Positions 1-35,889 of a stretch of DNA of 35,889 nucleotides are shown here, piece by piece (positions within the stretch are counted from its first letter, which is position 1; every line of letters starts with the position of its first letter). Both the position numbers and the translations under genes were made by a program. Location of the stretch: positions 1 through 35,889 of the IMG/VR virus record IMGVR_UViG_3300037751_000446; one strand, 5' to 3'. The DNA comes from a virus (taxonomy: Duplodnaviria > Caudoviricetes). The notes beneath the pieces are model-generated. The model searched no databases. It was not told the origin of the DNA and worked only from the letters and a program-made list of their open reading frames with translations.

Positions 1-31
1 CTCATATCTTCTCTCGCTTCTCAGAAAATCC

Positions 32-59
32 GGTCGGGGGCATGGCAGCACCCCCGACC
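32..59 (-). terminator. GC-rich hairpin followed by GGATTTTCT, probable intrinsic terminator
   Basis: Inverted repeat ggtcggggg/cccccgacc; the minus strand continues into a T-rich tract just upstream of an ATG at 5..3 that runs off the window. Confidence 0.5.
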
Positions 60-79
60 CTAACCATATCTGGCCTGCC

Positions 80-227
80 TCAGCAGCGCCCAGGGCGCGG
101 CGACCCATTCATCACTGACCGCATCACAACAAGCTATGTTTGTCTCTGCCAGACGTCCAACCACCTTTCGTGAGGTAGGGTATTTCCACCAATCGGAGGC
201 GGGTCGTCGCGCCCTGGGCGGGGCTGA
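80..227 (-). ncRNA. Candidate structured RNA closed by a 27-bp imperfect inverted repeat
   Basis: 80..106 and 201..227 are reverse complements at 24/27 positions; internal hairpins include GGTG-GAAA-TACC and GTCT-GGCAG-AGAC. Confidence 0.4.
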
Positions 228-232
228 AACTG

Positions 233-610
233 CTACTCCCAGTGGTCGAGCATCGTGTTCGCCACCGTCAATACCATCTTCTCTGCTTCCGGCCCGGCGT
301 CGCGGGCGCGGTCTATGAGTTTGGCCCAGCGGCGGGGGATGACCGCCTGTGGCATGGTTAGCCCCAACTGCGCCGTGAATATCTCCGGCGTCACCTGTAG
401 GACCTCGATAAGCTGCGGGAAGCGTTGGCGGTAGGGCCTGTTCAGGCCGGATAGCCAGTTATAGACCGTCGCGTCCACCACCCCGACGGCTTCTGCCAGC
501 GCCGGGGCGGTCAGGCCCAGGCAGCCCATCCGCCAGGCCAGCCAGCGCTGGAACTCAAGCGGGGCCTCTACCTGCCGGTCCGGGTCACTGCCGTTGTTGC
601 CGTTCAACAT
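233..610 (-). CDS. XRE/Cro-family helix-turn-helix transcriptional regulator
   Basis: LTAPALAEAVGVVDATVYNWLSGLNRP HTH_3 pattern; AGAAGGA RBS before the ATG. Confidence 0.8.
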   Translation of the reverse strand: MLNGNNGSDPDRQVEAPLEFQRWLAWRMGCLGLTAPALAEAVGVVDATVYNWLSGLNRPYRQRFPQLIEVLQVTPEIFTAQLGLTMPQAVIPRRWAKLIDRARDAGPEAEKMVLTVANTMLDHWE

Positions 611-785
611 CTGTCCTTCTTTCCCTCAGAGAGATGAGGTTGCTGGGGCCGTCTTCGGCAGCGCCCCAGCTTTTAAAGTTCCCCGCCGAAGAGGGGGGGG
701 AGAGTCACTTTCGATGCACGGCCTGCTAACTTACTCGCTGCCATCCCATTCCCGGATACGCCGGGCCTGCTCTCCATCGGGATCG

Positions 786-866
786 TGGATCGACCAGGAC
801 TTGAACCCGAACCTCATTGGGGGTTATGACCCTTCCCAATGCGCTCTCCCCTTGAGCTATCGACCC
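786..866 (-). tRNA. tRNA-like gene, CAU loop, extended anticodon arm, G3:U70/A73 acceptor
   Basis: GGGTCGA/TCGATCC acceptor, GCTC/GAGC D-arm, TTCAAGT T-loop; 27-nt anticodon arm CATTGGGAAGGGTCATAACCCCCAATG; no encoded CCA. Confidence 0.7.
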
Positions 867-869
867 ATA

Positions 870-941
870 GAGCGGAGGTGGGATTTGCACCCACGACCTC
901 GTGGTTATGAGCCACGCGAGCTGCTACTGCTCTACTCCGCC
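870..941 (-). tRNA. tRNA-Met(CAT), initiator-like body
   Basis: Full cloverleaf GGCGGAG-TA-GAGC..GCTC-G-CGTGG CTCATAA CCACG-AGGTC-GTGGG TGCAAAT CCCAC-CTCCGCT; no encoded CCA. Confidence 0.9.
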
Positions 942-1046
942 ATGTTCTGTTCCCCGCCTCAGAGGGCCGCCCGGTTCGGTCTACACCCCGTATCCCTGCG
1001 ACCGGGGCAGCCCTCTCTGCAAAAAAGGAGTCGGTGCGGTAGTCGG

Positions 1047-1283
1047 TCACTCGTCCGCGCCGGAAAAGAGAGGGGCCGGGGCGCCTCCCCTTCCCGCCGG
1101 GGGCGAATAATTCCGTTTCAGGACCAGCTTCTCACGCCGCACCTGCCCGCATAAGGGGCATCGTCTGAACAGGTAGTGCGTCTCCCCGTCAAAGCGCGTA
1201 ATTTCCGCCGGGTAGAACTGGTGCACACACTTCCTGCGCTCCTCCTGCTGACCGCTGAAAGCTGATGGCTGACTGCTCTCCAT
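1047..1283 (-). CDS. Small putative zinc-binding protein
   Basis: CxH...CxxC pattern (CVHQF..CPLCG); ATG overlaps the upstream stop (TGATG). Confidence 0.55.
   Translation of the reverse strand: MESSQPSAFSGQQEERRKCVHQFYPAEITRFDGETHYLFRRCPLCGQVRREKLVLKRNYSPPAGRGGAPAPLFSGADE
1247..1277. repeat. Heptamer tandem repeat (GCTGANN)x4
   Basis: gctgacc gctgaaa gctgatg gctgact gct. Confidence 0.75.
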
Positions 1284-1594
1284 CACGCTGCCCGCCGCGC
1301 CGCGTAGACGGCCTGCCAGGCTGCCGCCGGAGGTGCGCCCAGCCGGGCCTCAAACTGAGTCGCCAATAGCTGCCCCGTCACGCAGTGGATGTCCTCCAAC
1401 GCCTGCCGCCCGGAGGGGCGTTCGCTGGCCCGCATCGAGCAGACCATCAGGGCCGCCCACACGCCCCAGGGGGCAGAGGACCACAGCGCCGACTTCAGAT
1501 CGTCTACCGCCTCGCGCTGGCGGGCCGTCAGCGGGGCGTAAGAGTCGGCGTACATGTAGATCGCCCGCCGCAGGCCGTCCAGGGGGTCTTTCAC
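1283..1594 (-). CDS. Hypothetical phage protein (start re-assigned to GTG 1594)
   Basis: GTGA overlap with the stop of the 1591..1740 ORF; TGATG coupling downstream. Confidence 0.6.
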   Translation of the reverse strand: MKDPLDGLRRAIYMYADSYAPLTARQREAVDDLKSALWSSAPWGVWAALMVCSMRASERPSGRQALEDIHCVTGQLLATQFEARLGAPPAAAWQAVYAARRAA

Positions 1595-1740
1595 AGCTTC
1601 CTCCGGTTCGTTCTCTTCATCGCCTGTGCCGCCTTCCGCTTGCGCTTGTTCTTCTGCCTGTTCCGGCGCATCTTCGCGTTCTGCGCCGTCTTCTGTTGGG
1701 TGTAGCCCGCCCGGTGGCTGGCGAAAAGGCCGGGGAGCAT
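1591..1740 (-). CDS. 49-aa highly basic protein (not in the ORF track)
   Basis: ATG directly follows the methylase stop; MLPGLFASHRAGYTQQKTAQNAKMRRNRQKNKRKRKAAQAMKRTNRRKL; 17 K/R, no D/E; coupled to the next gene. Confidence 0.65.
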   Translation of the reverse strand: MLPGLFASHRAGYTQQKTAQNAKMRRNRQKNKRKRKAAQAMKRTNRRKL

Positions 1741-2793
1741 CTATTCCGCCTCGGCGATCTGCTTCAGGCCGTTGGACGACTGAGACGGCACAAACATCCT
1801 CATTTGCACCGGCGCTTTCAAGCAGTGCGGGGAAAACCACACGACCTCGCGGTGGCGGTTGTCGTTACCGATATGCGCCATCCCTCTGTTTCCGCTGTAG
1901 GAAAGCCTCTCCCAGTCGTCGGGCATGGCCTCTTCGTGCTCCAGGTCGTAGCCGCACAGCGCGATCCGGTAGCGCGGGTTATCGCCCTTACTGATTGCCC
2001 ATTCCCGCGCGGCGTGGGCGACGGTCAGGTCTTCCTCAGCATAAGTTGAATTATCACGTCCGGCCTCGGCGCTGTAGGGCGGGTCAAGGAAGACCGCCGT
2101 CGTGCCGTTGTTTTCGGTTACGCTGAATGTCACCACTCGCGCCCAGTCCCCGCAGCACACCCGCACCCGGCGTAGGCGGGCCGCCAACGTCTCAAAGTAA
2201 GCGGGCAAGCCGCTGATGGACCCTCGCTTCACACCTTGCCCGGCGTCGCCCAGGTGGAGCAGTTTCCGCGTCACACCTTTCCCGGCGTCGCCCAGGTGGA
2301 GCAGTTTCCGCGTCACACCTTTCCCGGCGTCGCCGTTCTCCAGCCGCCCGTCCACGGCCTGCCAGGGGCCGTCACCCGAACAGAAGCCGCCGCCGATCCA
2401 CAGCGACAGGCCCCAGACCCACCAGCCCGCGATCTTCGGGTCATAGTAATCCGGGTCGCCTTCCAGTTGGGCTATAAAGTCAGTCTCAAATTTCTGGCGC
2501 ACGAGCCAGGCGTGCCGGGCGTGTAAATCGTTCTCATTGGCAGGCCAGTCGGCATAGCCCGCTACCGCCGCCGGGTCGTCCTGCAAGGCCCGCCAGAAGT
2601 TGGCGACCATGCCGTCTTTATCGTTGACGGTTTCGATATACCCGGCTCCGGGCGTCCACTCCGGGCGGGCCAGCAAACACGCGCCGGAACCGAAAAACGG
2701 CTCAACGTAGTTGCCCACGTCCGGGCCTAACCGCCGCCAGACTTCCGGTGCGATCTTCGACTTCCCGCCGAAATAAGGAAAGGGCGCTTTCAT
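1741..2793 (-). CDS. DNA adenine methyltransferase, Dam/D12 class
   Basis: FPYFGGK, YVEPFFGSG (motif I), VND, VFLDPPY (motif IV); ATGA overlap at 2793. Confidence 0.9.
   Translation of the reverse strand: MKAPFPYFGGKSKIAPEVWRRLGPDVGNYVEPFFGSGACLLARPEWTPGAGYIETVNDKDGMVANFWRALQDDPAAVAGYADWPANENDLHARHAWLVRQKFETDFIAQLEGDPDYYDPKIAGWWVWGLSLWIGGGFCSGDGPWQAVDGRLENGDAGKGVTRKLLHLGDAGKGVTRKLLHLGDAGQGVKRGSISGLPAYFETLAARLRRVRVCCGDWARVVTFSVTENNGTTAVFLDPPYSAEAGRDNSTYAEEDLTVAHAAREWAISKGDNPRYRIALCGYDLEHEEAMPDDWERLSYSGNRGMAHIGNDNRHREVVWFSPHCLKAPVQMRMFVPSQSSNGLKQIAEAE
2229..2334. repeat. 42-bp in-frame tandem repeat, about 2.5 copies
   Basis: Units at 2229, 2271 and 2313 encode GDAGKGVTRKLLHL. Confidence 0.95.
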
Positions 2794-3029
2794 CCCGCCG
2801 CCTCTTCCTCTCTCTGCCACTCAGCCCATTCATCGTTCATCGCCCGCAGATGCTCAATAAGGCCCGCAATATCGGCCTGCGGCACGTACAGAGCCGCCAG
2901 GACCACCAGGCCATGATGCTGGGTCAGGGCCAACCCGCCCCGACCGTCCGGCTGGGCTTTCAGGGCCAGGACGATGCGGTTGTCCGCGTCGCGCCGCGTC
3001 GAGAGGAGCAGGATGCTTTCACGGATCAT
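2790..3029 (-). CDS. Hypothetical phage protein (start at ATG 3029)
   Basis: ATGA overlaps at both ends. Confidence 0.6.
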   Translation of the reverse strand: MIRESILLLSTRRDADNRIVLALKAQPDGRGGLALTQHHGLVVLAALYVPQADIAGLIEHLRAMNDEWAEWQREEEAAG

Positions 3030-3316
3030 GATGCTACTCTTCCCATCTCTGAACCGCAGTAGGCACAGACCCCTCTTTCCACGTTGATCAACATATCCTC
3101 GCACACGTCCGGGAAAGCAGGAGCTACTCTGATCCACACTCTGGTTGTGCCAATCTGGTCTACTGTCTGAGCAGCCTTCCCGCGTGGAAGATTGTCGAAG
3201 CTGATTTCCACATTGAAATCAGAGGTCTGCTCCACGACGCCATAGCCGAAGCGGGAGTGATATATCCTCTCCCCGGTGACCAGATAGGGTTGTTCGTGCC
3301 GAGTGATGTCAGCCAC
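3026..3316 (-). CDS. Small Tudor/KOW-like (UvrD C-terminal/DUF3553-like) domain protein
   Basis: GERIYHSRFGYGVV motif; C-terminal CxxC. Confidence 0.55.
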   Translation of the reverse strand: MADITRHEQPYLVTGERIYHSRFGYGVVEQTSDFNVEISFDNLPRGKAAQTVDQIGTTRVWIRVAPAFPDVCEDMLINVERGVCAYCGSEMGRVAS

Positions 3317-3512
3317 CCGCCACCTCCAGCGACCCGACCTCGCCCCGTTCCACGCGGGGCAGATATTCCTCAGTCGCCAGCCGGATCAGTTCCCCGTCCG
3401 TGACCCCTAATTGGCGGGCCGCCTGACGGACGCGGCGGCGATGCTCCGGCGTGCAGCGCACACGGGGCAGCGAGTCGGTCAGTTTCTTGTCCACAGGTAA
3501 ATGTCGAGCCAT
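3309..3512 (-). CDS. Ribbon-helix-helix (CopG/Arc-like) DNA-binding protein, Cro-equivalent position
   Basis: LPRVRCTPEHRRRVRQAARQLGVTDGELIRLATEEYL; first gene after the leftward promoter. Confidence 0.7.
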   Translation of the reverse strand: MARHLPVDKKLTDSLPRVRCTPEHRRRVRQAARQLGVTDGELIRLATEEYLPRVERGEVGSLEVAGG

Positions 3513-3549
3513 TTTCGCATCCGATGAAAAGCATGTTCTGATATAAAGC

Positions 3550-3578
3550 AGTGTATCCCTTTTTTGAAACAATGTCAA
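3550..3578 (-). promoter_or_regulatory. Leftward sigma70-type promoter
   Basis: TTGACA (3578..3573)-N17-TACACT (3555..3550). Confidence 0.75.
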
Positions 3579-3626
3579 CCCGATTAAACGCATGTTCTGA
3601 AGAGACGCACAGGTAAAGGTAGGGCG

Positions 3627-3635
3627 TGATACACT
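3627..3635 (+). promoter_or_regulatory. Extended -10 promoter for a leaderless repressor mRNA
   Basis: TGnTACACT ends 6 nt before ATG 3642; no RBS present. Confidence 0.55.
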
Positions 3636-3641
3636 TGTGCC

Positions 3642-4025
3642 ATGAAACTTGGAGCGCTCATCAAGCGCTATAGGGCCGATCATCGTATCTCACAGCGCGA
3701 TTTGTCTGACCGTCTTACCGAACAGGGCTATAACGTCCCTGCACCGACAATCGCAGGGTGGGAACTTGGGAAGCGTTCGAGCGAGACTGACTGGAACTCA
3801 GACTTTCTGGTCGCCCTTGAACGCGCCCTCGACCTTGCCCCCGGTACGCTCTTTATTGACCTCGGCTTCTCCAACGGCGCCCCCGCCGAGCTGGACCCCG
3901 AAGCGGTCATGATCGCCCGTGAACTCTCAGACATCGCCAGCGACGAGAAGCGCCAGCGCCTCTACGACGCCATCCGCGCCAGGCCAGGTTCGCGCCTGGC
4001 GGTTCCCTTTTTCCCCACCCCGTGA
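3642..4025 (+). CDS. XRE-family phage repressor (CI-like), divergent from the RHH gene
   Basis: ISQRDLSDRL...VPAPTIAGWELGKR HTH; divergent switch layout. Confidence 0.8.
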   Translation: MKLGALIKRYRADHRISQRDLSDRLTEQGYNVPAPTIAGWELGKRSSETDWNSDFLVALERALDLAPGTLFIDLGFSNGAPAELDPEAVMIARELSDIASDEKRQRLYDAIRARPGSRLAVPFFPTP

Positions 4026-4212
4026 CGGCAGTGACAGCTACCGTCACAGATAAGACCACTTGTTCTATCTCAGTATAATCAGGACTTTTCCCCCGCGCAA
4101 GGCCCTGCCGCCCCTGCCCGGTATGAATCCGGTTAGAGTTTCCGGCCCTGTGACGCAAAAATAGAACACAGGGTTAATTTCCCGAAATCGGGCGAATTGC
4201 CCTGTTTTGCTA

Positions 4213-4241
4213 TTGACATGCTCCCGTATTCGGGATATAAT
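4213..4241 (+). promoter_or_regulatory. Perfect-consensus sigma70 promoter with a palindromic operator in the spacer
   Basis: TTGACA-N17-TATAAT; TCCCG-TATT-CGGGA at 4222..4235, second CCCG-N4-CGGG at 4181..4192. Confidence 0.85.
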
Positions 4242-4285
4242 TAGGTATAAGTTGAGAGCAAACAGACACACACAAAGGACCAACG

Positions 4286-4756
4286 ATGAAGGTACAACTG
4301 ACAACTAAGGGGAACACGGAAATAACCTACGACGTAAGGACAGAGAGAGCATACGAGGCTTCGATTAAGGCGCTCGGAACCATCGTTAAGACCGCGACCT
4401 CTGGCTACAACAAGAGGATGTGGGTTGAGGGCGATAAGGTTGCTGAGGCTAAGGCCATCGACAAGAACAAGCCAGCTTATCGTCGCCCAGCGGCCCCTCG
4501 TCGTAACGACACCCTGAGTGGCTGGACGGAAGACCAGGAAGACGGGATCGCCCCCCTGCCCAAGCCCTTTGACAGCGCCCAGGCAGAACAGAGCAAGCAG
4601 GAAGCCCGCGAGACCATTGCGGACGCAGAAGTATGGGCATTTGTAGATGCCTGCGCGAAACTGGTTAGCAACTACAATCACGAAATTCGCTTCCCCAACC
4701 TGATTGATGGCAGCCCGATTGACGAACTCATTAAGGGATGGGTGGCAGCACTCTAA
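4286..4756 (+). CDS. Hypothetical protein
   Basis: AAAGGA RBS, directly downstream of the consensus promoter. Confidence 0.75.
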   Translation: MKVQLTTKGNTEITYDVRTERAYEASIKALGTIVKTATSGYNKRMWVEGDKVAEAKAIDKNKPAYRRPAAPRRNDTLSGWTEDQEDGIAPLPKPFDSAQAEQSKQEARETIADAEVWAFVDACAKLVSNYNHEIRFPNLIDGSPIDELIKGWVAAL

Positions 4757-4812
4757 GCCGAAACGCCCTGCGGGGCGTCACCCTGGGGCGATGCCCAGGG
4801 TCTGATGACGGC
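4757..4812 (+). ncRNA. Hammerhead ribozyme, type II
   Basis: GCC-GAAA-C GCCC[TGCG]GGGC-GTC^ACCCTGGG[GCGATG]CCCAGGGT-CTGATGA-C-GGC; all core nucleotides present. Confidence 0.88.
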
Positions 4813-4839
4813 AGTCACCACGAACGAAAGGGACGAACG

Positions 4840-5274
4840 ATGGAAATTGTCAACTTGACCTCCCTGCAACAAAGGCAGGCCGTAGGCGGTACTTATGCTG
4901 AGATCACCTACGCGGATGTCACCTCCCAATACCAAATCAATCTCAAGGACAGCAGCAGAGATGACTACATAAATGAGTGGTCCGAGATTTGCGACACCTC
5001 GCTTGCCGAGGCCGTCAAACTTGCAGAGGGCCTGCTGCTCGATTACGACGATGACAACAGGGTGATGGTAGTTGATGTTAATCGCAGGGATGTACCCGAC
5101 TTTACCCCTCTCTATGCCGTCCTGACCACCTCCGAGGTGGCCGAACTCTACGGCCTGGACGACTCCACGCCCAAGAAAGCGGCGCAGGAAGGGGCCATCC
5201 CCGCCCGCAAAAGCGGCGGGACCTGGCTCATCCGGCGCGAGGACGCTGAGGCGAGATGGGGGAAGCGCAAGTAA
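4840..5274 (+). CDS. Protein with C-terminal excisionase-like (HTH_17) DNA-binding domain
   Basis: VLTTSEVAELYGL...GAIPARKSGGTWLIRRED; GAAAGGGA RBS before ATG 4840. Confidence 0.8.
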   Translation: MEIVNLTSLQQRQAVGGTYAEITYADVTSQYQINLKDSSRDDYINEWSEICDTSLAEAVKLAEGLLLDYDDDNRVMVVDVNRRDVPDFTPLYAVLTTSEVAELYGLDDSTPKKAAQEGAIPARKSGGTWLIRREDAEARWGKRK

Positions 5275-5296
5275 TCGTAACTCGCGCCCAACTACA

Positions 5297-5324
5297 AGGC
5301 CCGCATTTAGCGGGCCTCCTTTTT
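5297..5324 (+). terminator. Intrinsic terminator
   Basis: aggcccgc-attta-gcgggcct followed by ccttttt. Confidence 0.7.
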
Positions 5325-5355
5325 GACCGGCAGCCATCCGTGCTACAATCGGGGC

Positions 5356-5472
5356 ATGGACCATTTCTTCACGCCCCCGCCGACGCCTACGCCGCACCGC
5401 CTATCGCCAGGATCGACGCCTTGCGGGAGGTCTACGCCGCCGCCTACCGCCAGGGTTATCAGGACGGCCTGA
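5356..5472 (+). CDS. Possible leaderless 38-aa Pro/Thr-rich peptide
   Basis: TGCTACAAT extended -10 ends 6 nt before the ATG; the stop abuts an 11-bp hairpin. Confidence 0.3.
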   Translation: MDHFFTPPPTPTPHRLSPGSTPCGRSTPPPTARVIRTA

Positions 5473-5504
5473 AGGCCCGGATCATGCGTGCGCGATCCGG
5501 GCCT
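5473..5504. terminator. Perfect 11-bp hairpin at the convergent end of the late operon
   Basis: aggcccggatc-N10-gatccgggcct, 18 nt past the stop of the 5523..6005 gene. Confidence 0.55.
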
Positions 5505-5522
5505 CGACAAAGAAGGAAGAAC

Positions 5523-6005
5523 CTACGCCGCCCGACGCAGTTCTCCGCCGTACTCCCGTCCCCCCTTGAAGGCCAGGAACTCGTCCGCCGCCGCGTCTGA
5601 ACCGGGCGGTTCGGCTTCGGGGCCGAACTTCGGGAGAATCCAGCCTACCTTTTTGAAGATTTCGTAAATCGCTTTCCCGGACGGCGCGACTGAAAGCCAG
5701 AGCAGGAAAGCGCCCATCAGCATAGCGACGGCTTCATTAGCCTGGCTCTCCAGGTTTCCCTGCCCGATGAAGCTCAGGATATAGACGATGACCACCAGGA
5801 CCGCCCCCACGCGGGAGGCGATCACCCCGGCGGTCCCGTCGCTGATCCAGCCGCGTTCTTTCGCAAACTGGGTCGCCTGCACGACCAAGAGGCCGATGAT
5901 CAGGACCGTGAACAGCAGGAAGGCGAAGGCCGCCACCAGGTCCACGTTCCCCAGAATGTTCCCCAGGAAGGGGAAGAGCATCACTAACAGTTCGATCAGA
6001 GTCAT
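5523..6005 (-). CDS. Putative holin (multi-TM membrane protein)
   Basis: Three to four hydrophobic segments, charged C-terminus, next to the lysin-like gene. Confidence 0.6.
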   Translation of the reverse strand: MTLIELLVMLFPFLGNILGNVDLVAAFAFLLFTVLIIGLLVVQATQFAKERGWISDGTAGVIASRVGAVLVVIVYILSFIGQGNLESQANEAVAMLMGAFLLWLSVAPSGKAIYEIFKKVGWILPKFGPEAEPPGSDAAADEFLAFKGGREYGGELRRAA

Positions 6006-6029
6006 GAGATTGTTCCTTTTCCTTTACTT

Positions 6030-8654
6030 CTATTGATAGTAAGAATGTTGATACCCCTGCCACCAGCGGGCGGGTGCGCCATACCAGTCGAACTCGTTCC
6101 ACCCGCCATGATTGCCCAGTACAAAGATCCCCGCCCACGCCCCGTAACGGCGAAGGATGATGTCAATCGCCAGAATATAAGCGTAGGCCAGCTGCTCATC
6201 AGTCAGCGTATCCTGCGCGGCGATTTCCGCGATGTAGGCGCGGGTGGCGGGGGGAAACTCCGCGCTGACCGCCTGCTCCCGCAGGAAGCGGACGGCATCA
6301 TCATGCCACCTGGCTCTCCAGAGCGGTGCCCAGCTTTTCCATCCCCTGGCAACGCCTCCGCACCACTCACTGACCGGCGGCCCCGTGCCCACGAAGTCGG
6401 CCCCCGCCTCGTCGATCAGGATGATCGGGTCATACGGGATGTTGATAAACCGCCCCACCAGATGCGCCTCTTCAGTATGGCGCAGGTCAAAGACCTCCAC
6501 GTCGTTCGCGGCAAAGGCGGCGTTCTGCGCTTCGCCCCGCCACAGCAGCGGCACGCAGCCCCCGTACTCGTGGACGAGCACCGGGTGACCGTGTTCAGAG
6601 GCATACCTGAACATCTCATCAAACAGCGGGTAGATCGGATAATCCGGCGTCCCGGTGGAGAACTTCCCGACACAGGCTTTAACGCCCCGTTCGTCTGCCA
6701 GGCGCATCCGCCACAGCTCGAACTCAGCGTATTTGATGGCCTTTTCTTCTGCCGTGCCGTCGGCATCGGTGGAGAAGACCGGCTCGTTATACCCGGCAAA
6801 ACATATCTTGTCCCAGTTTGGCCCAGGGCTGCGCGTGTTCATGTGAAGGATGAAGTAGTCCATCACCCGCGCCCACTCTTCCGCCATCGCCTGCGCCGAA
6901 TGGTCCTTACCGCCCGCCCTCCAGAAGTCGTCTCCCAGCGTCCAGAAAGCGAACACCCCCCAGTTGTTGTGCGGGTCGTTGGACATTGATACCGCAAAGT
7001 CCATATCCTCAGTGACGTAGATAAAGGGTGCGCCCGCATACCACCATAGGCCGAGGTTCAGGTTTGAATTCCAGCCTATCGCGGAAGATCGGCACATCTC
7101 CGCCCGGCACAGCTTCGCCTGGCCTTCGGCATCAATAAACTCAACCCAGCCGGAGCAGCCACCCTCGCCAAGACACTCCCCGGTCGCATACACCCACAGG
7201 GAGCCGTCGCTGTGCCGGGCTGTGCCGCTAATCGTTCTGCCTCCGCCAAAATGGCCGACGGTTTCCCCGTTCGCCGAGGGGCAGTCCAGCACCGGGATAT
7301 TTCCAATATCCTCCAGGACCTCATAGTCGGTCCGGCGTGTAGCTTCGCCCTCTATATCCGCACAGGCCACCGGCTCAGGACCTGGTTCCGGCTCCGGTGT
7401 GGGTGTCGGGGGAGGCAGGGCCGCCGCCTCAGCGTAGACCACCCCCGCATACATCGCCGCGAACCAGTCGGTACGGACCACGCCCGCTGACGGCTCCCAG
7501 CGGACCCTGTACCACTGTTCGCCCGGCCCGGCACACGCCTCGCTGGTGACGCCGCCCTGTCCCTGGCGCATCGCCCAGCCGGTAAGAGTAGCTGCCCCTA
7601 CCTGCGGCGCAGAGCGCGCCGTGAGTGCGTTGGTCGCGGGCAGTAAAAAGAAGGGATGACCGGCGAAGGCATCACAGACCAGGCCGGGCGGCTCCGGGGT
7701 GAGCGTCGGCCCGCCGGGTGTGACAATCGGCGTAGGGGTCGGGATCGGCGTGGCGACTACGCTGCCCGTACAGCGCAGGTCAGCGGCGTACACCACCGAC
7801 TCCTGGTGTGTGATAGGATAGCCGCGCTGGTTGCGGATAAAGACGGTTGCCAGGGGACCGTCCGCCAGGAACTCGACCGTGTGCAAACTGGCCCGATCCC
7901 ATTCCTGCCAGCTGTCCAGTTCCAGGGCGCTGCTCTCGTCCTGCCAGGGAAGTGATTCGTTGAACGAGACGCCCATGCTCCAGTTCGAGGCATGTCCGCT
8001 GGCGTCCGGCGGGTCAGAGTGTCCCTGATACCAGTTGCCATTGACCTGGTAGTCAAGGGTCAGCACCCCAAAGTGACAGACCGACCCCGGTTGGACGGCG
8101 ACCGTCTGGTAGAGGGCTACATCACAAACCCGGCGAAAACAAAACCACTGCTGCCCGTTGTCAGCCAGCGCGAAATTGAAGATAAGGGGGTCGAGGTCAA
8201 CCGGCTTGGCTTCCGGTTTGAAACCCTGCCCCAGCACCGTTTCCGTGTTGCAATCGAAGGTTTGCCCCTCTGCGCAGGGATGCGTGTCAGGGTCAGGGTT
8301 AAAGCCAATTCGCCAGTCCTCAGCCACGCGCAGCGTGCCGCCAGCGCCGTCCTGCGGAAACCCGGAGGAGTCCACAAAGAGGCCGGGGTTCAGCAGGATA
8401 TTCTTGTCATAGACCAGCTCATGCGTCGGCGTCACGCTGGGCGTGAGACTCGGCGTCAGCGTCATCGTTGGTGGGAGGGCAGTATCCGTCGCTCCTGGTG
8501 GTGCGCTGACGGTCGCGGCGGGGGTTTCGGTTCCCGGCAGGGCGGTCGGCGTGGACGTCAGCGGGACCTCGCAGCCCGTCAGAGCCAGCAGCAGGGCCAG
8601 TAGATAGCTCGCCAGGGCGCAGGCTGTAAAAAGTGTGACCTCATCCCGTCTCAT
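6030..8654 (-). CDS. Lipoprotein with PT-rich linkers, beta-sandwich, two SH3-like domains and a clan GH-A-like TIM-barrel hydrolase; putative endolysin
   Basis: Lipobox LTGC, PT repeats, SH3b-like segments (ARSAP..WYRV..DW; DCPS..WVY..GWV), GYNEP and ILIDEAG motifs; GGAGG RBS before ATG 8654. Confidence 0.65.
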   Translation of the reverse strand: MRRDEVTLFTACALASYLLALLLALTGCEVPLTSTPTALPGTETPAATVSAPPGATDTALPPTMTLTPSLTPSVTPTHELVYDKNILLNPGLFVDSSGFPQDGAGGTLRVAEDWRIGFNPDPDTHPCAEGQTFDCNTETVLGQGFKPEAKPVDLDPLIFNFALADNGQQWFCFRRVCDVALYQTVAVQPGSVCHFGVLTLDYQVNGNWYQGHSDPPDASGHASNWSMGVSFNESLPWQDESSALELDSWQEWDRASLHTVEFLADGPLATVFIRNQRGYPITHQESVVYAADLRCTGSVVATPIPTPTPIVTPGGPTLTPEPPGLVCDAFAGHPFFLLPATNALTARSAPQVGAATLTGWAMRQGQGGVTSEACAGPGEQWYRVRWEPSAGVVRTDWFAAMYAGVVYAEAAALPPPTPTPEPEPGPEPVACADIEGEATRRTDYEVLEDIGNIPVLDCPSANGETVGHFGGGRTISGTARHSDGSLWVYATGECLGEGGCSGWVEFIDAEGQAKLCRAEMCRSSAIGWNSNLNLGLWWYAGAPFIYVTEDMDFAVSMSNDPHNNWGVFAFWTLGDDFWRAGGKDHSAQAMAEEWARVMDYFILHMNTRSPGPNWDKICFAGYNEPVFSTDADGTAEEKAIKYAEFELWRMRLADERGVKACVGKFSTGTPDYPIYPLFDEMFRYASEHGHPVLVHEYGGCVPLLWRGEAQNAAFAANDVEVFDLRHTEEAHLVGRFINIPYDPIILIDEAGADFVGTGPPVSEWCGGVARGWKSWAPLWRARWHDDAVRFLREQAVSAEFPPATRAYIAEIAAQDTLTDEQLAYAYILAIDIILRRYGAWAGIFVLGNHGGWNEFDWYGAPARWWQGYQHSYYQ

Positions 8655-9108
8655 CGCATCCCTCCCCGACATCGAAATAGAAGCTGAAATAATCACTCCG
8701 CACCGTGTCTCCCTGCCTGAAACTGGTATTCACCAGCTTGTAGTGCCCAGGGGGCAGGGCCGGGATGGCCCAGACGATCTCCGTCCGCACCGGACGGCCC
8801 GGATCGAGGAAGCGGTAGGTCGGCCCTTCGTGGCCCAGGTTGCGCCCGGTCTCGTCGTTGATCACGAACCTGTGATTGGTAAATACCCCGCCGCTTCTGG
8901 AGGCGACCTCGTAGTCCAGCCTGACTGTATCGCCCGGACAAACCTCGCGGGCGGCGTAAAAGGCATCCACCGAATACGAAAGGACAGGCTCCACCGAGGC
9001 CGGACCGATCATGAAATAGAGCAGCGCTGCTGCCATTAAAACGACCGTGATGACCGTGAGCCCCTGGTCAAACTTTTTACCCGTAGTAGTCTGAGAGTTT
9101 GTTTTCAT
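8641..9108 (-). CDS. Membrane-anchored protein with Ig-like C-terminal domain (lysis cassette)
   Basis: Single N-terminal TM; IPALPPGHYKLV beta-sandwich signature. Confidence 0.6.
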   Translation of the reverse strand: MKTNSQTTTGKKFDQGLTVITVVLMAAALLYFMIGPASVEPVLSYSVDAFYAAREVCPGDTVRLDYEVASRSGGVFTNHRFVINDETGRNLGHEGPTYRFLDPGRPVRTEIVWAIPALPPGHYKLVNTSFRQGDTVRSDYFSFYFDVGEGCDETG

Positions 9109-9437
9109 CGCAGCAGCCCTCCCAGCGCATCCAGCAGGACGTTCAGGTCATTGCCTGAGAGCACCCATATCGCGGCGCTGATCAGCATCGAGCGCGGGAT
9201 GAATTTCAGCAGCGTTTTGCCAAACACAAAGGCATCGTTCATTTCCCGGTGCTCCGCCAGCAGGCCCTTGGTGCCCTCTCGCGTACTGCCCGACAGGACC
9301 CGGTTGAGCACCGCCAGTTCCTCCGCCATCGTACTCAGGTCAGCGACCAGCGCCTCGAAACGGGCCGTCACGGCCTTGAGCGCCTGGGTAGTGGCCTGCA
9401 TCTCAGCGTGAATGAGCACTATTGTTTTATCTTCCAT
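9105..9437 (-). CDS. Coiled-coil plus C-terminal TM protein, holin/hemolysin-like
   Basis: Heptad N-terminal half, hydrophobic C-terminus, position after the tail fibre genes. Confidence 0.55.
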   Translation of the reverse strand: MEDKTIVLIHAEMQATTQALKAVTARFEALVADLSTMAEELAVLNRVLSGSTREGTKGLLAEHREMNDAFVFGKTLLKFIPRSMLISAAIWVLSGNDLNVLLDALGGLLR

Positions 9438-9439
9438 GC

Positions 9440-9919
9440 TTACCCCTCTCGTCGTCTCCGCCCGTCCGCCAGGATCAGGATTTCTGCCAGGACCCGGACT
9501 ATCTTCCGGTCCCGCACCAGGAGCTCCTGCTGGCGTTCCAGCATCCGGTTAATAATCTCTTTAACCTGTGCATTGGTCGCCGCAGGCAGCAGGGCGATGT
9601 CTGACGTGATGCCCAGGATTTCCTCGTTGATCGCCGTTACTTCCGCTTCCTTCAGTGCCTCCCAGTCCCGCGCCAGGGCCTCGTCCTGCCCCAGGGTGCG
9701 CGGCGGACCGGCCAATGCGGGCGGATAAATCCCATCCCACAGGCCGGGCAGCGTCAGGCCGCGTTCCGCCTGAATTGACCCCAGGCTCTGCCCGGCAGCC
9801 ACCAGCGGGATTTCCAGTTCGCGCCGCGCCCCGCTCTGGTCGTCCAGCAGGACCGCGAAGATGTTTTCGTGTGTCAGGCCCGCTGCTTCTCGTTCGAGGC
9901 TGTCTAAGAGGATGGTCAC
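9440..9919 (-). CDS. Hypothetical tail-fibre-associated protein
   Basis: GTGA overlap with the fibre gene stop; helical C-terminus. Confidence 0.6.
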   Translation of the reverse strand: MTILLDSLEREAAGLTHENIFAVLLDDQSGARRELEIPLVAAGQSLGSIQAERGLTLPGLWDGIYPPALAGPPRTLGQDEALARDWEALKEAEVTAINEEILGITSDIALLPAATNAQVKEIINRMLERQQELLVRDRKIVRVLAEILILADGRRRREG

Positions 9920-12405
9920 GACTCTACCCCCAGTTCTACTACCAGGGTCAGGTCAGCGCTGCCCCCCGTGACGTTTTTAATCGTCGTCTGTGTATCGGGG
10001 TTAGTTCCGCTTCCATCGTCATAGCGAACCGCCCCGTCCCGCGTTCCCCCCGACCAGCGTCCGACGACGATAGGCTCCTCGTAAGCAGTCCCTTCCGCAT
10101 AGATCGCAAAGATAAAATCATCGGCATCTGCGGCGGGAGTGGTCCATGTGGAACTTGCTTCTGTCCCCGATTCGCCGTCAGCATAGCTGCCTGTTTCCTC
10201 AGCACCCCACTCTACATAGTTTGAATCAGATGCACTGCGGTCAGTGGACAGTACCAGCCAGTAGGTAGTTGAAGCAGAAAGGCTGAAACTGGAGGCAAAG
10301 TCGAAATCGACCAGAGCCAGTGAGGTACTTAGGCTACTTTCCGCAACCGTGACCGTCGCGTTGGCATCTACAAGAGTCCCGGAAGGATCGCCAGCATTGT
10401 CGGTTTCAATTCGCAGGGTCATGGTCCCGGTTGGAGAGCCAACCTTGCGTAAGTCCAGTTGTGCTTTGTCGCAGGTGATACCTGACATGAGTTGAAAAGA
10501 CTGAGCGAGTTTATCGAAAGCAGTAATAGCGGAGGTGGTAACGCTAAAAACCAGATCGTACTCGCTTATGGCATTCCACGCACCACCATTTACACGGTAG
10601 GCTCGATACCCGTTGGCATAAGGATTACCCCCATCTTGTTTCCAGTCGTAGTAATTATTTGTCGCTTGCGGAGCCACGCTTAGTGTCAGCCAGTAAGAGG
10701 TAGAAGCAGAGAGCAACAATTCGCCAGCAGCTATATTCACAGTATTTTGGGCATTCGGCGTGGGTGTCATCGTACCTGTTAATAATACTGTGCCGCTTGG
10801 CAGTCCTCCCGACTCAGTTTCTATTCTCCAAGTAATATCGCCACTGGGAGAACCCAAATTAACGTTCAGATCAAAGGTAAATTGAGTCAGCCAACCAGCC
10901 GCAACCTGAAAACTCATACCATTCTCATATTCACTTCCAGAACCATCGCCTATAGCTCCTCCTGTAGTTGTGCCCGTTGTGTTGGCGGTAGACCCCCCCG
11001 ACGCAGATTGTCCTCGTAGTTGTATCTGCGTGTCCTGATTGCCTGTTCCATGTTCTTCTGCCACTTCCGAACCAGCACTGGTGCTTACATAGACTCGTAC
11101 CCGCCGATGTCTGCCATTGGGGTCAGCGGGATGGGTCAGGGTCAATGTGGCGTTATTTGCCAGCGAGTCGCGCTTCAGAATTTGCAGAGGAGTCAGGCAG
11201 TAAAGCAGTATCGTAGTCGTACTCTGTGCCACACCGATGAGGGCTGCCGCGACTTGTGCCCCCCCAGAGGAAGGCGACGGCTCGGTCTGGGTATAGCCGC
11301 CTGCTGTCCCAGATGCCCAGACTTTTTCGCCTGCGGTCAAGCCAGTGAATCCTGCAAGTTCCCCGCCTTGCTGGGCGGTTCCTGTGGCATCTGTTGCAAT
11401 GCCACCTGACTCAGTAACGATAGCGCGTTCCACGCCTGTCGCAGTGGTCGAATCATTATCGAACTTGTACCACTTGTTATCCGAAGCGTCCCGGTAAACG
11501 TGGTCAAGCTCGCTGAGGGCTTCTCCGGCGGTGACGGTGATCGACGTACTGCCCCCCGGACCGGACTCGCGGGCCGCCAGGTCATCCAGCGCCTCCTGGA
11601 CCGTCACCGGGTCCGGGTCCGTCCAGTCCCCCGCCGATGACGGCACGTACTGGATATCCCCCGCGTCGTGCATGGGGGTTGTATTGAGTAGCCGGGCGCT
11701 CACGAACTCCGCCTCGTTGCTCCAGGCGGTTGCGGTGCCCAGCAGCCTGACCCCGCCCAGCGGGATCACCTCGTTGCCCTCGTCAAAGGCCAGGGCCGCC
11801 AGGTCCGCCTCGAAGAGCGTCACCAGCGCCGGATATTCCGCCCCGGCCTTGCTGACCAGTTCCGGTACAACCGGGTCAAGCCCCACCTTTACCCAGCGCT
11901 GGAAACCGGCTGTGCCCTGCTCCCCCGCCAGGTCAAGTGACCCGCCCGGCCAGTAGCGCTGCGCCCCCTGCCACCAGTACCAGAATTTTTCGACGTATAC
12001 CGTCAGGGCGTCGTCTTCCCGCACCAGGCCCCATAATCCCCGCTTCTCCTCCACCAGGTCCGCCCCACTCCCCGACCCCACGTCGTGGGAGTGGGGAGGC
12101 ACAGTGGGCAGGTAGCGCTCATCCCCCACGCTGGCCTCGATCCTGCCGAAGTCGGGCCGGGTCACCACCGGCACGCCGTCCAGCCAGCGGATTTTTACCG
12201 GGATATCCGGGAGTTCGCCCACGCCCCCGTTCAGGCACTCAAGCACGGTCAGCGCCGACCCCTGCACCACCCGCGCATAGACGTGGTTGGGCCGGTCAGG
12301 GACGGTGATAACCGGGTCAATGCCGTTTCCGGTCAGGCCGTCCTGCTCCCCGGCGGCGTAGGCTTTGCCCACCGCCCGGATAAAGAGGTTGTTCAGGATA
12401 CCCAT
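9916..12405 (-). CDS. Tail fibre / receptor-binding protein
   Basis: Position after the tail tip gene; TVQEALDDLA fibre motif; G/T/S-rich; two homologous beta-sandwich modules. Confidence 0.75.
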   Translation of the reverse strand: MGILNNLFIRAVGKAYAAGEQDGLTGNGIDPVITVPDRPNHVYARVVQGSALTVLECLNGGVGELPDIPVKIRWLDGVPVVTRPDFGRIEASVGDERYLPTVPPHSHDVGSGSGADLVEEKRGLWGLVREDDALTVYVEKFWYWWQGAQRYWPGGSLDLAGEQGTAGFQRWVKVGLDPVVPELVSKAGAEYPALVTLFEADLAALAFDEGNEVIPLGGVRLLGTATAWSNEAEFVSARLLNTTPMHDAGDIQYVPSSAGDWTDPDPVTVQEALDDLAARESGPGGSTSITVTAGEALSELDHVYRDASDNKWYKFDNDSTTATGVERAIVTESGGIATDATGTAQQGGELAGFTGLTAGEKVWASGTAGGYTQTEPSPSSGGAQVAAALIGVAQSTTTILLYCLTPLQILKRDSLANNATLTLTHPADPNGRHRRVRVYVSTSAGSEVAEEHGTGNQDTQIQLRGQSASGGSTANTTGTTTGGAIGDGSGSEYENGMSFQVAAGWLTQFTFDLNVNLGSPSGDITWRIETESGGLPSGTVLLTGTMTPTPNAQNTVNIAAGELLLSASTSYWLTLSVAPQATNNYYDWKQDGGNPYANGYRAYRVNGGAWNAISEYDLVFSVTTSAITAFDKLAQSFQLMSGITCDKAQLDLRKVGSPTGTMTLRIETDNAGDPSGTLVDANATVTVAESSLSTSLALVDFDFASSFSLSASTTYWLVLSTDRSASDSNYVEWGAEETGSYADGESGTEASSTWTTPAADADDFIFAIYAEGTAYEEPIVVGRWSGGTRDGAVRYDDGSGTNPDTQTTIKNVTGGSADLTLVVELGVES

Positions 12406-15400
12406 ACCGGCACCACTCCCCGAATAAAGATATTCGTGATCAGGCTGCTCAGGTTCCCTGAGAGGTCTATCCAGGTATCGCCCCCGTCCTCCGAGAAAAA
12501 GACCTTCCGGTTTTCCGAGGCTTCCGCCCCGCCGCTGATAAACAAAATGTCTTCGTCATCGGGCCAGCTTCCCAGGAAGTGCATGGGCCCCGGCATGGCT
12601 TTGGTCTGCCAGGTGACCCCCCCATCCTCGCTGACGCACAGCAGGTTGGCGTCCGGGGCGGTGTAGCGGACTAGCGACTGGTTGAAGGTGTGGATGTCGA
12701 GCGAGTCGACTGCCTCCTCTGCGCTGCGCCCGCTGGAGGGGCCAATCGGGTAATACGTGCCGTCCCCCTGCGGCGCACCCCCGATAGCGGACCACAGCCC
12801 GGCCTCTGACCTTCTCCACAGGGTCTCAACCCCCAGCCCTGTCGCCCGTACCGCCAGGTAGACCACCTCGTCGTTCGGGTTGTTGTTGTAAGGCACTTTG
12901 ATGGAGACCCCCAGCGGCAGGACGGCATTCGTGATGGTTTCCTCGGCCCAGGTCCCGCCCAGGTTCTCGCTCCTGAAAATACGCAGGTTAGAATCTGGAA
13001 TGGCATCATTATTCCCGGCCAGACGATACAGTTTGCCTGCCGGATAAACGGAGTGGTAGCCCATCACAAAGTTGCCCTGTTCGTCACCTGTAGCGCCAGA
13101 GTTCCAGGTAATCACGTCCTCCCACGACGCGGCATATCCCAGACGGCGATAGGTATGTGCTCGCCATCCCGCTGGCCCGGCCCCGTTCACCTCGCGTACA
13201 GTGAACCACAGGCCGCCCTCGACGTTAATCGACCCTTGCAGGTCCATCCCGCCTGAGGGGTTGTTGAAGTCAGCCGATGAGGTTTCGAGCAGGGTGACTG
13301 TCTGCGTCCCGGCAGTCCCATCAAGGCCCGTCAGCTCCCAGGCTTTCGCCGCTGTGCTGAAATCAGTCGTCAGCACATAGGCCCGGTTCTTGGGGTCCCA
13401 GGGGTCCAACTTGAAGCGCAGCAGGGTCTGGCCTGCCAGGAGATCAGTAGCAACAGTCAGCAGTATTTCCCAGGTGGTGGGCGCAGTGTAGGGCGGGCGA
13501 GTCCGCAAAATATGCGTATTGCAGTACGCATACATCCCCGCTGAATTCCCTATCGGGATCGTCCCCAGCGCCGCACGGGTGTTGACCGGGAAATAGGCCG
13601 CCGGACGCCGCGCCGGGCGGGTCACGTTCTGCGCCTGGACACTCTGTACCTCCGTCGCCGCTGGCGGGCCTGAGGTCTCTTTCTCAAGCACCAGTTCGAC
13701 CTGTTTCAGCGTCCCGTTGGCTGTGTGCCGGTAAGCGATGGCGACCTCAAGCGGCAGGAAGCGGTCCGTCCCGCTTGACCAGGTGAAACCCCGCCCCGCT
13801 GCCGCATCGACCCCCACCGCCAGCGTCACCCACTCCATCAGGGCCGGTTCAAAACCGGCATCGCCGCTGTGGGCCAGTGCCAGCCGGAAGGCGCTCCAGT
13901 CCGCGTTCAGCCGGGCGTAGCGATGTCCCTCGCGGGCGTTCAGTTCGTCCTGGTCCGCCACCAGCTGCTGCCCCGCTGAGAAGACCCGTTCGCCCTGCGA
14001 AGGGGCCTTTCCAGGGGCAACGCAGAAGACGGCGCTGACCGCCTCCGAGCTGGCGACGATGGCCGATCCGCGCAGCCAGTGATAGCGCGGGTGGCGGGTG
14101 CGTTCGACCTCCAGCCGGGTCCAGTCGCTTTCCTCAAGGGCCACCACCTCCACCGCCGTCCGGTCCCCGGCATCGACCAGCAGCGGGTCCTCCCGCACCC
14201 ACAGCCGCCCCTTCGTATCGCAGCTCAGGCGGTGGACAATCGCCCGCGCCCGCTGATCGACCTGCTCGTAGAGCGACTGTCCGCCGCTTTGCAACGTGGT
14301 GAAGGGGTAATTCTCCCCCAGCCCGCTCACCTGGAAGTCCGCCACGTCCAGGGCGGTCGAATGCCATTGCAGCAGGTAGTGCAGGAAGGTGTCGATATTC
14401 GGTTCGTTCTGCTGAATCCAGGACTCAGGCGTCGGGTCGTGTTCGAGGCTCTGCGGGAAGCCCGGCAGCTTTTTCAGCCGTCCCGCCACGTCGATACAGC
14501 GGAAGCGCAGCCCCTTCTGGATGCCCCGTTCGCCGCCCTCGACGCTCTCGGTGTCGGTGTCGTGCCAGCCCACGAAGCGCAGGCCCTCGCGTCCTGAAGG
14601 CCCCGCCAGGCTCCCTTTCGTCCCGTTGTACCATTCCTCCTCGAAGAGCATCGCCAGCGTTCCGTCCGGGTAGCCCGCGTCGTTCGGCGTATTGTCCTCA
14701 AGGAGTTCATCGTAGATCGTCACTTCCAGCATCTGCCCTTCCGGGGTGATGCGGTGGCTGGAGATCTCGAAGTTCTCGACCAGGTTCGAGGAGTCCAGTT
14801 CCGCCGCCAGCACCGGGATGTGGCAGGTGTGATAATGCCCGCTGACGTTATCGAACACGCGCAGGTGCATCCAGTAGAAGCCGGGTTCAAACTCGACCGT
14901 GATCGCCGCATCAGTAATCGTCCCGGCGGTGATCGCCGCCCCACTTGAAGGCAGGCTCCATAGGTAGGTCAGTGTCGCCCCCGTGAAGGAGAGCGAGTCG
15001 GAGCCGTCAAAGTTCACTACCAGCGTCTCGCTTCCCGCGTCTACAAAATCCGCCACCGCCGCGCCGCCGTTGGCTACCGGCGGAATCGCGTCGCCGTAAT
15101 CCCCCACCTCAAGCTCGTACTCCTTAAAACCCGTCCCGTCGCTCTCGATCCGGGGTATCTTCGCCCAGACGCGGTAATCATCGAGCACCGTGATGTACAG
15201 GGTATCGAACCCGTAAAACTCCCCGTCCCGCCGCCCGATAGAAGACCAGCCAATGTACAGCAGCGCGTCCGTCGGGCTTTTGCGGATGTAGCCCCGCCCC
15301 CGGTCCCCGGTCAGCGGCAGCGTCCCGAAGAGCACGGACATCCCCGGTCGGATGTCCGTGTAGGCCCCCACCGTCACCCCGTCGTAGGCAATCTCCGCCA

Positions 15401-15527
15401 GCGGGTACTCAAAGTCCTCCTGGTTCACCCGCGCCGCAAAGACCACCGTCGGCGAGAGCACGAACAGATGCTGACGGCACACATAGGGGTGGCTCCGCCA
15501 CGTCGAAGGGCTTGCCAGGGCGGGCAT
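12393..15527 (-). CDS. Tail tip / central tail protein with C-terminal BNR (Asp-box) beta-propeller
   Basis: Follows the distal tail gene; Asp-boxes SENLGGTW, SEDGGVTW, SEDGGDTW. Confidence 0.7.
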   Translation of the reverse strand: MPALASPSTWRSHPYVCRQHLFVLSPTVVFAARVNQEDFEYPLAEIAYDGVTVGAYTDIRPGMSVLFGTLPLTGDRGRGYIRKSPTDALLYIGWSSIGRRDGEFYGFDTLYITVLDDYRVWAKIPRIESDGTGFKEYELEVGDYGDAIPPVANGGAAVADFVDAGSETLVVNFDGSDSLSFTGATLTYLWSLPSSGAAITAGTITDAAITVEFEPGFYWMHLRVFDNVSGHYHTCHIPVLAAELDSSNLVENFEISSHRITPEGQMLEVTIYDELLEDNTPNDAGYPDGTLAMLFEEEWYNGTKGSLAGPSGREGLRFVGWHDTDTESVEGGERGIQKGLRFRCIDVAGRLKKLPGFPQSLEHDPTPESWIQQNEPNIDTFLHYLLQWHSTALDVADFQVSGLGENYPFTTLQSGGQSLYEQVDQRARAIVHRLSCDTKGRLWVREDPLLVDAGDRTAVEVVALEESDWTRLEVERTRHPRYHWLRGSAIVASSEAVSAVFCVAPGKAPSQGERVFSAGQQLVADQDELNAREGHRYARLNADWSAFRLALAHSGDAGFEPALMEWVTLAVGVDAAAGRGFTWSSGTDRFLPLEVAIAYRHTANGTLKQVELVLEKETSGPPAATEVQSVQAQNVTRPARRPAAYFPVNTRAALGTIPIGNSAGMYAYCNTHILRTRPPYTAPTTWEILLTVATDLLAGQTLLRFKLDPWDPKNRAYVLTTDFSTAAKAWELTGLDGTAGTQTVTLLETSSADFNNPSGGMDLQGSINVEGGLWFTVREVNGAGPAGWRAHTYRRLGYAASWEDVITWNSGATGDEQGNFVMGYHSVYPAGKLYRLAGNNDAIPDSNLRIFRSENLGGTWAEETITNAVLPLGVSIKVPYNNNPNDEVVYLAVRATGLGVETLWRRSEAGLWSAIGGAPQGDGTYYPIGPSSGRSAEEAVDSLDIHTFNQSLVRYTAPDANLLCVSEDGGVTWQTKAMPGPMHFLGSWPDDEDILFISGGAEASENRKVFFSEDGGDTWIDLSGNLSSLITNIFIRGVVPVWVS

Positions 15528-15898
15528 CAGCTTGCCGCCGCCAGGTCGCGGATGACGAAGCGCATATTCCGCAGGAAGTAGTTATCCTGGCGGAGGCGCG
15601 GCATCCAGATCGTGCCGTTCATTCTCACCCAGGTATTCCACCTGTCCCCTCGCGTGTAAATGGTCACCGCGTTAAAGTCCGCCGAGGCCAGCCCCATCGC
15701 CGTCAGCAGGGTCGAAAGCTGCCCGTCCTCAAGCACGGAGAACTCCCACACCGCGTGCGGCGCATCCCGGAAGTAGGCCCCGCTTGCCGGGTGGACTTCC
15801 CGCCCGTACTGGATGCCTTCTGAGTGCGGCTGTGGGTCGAGCGTATTTAAGCTCTCCGCCGCCACGTCGTGCCCGTCCGCGATCTTGTATACGCTCAC
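15527..15898 (-). CDS. Putative distal tail protein
   Basis: Small beta-rich protein directly after the tape measure gene. Confidence 0.55.
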   Translation of the reverse strand: MSVYKIADGHDVAAESLNTLDPQPHSEGIQYGREVHPASGAYFRDAPHAVWEFSVLEDGQLSTLLTAMGLASADFNAVTIYTRGDRWNTWVRMNGTIWMPRLRQDNYFLRNMRFVIRDLAAAS

Positions 15899-18555
15899 TC
15901 TGCCAGCTCCCTGAAAATCCCGACCAGCGCATCATGGACCTGATCCGCCACCTGGCGCGCCATCTCCGCCGGAGACCCTGAGACCGCAATCGGCCCGATC
16001 CCCCCCAGGTTCACGTTCATCGACCGGCCCGCGCCGCCCAGCGCCCCTACCAGTTGCTGCTGGCTGAAGCCCTCGCCAAGCATCGAGCGCAGCATCGAGG
16101 TCGTCTCCGGGTTCATTACGTATTCACCGGCGTGGACCTTTGCCAATCCGGTGGTGTCGACCGGGCCGCCGTGCTGGAAGGCGTACACCCCGCCGCCCCC
16201 GTACTGGCCTGTCTGCGTACCCCCGACCTGCTTGATTTGAGCCGCCGCATAATCCAGCAGCGCCTGCGAGCGATCCACCGGAGCGCTGCCGCTGCCCCCC
16301 TCGATCACGCCCTTCATCCGCTGCCACCACTCGTTCAGGCTCGCCAGCGCCTCTTCCTGCCCGGCCTGCTGGACCGCCAGCTTCATCGCCTCGTTGGCCG
16401 TCAGCGCGTTGAACTCATCAACGAAGGCGTTCTCCCGGATCGTCCTTTCGTTCACCAGGTTGGTCTGGATTTCCTCCAGCCGCCGCGCCTCCTCCGCTGA
16501 GACCTCCGCCATCTGCACCCGCAGTTTGGCGATGTGCTCATCCCGGTCCCGCTGTTCCTCCTCGAAAGCTCGCTGCAAATCCCGGATGCGCTCTCCCGCT
16601 TCAGCCCGCGCCAGTTCCAGCCGCGCCTCGGCGTTCTCCGCCTCTTCCTCAAGGTCCTCCAGCGCTCGCTCGGCCTTGATCTCCGCTTCCTGGCGGGCGT
16701 TCTCTGCCGCTTTCTGAAGCCGGGTCACCGCAATTGCGTCCAGCTTCCCCGCCGGGTCATCCAGGTCCTGGGCCAGTTTGCGGTCAATGTCCTCGATCCG
16801 CCGCGCCCGGTCCTCTTCAATCTCAGCGGACTTATCCGCCAGGTTCTGCCGGATTTCGGTCTCGCGGGCCGCCAGGTCTTCCTGCACGGCGTTGATCCGC
16901 CGACCGAGTTCCTCCCCCGCCCGCGCCGCCTGCTTCTCCGCGTCGGCGATGCGCTCGGTGATCCGCTGGCGTTCCTCTGCCGCCCGTTCGACCGTCTTCG
17001 TGCGCTCTGTCTCAGCGCGTTCTTCCAGTTTGGCGAGGTCCTCCCGGAAGTCCTTCCAGGCGTCAAGCTGCTCCTGACTGAAGTCCGTCCCGCCGATCCC
17101 CATATCGGCGCTACCGTCCGCCATAGCGATGTCGCTCTCAGCCCCCGCCGTCGGGAACAGCCCCCGCACCAGGCCGCCCATAATTTCCTCGCGCAGCTTA
17201 TCAAAGCGCTCTTGCGCCCCGGCAATCGGTTCGCGGGCTGCCGCCCCCGCCACCTTGATCAGGCGTCCCGATTCATAGAGGTCGTTCATCCCGCTGATCG
17301 CCCCCAGCTTCTGGACAAAGCCCCCGATGGCCTCCGCTGCCGTGCCGAAGGCGTTCACCAGGATCGCGCTGGCCTGCATGGTCGCCTCCGCCATTCGGAA
17401 GATCGCGTCTGCGAAGACCACGATGATCTGCTTGATGTGATTCCATAAAGTGCCCAGGTCCGCGTTCGCCAGTTCCTCGTTGCCCGTCGCCCGCCCGATC
17501 CCCCGGCTGGCCTCTAATCCCGCGACAACCCCGCCTGCAGCGAAAGCCCCGACCAGCCCGGCCCTCCCCAGCGCCGGGGCGATGCTCAACCCCTGGATCG
17601 TCTTCAGCGCGTTGATCACCCCGCCCAGGCCCAGCAACAGCGGTCCGATCACCGCCGTCGCCGCGATAATCCCCCCGGAGAGCGCGACCAGGCCCGTTTC
17701 CTGCTCGGTCAGTTGGGTCAGCCATTCCGCCCCCGCGTCCAGCGCCGGGGTCAGGAACTTGTCCAGCAGCGGGGCCATTCCCTCCCCAAGGAAGCGCTGC
17801 ACCGCGTCCTTCCAGCGGGTCATGGCAGCAGCGCCGCTTTCCCCCATCTCTTCGGCGGCGGCGGCGGTTGCGCCTGCTTCATTCAGGGCGATGTCCAGGG
17901 CCAGCGTAAAATCCCCCGTCTGTGCGGTCAGTTCTTGCAGCCGCTTGCGGGAAAGGTTAAAGCGTTCTGCCAGGCTTACCAGGTCCGTTCCGCCGGAAAC
18001 CAGCGCCTCGTTGATAGCGAAGGCCGCCCCGCCGATCCCCTGTTCGCGGTTCAGCACGCTCAACCGCACCGCGAATCCCAGCAGCCTCTCCATTTCTTCC
18101 GTGTTGCCCCTGGCAGTGCCCAGCAGTTGGGCCGCGCCTTTGTTGATGTCTACCTGCCGCAGCCCGTATTTATCCGCCAGTTGATTAAGTTGTACCTGAA
18201 GGGCGCTTGCCCGTTCCTGGCTGCCCAGCAGACTCTTGAAGCGGATGTTGGCCTCTTCCATCGCGTTGGCGTAGTTAATCCCGATGGCAACCAGTCCGCC
18301 CGCCAGCGCCGTCACTGCCGCGATTTCTGTGCGGAGTTTCCTTATGTCATTCCCCACCCCGTTGATGGCCTGGCCCACGCCCCGCATCCCCTGCTGGACG
18401 TTCTGACCCATCCCCCGGAAGGAATCCTGAATCTGACGCACGCCCTGCTGCGCCACCCCGACCCCCTCGCGGATTTGCGAGGTGTCGATCACGATGCGCC
18501 CGCGCGCCGTCCCCAGGTCCTGCCCGCCGCCTAGCCCTGCTCCACCTAATCCCAC
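15895..18555 (-). CDS. Tail tape measure protein
   Basis: DLGTARGRIVID N-terminus, A/G-rich helices, TM segments, long coiled coil, C-terminal FQHGG..VHAGEYVM motif. Confidence 0.9.
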   Translation of the reverse strand: MGLGGAGLGGGQDLGTARGRIVIDTSQIREGVGVAQQGVRQIQDSFRGMGQNVQQGMRGVGQAINGVGNDIRKLRTEIAAVTALAGGLVAIGINYANAMEEANIRFKSLLGSQERASALQVQLNQLADKYGLRQVDINKGAAQLLGTARGNTEEMERLLGFAVRLSVLNREQGIGGAAFAINEALVSGGTDLVSLAERFNLSRKRLQELTAQTGDFTLALDIALNEAGATAAAAEEMGESGAAAMTRWKDAVQRFLGEGMAPLLDKFLTPALDAGAEWLTQLTEQETGLVALSGGIIAATAVIGPLLLGLGGVINALKTIQGLSIAPALGRAGLVGAFAAGGVVAGLEASRGIGRATGNEELANADLGTLWNHIKQIIVVFADAIFRMAEATMQASAILVNAFGTAAEAIGGFVQKLGAISGMNDLYESGRLIKVAGAAAREPIAGAQERFDKLREEIMGGLVRGLFPTAGAESDIAMADGSADMGIGGTDFSQEQLDAWKDFREDLAKLEERAETERTKTVERAAEERQRITERIADAEKQAARAGEELGRRINAVQEDLAARETEIRQNLADKSAEIEEDRARRIEDIDRKLAQDLDDPAGKLDAIAVTRLQKAAENARQEAEIKAERALEDLEEEAENAEARLELARAEAGERIRDLQRAFEEEQRDRDEHIAKLRVQMAEVSAEEARRLEEIQTNLVNERTIRENAFVDEFNALTANEAMKLAVQQAGQEEALASLNEWWQRMKGVIEGGSGSAPVDRSQALLDYAAAQIKQVGGTQTGQYGGGGVYAFQHGGPVDTTGLAKVHAGEYVMNPETTSMLRSMLGEGFSQQQLVGALGGAGRSMNVNLGGIGPIAVSGSPAEMARQVADQVHDALVGIFRELAE

Positions 18556-18584
18556 GTCTTGAACCCTCTACTGACCCCTGATAC

Positions 18585-18911
18585 TTAATCCACCACCAGC
18601 CCCGCGATGCCCCGCAGGTCCTTGATGTCCACCGGCTCAGCTGCTCCCGGTCGCGGCAGCCGGAAGGCCGGGTCGAGGAGTTCCGCCAGCCGGTATTTTT
18701 TCACCGTCTTCGGCTCCCTCTCCGTCCCCACGTTCTCCGTCTCCAGCAGCGCCGCTTCCAGCGCGCCCCCGCCGATGGTCACCGCCATGTCGAACTGGTA
18801 CGCCAGCCAGCCGTCATGCTTCAACTGGGGGTCGTTCAGCAGCAGGCTCGGCCTGCTTGCCGTTTTTCCCGCCAGCCCGTACAGATTCCACAGCAGACGT
18901 TTGTTCGTCAC
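18585..18911 (-). CDS. Tail assembly chaperone frameshift extension (gpGT-like C-terminal part)
   Basis: In the +1 frame relative to 18814..19314; begins at the TCC TTT CGT site; RPS..AYQFD motif. Confidence 0.7.
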   Translation of the reverse strand: MTNKRLLWNLYGLAGKTASRPSLLLNDPQLKHDGWLAYQFDMAVTIGGGALEAALLETENVGTEREPKTVKKYRLAELLDPAFRLPRPGAAEPVDIKDLRGIAGLVVD

Positions 18912-19314
18912 GAAAGGAACGCAGCGCCACCATGGGCGCGGTCACGAATTGCAGGACAAAGCTCTTGTCCGCCAGGTCGATGTCATCCACACTGATCTCG
19001 TCGTCCGCCTGCGGGTTATCGACCAGCTTCGGTTCGAGGAAGGCCGCCTTACAGATCAGGTCCAGCAGTTCAATAGACCCCCGCGCCATTTCCAGCGACT
19101 CGCTGATCTGCGCCGGGCTGGGTTCGCCCCGCCAGATCGTCTCCGCCACCAGGGGCGTCAGCAGGTCCGGGACATGCTCCCCCCGGATCAGTTCCGGCAG
19201 GCCCACCGGGCGCAGCCGGACCACGTTCCCGCTTGGCAGGGGGACCATGACCCCCTCTTCGCGCAGCTTCCGCCATTGTTTCCCGCTGGTCACTTTCAAC
19301 TGTTCAACAGCCAT
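18814..19314 (-). CDS. Tail assembly chaperone (gpG-like)
   Basis: Lies between tail tube and tape measure genes; overlaps a second frame. Confidence 0.8.
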   Translation of the reverse strand: MAVEQLKVTSGKQWRKLREEGVMVPLPSGNVVRLRPVGLPELIRGEHVPDLLTPLVAETIWRGEPSPAQISESLEMARGSIELLDLICKAAFLEPKLVDNPQADDEISVDDIDLADKSFVLQFVTAPMVALRSFRDEQTSAVESVRAGGKNGKQAEPAAERPPVEA

Positions 19315-19331
19315 GATTGCTCCATATCCCT

Positions 19332-19373
19332 TCCCCTCTCCGGACGACTACGCACAGTCGCCTGGAGAGGGGA
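19332..19373. promoter_or_regulatory. Long hairpin between tail tube and chaperone genes
   Basis: tcccctctccggacgact / agtcgcctggagagggga inverted repeat. Confidence 0.5.
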
Positions 19374-19385
19374 TAGAGGCTAAAC

Positions 19386-19913
19386 TTAAGCCGGGAACGG
19401 CAGTTCGATGTCGTCAGCGGCGACGTTGTGGCGCAGCCGGGCAAAGCCGTTGACGGCCCCTTCGTACACGCCGGTGAACTGGAAGCCGGGCGTCACGTAC
19501 TGCCCGCCCTGGAAGCGCCAGCGCAGCGGCCCCATCAGCTTCGCCTTCGGGACCAGGATGTGGCTGTCTCCCCCGTCCCCCGTCCCGTGGATCTTCCCCA
19601 CCAGCCCGAAGTAGGGCCGGTCGGTCTGCCCGAAGACCAGTTCGGTCGCGCCCGTTGGCGAGGCCACTGTTTCCCCGGTCATGATCGCCAGCGTGTCCAG
19701 CGTCAGGGCGGCATGTTCCACCGTCCCCGTCACCTTGATCGCCTTGCTGTGCGTGTCCAGCACCACGTCATCGCCTTCCAGTTCCGCCTCCTGCACGTCA
19801 ATCGCAACCTCAATGCTGCGAATGCCCAGCAGGTCAACCAGCGTCCCCCAGTTGTTGGCGCTGACCCAGACGGCGATCTTCGCGTCCCGAACTCCAAACC
19901 TGTATAAAGTCAT
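19386..19913 (-). CDS. Major tail tube protein
   Basis: FGVRDAKI, LEGDDV, RPYFGLVGK, ILVPKAKL pattern; synteny. Confidence 0.8.
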   Translation of the reverse strand: MTLYRFGVRDAKIAVWVSANNWGTLVDLLGIRSIEVAIDVQEAELEGDDVVLDTHSKAIKVTGTVEHAALTLDTLAIMTGETVASPTGATELVFGQTDRPYFGLVGKIHGTGDGGDSHILVPKAKLMGPLRWRFQGGQYVTPGFQFTGVYEGAVNGFARLRHNVAADDIELPFPA

Positions 19914-19924
19914 CTTTTCTGCTC

Positions 19925-20368
19925 CTATACCGTGCGGAGCGCCCGGACCTCATAGTCCGACCGGTCCACGTTTGCTTCAAGGTCCTCGTCCCGCGCCTGG
20001 CCGATGTCGCCCACCCAGCGGATGGCGAAGACCCCGTTCGCCTGTTTTTCGTGTAGCAGGGCGTAGGCCCTGTTCTTCATCGTCTCGATGCTCCCGTAGC
20101 CATCGCTCTGGTAGAACCACAGTTCTACCACCTGACGGGTTGTGGCTTCCTGGCTGATCGGGTCGTTCGGCCCGCCGTCCGGGGCGCGCTTCCGCCCCTT
20201 CACCAGCAGGCAGGGCTTGATCACCCCCTGGTCGGTGAAGGCCGCCGCCACGTTCGTCCGGTTTAGCCCCATCCGCTTCGTCTCGTCAAGGTCATAGATG
20301 CCCCCGCTTGCCGTCGCCAGCAGGGTCGCGTCCGCCTCAAGGATCGCCTTGATGATGCTCACGCTCAT
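19925..20368 (-). CDS. Tail terminator / tail completion protein
   Basis: AILEADATL N-terminus, PCLLV; position before the tail tube gene. Confidence 0.65.
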   Translation of the reverse strand: MSVSIIKAILEADATLLATASGGIYDLDETKRMGLNRTNVAAAFTDQGVIKPCLLVKGRKRAPDGGPNDPISQEATTRQVVELWFYQSDGYGSIETMKNRAYALLHEKQANGVFAIRWVGDIGQARDEDLEANVDRSDYEVRALRTV

Positions 20369-20369
20369 C

Positions 20370-20741
20370 TCATAACCCCATCAGCGCCGCGATCTCGTCC
20401 CAGATCTGCGGCCCAAACTCGTCCAGCGCCGGGCCGATTACCGCGTAGACCCCGGCGTTCTTCAGTTCAAGGTAGACCCCGTATTCCACCCCGTGCGCCA
20501 TCCAGAAGGAGATTTCGTCCGAAGGGATGCCCCATGAGGGTTCGATGTCCACATGTAAACTCTGGCGCGCATTGCCGGTCCGGTCGGTCCAGGGCGCGTT
20601 ATCGCTCATCCAGTTCTCGACCTCCGGCTCATATTCTTCCAGGATGTCATACAGCCCGCCCCGCACGCTCCGTTCGTACATCCCCAGCGCGGGCAGGAAG
20701 ACGATCAGCGGGGCCTCGATCCATTCAAACCCGTCCGCCAT
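20370..20741 (-). CDS. HK97 gp10-like neck protein
   Basis: NAPWTDRTGNARQSL and HGVEYGVYLE motifs. Confidence 0.8.
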   Translation of the reverse strand: MADGFEWIEAPLIVFLPALGMYERSVRGGLYDILEEYEPEVENWMSDNAPWTDRTGNARQSLHVDIEPSWGIPSDEISFWMAHGVEYGVYLELKNAGVYAVIGPALDEFGPQIWDEIAALMGL

Positions 20742-21127
20742 CAGCCTCTCACCTCCGCCAGTGCCTGCAAGCATTCCGCCAGGCCCGGCATCAACTCGAT
20801 CACCTGGTAAGCCAGGTCGTCCAGCACGAAGCGGTCCCCCATCCGGAGGTCCGTGTCCGTGATGCTCGTATGGCTCCTGTAGCCCAGCACCAGCGCCCGC
20901 TGGCGGCTGGTCCCCCCGCTCTGGCTTCCCGCGATCCGCGAGTCGCCGCTGATCGGGTCAACCCGCACCGTCTGGGCGCTTAACAGCGTCCCGTTCCGGT
21001 TGACCGTGATGCTGCTCGGCTGGGCCGCGATCAGCCGGGCGATGTCCACCCCCCGGTCGCCCGGCGTCCAGTTGCTCAGCGGCTCCGTGCTGCCCTGCCA
21101 GGCGTCGATGCTAGCCATGTGGCTCAT
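20741..21127 (-). CDS. Head-closure (head-tail joining) protein
   Basis: DLRMGDRFVLDDLAYQV beta-barrel pattern; synteny. Confidence 0.65.
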   Translation of the reverse strand: MSHMASIDAWQGSTEPLSNWTPGDRGVDIARLIAAQPSSITVNRNGTLLSAQTVRVDPISGDSRIAGSQSGGTSRQRALVLGYRSHTSITDTDLRMGDRFVLDDLAYQVIELMPGLAECLQALAEVRG

Positions 21128-21467
21128 CCCTCAGCGAAGGAGGCACCCGCCGCATCCCTACCATCTTGACCTGAGACGTAGCCGCCTGCGCCTCTTCCTG
21201 GGCCTCCTCTTTCCAGAATTCCATCGAATCCTTGATGTTGTCCCGGATTTCCTTCTTCTTCTCGCTGGTCAGGCCAGAGGTGTACGAGTAGAACTTGTTC
21301 GCCTGGGCCAGCAGCTGCCGGTAGCCGTAGAACACCGCCAGGGCGTAGCTCTCGCCCGCCCGCGCATAGAGCCGGTTCAGTTCAGCGTCCGTGAAGACCG
21401 CCTCGTCATCCCCGATCCCTATATCTCCCTGCATGTCCGCCAGTTGATCGGCGCTCAGTTCGGCCAT
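21111..21467 (-). CDS. Head-tail adaptor protein
   Basis: IGD..VFTDAEL motif; position after the capsid genes. Confidence 0.65.
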   Translation of the reverse strand: MAELSADQLADMQGDIGIGDDEAVFTDAELNRLYARAGESYALAVFYGYRQLLAQANKFYSYTSGLTSEKKKEIRDNIKDSMEFWKEEAQEEAQAATSQVKMVGMRRVPPSLRDEPHG

Positions 21468-22486
21468 CACAGCACCTCATCCATCAGGGCCAGCAGCTTC
21501 AGCGCGGCGTGGTCCCAGGTCTGGTTAGCCCGCAGCCAGGCCGCGGCCTCCAGGCCCTTCGCTTTGGCCTCTGCCGGGTGCTCGTAGCACCAGCGCATGT
21601 GAGCCGCCACCTCGTCCACGTCCGCCACCGCCCATTCTCCGTTTTTGACCGGCAGCATCGACGGCATCATCATGAAGCGTTCCACCGGGATCGCCCACTG
21701 ATCGATGCCCTCTTCCAGCCCGCCCCAGCGGGTGGCGATCACCGGCAGGCCCATCATGGCGGCCTCTCGCGGCGGCATCCCCCAGCCCTCCCCTTTCGAG
21801 GGGAAGACGAAGCAGTCCGCCTGCTCGTACACTTCCGCCATGCTCTCCACCTCGCCCAGCCAGATCGAGACCCGCCGGTCGCTCTCGCTCAGGTCCATCT
21901 CCGCAAAACGCCGTGAACTGGGCCGCGCCTTGACGATCAGGCGCACGTCTTCCCCGTTCCCGAACTCCTGGAAGAAGGCCCGCCAGGCGATGTCCTCCCC
22001 CTTCCGGCTGCCCCGGTCGCCCAGGGCCAGGAAGGTGTAGGGACGATTCCCGTTCGGCGTCCGGCCCATTAGCGGGAAATCCTCCGGTGAGGTCCCCCCC
22101 GGCACGACGTGGATGGGCTTTTCCACCCCCGCCCGCCGGAACGCTTCCGCGTTCTGCACACAGGGCACGATCAGCCGTTCCGCCAGCCGGTTCACTTCAT
22201 TCGCCCAGCCTTCCGGGATCGCCGAGCATTCGTACATGGTCAGGTTCCACTGCCGCCCCGCCAGGGGGCGCAGTTCACAGGGGGGCAGGCAGGCCACCGT
22301 CAGCCGGGACCAGTCGATACCCGCCATGCGGGTCAACCAGCCCGGCAGTTCCGCCGTATCGCGCAGGGCGGGGGTCACATCCACGCCCGCCCGGTGCAAG
22401 GCCCGCACGAAGTACAGGCCGTAACGCCCGTAGCCGTCGGCGGGGAGGAACTTGTAGTTAAGCCAGTTGATCTGCCTGCTGCCCAT
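21467..22486 (-). CDS. GT4-family (GT-B, retaining) glycosyltransferase
   Basis: DGYGRY, SRKG, ADCFVFPSKGEGWGMPPREAAMMGLPVI (EX7E). Confidence 0.9.
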   Translation of the reverse strand: MGSRQINWLNYKFLPADGYGRYGLYFVRALHRAGVDVTPALRDTAELPGWLTRMAGIDWSRLTVACLPPCELRPLAGRQWNLTMYECSAIPEGWANEVNRLAERLIVPCVQNAEAFRRAGVEKPIHVVPGGTSPEDFPLMGRTPNGNRPYTFLALGDRGSRKGEDIAWRAFFQEFGNGEDVRLIVKARPSSRRFAEMDLSESDRRVSIWLGEVESMAEVYEQADCFVFPSKGEGWGMPPREAAMMGLPVIATRWGGLEEGIDQWAIPVERFMMMPSMLPVKNGEWAVADVDEVAAHMRWCYEHPAEAKAKGLEAAAWLRANQTWDHAALKLLALMDEVL

Positions 22487-22503
22487 GTTCACCTTTTTTC
22501 AGG

Positions 22504-23637
22504 CTAAGAGACGGTCGGGTTCGCCCACGCGCCGCCCGCTACCAGGTAGCCGACTGCGCCGTTGGTCCGGTCCATCCCCACGCCGATCCCGTACTCCATC
22601 TCCACGTCAAGCTGTTTGATCGGGTACTGGTCGTTGTTGGTCGTCTCCGGCACCAGGTACATCCCGAAGCCGTTTTCAGGGTGGACCCGCGCCGCCAGGG
22701 AGTTGTCCGCCGCCAGGGACCCGTAGCTCTTGTACAGCCCGGCATAGCCGGTAGCCAGCCGTGCCGTCGCCTTGAGCCGGATCAGCCCGTAGTCGCTCTG
22801 GAAATCACCGAAGTGGCCCATTTCCCAGCGCCCCTGGGCGAAGAGTTGGTTCCCGCTTGTCTCCCCGCCCCGGTCTATTAAGACCAGGTTGGCGATGTCC
22901 ACCAGTTCCACGAACTTGGTCAGCGCCGCGTAGCTGGTGATGTCCGCCCGGCTCACTATCGCGTCATAGGGCGCGTCGTGTCCGTGCTCCTGGAGGGTCT
23001 CCGCCAGGCCGTTCAGCATCGTGGCGTGAGTTACCCCGCCTGTGCTGCTGTTGAAGCCCAGGAAGTGGTCATGCGAGCTGTCAAAGGCGTCGCCGTCCCA
23101 GGCCGGGGGCGAGTAGTCCACGTTCCCGCCTGTCCCGCGCACGAAGGGCACGTCATAGCCCGCCGATCCGATGGCCTTCTCCGTGTTGGTGAAGGCGCGG
23201 GTCAGCAGCTTCTGCTCGAAGCGCCATTCCAACTTACGCAGCGCCGCCCGGATCGAGGCGACCACCTTCGCCCGCCGCGCATCCCGGAAGTAGCGCCGGG
23301 TTCCCCCGATGCCGATCCCGTAGACGCGCAGGTCGATCATGTGGCCTAACGTGCTCCCTTTGGTCGGGTCAGGCCGGTCAAGGTCGGTGATGTCCGGGGC
23401 AGCTGTGACGGCCCCGCCGTCCTCGTATTCCATGAAGTTTTCTTCGGTCAAACTGAAGAGCCAGCCCCACTTGCGGGCCAGTTCCTCGTTCTTATCGCCC
23501 ACCGCCACCGCGACCTGGTTGATCAGTTCGCCGTAGGTCACCCCGTCGCGCAGTGCCCACTCAGCGATCCGTGTCCCGTCCACGCCGACTGGCAGGGCCT
23601 TGTCCAGCAGGATTTGAGGTCCTAGAATTTCAGGCAT
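22504..23637 (-). CDS. Major capsid protein
   Basis: 377 aa, follows scaffold and decoration genes, strong GGAG RBS, C-terminal EYGIGV pattern. Confidence 0.75.
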   Translation of the reverse strand: MPEILGPQILLDKALPVGVDGTRIAEWALRDGVTYGELINQVAVAVGDKNEELARKWGWLFSLTEENFMEYEDGGAVTAAPDITDLDRPDPTKGSTLGHMIDLRVYGIGIGGTRRYFRDARRAKVVASIRAALRKLEWRFEQKLLTRAFTNTEKAIGSAGYDVPFVRGTGGNVDYSPPAWDGDAFDSSHDHFLGFNSSTGGVTHATMLNGLAETLQEHGHDAPYDAIVSRADITSYAALTKFVELVDIANLVLIDRGGETSGNQLFAQGRWEMGHFGDFQSDYGLIRLKATARLATGYAGLYKSYGSLAADNSLAARVHPENGFGMYLVPETTNNDQYPIKQLDVEMEYGIGVGMDRTNGAVGYLVAGGAWANPTVS

Positions 23638-23665
23638 GTCTTATGTCTCCAATCTACCCGTCTCG

Positions 23666-24076
23666 CTAAGAGGTCGGGTCGTCGATGCCGGGGTTCACGA
23701 AGAACACGCCCGCGCTCTCGAAGTAACCCAGGATGAAAGCGAAGGTCCCCGCCGAGTCGCCGATGCGACCAACCGTGTCGCTCAGGTAGCCGTAGCTCCC
23801 CGGCGTCGCACCGCTGAAGCCGGAAACCGGCCCGAAGACGCAAACCGTCACCGGGTCCCCGGCGTTCACGGTGGTCTCGCCGTCGTAACTTTCCACCGCG
23901 ATCCCGATTCCCCGTGCGGCAGCCGCGCTCACGTTGCCGTCGGCGGGTTCCGCGTCGCCATCACTGGCGATGTACACCACCTGCCCGATGGTGATGGTCG
24001 CCCCGGCAGTACGTCGTCGGGTGACCGCCCCCGGCAGGATGGCGATCTGTGCAGCAGTCAGACTGATGTCTGTCAT
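23666..24076 (-). CDS. Capsid decoration/cement protein
   Basis: AGATITIGQVVY, GIAV, TPGSYGYLSDTVG pattern. Confidence 0.7.
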   Translation of the reverse strand: MTDISLTAAQIAILPGAVTRRRTAGATITIGQVVYIASDGDAEPADGNVSAAAARGIGIAVESYDGETTVNAGDPVTVCVFGPVSGFSGATPGSYGYLSDTVGRIGDSAGTFAFILGYFESAGVFFVNPGIDDPTS

Positions 24077-24106
24077 CTCATTTGCTCCTTAGTCTCCCGG
24101 TCCGGG

Positions 24107-25429
24107 CTAGATGCCCAGCAGCCGACGGGCTTCCCGCCGCGCTTCCGGGGAATCGTCAATCTCGCGGGCCTGGCGTTTCTGCCCCCCGCCTACGATGGCG
24201 CTCGGCCCTGCCTTGTGGCTCACGATGGCCTGGGCGAGCGTCTTGTATTCCTCGCTCCCGGCGTAGGTCTCAAGCGCGGTCCGGGCCTTCTCAAGGTCCG
24301 CCTCGCCGCCAATCTCGGCCAGCACCGCCCGCCGCGCCACCGGGCGCAGGCTGTCGTGTTTGACCGTCTCCGCGATCAGCTTTTCAAGGTCGCCCTGAAA
24401 CTGCTCGCGCCGGGCCTCGCCCATGACCTGTTCCAGTTCCGCGATCTTCTTGTCTTTCTCCTGGATCTGGCCCTCGATCTCAGCGATACGTGCCGCTTCG
24501 TCGTTCTGGGACTGCCAGTCCTTGATGATGGCTTCCCGGACCGTCTTGGGGAGGTCTTTTGCATCCCCGGCGGTCAGTTCGGCCAGCACTTGTGCTTTGT
24601 CCATGATGTCCTCTTCCTGTTTAGGTTGGATCTCCATCTCGCCCGTCACCTGGAAAGCCCCTCCCAGGGAAAGGGCGGCCCGGTCCGGCGGGGCCAGGTC
24701 CAGCGTTTCAAGCTGGAAGCCTCGCAGTTGGTGGCCCCCCTTCCCGCCTGGGACTTCCTCGTCGTAAGTGCCGTATATCGAGGTGGCGAGTTTCCCGCCG
24801 CGTGCCATCAAACGGCGCACGTATTCGCGGGCCTCGCCCGGCGGCAGGTAGCCTTTAGCCCACAGGGTCTCACCCTCGCGGGCCGCCCCCACCCAGTCCA
24901 CCGACTCGATGGGAAACGCCGTGGGTCGTTCCTCTTCTTTCAGGTGGCCCATCAGGCCCCCTTTGCCCACCACCTGCTCCGCGATGGCGCTGACCAGCGT
25001 CTCGTCGTACTCCAGGCCATTTGTGCTGACCTCGCCAACACGCGCTATCGGGAGAACCACGAAGAACGGATCCTCGTCACCCCGTGTCAGCACCTGGATG
25101 TCTACCTGGTGATGGGTTGCCACCGCCGGAAAGCTCCCCCGGAACTCGCCAACGGTGTAGCCTCGTGCGTGCATTTCCCGCACGTAGCTCAGTTTGACTG
25201 GCTCCCAGTCTGTCGGGGCGGCAAATGTGATGCCCTCGTCTGTCGAGGCCATCGCCACCCGGAAATGCTGATCGCCGTCGCGGGCGATCACATGCGTCTC
25301 AAACACATCGCTGACCCATGGCTCCCACGAGTCCGCGCTGAATGCCTCTCTGAAAGCGGTCCGCACTGACTCCAGCCATTGCTCCACCGAGCCGTCGATC
25401 TCCGCCGTCACTTGCTTTGTCTTTCCCAT
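24107..25429 (-). CDS. Prohead protease / scaffold fusion
   Basis: GLMGH..W..TSIYG..LETLDL protease-like core, then a coiled-coil scaffold tail. Confidence 0.65.
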   Translation of the reverse strand: MGKTKQVTAEIDGSVEQWLESVRTAFREAFSADSWEPWVSDVFETHVIARDGDQHFRVAMASTDEGITFAAPTDWEPVKLSYVREMHARGYTVGEFRGSFPAVATHHQVDIQVLTRGDEDPFFVVLPIARVGEVSTNGLEYDETLVSAIAEQVVGKGGLMGHLKEEERPTAFPIESVDWVGAAREGETLWAKGYLPPGEAREYVRRLMARGGKLATSIYGTYDEEVPGGKGGHQLRGFQLETLDLAPPDRAALSLGGAFQVTGEMEIQPKQEEDIMDKAQVLAELTAGDAKDLPKTVREAIIKDWQSQNDEAARIAEIEGQIQEKDKKIAELEQVMGEARREQFQGDLEKLIAETVKHDSLRPVARRAVLAEIGGEADLEKARTALETYAGSEEYKTLAQAIVSHKAGPSAIVGGGQKRQAREIDDSPEARREARRLLGI

Positions 25430-26296
25430 TTATGCCTCCACCCCCGCCACCGCCATCCGGTGGCCCTCGCACCATGCCTCAAGCGAATAACCCGCCGTCG
25501 CCTCACGCAGCGCTTCCGGGTCCGCCTGGCTTAACAGGGCCGTCTGCACTGCGCCCTCAAGCGACCAGAAGTCCCCTTTCCCATACCGCCAGATGCCGGG
25601 GATATCCGGAAGTTCGTCCAGCATCCCCACCCCGCACGGGATCACCACCTGCACCCCGCAGGCCAGTGCCTCAAGGGGTCCCGCTGGCCCGCCTTCGATC
25701 AGCGACGTGCAGACGTACACGTCCAGCCCCCGGTAAAAGTCGGGCATCTCCTCGTAGGGGAGGCGGCTTTCCGCCACCCCCCAGCCTGCTCCCGCCGCCA
25801 CGAAACTGTGTTTTTCAAAGAGGGCGTCCTGGGCGATCTGTTGGAAGAGCGTTTCACCCTTGCGTCCGCCCCGGTAAACCAGTCCGCTGGTCCCGATCAC
25901 CTGCCCTGCCCCCTGCCTTTTCCCCACCGGGGTAAAGTGCTCCCGGTCAATACCCAGCCGCACCTTCGCTGCCGGGCCGTGTCGTTCCAGTTTCTCAAGC
26001 GTCTGGTAGGCGGTGGCTATCCGCAGGCTCAACTGCGGGATGATCCCCTCCCATGCCTTCCGGTTGGGGGTGTAGTTGTAATCGTAATGAGTACACCAGG
26101 CCGCCGTGCTCAATCCCGCCATCTCCTCTTTCCAGAACAGGTAGCAGCCCAGGTAATTGAGGTCCGCCGCCGGGTCTGCCTCCGGTCCCAGCGTCCAGCC
26201 GTTCCCCTCCGCCAGCGCCCGGTTCAGGCGCGGGATGATGTGCTCGCTGTTCGGGCCTGTCTGGAAAGCCCAGGGGTTCACGATGTGGACGTGCAT
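25430..26296 (-). CDS. GT4-family glycosyltransferase
   Basis: GIDREHF, GRKG, LDVYVCTSLIEGGPAGPLEALACGV (EX7E). Confidence 0.88.
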   Translation of the reverse strand: MHVHIVNPWAFQTGPNSEHIIPRLNRALAEGNGWTLGPEADPAADLNYLGCYLFWKEEMAGLSTAAWCTHYDYNYTPNRKAWEGIIPQLSLRIATAYQTLEKLERHGPAAKVRLGIDREHFTPVGKRQGAGQVIGTSGLVYRGGRKGETLFQQIAQDALFEKHSFVAAGAGWGVAESRLPYEEMPDFYRGLDVYVCTSLIEGGPAGPLEALACGVQVVIPCGVGMLDELPDIPGIWRYGKGDFWSLEGAVQTALLSQADPEALREATAGYSLEAWCEGHRMAVAGVEA

Positions 26297-26299
26297 CAG

Positions 26300-27070
26300 C
26301 TACCCTCTCCGCAACAGGTCAATCAGTTCGGCCTTGCGTAAGCGGCCCGCCCCGATCATCCCGGCGGCTTCCACCAGTTCGCGCAGCTCGCTGACCGTCA
26401 TGCTCTCGTAGTCTGGGAGGTCGTCCGCGGACACGTCCACGGACGGCGTCTCTATCTCATCCAGTGCCGTCAGGTCCCCGTAGAACATCAGGAAGACCGT
26501 ATGCGCCCAGCGCCCGGTCGCTCCCCGCCCGGCGTAGCCCAGCGCCTTCGTCCCGTAAAGTGGGACTTCCTTCCATTCGTGGCGCTCCGGGTTCACTTTA
26601 TCCATGCGGTGGGTCGCCCCCATCTTCAGGGAGCCCCCCATCACCAGGTCGTCCAGCCAGTCGCTCCCATCATTCCACAGGGACTGCCCGGCAGGGAGTG
26701 TGATGTAGAGCGTCCCGTCATCCGCCAGCCAGCTTTTCAGCCTCTCAACTGCCGCCAGCACTTCTTTCGCGCCGTTCAGGTGGTCCAGCGTGCTGATGCA
26801 GATAATCCGCCGGTATTGGCGCTCCGGCTCGAAGGAGAACAGGTTGATGTTGTTCACGCCGGGGAGTTGTTCTCGCATGTCGATGACTTCATGACGGAAT
26901 GGACTGGGCAGGTAATGGGGCAGCACCGCCCCCACTTCGAGTGCGTCTTCCTCGTGTCCGTCCAGCAGGGCCAGGCCCACCGGCACTTCCACCGCCCGTT
27001 CGTTCAGGCGGGAGTGGTTGTAAGCCATGTCCATGTAGTCGTAGGTCCTGCCTCGTAATATAAAACTCAT
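26300..27070 (-). CDS. Class I SAM-dependent methyltransferase-like protein fused to a C-terminal Rho-N/SAP-like helical domain
   Basis: NERAVEVP, ALEVG, IICISTLDH, LADDGTLYITLP; tail MTVSELRELVEAAGM..LRKAELIDLL. Confidence 0.7.
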   Translation of the reverse strand: MSFILRGRTYDYMDMAYNHSRLNERAVEVPVGLALLDGHEEDALEVGAVLPHYLPSPFRHEVIDMREQLPGVNNINLFSFEPERQYRRIICISTLDHLNGAKEVLAAVERLKSWLADDGTLYITLPAGQSLWNDGSDWLDDLVMGGSLKMGATHRMDKVNPERHEWKEVPLYGTKALGYAGRGATGRWAHTVFLMFYGDLTALDEIETPSVDVSADDLPDYESMTVSELRELVEAAGMIGAGRLRKAELIDLLRRG

Positions 27071-28002
27071 ATCCATCGCTCCATCAGGGCTTCTATCCGC
27101 GCCCGGCTCGCCCGGAAACTGTATTCCTCTTCCACTACCCGGAATCCGCGCAGGCGCACTTCTTCATAATCTTCCGGGTGCTCCAGCAGCCGCGCTGCGA
27201 TCTCCAGCGCCCATTCGGGGCGGTAGGGATGGCACTCCGGGTGTCCGGTCACCCCGGCCCACAGGCTGCTGATGCAGGGCGTCCCTACCATGGCGCACAG
27301 CACCCCGTGCCGGTGATAGCTGTGTCGGGCATACAGGTCCACGCACAGCCGCGCCCGCGCCGTCATTTCCACGAACTCTCCAAAAGCCACCCGCCCCGTC
27401 CATTCCGCTTCCAGCCCTGCCAGCCGCGCATAGGCTTTCGTCTCCTCACGGGCGTCGGCGTAAAGCACCCGCCTTCCCGTCTCCCGCTGGATAAGCGCCA
27501 GGGCCGCCACGTTGTGGGCGCTGGCATAGGGTTCAAGCGGGTGATCCAGCGCCAGGATATAGTCCTCTTTTGCCATCTCCCGGTACGGTAGGAACCATTC
27601 ATCAGGCCCTATCGGGCTGGGCAGCCAGGCGCTCGGCTTGTTCAGCAGCGCCCCGTAGACCTCGCAGTCGTAGGGCGTCCGTCCGCCGATCAGGTCCGCC
27701 AGCGCCATTTCCTCAAACATGTGCCCCCACTCCCGGTGATAGAGCACCAGGTCAAGTGAGGGGTCCGGCATGACGATTACCTTGATTGCCGGGTTCCCCG
27801 CCTTGATGTCCCGGATAGGCCGAGTCTCCGACAGGTGGAAGAGGTTGACCATCAGGACCTGGTAGCCGCGCAGGTCCGGGACTGTCCCGTTCCAGCGCAT
27901 CGGCTCGCAGCCAAGCACTTCCGACCACAGGGCCACGCTCACGCTGTTGGTTTTTGTGTACTGTGCGCTCTGGTTCTCGCCCCACACGAAGCCGATCTTC
28001 AT
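27067..28002 (-). CDS. Divergent GT-B glycosyltransferase
   Basis: MKIGFVW start; ARARLCV..CAMVGTPCIS C-terminal Rossmann pattern; lacks EX7E. Confidence 0.7.
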   Translation of the reverse strand: MKIGFVWGENQSAQYTKTNSVSVALWSEVLGCEPMRWNGTVPDLRGYQVLMVNLFHLSETRPIRDIKAGNPAIKVIVMPDPSLDLVLYHREWGHMFEEMALADLIGGRTPYDCEVYGALLNKPSAWLPSPIGPDEWFLPYREMAKEDYILALDHPLEPYASAHNVAALALIQRETGRRVLYADAREETKAYARLAGLEAEWTGRVAFGEFVEMTARARLCVDLYARHSYHRHGVLCAMVGTPCISSLWAGVTGHPECHPYRPEWALEIAARLLEHPEDYEEVRLRGFRVVEEEYSFRASRARIEALMERWI

Positions 28003-29072
28003 CGCACCACCGCCAGTCCGATTCCCTCTTCGCCGAGCAGCATCCTGACCAGCTGCCCGATCAGCAGCGGCCCTACCAGGTCAAAGAAGGGGTCATTTTC
28101 TGCCGCCTGCCGCCGCATCGCCTTCCGCACCGTCTCCGGTTTTTCTGCCGTCACCCAGCGCCAGTAACAAAGGCACTGTGGGTGGTAAGGGATTCGCGCC
28201 GGGGGGCTGTCTTTGGGCCAGGGCTGCGCCTCGCTCTCTGCTGCGTAATCGTCGCAGATATCCGCCTTCGGATGGCTCCCCGAAAGCACGCTGACCAGCC
28301 CCTCCACGAAGGGGTTCATATTGGCCGCGATCAGGTCCGCCTCGCTGTGCGCCCTGGTAATTTCTGTCCGTGCCAGGCGCAGCGCGTCAAAACTCGCGTC
28401 TCGTCCGTAAGGACGGTTGGTCCTCAGCAGTTCCCGTCCCGGTATCAGTAAATCCTCCAGGTCCTTCGCCAGGTTGATCGCGCTCCGTCCCTCCGCGATC
28501 CCTTCCGCGAGCAGCAGGTCGATCCGCCTGCGTGTATCCCCGCTGATCTGCCACAAACGGTCCGAGAGCCGGTAGCCGCGTGGGTCCACCCAGGTGTGCG
28601 CCGCCTCGTAACTTGCCAGCGGGTTCGCCCGGAAGAGCGCCATTTCCTGGGTACGCCGCCCCGCCTGGAAGGGGTTCTGGCGGGCTCGCTGTAATCGCCT
28701 GAGTAGTTCCGGCTCGTCCCGCAGGGCACGCCGCATCATCGCCGCGTGCCGGTCAACCCCGACAAACGTGGCTGCCTCGATCCCCGCCCACAGTGTCCGC
28801 ATGTAGCGGGAGCGCGGGGTCACTTTGCCCGCGAAGGACACTTCAAACGCTGCCAGTCCGGTCCCGCTCGGCGTCAGGAACAGCGACGTCACTTCCCCTC
28901 CGATGGCCTCCCGCAGGCTCTTTTCGCGTCCCGGCTGGATGTTTCCATCCCCGCCTGCGGAGCGCACGATCAGCGCCGTCACCCGGTCGGCCAGCCCCCG
29001 GAAGAGGCCCGTCATGGCGGCCTCGTTCTCGCGCAGGACCTTCAAAAACTGCGCCCGGTAACTTTCCGCCAT
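27999..29072 (-). CDS. Minor head morphogenesis protein (Mu gpF / SPP1 gp7-like)
   Basis: LSDRLW, RLARTEITRAH, DICD, PYHPQCLC. Confidence 0.85.
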   Translation of the reverse strand: MAESYRAQFLKVLRENEAAMTGLFRGLADRVTALIVRSAGGDGNIQPGREKSLREAIGGEVTSLFLTPSGTGLAAFEVSFAGKVTPRSRYMRTLWAGIEAATFVGVDRHAAMMRRALRDEPELLRRLQRARQNPFQAGRRTQEMALFRANPLASYEAAHTWVDPRGYRLSDRLWQISGDTRRRIDLLLAEGIAEGRSAINLAKDLEDLLIPGRELLRTNRPYGRDASFDALRLARTEITRAHSEADLIAANMNPFVEGLVSVLSGSHPKADICDDYAAESEAQPWPKDSPPARIPYHPQCLCYWRWVTAEKPETVRKAMRRQAAENDPFFDLVGPLLIGQLVRMLLGEEGIGLAVVR

Positions 29073-30532
29073 CAGGCCGCCGCTTCCTGCTGGGCCGCCA
29101 GCGCTATTTGATTGTTAAAGTCCGCTGTGCTCCCCTCCGGGAACATCTCCTCGCGCTGCGCCTGGTTCTCGTCCCGCGCCCGCTGCACCTCTTCGTCAGG
29201 GTCTTCCACCATCCCCGCCTGCGTCAGCGCCGTCGCGTCCGTGATAATCCCCACCCCGTGCGCCCACTGCGTCCAGCGCAGCAGCAGGTCGAGGTCCTGG
29301 TCGGAGAGTTCGGGCCACTGGACGCTGACTTTTGCCGCCATCAGGCGCGGGTCGATCTGCGCCCGCGTCAGCAGCCACAATTCCACCAGCCCCCGGACAA
29401 AACCGGAAAGCCCCCGCTGTCGCGCCTCGATGTAGCTGGCGAAGGAGGGGGCCTGCGCCTCTGCGCTGGCCTTGCTGCTGGCTATCGCTCCCCCCCACAC
29501 GAACTCCGGGATGCGGATGTGGTCCAGCACCAGCAGGAAGAGCGCCTTGAGCGCGTTCCGGGCGTCGTCCGTGAAGCCCTGCGCCGGTCCCTTGAATTCC
29601 AGCCGCCCGCCCTTGCCGATCAGAAAGGCCGCATCCTTGTCGATCTTCAGCAGCTTGCGCGTTTCCGCGTTCCCCTCCTGGTCGGTATATTCCTCGTCCT
29701 CAATCGTGTCGTTCAGGTTGATCACGTCATCGAGATTTTCAAGGCCCTCGATGCTCATGAAGGGGTTGCCCAGCAGCTTCACCCCGTCCAGCATCTTGAA
29801 AGCCACGTCGTCATATTCCCCCAGCAGGGGGCGCAGCGCCTCGTAAATAGGCCGCCCGTACAGTTCATTCGTCCGCCGGTTGTTGGCCCGGTGCGCGTAG
29901 GGGATTCTCCCTTCGGTCACGTTCGCGTACTCCGTGACCTCTACCACCTGCGTTCCCTTCTTAATCGTCACCGTCCGCCCATCGGCCCGGTATTCATCCG
30001 TCACGCTCGCACCGCGCAGCTTCGTGAGGATCGTCACCTTCTCGATGATCCGGTAATCCAGCGGGTCGTGGCTGATCTCCACCGTATCGGGCGGCGGGAT
30101 GCTCAGGCTGCCATCCGGGTTTACGAAGATGAACTGGTCGCCCAGCGCCAGCGCGTCCTCTTCGATGCTCATCAGCAGGTCCGCGTTCTCGCTCAGGAAG
30201 CGGGCGATCTCGCCGTTCGTGTACTGTGCCTGCTCCGTCTCTTCGCCCTCCACCTCCACCGTGACGCCCCGCCCCAGTTCCCAGGAGGCGATCACCTCCG
30301 TAATCGGCTTGGCGAACAGCCCGCCCAGCGCGTAGCCTTTGGCCTTTCCGCTTCGCAGTCGGTCCCAGAAGGCGTAGTCGGGCCGCGTGCTGTCGTAGCT
30401 CACTACCGCATAGCGTGACCGGTAGATCTCCACCAGGCCCAGCGTGGCCCGCCCGATGATCTCCTTCGCCGTCCGCCCCCCCCGCCGCAGGCGGCCTATC
30501 AGGCCCTTAGCGGTATTTGTCTCGGCTGCCAT
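29072..30532 (-). CDS. Portal protein
   Basis: 486 aa after the terminase; LGDQF, YGRP, IPEFVWG, VQWP patterns. Confidence 0.85.
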   Translation of the reverse strand: MAAETNTAKGLIGRLRRGGRTAKEIIGRATLGLVEIYRSRYAVVSYDSTRPDYAFWDRLRSGKAKGYALGGLFAKPITEVIASWELGRGVTVEVEGEETEQAQYTNGEIARFLSENADLLMSIEEDALALGDQFIFVNPDGSLSIPPPDTVEISHDPLDYRIIEKVTILTKLRGASVTDEYRADGRTVTIKKGTQVVEVTEYANVTEGRIPYAHRANNRRTNELYGRPIYEALRPLLGEYDDVAFKMLDGVKLLGNPFMSIEGLENLDDVINLNDTIEDEEYTDQEGNAETRKLLKIDKDAAFLIGKGGRLEFKGPAQGFTDDARNALKALFLLVLDHIRIPEFVWGGAIASSKASAEAQAPSFASYIEARQRGLSGFVRGLVELWLLTRAQIDPRLMAAKVSVQWPELSDQDLDLLLRWTQWAHGVGIITDATALTQAGMVEDPDEEVQRARDENQAQREEMFPEGSTADFNNQIALAAQQEAAA

Positions 30533-31787
30533 ATAACCCTTGAGTCTTCACCCGGCGCACGGGCGATCCTTTTTTGCCTACCATTAGTTCGGTCAAAGCC
30601 CACACCAGCGCGTCCAGCCGGTTCGGGCTGTTCCGGCTATCGCCGGGGACCCAGCCTGTCATTTCCATCTCAAGGGCGCTGAACCGCCGCCCGACGTGGT
30701 GGATCAGCCCGCGCTCGTAGAGAGCCGCCACCGGTTCTGCCCGGATCGCCTTGCCCCGGCTGGCATGGATCGTCTTCAGGCTGGCGCTCTCTCCGCCCTC
30801 CACCGCCCGGATGGTGTGCTCCACCATGTCCCCGCCGAAGTTCGCCTCGGCGATGATCCGGTCCCCTTTGTGGCGTTCGTAAGCGCTCACCACTTCACTC
30901 CCCCAGGTCTGCGGGGAGCCTTGCAGCGAGGCGTCTTCCAGCACGTAGGCGTGACCGTCTTTTCCCAGTCCCGCCGCGATAATTCCGCATTCCGTCACCC
31001 CACCCGGCGGGTCCACCCCAACTACTACACGAATTAATTCAGGGTGACGGCTGGCCCGCATCTCCTCGATCAGCGCCATACTCCACAGCGCACGCGGGTC
31101 CTCGTCCAGGTCCAACGCCTCGATCTCCTGGCGGTAGGCCAGCGCCGTCATGTCCCCGGCGATCTCTTCCAGCGCTTCCGCGCTGATGTGCGGGTTTTCG
31201 TGGCTGGTGAAGTGGAAGGCTTCCCAGCGCCCACTCTTGTCCCCCGCCGCCCGTTTGAAGAGCTTTGCCGCGTGGCGAGGGTCCCTGGCCTGGGTCCGGC
31301 TCTTGCTGTTCAGGGTAGGGGGGGTGTAGATGAACACTGCGTCCCCATCGTTGTCCAGCAGCATCGGCGCGCCGACCTGCCCCCAGGCGTCCTCGTTCAT
31401 CAGTTGAAACTCGTCCAAGATCAGCGTGTCGGCGTAATCCCCGCGCAGCGTGTTGGCGTCCCAGGCCGTCTTGGCCCGGATGCGCTGTTCGCTGCCCGGC
31501 AGTTCGATGATGTGTCGCGTCTCGTTTTTGTAGAGCACCTTCGCCGCAATCGCCTCTCTCAGCGCCCGTTTGCACTCCTCCCAGAAGCGGTCGATCTGCT
31601 CCTGGGTGGGGGCCGCATAGAGCACCCGCCGTCCCTTCAGAAACTCCTCCACCGCCAGGATCGCCATGCCGGTGGTCTTCCCCCCGCGCCGCCCGGCCCG
31701 CACCACTTTGCGCTTGGCCCGGCTGTCAAGGAAGGCCCGCTGCTTGTTGTGCGGGTCCTTCAGATACACACTCAGTGTCGTGGTCAT
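30507..31787 (-). CDS. terL: Terminase large subunit
   Basis: Walker A AGRRGGKT, Walker B LILDE, nuclease VGVDP and PNRLDA; ATGA overlap with terS. Confidence 0.95.
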   Translation of the reverse strand: MTTTLSVYLKDPHNKQRAFLDSRAKRKVVRAGRRGGKTTGMAILAVEEFLKGRRVLYAAPTQEQIDRFWEECKRALREAIAAKVLYKNETRHIIELPGSEQRIRAKTAWDANTLRGDYADTLILDEFQLMNEDAWGQVGAPMLLDNDGDAVFIYTPPTLNSKSRTQARDPRHAAKLFKRAAGDKSGRWEAFHFTSHENPHISAEALEEIAGDMTALAYRQEIEALDLDEDPRALWSMALIEEMRASRHPELIRVVVGVDPPGGVTECGIIAAGLGKDGHAYVLEDASLQGSPQTWGSEVVSAYERHKGDRIIAEANFGGDMVEHTIRAVEGGESASLKTIHASRGKAIRAEPVAALYERGLIHHVGRRFSALEMEMTGWVPGDSRNSPNRLDALVWALTELMVGKKGSPVRRVKTQGLYGSRDKYR

Positions 31788-32266
31788 TTTTCTTTCCCGT
31801 AGACCACCTGGAGGATCACCTGCCCGTCTCCCGCTTCCTCGCTGAAGACATCCAGCGCCTTGCCCAGCATCTCCAGCGCCCGCAGCGGGTCGTGCAGTTC
31901 GATCCGTACCTGTCCCTCTTTGTCCACCCACAGCCGCCGGATCAGGCCCAGTTTCTTCGCCTGTTCCGCCCTGTGCAGGTCCACTTCCCAGTTAGACGGC
32001 CCGGTCACGCTGATGAAGTCACCCAGGCTGGACCGCGCCAGTTCCGCCAGGCGCTTGAGCACCTCGTCGGCCTCCATCGCGTGCTTGCCCAGCCGCGCTT
32101 CCACCTCTTCCCGGATGGCGGGCTTACGCAGGTTCTCGTACCCTATCCTGTTGGCGATCCGGGCCGAGTATCCCGCCCGCCGGGCCGCTTCGGCGGCATT
32201 CCAGCATTGCAGGTAGTGCTCAATAAAGGCCCGCTGCTTGTCGGTCAGTTTGCTTTTGTCGCTCAT
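31784..32266 (-). CDS. terS: Terminase small subunit
   Basis: LTDKQRAFIEHYL..NAAEAARRAGYS..ENLRKPAI. Confidence 0.92.
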   Translation of the reverse strand: MSDKSKLTDKQRAFIEHYLQCWNAAEAARRAGYSARIANRIGYENLRKPAIREEVEARLGKHAMEADEVLKRLAELARSSLGDFISVTGPSNWEVDLHRAEQAKKLGLIRRLWVDKEGQVRIELHDPLRALEMLGKALDVFSEEAGDGQVILQVVYGKEK

Positions 32267-32997
32267 CCCGCCAGCCCTTGCCTCGTCATCCAGCCCGCCA
32301 CCCACAGCGCCGCAAAGGGCAGCCAGGGCAGCCCCGCCATCAGCGGGATCGGGGCGCTGCCACTTCCATAAGGCGAACACAGGATGCTGGCCGTCATCGC
32401 CAGCGCCATCCGCCCCCGCTTCAGGGCGTAAAATCCCAGTGCCAGCCCGATTGCCAGTCCCCAGGGCCACCACCACGCCTCGTCCGGCGCGCCGCTCAAC
32501 TGCTGCGGCAGACCGTAGAGGGCCAGGGTCAGCGCCGCCAGCGCCAGGAGAGGCCCCACCGTGATCAGGAGTTTTCCCCTGCGCTGTGCCTGCTGGACGA
32601 TAATCCCCATCACCCAGACCGTCGATTGTGGCTTGGCGGAGAGCACGATCAGCGCCAGCGGCCCCGGCAGCAGGACGCCAAGCCACAACAGCGGTTCGAG
32701 GTTGCCCATTGCCAGTGTGAAGAGCACCGGCCAGCTCAGGAGGATCAGCGCCAGCCGCGCCGGGGGGATCCGCATCCGCCGTCCCCCTGCGATCAGCGCC
32801 CCGATGCTCACCAGCCGGAAGGCCGTCGGCATCCCTGGCCAGTCCCGCGCCAGGTAGAAGGGCAGCGCCAGCAGCAGTGCCCAGGCCGGGTTGTGAAAGC
32901 CCAGCGTCGGGTGAATCGGCGTCTGCCGGTAGGGGTTCAGCCCCGCCAGCAGCCAGTCAATCGCCGCCTCATATACCGCCCAGTCAACCATGCCCAT
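32263..32997 (-). CDS. GT87/DUF2029-like integral membrane (GT-C) glycosyltransferase
   Basis: GLNPY, FHNPAWALLL.LPF, GNLE, KPQ motifs; many TM segments; ATGA-coupled to terS. Confidence 0.72.
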   Translation of the reverse strand: MGMVDWAVYEAAIDWLLAGLNPYRQTPIHPTLGFHNPAWALLLALPFYLARDWPGMPTAFRLVSIGALIAGGRRMRIPPARLALILLSWPVLFTLAMGNLEPLLWLGVLLPGPLALIVLSAKPQSTVWVMGIIVQQAQRRGKLLITVGPLLALAALTLALYGLPQQLSGAPDEAWWWPWGLAIGLALGFYALKRGRMALAMTASILCSPYGSGSAPIPLMAGLPWLPFAALWVAGWMTRQGLAG

Positions 32998-33109
32998 CCC
33001 GTCGCAGGGGCGGACCCGTGTATCCGCCCGCATTCAGAGGGTGCTTTCGCTCCCGGTCGCTTTTCGCCCCATCTCGTCTATGTGTGTGGGCAGCTATGAC
33101 CGGACAGCA

Positions 33110-33143
33110 AAATGCCTCTGTCTACAGTGTGACAGAGGCATTT
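33110..33143. promoter_or_regulatory. Perfect 13-bp inverted repeat upstream of the late operon
   Basis: aaatgcctctgtc-N8-gacagaggcattt; abuts a minus-strand TTGACA (33148..33143). Confidence 0.6.
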
Positions 33144-33185
33144 GTCAAGATGTTGCACAGGATGTTACAACTACACGAAATAAGG

Positions 33186-33218
33186 GCGGGCGCTGTCCTC
33201 CGAATTGACAGCGCCCGC
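33186..33218 (-). terminator. Perfect 12-bp hairpin directly after the omegaRNA guide
   Basis: gcgggcgctgtc-N9-gacagcgcccgc, followed by CCTTATTT on the minus strand. Confidence 0.6.
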
Positions 33219-33220
33219 GC

Positions 33221-33360
33221 AATCAGGATAGTATAAGTGAACTCCTCGCGCACACGGGTGCAACCCTTCTGCTGGTTCTCAGGCAACGCACACTCCACTG
33301 AGCCACGTTAGCGCCTGAAGGCCCGTTCCGGGCCTCTCAAGGTTCAATTTACCGCCCTCG
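33221..33360 (-). ncRNA. TnpB omegaRNA (reRNA) scaffold plus about 16-nt guide; 5' boundary approximate
   Basis: AGGCCCG/CGGGCCT and TCAGGC..GCCTGA stems after the tnpB stop; right-end motif TCAC at 33240..33237; guide TTATACTATCCTGATT. Confidence 0.7.
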
Positions 33361-34438
33361 CCAGGATATTACGTGCTGCATTCACATCTCTGTCCAGCAA
33401 AAGGCCGCAGGCGGGACAGTCATGGACGCGCACGGAGAGGGCTTTTTCTACGATGCTCCCACACCCGCTGCACATCTGGGAGGTCCACTTCGGATCAACC
33501 CTTACGATCTCGGCCCCGGCCTCGGCGGCCTTGTAGCCGAGCAATTCCTGGAAGATGCCCAGCCCTATGTCATGAGCCACCCGCGCCAGGGTCGGGTTTC
33601 GCAGCATGAAGCTCAGGGAGAGGTCCTCCAGGGCGATCAGGCCGTAGCTGTTCGCCAGCCGTCGGCTCACCTTGTGCCAGAAATCCCTTCTCTGGTTTTC
33701 GAGCCTTTCATGCTGGCGGGCCAACAGTTGGATGGCCTTTCGCCTCCTGTGGCTCCCTTTCTTTTTTCTGGCGACCGCCCTCTGGAGCCGCCGAAATTTC
33801 CTCAGCGAAGCCTCCAGGCTGTACAGGCTGTCGATAATGGTTCCGTCGCTGAGCGCCAGCGCGTGCTTGATCCCCATGTCGATGCCCACCGCCGGGCCGG
33901 GATGAGGGGCGGGTTCAGGGTCGGGCAGTTCGAGCGACAGGCAGACATACCAGCCGGACGGCTTGCGGAGGACCCGCACGGTCTTAATCCTGGCGTCGTC
34001 AGGGAGTTCCCTGTGCCAGCGGGCCTCTATCAGGCCCACGCTCTGAATATAGAGCCGGTCTTCCCGGAGGTGAGCGCCGTTGCGATAGGTAAACTCCAGG
34101 CTGTTGAAGTTTCGGAAGGGCTTGAAGCGGGGCCGCCCGCGCTTCCCTTTCAGGAATTGGAGGTACGCGCCGTCAAGGCGGCGCAGGACCCGCTTACCGG
34201 CATGTTGATTAAGCGCCTGAAGGGGATTGATTGACGGTTCCTCGTTTCGCCACGCGCTCCACAGCTTCTCTTGCTCGTACACGCTCACCGACCGCCGCGA
34301 TTTTTGCCAGGCGTCCCGTCGATGGTGGAGGGCGCGGTTATAGAGCCACCACCCGGCCCACAAAATATCCTTGAGGCCACGTTCTTGCTCCGGTGTGGGG
34401 TAGAGTCGGTATTTGTACGTTCGCTTTATCTCACTCAT
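33344..34438 (-). CDS. tnpB: RNA-guided endonuclease TnpB
   Basis: YKYRLYPT, RuvC motifs GIDMG / ALEDL / DRDVNAARNI, zinc finger CSGC..CPAC; AAGGAGG RBS. Confidence 0.95.
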   Translation of the reverse strand: MSEIKRTYKYRLYPTPEQERGLKDILWAGWWLYNRALHHRRDAWQKSRRSVSVYEQEKLWSAWRNEEPSINPLQALNQHAGKRVLRRLDGAYLQFLKGKRGRPRFKPFRNFNSLEFTYRNGAHLREDRLYIQSVGLIEARWHRELPDDARIKTVRVLRKPSGWYVCLSLELPDPEPAPHPGPAVGIDMGIKHALALSDGTIIDSLYSLEASLRKFRRLQRAVARKKKGSHRRRKAIQLLARQHERLENQRRDFWHKVSRRLANSYGLIALEDLSLSFMLRNPTLARVAHDIGLGIFQELLGYKAAEAGAEIVRVDPKWTSQMCSGCGSIVEKALSVRVHDCPACGLLLDRDVNAARNILARAVN

Positions 34439-34471
34439 AGTCCTCCTTTTTATGAGCCTCACCGGGGACGC

Positions 34472-34502
34472 AAAAACCCGCGTCCATCGTGAGTCGCGGG
34501 TT
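34472..34502 (-). terminator. Terminator/attenuator in the tnpB leader
   Basis: AACCCGCG-N12-CGCGGGTT followed by TTT, about 35 nt before the tnpB ATG. Confidence 0.65.
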
Positions 34503-34529
34503 GGAAGGCAGTTGACGGCGCGTTATAAT
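34501..34529 (+). promoter_or_regulatory. Antisense sigma70-type promoter
   Basis: TTGGAA-N17-TATAAT. Confidence 0.65.
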
Positions 34530-34534
34530 GAGCC

Positions 34535-34612
34535 GCAGCTTCCTCCGTGGCGTTTCACGGTGGGCAGTCAGGGCCTGGGGGGTGTTGCTTGCACCTTCCA
34601 GGTCCGTTTTCT
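34535..34612 (+). ncRNA. Candidate cis-antisense sRNA to the tnpB leader
   Basis: Starts after TATAAT; hairpin ccgtg/cacgg; ends in a 14-bp stem that pairs fully only on the plus strand (G-U pairs), then GTTTTCT. Confidence 0.55.
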
Positions 34613-34626
34613 ATCGATGCCCTATT

Positions 34627-34875
34627 CTACTCCGAGTCGGGGCCGGGGTCAATAAGCTGGTCCAGCCGTCCGTATCGCTGCCACCTGGCGTCCCTGATCT
34701 CCTCCAGGTAGGCCATCTCCGCTTCCACGCGGCGATTGTCCCAGCGCGCCTGCGCCCGCTGGACCGCCTGCTCGAATTCCTCGTCCGGCGAGAGGTCATC
34801 GTCCTTTATCTCCCGGATGGTCATGAATGCGCTCGGCTTCCGCTTTCCGAAACCGCTGAGAAACTGCTTAATCAT
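34627..34875 (-). CDS. Hypothetical phage protein
   Basis: GGAGG RBS; in line with neighbouring genes. Confidence 0.6.
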   Translation of the reverse strand: MIKQFLSGFGKRKPSAFMTIREIKDDDLSPDEEFEQAVQRAQARWDNRRVEAEMAYLEEIRDARWQRYGRLDQLIDPGPDSE

Positions 34876-34900
34876 CGTGTTTTCCTCCGCCCGTCTCCGG

Positions 34901-34923
34901 GCTGATTAGCTGATTAGCTGACT
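34901..34923. repeat. Short tandem repeat gctgatta gctgatta gctgact
   Basis: Read directly; same GCTGA core as the 1247..1277 repeat. Confidence 0.6.
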
Positions 34924-35278
34924 ACCCGACCATTCGGTCCAGCGACGGCACGAAGCTAAACGCTAACTGCTCAACGCGCTTGCGGCGCACCGCCGCCCGC
35001 CAGCCGTATTTGGGGTGGGCCGCCAGCCGTTCCACCACGCCAGCCGCCTCCAGCGCCGTCAGACGGCGGTAGTAGGTGATGCGGTTGGCCCGCACCCCCG
35101 CCAGGCCCATGATAACCGACATTTTCAAATAGCCGCCGGGACGGGCCGTCAGCGCTTCCCAGATCGCCGCGTCCAACCCGTAGAGCGCCCCCGGCTCCAC
35201 GATCTCGAATTCCTCGCCGGGCCGCAGGTCTACCTGGTTGACCGCCTGGCAGCGGCGGCAGTGGAAGGTTTGGATCAT
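34922..35278 (-). CDS. Putative winged-helix DNA-binding protein with N-terminal CxxC
   Basis: YYRRLTALEAAGVVER..YGW wHTH pattern; GAGGA RBS. Confidence 0.6.
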   Translation of the reverse strand: MIQTFHCRRCQAVNQVDLRPGEEFEIVEPGALYGLDAAIWEALTARPGGYLKMSVIMGLAGVRANRITYYRRLTALEAAGVVERLAAHPKYGWRAAVRRKRVEQLAFSFVPSLDRMVG

Positions 35279-35497
35279 CTATCCTCCTCTACCCCTCATT
35301 ATAGCCGCGACCAGCCGCACACGCTCCGCTGGCTCCAGCCGTCCGAACTCCTGGATCAGCGTGTAGTCCTCTTTGTTCACCTCGACCAGCGCGGCGGGCT
35401 GATCGCTGTGGCGCTTCGGGTCACTCCCCTCGAACAGCGCGATCTCCAGTGCCGAGGCCACGTAGATCGCCGCCAGCCGGGTTACTTCATTCGCCAT
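35279..35497 (-). CDS. Hypothetical phage protein
   Basis: Tightly packed between neighbours; stop abuts the next ATG. Confidence 0.6.
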   Translation of the reverse strand: MANEVTRLAAIYVASALEIALFEGSDPKRHSDQPAALVEVNKEDYTLIQEFGRLEPAERVRLVAAIMRGRGG

Positions 35498-35500
35498 GCG

Positions 35501-35800
35501 TCAAATCCTTATACGGCTGGTTTGGACGGCAAAGGCATGTTGGGCCATCTCTTTGTTCGGCATAACCCCTGCGACCAGGAGTGCCGTCTGTACAGGGTCT
35601 TCCATGTAGACGAACGCCTGGAGAATGGTAGCCAGCGTGGAAGCCAGTTCGTCAAACTCCATGCCATGCTCGTCATAACCAGCAGCTGTGAAGGGGTCAC
35701 ACCTGTCGTTCAGTAGGTCGATCACAGGTTGGAGTGAAGTAGGCCAGTTCTTATCAGTCATCGAAGTTCCTTTCATGGGTAAGTCGTTTGATTCAGCCAT
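35501..35800 (-). CDS. Hypothetical phage protein (start may be the internal ATG at 35761)
   Basis: Open frame packed against neighbours; AAAGGA precedes the internal ATG. Confidence 0.55.
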   Translation of the reverse strand: MAESNDLPMKGTSMTDKNWPTSLQPVIDLLNDRCDPFTAAGYDEHGMEFDELASTLATILQAFVYMEDPVQTALLVAGVMPNKEMAQHAFAVQTSRIRI

Positions 35801-35808
35801 ATCGTTAG

Positions 35809-35889
35809 TTACTGGTCGAGCCTCACTTTGTGAGTACGTTCATCGTCGATGAGGCGTTCGGTGAAGTCTCTGTTTATTTTCCCCGACTC
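35809..35889 (-). CDS. 3' end of a gene running in from outside the window
   Basis: Open frame ESGKINRDFTERLIDDERTHKVRLDQ* ending just before the next gene. Confidence 0.4.
   Translation of the reverse strand, partial: ESGKINRDFTERLIDDERTHKVRLDQ

Follow-up and report, generated by a model that had tools for sequence, protein, structure and literature searches.

The stretch of DNA analysed here, a whole linear virus record of 35,889 bases (the window; 73% complete), carries a tnpB gene and guide-RNA unit from which the transposon-end hairpins are missing. The unit is real, well formed and immobilised. It is derived from an IS605 element and may act as a free-standing RNA-guided homing nuclease against sister phages that lack it, a reading that we favour tentatively. 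That it is not an ordinary recent IS insertion is supported because both hairpins used by TnpA are missing, the best protein match is distant, the gene has a promoter and leader of its own, and the scaffold core is intact. The region contains the following features.

33110–33143, no strand assigned: second perfect inverted repeat, 13 bp, with the same core (CTGTC-N8-GACAG) as the next and T runs on both strands
33186–33218, no strand assigned: perfect 12-bp inverted repeat with a CTGTC-N9-GACAG core, a candidate terminator or operator
33205–33234, plus: sigma-70-like promoter, overlapping hairpin and guide and running antisense into the scaffold
33221–33236, minus: predicted 16-nt guide TTATACTATCCTGATT, whose 5' junction differs among near-identical copies
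33237–33278, minus: degenerate right end, with the family CTTTAG-loop hairpin replaced; it ends in TTCAC, the TTC pairing with the stem-1 loop
33279–33334, minus: omegaRNA scaffold core, with stem 1 bearing the pseudoknot loop GAA (33328–33326) and a long stem with an inner hairpin, from alignment and covariation
33344–34438, minus: tnpB, 364 aa, with RuvC residues and zinc finger intact and predicted TAM-reading positions changed
34439–34617, minus: structured tnpB leader, with a terminator-like hairpin (34472–34502), an AGGAGG ribosome site and no IS left end
34501–34615, plus: predicted antisense RNA unit (promoter 34501–34529, RNA of about 80 nt, terminator 34571–34605)
34624–34652, minus: sigma-70-like tnpB promoter, TTGACC-17-TAGAAT, from a promoter scan

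Genomic setting and probable host

The minus strand of the record carries terminase, portal, head, tail and tape-measure genes. tnpB shares this strand. Upstream of it lie small ORFs and downstream an orphan 256-aa ORF preceding terS, with which a homologue search returned only itself. The GC3 of tnpB (0.76) falls in the range of 12 other genes of the record (0.74–0.87), so there is no sign of recent foreign origin. Named homologues of TnpB belong to Anaerolineae and other Chloroflexota, and by this sequence kinship a host from the Anaerolineae or elsewhere in the Chloroflexota is therefore likely. At least half of the region's words were found in four runs, each from a different study and with soil or sediment as its label; one of these runs may be the window's own source, and no RNA dataset was among the listed holders of the region.

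Elsewhere in the record, a type II hammerhead ribozyme scoring over the Rfam gathering score (4756–4820, plus) lies directly 3' of a 156-aa plus-strand ORF (4286–4756), itself preceded by a promoter-like TTGACA..TATAAT. A tRNA-Met(CAT) occupies 870–941 on the minus strand, with a second tRNA-like match, uncalled by ARAGORN, at 786–866. The head module includes two family-4 glycosyltransferase genes and a methyltransferase-like gene (21467–22492, 25430–26296 and 26300–27076, minus).

An intact TnpB with altered TAM-reading positions

Profile searches of the protein returned HTH_OrfB_IS605, OrfB_IS605 and Cas12f1-like_TNB, with guided_TnpB above its cut-off, and the HTH, D-E-D RuvC and zinc finger of the TnpB family are all present. 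A first-pass annotation, made by a model from the letters alone, had described the three RuvC acidic residues and the zinc finger as intact and tnpA as absent, and both statements held: D187, E271 and D351 and C323/C326/C341/C344 agree with 118–119 of 119 homologues, and no Y1 tnpA was found in the 73% complete record, by a search whose control gave a signal in 6 of 14 genomes or by tblastn with tnpA of kin. Among 5.8 billion protein clusters the closest homologue is 67% identical, and the protein's own 90% cluster has one member. TnpB branches early within the CCAT group (below), on a terminal branch of 0.51 against a median of 0.11, a length inflated by query-centred sampling.

In an alignment with ISDra2 TnpB (8bf8), V53, E57, Q78, H79, K82 and R119 correspond to the TAM-reading residues Y52, S56, K76, F77, Q80 and N124. 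Position 82, K in the window, is Q in 114 of 119 homologues and at 19 of 19 CCAT loci; position 53, here V, is Y in 102 of 119 homologues. For ISDra2, alanine at Y52 or Q80 is reported to abolish cleavage (PMC10097598). From these replacements the TAM may have shifted in the window TnpB, or its recognition may have weakened. With these positions changed, CCAT sites may no longer be cut, which also limits CCAT as a filter on targets. K82 speaks for another reading, that of a co-opted weapon, which we consider unlikely. On this view the phage would turn the nuclease on a locus of its host or on a competitor unrelated to it; the TAM would have shifted, and the guides, one of which would be directed at the terminase genes of rivals, might be exchangeable. 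Similar changes of the TAM module in P0004–P0007 and P0010, some in multi-member clusters, stand against this use of K82, and their recurrence there means that they are no proof of domestication. Among the four runs' contigs, tnpB shows no other letters.

Family anatomy and the guide-RNA scaffold

The anatomy of the family was derived from independent insertions in one genome and in phages. From left to right an element has CCAT as its TAM, a left-end hairpin whose loop is of the CTTTAG type, tnpB (in some elements together with tnpA), the scaffold, a right-end hairpin that matches the left one, and finally TCAC. CCAT precedes the left end at 19 kin loci (six from one genome; two near-identical), and the L007 element separates a ribosome site from a start codon. 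A related phage (L240, terL 64%) contains a canonical CCAT tnpA–tnpB element at about 1580–3290, some 5 kb upstream of terL. Among kin, phages included (L001, L007, L008, L378), tnpB usually stands alone in an element with full ends, as would suit a recent IS1341-type insertion of the ordinary kind, mobilised in trans by the TnpA of a host, its junction variants being different insertion flanks. That explanation, very improbable in our estimate, is opposed by the one-member 90% cluster, by the degenerate right-end hairpin and by the lack of a left end.

For the scaffold, an alignment was made of the window and 23 chosen relatives (25 were tried; one without a found end and one near-duplicate were dropped). 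In a hand-drawn structure 95.9% of cells are paired, with both-side changes in 24 of 31 pairs; covariation lay above all 500 shuffles and all slid controls, for a structure drawn from the same rows on which it was scored and for related sequences, which can exceed shuffles. Pairing and covariation thus place a scaffold with a pseudoknot before the guide, as in the TnpB family. The window keeps 23 of 23 core pairs. Its pseudoknot is GAA/TTC, shared with L019, where 18 of 23 relatives have GAC/GTC; the switch is a compensatory change.

The scaffold terminates in GAGTTCAC at 33237, followed by TTATACTATCCTGATT, in line with the initial statement that the omegaRNA ends in TCAC and with the right ends of IS200/IS605 elements. 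The subterminal right-end hairpin of such elements is lacking: it had looked irregular at first sight, and the comparison bears this out, 4 of 8 family pairs being kept and the loop motif being absent, against 6–8 of 8 pairs in 21 of 23 relatives and none in the other two (L015, L084). The ISDra2 pseudoknot involves bases −5 to −3, and removing the distal stem 3b causes no loss there (PMC10097598); by analogy, we infer that stem 3b is the counterpart of the decayed hairpin. TnpA, for its part, needs the end hairpins (10.1101/2023.03.14.532601). With the scaffold core kept and the end hairpins lost, the unit could still guide the nuclease and could hardly be moved.

Other tnpB copies were seen with altered ends. 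In L015 (5001–6224) an intact tnpB lies against the strand between tail chaperone-like and tape-measure genes, with its right-end hairpin cut to a stub and a compensatory GAG/CTC pseudoknot. The hairpin is reduced or missing also in L084 (514–1675), L038, L097 and L385 (373–1554), the last having lost most of the scaffold and running into the next gene. As the end-less copies of L015, L084, L038 and L385 lie on different branches or in different contexts, loss of ends recurs.

That such end-less copies are common in phages suits a further explanation, a stranded remnant: an old insertion whose ends were lost, now passively carried, with neutral indels at the guide and no current target. The scoring of 89% of TnpB clusters as immobile (PMC10691335) points the same way, and the distance from known kin may reflect thin sampling. 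We rate a remnant as possible but rather improbable; the frame, the catalytic residues and every core pair survive although both end hairpins are lost.

Upstream region

No IS left end was found upstream of tnpB, where 660 bases hold a single CCAT, inside an ORF and without the family hairpin; the TAM and subterminal hairpin that open an IS200/IS605 element are thus missing. In their place are the predicted promoter and leader and the antisense RNA unit (z −5.55; 0 of 200 shuffles), and the leader and upstream ORF are continuous in contigs of three runs (X2, X3 and X4). The leader matched no Rfam family, and in genomes it gave short matches in 2 of 191, inside coding sequence. A leader-type hairpin at the left end of the record (32–66, plus), likewise without an Rfam family, resembles the hairpin common to the tnpB leader and the antisense terminator. 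A consensus promoter, ribosome site and antisense unit in front of tnpB speak against passive carriage, and lost ends, a kept scaffold and a regulated promoter of its own, as predicted, would suit a co-opted weapon. The claim that the unit is no ordinary recent IS is upheld by this promoter and leader together with the loss of both end hairpins and the distance of the best protein match.

Guide, downstream hairpin and overlapping promoter

Two bases separate the guide from the 12-bp hairpin, which starts 18 nt after TCAC. In the 60-base right flanks of related loci the best stem was at most 7 bp at 60 of the 60 loci scored (the end was misplaced at about 8, and one had only 5 flank bases; 13 further loci lacked a pattern-found end), so the 12 bp of the window are more than chance. 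The first-pass annotation had noted a perfect terminator-like hairpin within 2 nt of the guide. Perfection and distance were confirmed; likeness to a terminator is qualified by a weak T tail and by the hairpin's absence from the terminator scan, whose limit its 9-base loop exceeds.

The reverse complement of the guide, said earlier to resemble a −10 region, is indeed the −10 part of a consensus promoter, TTGACA..TAGTAT, on the plus strand (33205–33234); the promoter scan gave 4 sites against 0.8 ± 1.0 in shuffles. The −35 box lies inside the 12-bp hairpin and, as the hairpin also shares its CTGTC...GACAG core with the second repeat, it may combine the roles of terminator and operator. The earlier failure to find a full match to the guide elsewhere in the window was reproduced, the best other 16-mer match having 5 mismatches.

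Variants of the guide junction

Contigs of the four runs (X1–X4) were placed on the region, and no other letters were listed in them between 32630 and 34602. In X3, nine extra bases, GGATGACAG, stand behind 33236, exactly between TCAC and the guide, and are followed by the same downstream flank. The junction is read in one contig of 202 bases (depth 3.84, no other letters), and single contigs under depth 5 may err. In the upstream ORFs X3 has ten other letters (35105–35141) and, at 35501, a loose end, which mark it as a related strain and not the same isolate. With nine more bases, TCAC and the hairpin do not stand at a constant distance, and the 25-nt spacing in X3 weakens the original description of a short, hairpin-delimited guide. 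On its plus strand the X3 allele has the promoter, followed by nine bases and the element. An ancestral CCAT would extend this by ATGG, a possible start of a nearly leaderless gene; the TAM of the family favours such a site, as at L007. This suggests that the X3 allele is ancestral and that the window lost nine bases, the reverse order also being possible.

One X1 contig (depth 4.2) matches 33237–33459 and continues with 26 other bases, whose letters were not read; a second ends at 33236–33237, according to depth arithmetic checked on an X3 bin. As both stop at the junction, no X1 contig bridges the junction of the window. The placement tool linked the 26 bases to a terL segment that ends at 31538, with "between: not known", a class that is often spurious.

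31513–31538, minus: conserved terL stretch VLYKNETRH, the tool placement of X1's 26 junction bases and a candidate link only

X1 may carry the allele of X3, it may be a deletion or a chimera, or it may have an insert of greater length. The first fits the depth arithmetic and not the placement, an X3-type 26-mer failing to map to the 31538 site. Among relatives the terL stretch is conserved at the DNA level (7–15 of 16 bases identical in 56 of 57 distinct sites). Upstream of it, NGGN is found in 47 of the 57 and CCAT never, and the window has GAAG; the NGGN may merely reflect a conserved glycine codon.

Each explanation meets these variants differently. A junction that varies is what neutral indels in a remnant would give. 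A different flank exactly after TCAC, as in X1, is expected of a second insertion by a recent IS, a reading opposed by the unchanged flank beyond the extra bases of X3 and already largely refuted. For a co-opted weapon, X1 contigs that stop at the junction and bases placed at a conserved terL stretch, with NGGN in most relatives against GAAG here, would be favourable signs; they come from one contig of low depth with a 26-base side, unread letters and a placement of doubtful class. A more elaborate version, which we regard as a long shot, would have a domesticated, nuclease-active phage TnpB gain guides at the scaffold/guide junction, the old guide being pushed downstream as in a repeat-less, polarised spacer uptake. 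One guide would then be directed against the YKNETRH stretch of rival terminase genes, where a K82-shifted TAM would read the GG of most rivals and not of the carrier.

Searches for relatives and targets

Viral contigs searched with the protein alone held no close relative (0 of 9 stretches), and a subfamily scan of viral contigs gave 5 loci, all with a right-end hairpin. In metagenome contigs the best TnpB relative was 60% identical (32 loci), and in annotated phages, with 438 records containing TnpB, all were under 60%. None of 401 Anaerolineae genomes had a match at E 1e-125 (at most 5 candidates scored per genome, no positive control); a scaffold DNA search found one of the 401, with a canonical element. 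Sister phages were sought by terL, giving 80 loci, of which one had tnpB, as a canonical tnpA–tnpB element; no phage was closer than 68% in terL among the matches returned, from which very near records may be missing. A portal search gave 5 loci, none with tnpB, and a close terL was found in 0 of 391 Chloroflexota genomes. No conserved partner gene, and no orthologue in other phages, was found, the neighbours being without homologues in the loci searched; this counts against a co-opted weapon. Nor was there a CRISPR array, no repeat family exceeding 2 copies among the 20 largest of 26 in 32900–35000; the Cas12f2 and C2c8 models stayed below cut-off, and the array expected of Cas12f/TranC is thus also absent.

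The guide was searched, as originally proposed, against phage and candidate host genomes behind a common 5' TAM, and no target emerged in IMG/VR or the 401 Anaerolineae genomes. In IMG/VR the window guide had 48 exact matches at 47 viral loci, none behind CCAT; they lie in low-GC contigs (GC 0.19–0.47), at chance level. The X3 guide matched exactly at 37 loci in viral contigs, again with none behind CCAT. With at most one mismatch the window guide was found in 4 of 401 Anaerolineae genomes against 6 control matches, none behind CCAT, and CCAT followed by the 8-base seed reached at best 11 of 16 in 386 fetched loci and the window. A 19-base guide match found twice in L217 was rejected, as it sits in an AT-rich tandem repeat. 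Matches at control level in the Anaerolineae, and viral ones confined to low-GC contigs, argue against a weapon, and a target missing from every search suits a remnant. The negative is weak, since the searched sets lacked the host genome and close sister phages. The same limit applies to the pattern named beforehand as the mark of a recent IS insertion, identical copies with other flanks plus an empty-site allele: neither several copies with different flanks nor an empty site was found in the viral, metagenome and 401 Anaerolineae sets.

A proposed history of the unit

The first-pass annotation had offered homing into element-free sister phages or co-option against a host or competitor locus. 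Homing needs fewer assumptions, and no host or competitor target was found for the alternative. In the homing scheme that we favour, an Anaerolineae-type IS605 element with TAM CCAT would have inserted just behind the plus-strand phage promoter, probably at a start codon, since CCAT read from the opposite strand is ATGG, the arrangement seen at L007. Replacement of the left end, and of the gene that the element had interrupted, would have come later. The right-end hairpin may have decayed at no cost to the nuclease, as the scaffold appears able to do without that part. The guide would remain the phage's own flanking DNA, and its default substrate would thus be the homologous site, free of the element, of a prophage or a co-infecting phage; the cut site would be repaired from the carrier copy or simply destroyed. 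In the carrier itself the guide sequence is preceded by TCAC instead of a TAM, which would protect it from cutting.

Homing is favoured by a guide that is phage promoter sequence with no second match in the window, and protein-only nucleases are known to carry out intronless homing in phages (PMC13565253). Against it stand the lack of an element-free allele, the 0 of 48 and 0 of 37 exact viral matches behind CCAT, and the changed counterparts of ISDra2 Y52 and Q80. In addition, as the guide varies at its first bases among near-identical copies, a fixed target would be lost in at least one allele.

Two functions of the right end have come apart here, the transposase hairpin being lost and the guide scaffold kept, and the unit is thus well suited to testing whether homing alone can maintain a TnpB. 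Should the junction variants prove to be real guide exchange, new guides could be gained with neither transposition nor CRISPR arrays. At present this extends to one phage lineage whose target was not found.

Comparison with known systems

The closest structural model is the IS200/IS605 TnpB–omegaRNA of ISDra2 (PDB 8bf8/8h1j; PMC10097598), for which a homing role has been described (10.1101/2023.03.14.532601). Domain order, DED triad, zinc finger and a 3'-end scaffold with its pseudoknot just before a flank-derived guide are common to both; unlike ISDra2-type elements, the window has no tnpA or left end, a decayed right-end hairpin and other TAM-reading residues. Anaerolineae IS605/IS1341 elements with TAM CCAT (L001, L007 and the G001 copies) share 56–63% protein identity, the same scaffold and the TCAC end, but keep both CTTTAG-type hairpins and Q82, neither of which the window copy has.

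Phage TnpBs are frequent (PMC12607003), and mini-arrays are known RNA-guided tools of phage rivalry (PMC11656645). In the literature covered, with subscription titles mostly outside it, no phage TnpB with nuclease activity was found for which a rival target has been shown or guides are exchanged at the junction. Nuclease-active TnpBs outside transposons are a stated gap: PMC10691335 gives no function for those it lists, and the TldR preprint (10.1101/2023.11.30.569447) urges their examination. TldR repressors are likewise phage-borne, without tnpA or recognisable ends, and have promoter-like guides. They have lost the DED triad and possess a conserved partner gene and conserved target (10.1101/2023.11.30.569447), whereas the window TnpB has an active-type RuvC, and neither a conserved partner gene nor a conserved promoter target was found for it in the loci and genomes searched. 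Cyanophage Mic1 gp49 (PMC11237433), from another host phylum and described with no defined guide or target in the text covered, is a phage TnpB with intact catalytic residues that may aid its phage; its disruption went with a drop in burst size, a point in favour of co-option as a weapon. The free-standing homing endonucleases Seg and Mob of T4 resemble the unit in the proposed cutting of related phages that lack the gene; they recognise DNA by protein only, where the unit would use an RNA guide and a TAM (PMC13565253).

Non-mobile TnpBs with active RuvC are already known (PMC10691335). They have in common with the window an intact RuvC, a single copy, no linked partner gene and a function left open, but form clades fixed in cellular lineages, as that source describes them, whereas the window has a single copy, carried by a phage, in which the scaffold is intact and the guide junction varies. 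To the first-pass annotation, sequence comparison adds the kinship with the CCAT family, the loss of both end hairpins with 23 of 23 core scaffold pairs retained, and the changed TAM-reading positions.

What the first reader, a model, noticed from the sequence alone, without database searches (positions are those of the whole stretch)
34440..34625. Antisense-RNA-controlled attenuator in front of tnpB
Seen: (i) a terminator in the tnpB leader (34502..34472). (ii) Upstream leader sequence CGGACCTGGAAGG can pair with CCTTCCAACCCG, which overlaps the terminator 5' arm (perfect 7-bp core, 34594..34600 with 34502..34508). (iii) An opposite-strand promoter TTGGAA-N17-TATAAT yields a roughly 75-nt RNA that covers this anti-terminator and ends in its own strand-specific terminator. 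Established: this is the logic of pT181/pIP501 antisense attenuation, and P22 sar is a phage antisense precedent. Inference: TnpB is silenced while the sRNA is present and fires on entry into a naive cell or on induction. I do not know of this control being described for tnpB.
Basis: partly seen in the sequence, partly recalled or inferred. Interest (0 to 1): 0.75.

Follow-up and report, generated by a model that had tools for sequence, protein, structure and literature searches.

The report
Antisense RNA switch before phage TnpB
A phage carries, in front of its RNA-guided TnpB nuclease gene, one copy of a conserved, uncatalogued control cassette of Chloroflexota mobile elements, in which a predicted ~78-base antisense RNA likely stops the gene's transcript early, much as plasmids such as pT181 control their replication genes.

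Summary
Both promoters, the antisense RNA fold (z -5.3) and a modest leader terminator are present. A covariance model finds the antisense RNA in 31 of 151 Anaerolineae-class genomes and in phages, with strong covariation and no Rfam match. Parts not in the model come with it: a sense terminator in 57 of 82 members (controls 8 of 82, 8 of 81) and a sense promoter in 45 of 81 (controls 6, 1). The predicted antiterminator is the hairpin at 34567-34535, which the antisense RNA also covers; across 57 members this part pairs best with its own terminator (0 of 10000 permutations), though an equilibrium test was negative. Members precede integrases, recombinases, FtsK, antirepressors and HNH nucleases; no other sits directly before tnpB. 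So this is a pT181/pIP501-like attenuator captured once by a tnpB that lacks its IS left end and appears CRISPR-like. No RNA data. The scan noted a similar Chloroflexota cassette before on other DNA.

The parts
34624..34652 (-). Sense promoter for the tnpB leader (TTGACC-17-TAGAAT), overlapping the end of an upstream 82-aa ORF; start predicted near 34618
   Evidence: 10 of 12; a sense promoter precedes 45 of 81 homologs against 6 and 1 in controls
34439..34618 (-). Predicted ~180-nt 5' leader of tnpB mRNA (attenuator)
   Evidence: family layout
34535..34612 (+). Predicted ~78-nt antisense RNA: 5' hairpin 34538-34568 and 15-bp terminator hairpin 34571-34605 with U run 34607-34610
   Evidence: covariation
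34501..34529 (+). Antisense promoter TTGGAA-17-TATAAT
   Evidence: -10 box TAnAAT at this place in nearly all of 82 members, TGn extension in 66 (these positions are part of the search model)
34535..34567 (-). Target hairpin of the leader = predicted antiterminator: 34567-34550 pairs with 34497-34478 (terminator 5' arm end, loop, 3' arm), 34546-34539 with 34511-34503
   Evidence: family test
34472..34502 (-). Attenuator terminator (8-bp stem, 12-nt loop, U5)
   Evidence: sense terminator in 57 of 82 members
34594..34600 (-).
   Evidence: P <= 0.001; rank 56 of 57
34444..34453 (-). Ribosome binding site of tnpB, unpaired in the full-length leader fold
33344..34438 (-). tnpB, 364 aa, RuvC residues D187, E271, D351 present; no tnpA and no IS left end upstream
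33237..33345 (-). omegaRNA-like scaffold ending in a 28-nt repeat-like unit (33264-33237) in place of the IS right-end hairpin; the guide would start at 33236
   Evidence: variation at 33236/33237 in runs X1 and X3

Best explanation
The stretch is one copy of a conserved antisense-RNA cassette of Chloroflexota mobile elements, and it likely acts as a transcription attenuator that keeps this phage's tnpB off while the predicted antisense RNA is present. Shown from sequence: two convergent promoters, a two-hairpin RNA on the plus strand conserved by compensatory changes, and a terminator before the gene. Predicted by folding: without antisense RNA, the leader hairpin 34567-34535 opens as the terminator's 5' arm and loop emerge and pairs with them, so polymerase reads into tnpB and its guide RNA; with antisense RNA bound (probably starting loop to loop at that hairpin) the terminator forms with probability near 1. 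Inferred: a burst of TnpB when the DNA enters a cell that has no antisense RNA, silence afterwards, and silencing of incoming copies with the same hairpin sequence. The cassette was most likely captured from another mobile element, as it normally precedes integrase, recombinase, FtsK, actin-like, antirepressor or HNH genes.
For: Family: single-sequence model finds full-length homologs; MAFFT alignment of 11 gives 94.6% paired cells, 15 of 22 pairs with two-sided changes, 0 of 500 shuffles, slid controls 39-44%; 102 model-fitted hits give 91.9%, with a basal G-U pair in 92 of 102 that exists only on the antisense strand. Features outside the model: sense terminator 57 of 82 vs 8 of 82 opposite strand and 8 of 81 downstream; sense promoter 45 of 81 vs 6 and 1. 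Switch: hairpin part pairs better with its own terminator than with others (centred -3.05 kcal/mol, 0 of 10000 permutations, n=57); on transcripts cut before the 3' arm, own -7.3 vs other members -5.2 and own shuffled -4.1 kcal/mol (0 of 10000; p 5e-6), 333 of 394 partner bases lie in the first 30 nt of the antisense RNA, window ranks 3 of 57. Window: P(terminator) 0.07 free vs 0.99 blocked at transcript end 34477, 3 of 300 shuffles as low.
Against: No RNA evidence of any kind. At equilibrium on the complete hairpin the family effect vanishes: P(terminator) 0.76 own vs 0.83 non-cognate, Wilcoxon p 0.72, only 12 of 57 below 0.5, so the switch must be kinetic. In the window the effect depends on where the transcript is cut: P 0.63-0.85 at ends 34475-34470, 21 of 300 shuffles at 34472; the cut points were chosen after seeing the fold. 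45 of 57 own leaders sequester >=30% of the arm, but so do 53% of non-cognate pairs. The window's terminator is weak (U5, z -1.14). 25 of 82 members have no terminator by my rule. Relatedness and shared GC content can inflate the own-versus-other tests; the shuffled-own control addresses only composition.
Confidence: 0.68

Rival explanations
1. Transcriptional interference: the strong convergent antisense promoter lowers tnpB transcription in cis, and the leader terminator is a constitutive dampener; RNA-RNA pairing matters little.
For: Two 10-of-12 promoters face each other 95 bp apart; equilibrium folding shows no family-wide switch; interference accompanies attenuation at icsA/RnaG (PMC2879508, passages seen).
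Against: Does not explain the conserved two-hairpin fold nor the own-versus-other pairing with the terminator.
Confidence: 0.12
2. The antisense RNA acts after transcription (duplex cleavage by RNase III or translational block), as P22 sar does (recalled), and the terminator is opened by something else.
For: In some phage members the same RNA covers the ribosome site and start codon of the next gene, an HNH nuclease in L529; 25 of 82 members lack a terminator; an antisense RNA at the 5' end of an archaeal tnpB was proposed to repress translation (10.1101/2022.08.31.505529, passages).
Against: In the window the RNA ends 82 nt before the ribosome site, which is unpaired in the full fold, and a terminator lies between.
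Confidence: 0.12
3. One reading: the 5' segment 34606-34594 is the antiterminator.
For: The 7-bp match exists; 61 of 394 partner bases in the family come from the 5' end of the leader, and that part shows a weak family signal (193 of 10000).
Against: P <= 0.001, coexists with the terminator, +9 kcal/mol when extended; window ranks 56 of 57 for this part.
Confidence: 0.04
4. The cassette is a decayed passenger or an IS left-end structure without regulatory effect on tnpB.
For: The pairing with tnpB is a singleton; the terminator is weaker than in most members (-13 vs about -20 to -30 kcal/mol).
Against: All parts are intact and score 78.8 bits (the window was in the training set); no likeness to the relatives' left ends; four independent DNA runs show the leader with at most one change.
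Confidence: 0.04

Closest known systems
pT181 RNAI/II-repC and pIP501/pAMbeta1 RNAIII-repR antisense attenuators (PMC2879508 and PMC3753616, passages seen)
   Same: Convergent promoter makes a short structured RNA over the leader; a leader hairpin holds the antiterminator and is the kissing target; binding favours a terminator before the gene. One viral member (L519) also has an Arc-like repressor gene upstream, as pIP501 has CopR (recalled).
   Different: No Rfam match to any ctRNA family; host phylum Chloroflexota; targets are tnpB here and integrase, recombinase, FtsK, antirepressor, HNH genes elsewhere, not a plasmid Rep; mechanism untested.
pCF10 prgQ countertranscript attenuation and Shigella RnaG/icsA (PMC13401043 passage and reference list; PMC2879508)
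   Same: Antisense attenuation used outside replication control.
   Different: Unrelated sequence and targets; RnaG is much longer (recalled) and induces the terminator by direct overlap.
P22 sar RNA (recalled, not read)
   Same: Phage antisense RNA of similar size from a convergent promoter; some family members here cover the ribosome site like sar and two precede P22_AR_N genes.
   Different: In this window the RNA does not cover the ribosome site; the predicted action is termination.
Antisense RNA at the 5' end of tnpB of ISH39, Halobacterium (10.1101/2022.08.31.505529, passages)
   Same: Antisense control of a tnpB has been suggested.
   Different: Proposed translational repression with SmAP1 in an archaeal IS; no attenuator, not tested.
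CRISPR-associated TnpB: Cas12r of Thermus Lalka phages (10.64898/2026.04.20.719267, passages) and TranC (PMC13565253 and 10.1101/2025.09.28.678669, passages)
   Same: Phage-borne TnpB-size nuclease with repeat-spacer units; the closest located relatives (65-66% identity) carry arrays.
   Different: The window has one repeat unit and keeps an omegaRNA-like scaffold fused to it; relationship to Cas12r or TranC clades was not tested (tree not built).

Membership tests
Countertranscript-driven transcription attenuator (pT181/pIP501 type) | Convergent promoter inside the leader giving a short RNA with its own terminator | tested here: met
   By sequence and conservation only:
Countertranscript-driven transcription attenuator (pT181/pIP501 type) | Intrinsic terminator between antisense-covered region and gene | tested here: met
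   Window (modest); 57 of 82 members vs 8 and 8 in controls
Countertranscript-driven transcription attenuator (pT181/pIP501 type) | Antiterminator sequence within the antisense-covered region, exclusive with the terminator | tested here: inconclusive
Countertranscript-driven transcription attenuator (pT181/pIP501 type) | Antisense RNA is made and raises termination | not testable with these tools
   Needs RNA data or in vitro transcription
pT181 / pIP501 ctRNA sequence families (Rfam) | Match to an Rfam model | tested here: not met
   Window 32800-35200: two chance hits at E 2.6 and 6.7; 20 member loci: none at gathering score
P22 sar-type translational antisense | Antisense RNA covers the ribosome site of the target | tested here: not met
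   RNA 34535-34612, ribosome site 34453-34444; met in other members
IS200/IS605 (IS1341-type) element | Left end with TAM and subterminal hairpin upstream of tnpB | tested here: not met
   Relatives show CCAT then a conserved left end; none in the window leader
IS200/IS605 (IS1341-type) element | Intact TnpB with 3' omegaRNA scaffold ending in TCAC | tested here: met
CRISPR-associated TnpB (TranC / Cas12r-like) | Array of two or more repeats with spacers next to tnpB | tested here: inconclusive
   One repeat unit in the window; arrays in L003, L094, L095, L096; other letters after the repeat in runs X1 and X3; no second repeat seen
CRISPR-associated TnpB (TranC / Cas12r-like) | Phylogenetic placement in a described clade; split guide RNA | not tested
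   The tree could not be run

The most novel reading that the evidence does not exclude
A phage has built a gated, reprogrammable nuclease: a TnpB that has left its transposon, takes variable CRISPR-like spacers at a repeat derived from its right end (in one population a spacer identical to the phage's own terminase gene), and is switched on only in cells that lack a cognate antisense RNA. It would then fire once on entry against competing relatives and be held off afterwards, and the ~100 hairpin-loop variants of the cassette would form a natural library of orthogonal attenuators that works as an incompatibility code among Chloroflexota mobile elements.
Probability: 0.25. Interest if true: 0.75.

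Novelty: new variant of a known kind. Interest (0 to 1): 0.52.

Why it matters
If right, it is the first attenuator-type control proposed for a TnpB in the papers searched (open-access library only), and shows how an RNA-guided nuclease leaving its transposon gains expression control by capturing a ready-made cassette. The cassette itself is a large RNA family absent from Rfam that carries pT181-like attenuation into Chloroflexota and into integrase, antirepressor and nuclease control, with natural specificity variants useful for testing antisense recognition and for synthetic regulators. The mechanism class is long known and the tnpB link is a single case, which caps the interest.

Tried and rejected
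Sequence searches for the leader found nothing: annotated phages, 401 Chloroflexota genomes by BLAST, only 18-47-nt chance matches, five genomes, 280 loci by nhmmer, best hit inside a coding region; exact patterns in viral contigs. Only the covariance model worked. Of 17 first hits I dropped L406, L411-L415 as probable false hits and L417 as a copy of L410. IS left-end reading rejected. Riboswitch or known RNA family: no Rfam hit. tracrRNA-like role of the small RNA: rejected because the family occurs without tnpB or repeats. Protein search of 401 genomes with too strict a threshold gave nothing and shows nothing; a strict pattern in 301 genomes gave 0 and is uninformative. The 'no terminator' constraint was mis-specified and is not used. 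Sequencing runs: no RNA holder listed. Runs X5 and X6 laid nothing. No related phage with this region: 80 terminase relatives lack the cassette and the neighbouring ORFs; the 118-aa ORF has no homolog and only a weak winged-helix lead. TnpB tree not obtained. Supplements of the bioRxiv papers were not visible and could list related TnpB-array loci.

Full report
Setting. The window is a whole 35,889-base virus record with terminase, portal and tail genes. tnpB lies at 34438-33344 on the minus strand, 364 aa, with all three TnpB Pfam domains and RuvC residues D187, E271, D351 invariant among 39 aligned relatives. Its relatives are 45-67% identical and come mostly from Chloroflexota, chiefly Anaerolineae, which suggests the host.

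Observation. The plus-strand RNA 34535-34612 folds into two hairpins at -42.2 kcal/mol, z -5.34; the same stretch on the other strand gives -26.9, an asymmetry reached by 8 of 1000 shuffles. The leader terminator is there (8-bp stem, 12-nt loop, U5) but unremarkable alone (z -1.14) and missed by the scan.

A different antiterminator. Folding growing transcripts shows the hairpin 34567-34535 opening once the terminator's 5' arm and loop are made: 34567-34550 pairs with 34497-34478 and 34546-34539 with 34511-34503 (z -3.22 for the transcript ending at 34483). With the transcript ending at 34477 the terminator has probability 0.07 free and 0.99 with the antisense-covered part blocked; 3 of 300 shuffles of the covered part do as well. 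At 34475-34470 it is 0.63-0.85 free, and 21 of 300 shuffles match at 34472. The support from this copy alone is therefore modest.

The family. Sequence searches found no homolog. A covariance model from the single sequence found 17 places in 15 of 151 genomes of the class of G003; I kept 10 and dropped 7. A MAFFT alignment of these 10 plus the window gave 94.6% paired cells and 15 of 22 pairs with two-sided changes, above all 500 shuffles and all slid controls. The refined model matches 31 of 151 genomes of that class, 12 of 151 of the phylum, with up to 19 copies in a genome, 1 of 141 and 0 of 141 in two other phyla, 0 of 5 single genomes, and 19 of 27 viral loci picked by a pattern. Only 27-29 candidates per genome were scored, so these are lower bounds. 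Over 102 hits in 100 sources 91.9% of cells pair (alignment fitted to the model); the basal G-U pair in 92 of 102 marks the antisense strand as the folded one. Rfam has no match.

Parts outside the model. After removing one hit with short flank and near-copies, 82 members remain. A sense-strand hairpin of -10 kcal/mol or better with a U run lies within 147 nt behind the antisense -10 box in 57 of 82, against 8 of 82 on the other strand and 8 of 81 further downstream. A sense promoter of 9 of 12 or better lies within 108 nt upstream in 45 of 81, against 6 and 1. The antisense -10 box, which is in the model, reads TAnAAT with TGn before it in 66 of 82.

Is the switch conserved? On transcripts cut before the 3' arm, cross-pairing is -7.3 kcal/mol for own, -5.2 for other members and -4.1 for own shuffled sequence; 333 of 394 partner bases lie within 30 nt of the antisense 5' end and 61 at the far end; the window ranks 3. 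Against this, at equilibrium on the finished hairpin there is no difference (0.76 vs 0.83, p 0.72; 12 of 57 under 0.5), 53% of non-cognate pairs also sequester 30% of the arm, and kinship among members was handled only by a 75% identity filter. A kinetic antiterminator, as in pT181 where the antiterminator lies in the target hairpin (PMC3753616, passages), fits both results, but that is inference.

What the cassette controls. Of 80 downstream ORFs, picked by a heuristic and not always the first, 22 have a Pfam hit, 16 of mobile-element type: serine recombinase 3, tyrosine integrase 3, FtsK 3, actin-like 2, P22 antirepressor N-terminal 2, DUF6011 2, T5orf172 1. L519 has an Arc-like repressor gene upstream and a recombinase downstream. 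In L529, L528 and L541 the RNA covers the ribosome site and start of the next gene, an HNH nuclease in L529. tnpB appears in 1 of 99 member loci, as part of a separate tnpA-tnpB element about 1 kb away; a TnpB C-terminal motif is absent from L401-L541. Conversely the model finds 0 of 119 tnpB loci tested, of 171 fetched. The tnpB link is a single capture.

The tnpB context. Related IS copies start with CCAT and a conserved left end; the window has neither. At the 3' end the IS right-end hairpin is replaced by a 28-nt unit like the repeats of the arrays behind the four closest located relatives, L003 and L094-L096, with spacers of 34-36 nt. Contigs of four soil and sediment runs match the window almost letter for letter, the leader with at most one change, but differ right after the repeat: X3 has 9 more letters; in X1 the repeat is followed by 26 letters identical to the phage's own terminase gene at 31513-31538, and the far flank carries at least 67 further letters. 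This reads as a variable mini-array or, less likely, a deletion junction; contigs are short and of depth about 4, and no second repeat was seen. The bases 5' of the matched site are not CCAT, so self-cutting is not implied.

Literature. Searches for tnpB with antisense RNA and attenuation (3 papers, listing only), with IS605 (11 listed), 'tnpB expression' with antisense (none), Chloroflexi RNA motifs (2 listed; PMC2864571 passages) and countertranscript attenuation found no description of this RNA family or of attenuation at tnpB. The nearest is a proposed antisense RNA at the 5' end of an archaeal tnpB (passages). Known attenuators are pT181, pIP501, pAMbeta1, RnaG (passages) and pCF10 (passage). 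The library is open-access only. P22 sar, CopR and P4 CI/P1 C4 details are recalled. Earlier notes of this scan describe a Chloroflexota cassette of repressor, ~90-nt antisense RNA and terminator and similar attenuators before phage antirepressor and rep genes; a sequence look-up did not link them, so identity with this family is likely but not shown.

Verdict. Real, conserved, works most likely like a pT181/pIP501 attenuator (0.68), is not a member of those sequence families, and gates tnpB in this one phage. New variant of a known kind; interest 0.52.

Noticed in passing
window 33237-33264 and 33236/33237 junction; runs X1, X3: Repeat-like unit at the end of the TnpB guide scaffold; the letters after it differ between populations of the same phage, and in X1 they equal the phage's own terminase gene at 31513-31538.
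   Followed up: partly
L003 2258-2409, L094 2250-2435, L095 1562-1715, L096 2642-2733: The closest TnpB relatives carry CRISPR-like arrays whose 28-nt repeat continues the omegaRNA scaffold; spacers 34-36 nt; L095/L096 still have an IS left end.
   Followed up: partly
L081, L095, L131, L082, L127, L023, L026, L056, about 125 nt before tnpB: A second, unrelated structured leader family in solo-tnpB elements: a 14-bp covarying stem (9 of 19 pairs with two-sided changes) with an alternative pairing next to the start codon, laid out like P4 CI / P1 C4 leaders (recalled); no Rfam hit. Chloroflexota tnpB seems to capture regulatory leaders repeatedly.
   Followed up: partly
L529 1798-1897, L528 1798-1899, L541 1798-1890: Phage members in which the antisense RNA covers the ribosome site and start codon and its promoter lies in the coding sequence; L529 controls an HNH nuclease.
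   Followed up: partly
G134 (19 matches), G020 (12), G512 (8): Genomes with many divergent copies of the cassette.
   Followed up: no
window 33110-33143 and 33186-33218; 33205-33234: Two perfect hairpins (13 and 12 bp) downstream of the guide, and a plus-strand promoter-like site pointing into the guide scaffold.
   Followed up: no
window 21467-28002: Cluster of glycosyltransferase and methyltransferase-like genes among the head genes, suggesting virion or DNA glycosylation.
   Followed up: no
L082 / L112 just after the element's right end: An inverted partial copy of the right end lies about 110 nt downstream of TCAC.
   Followed up: no
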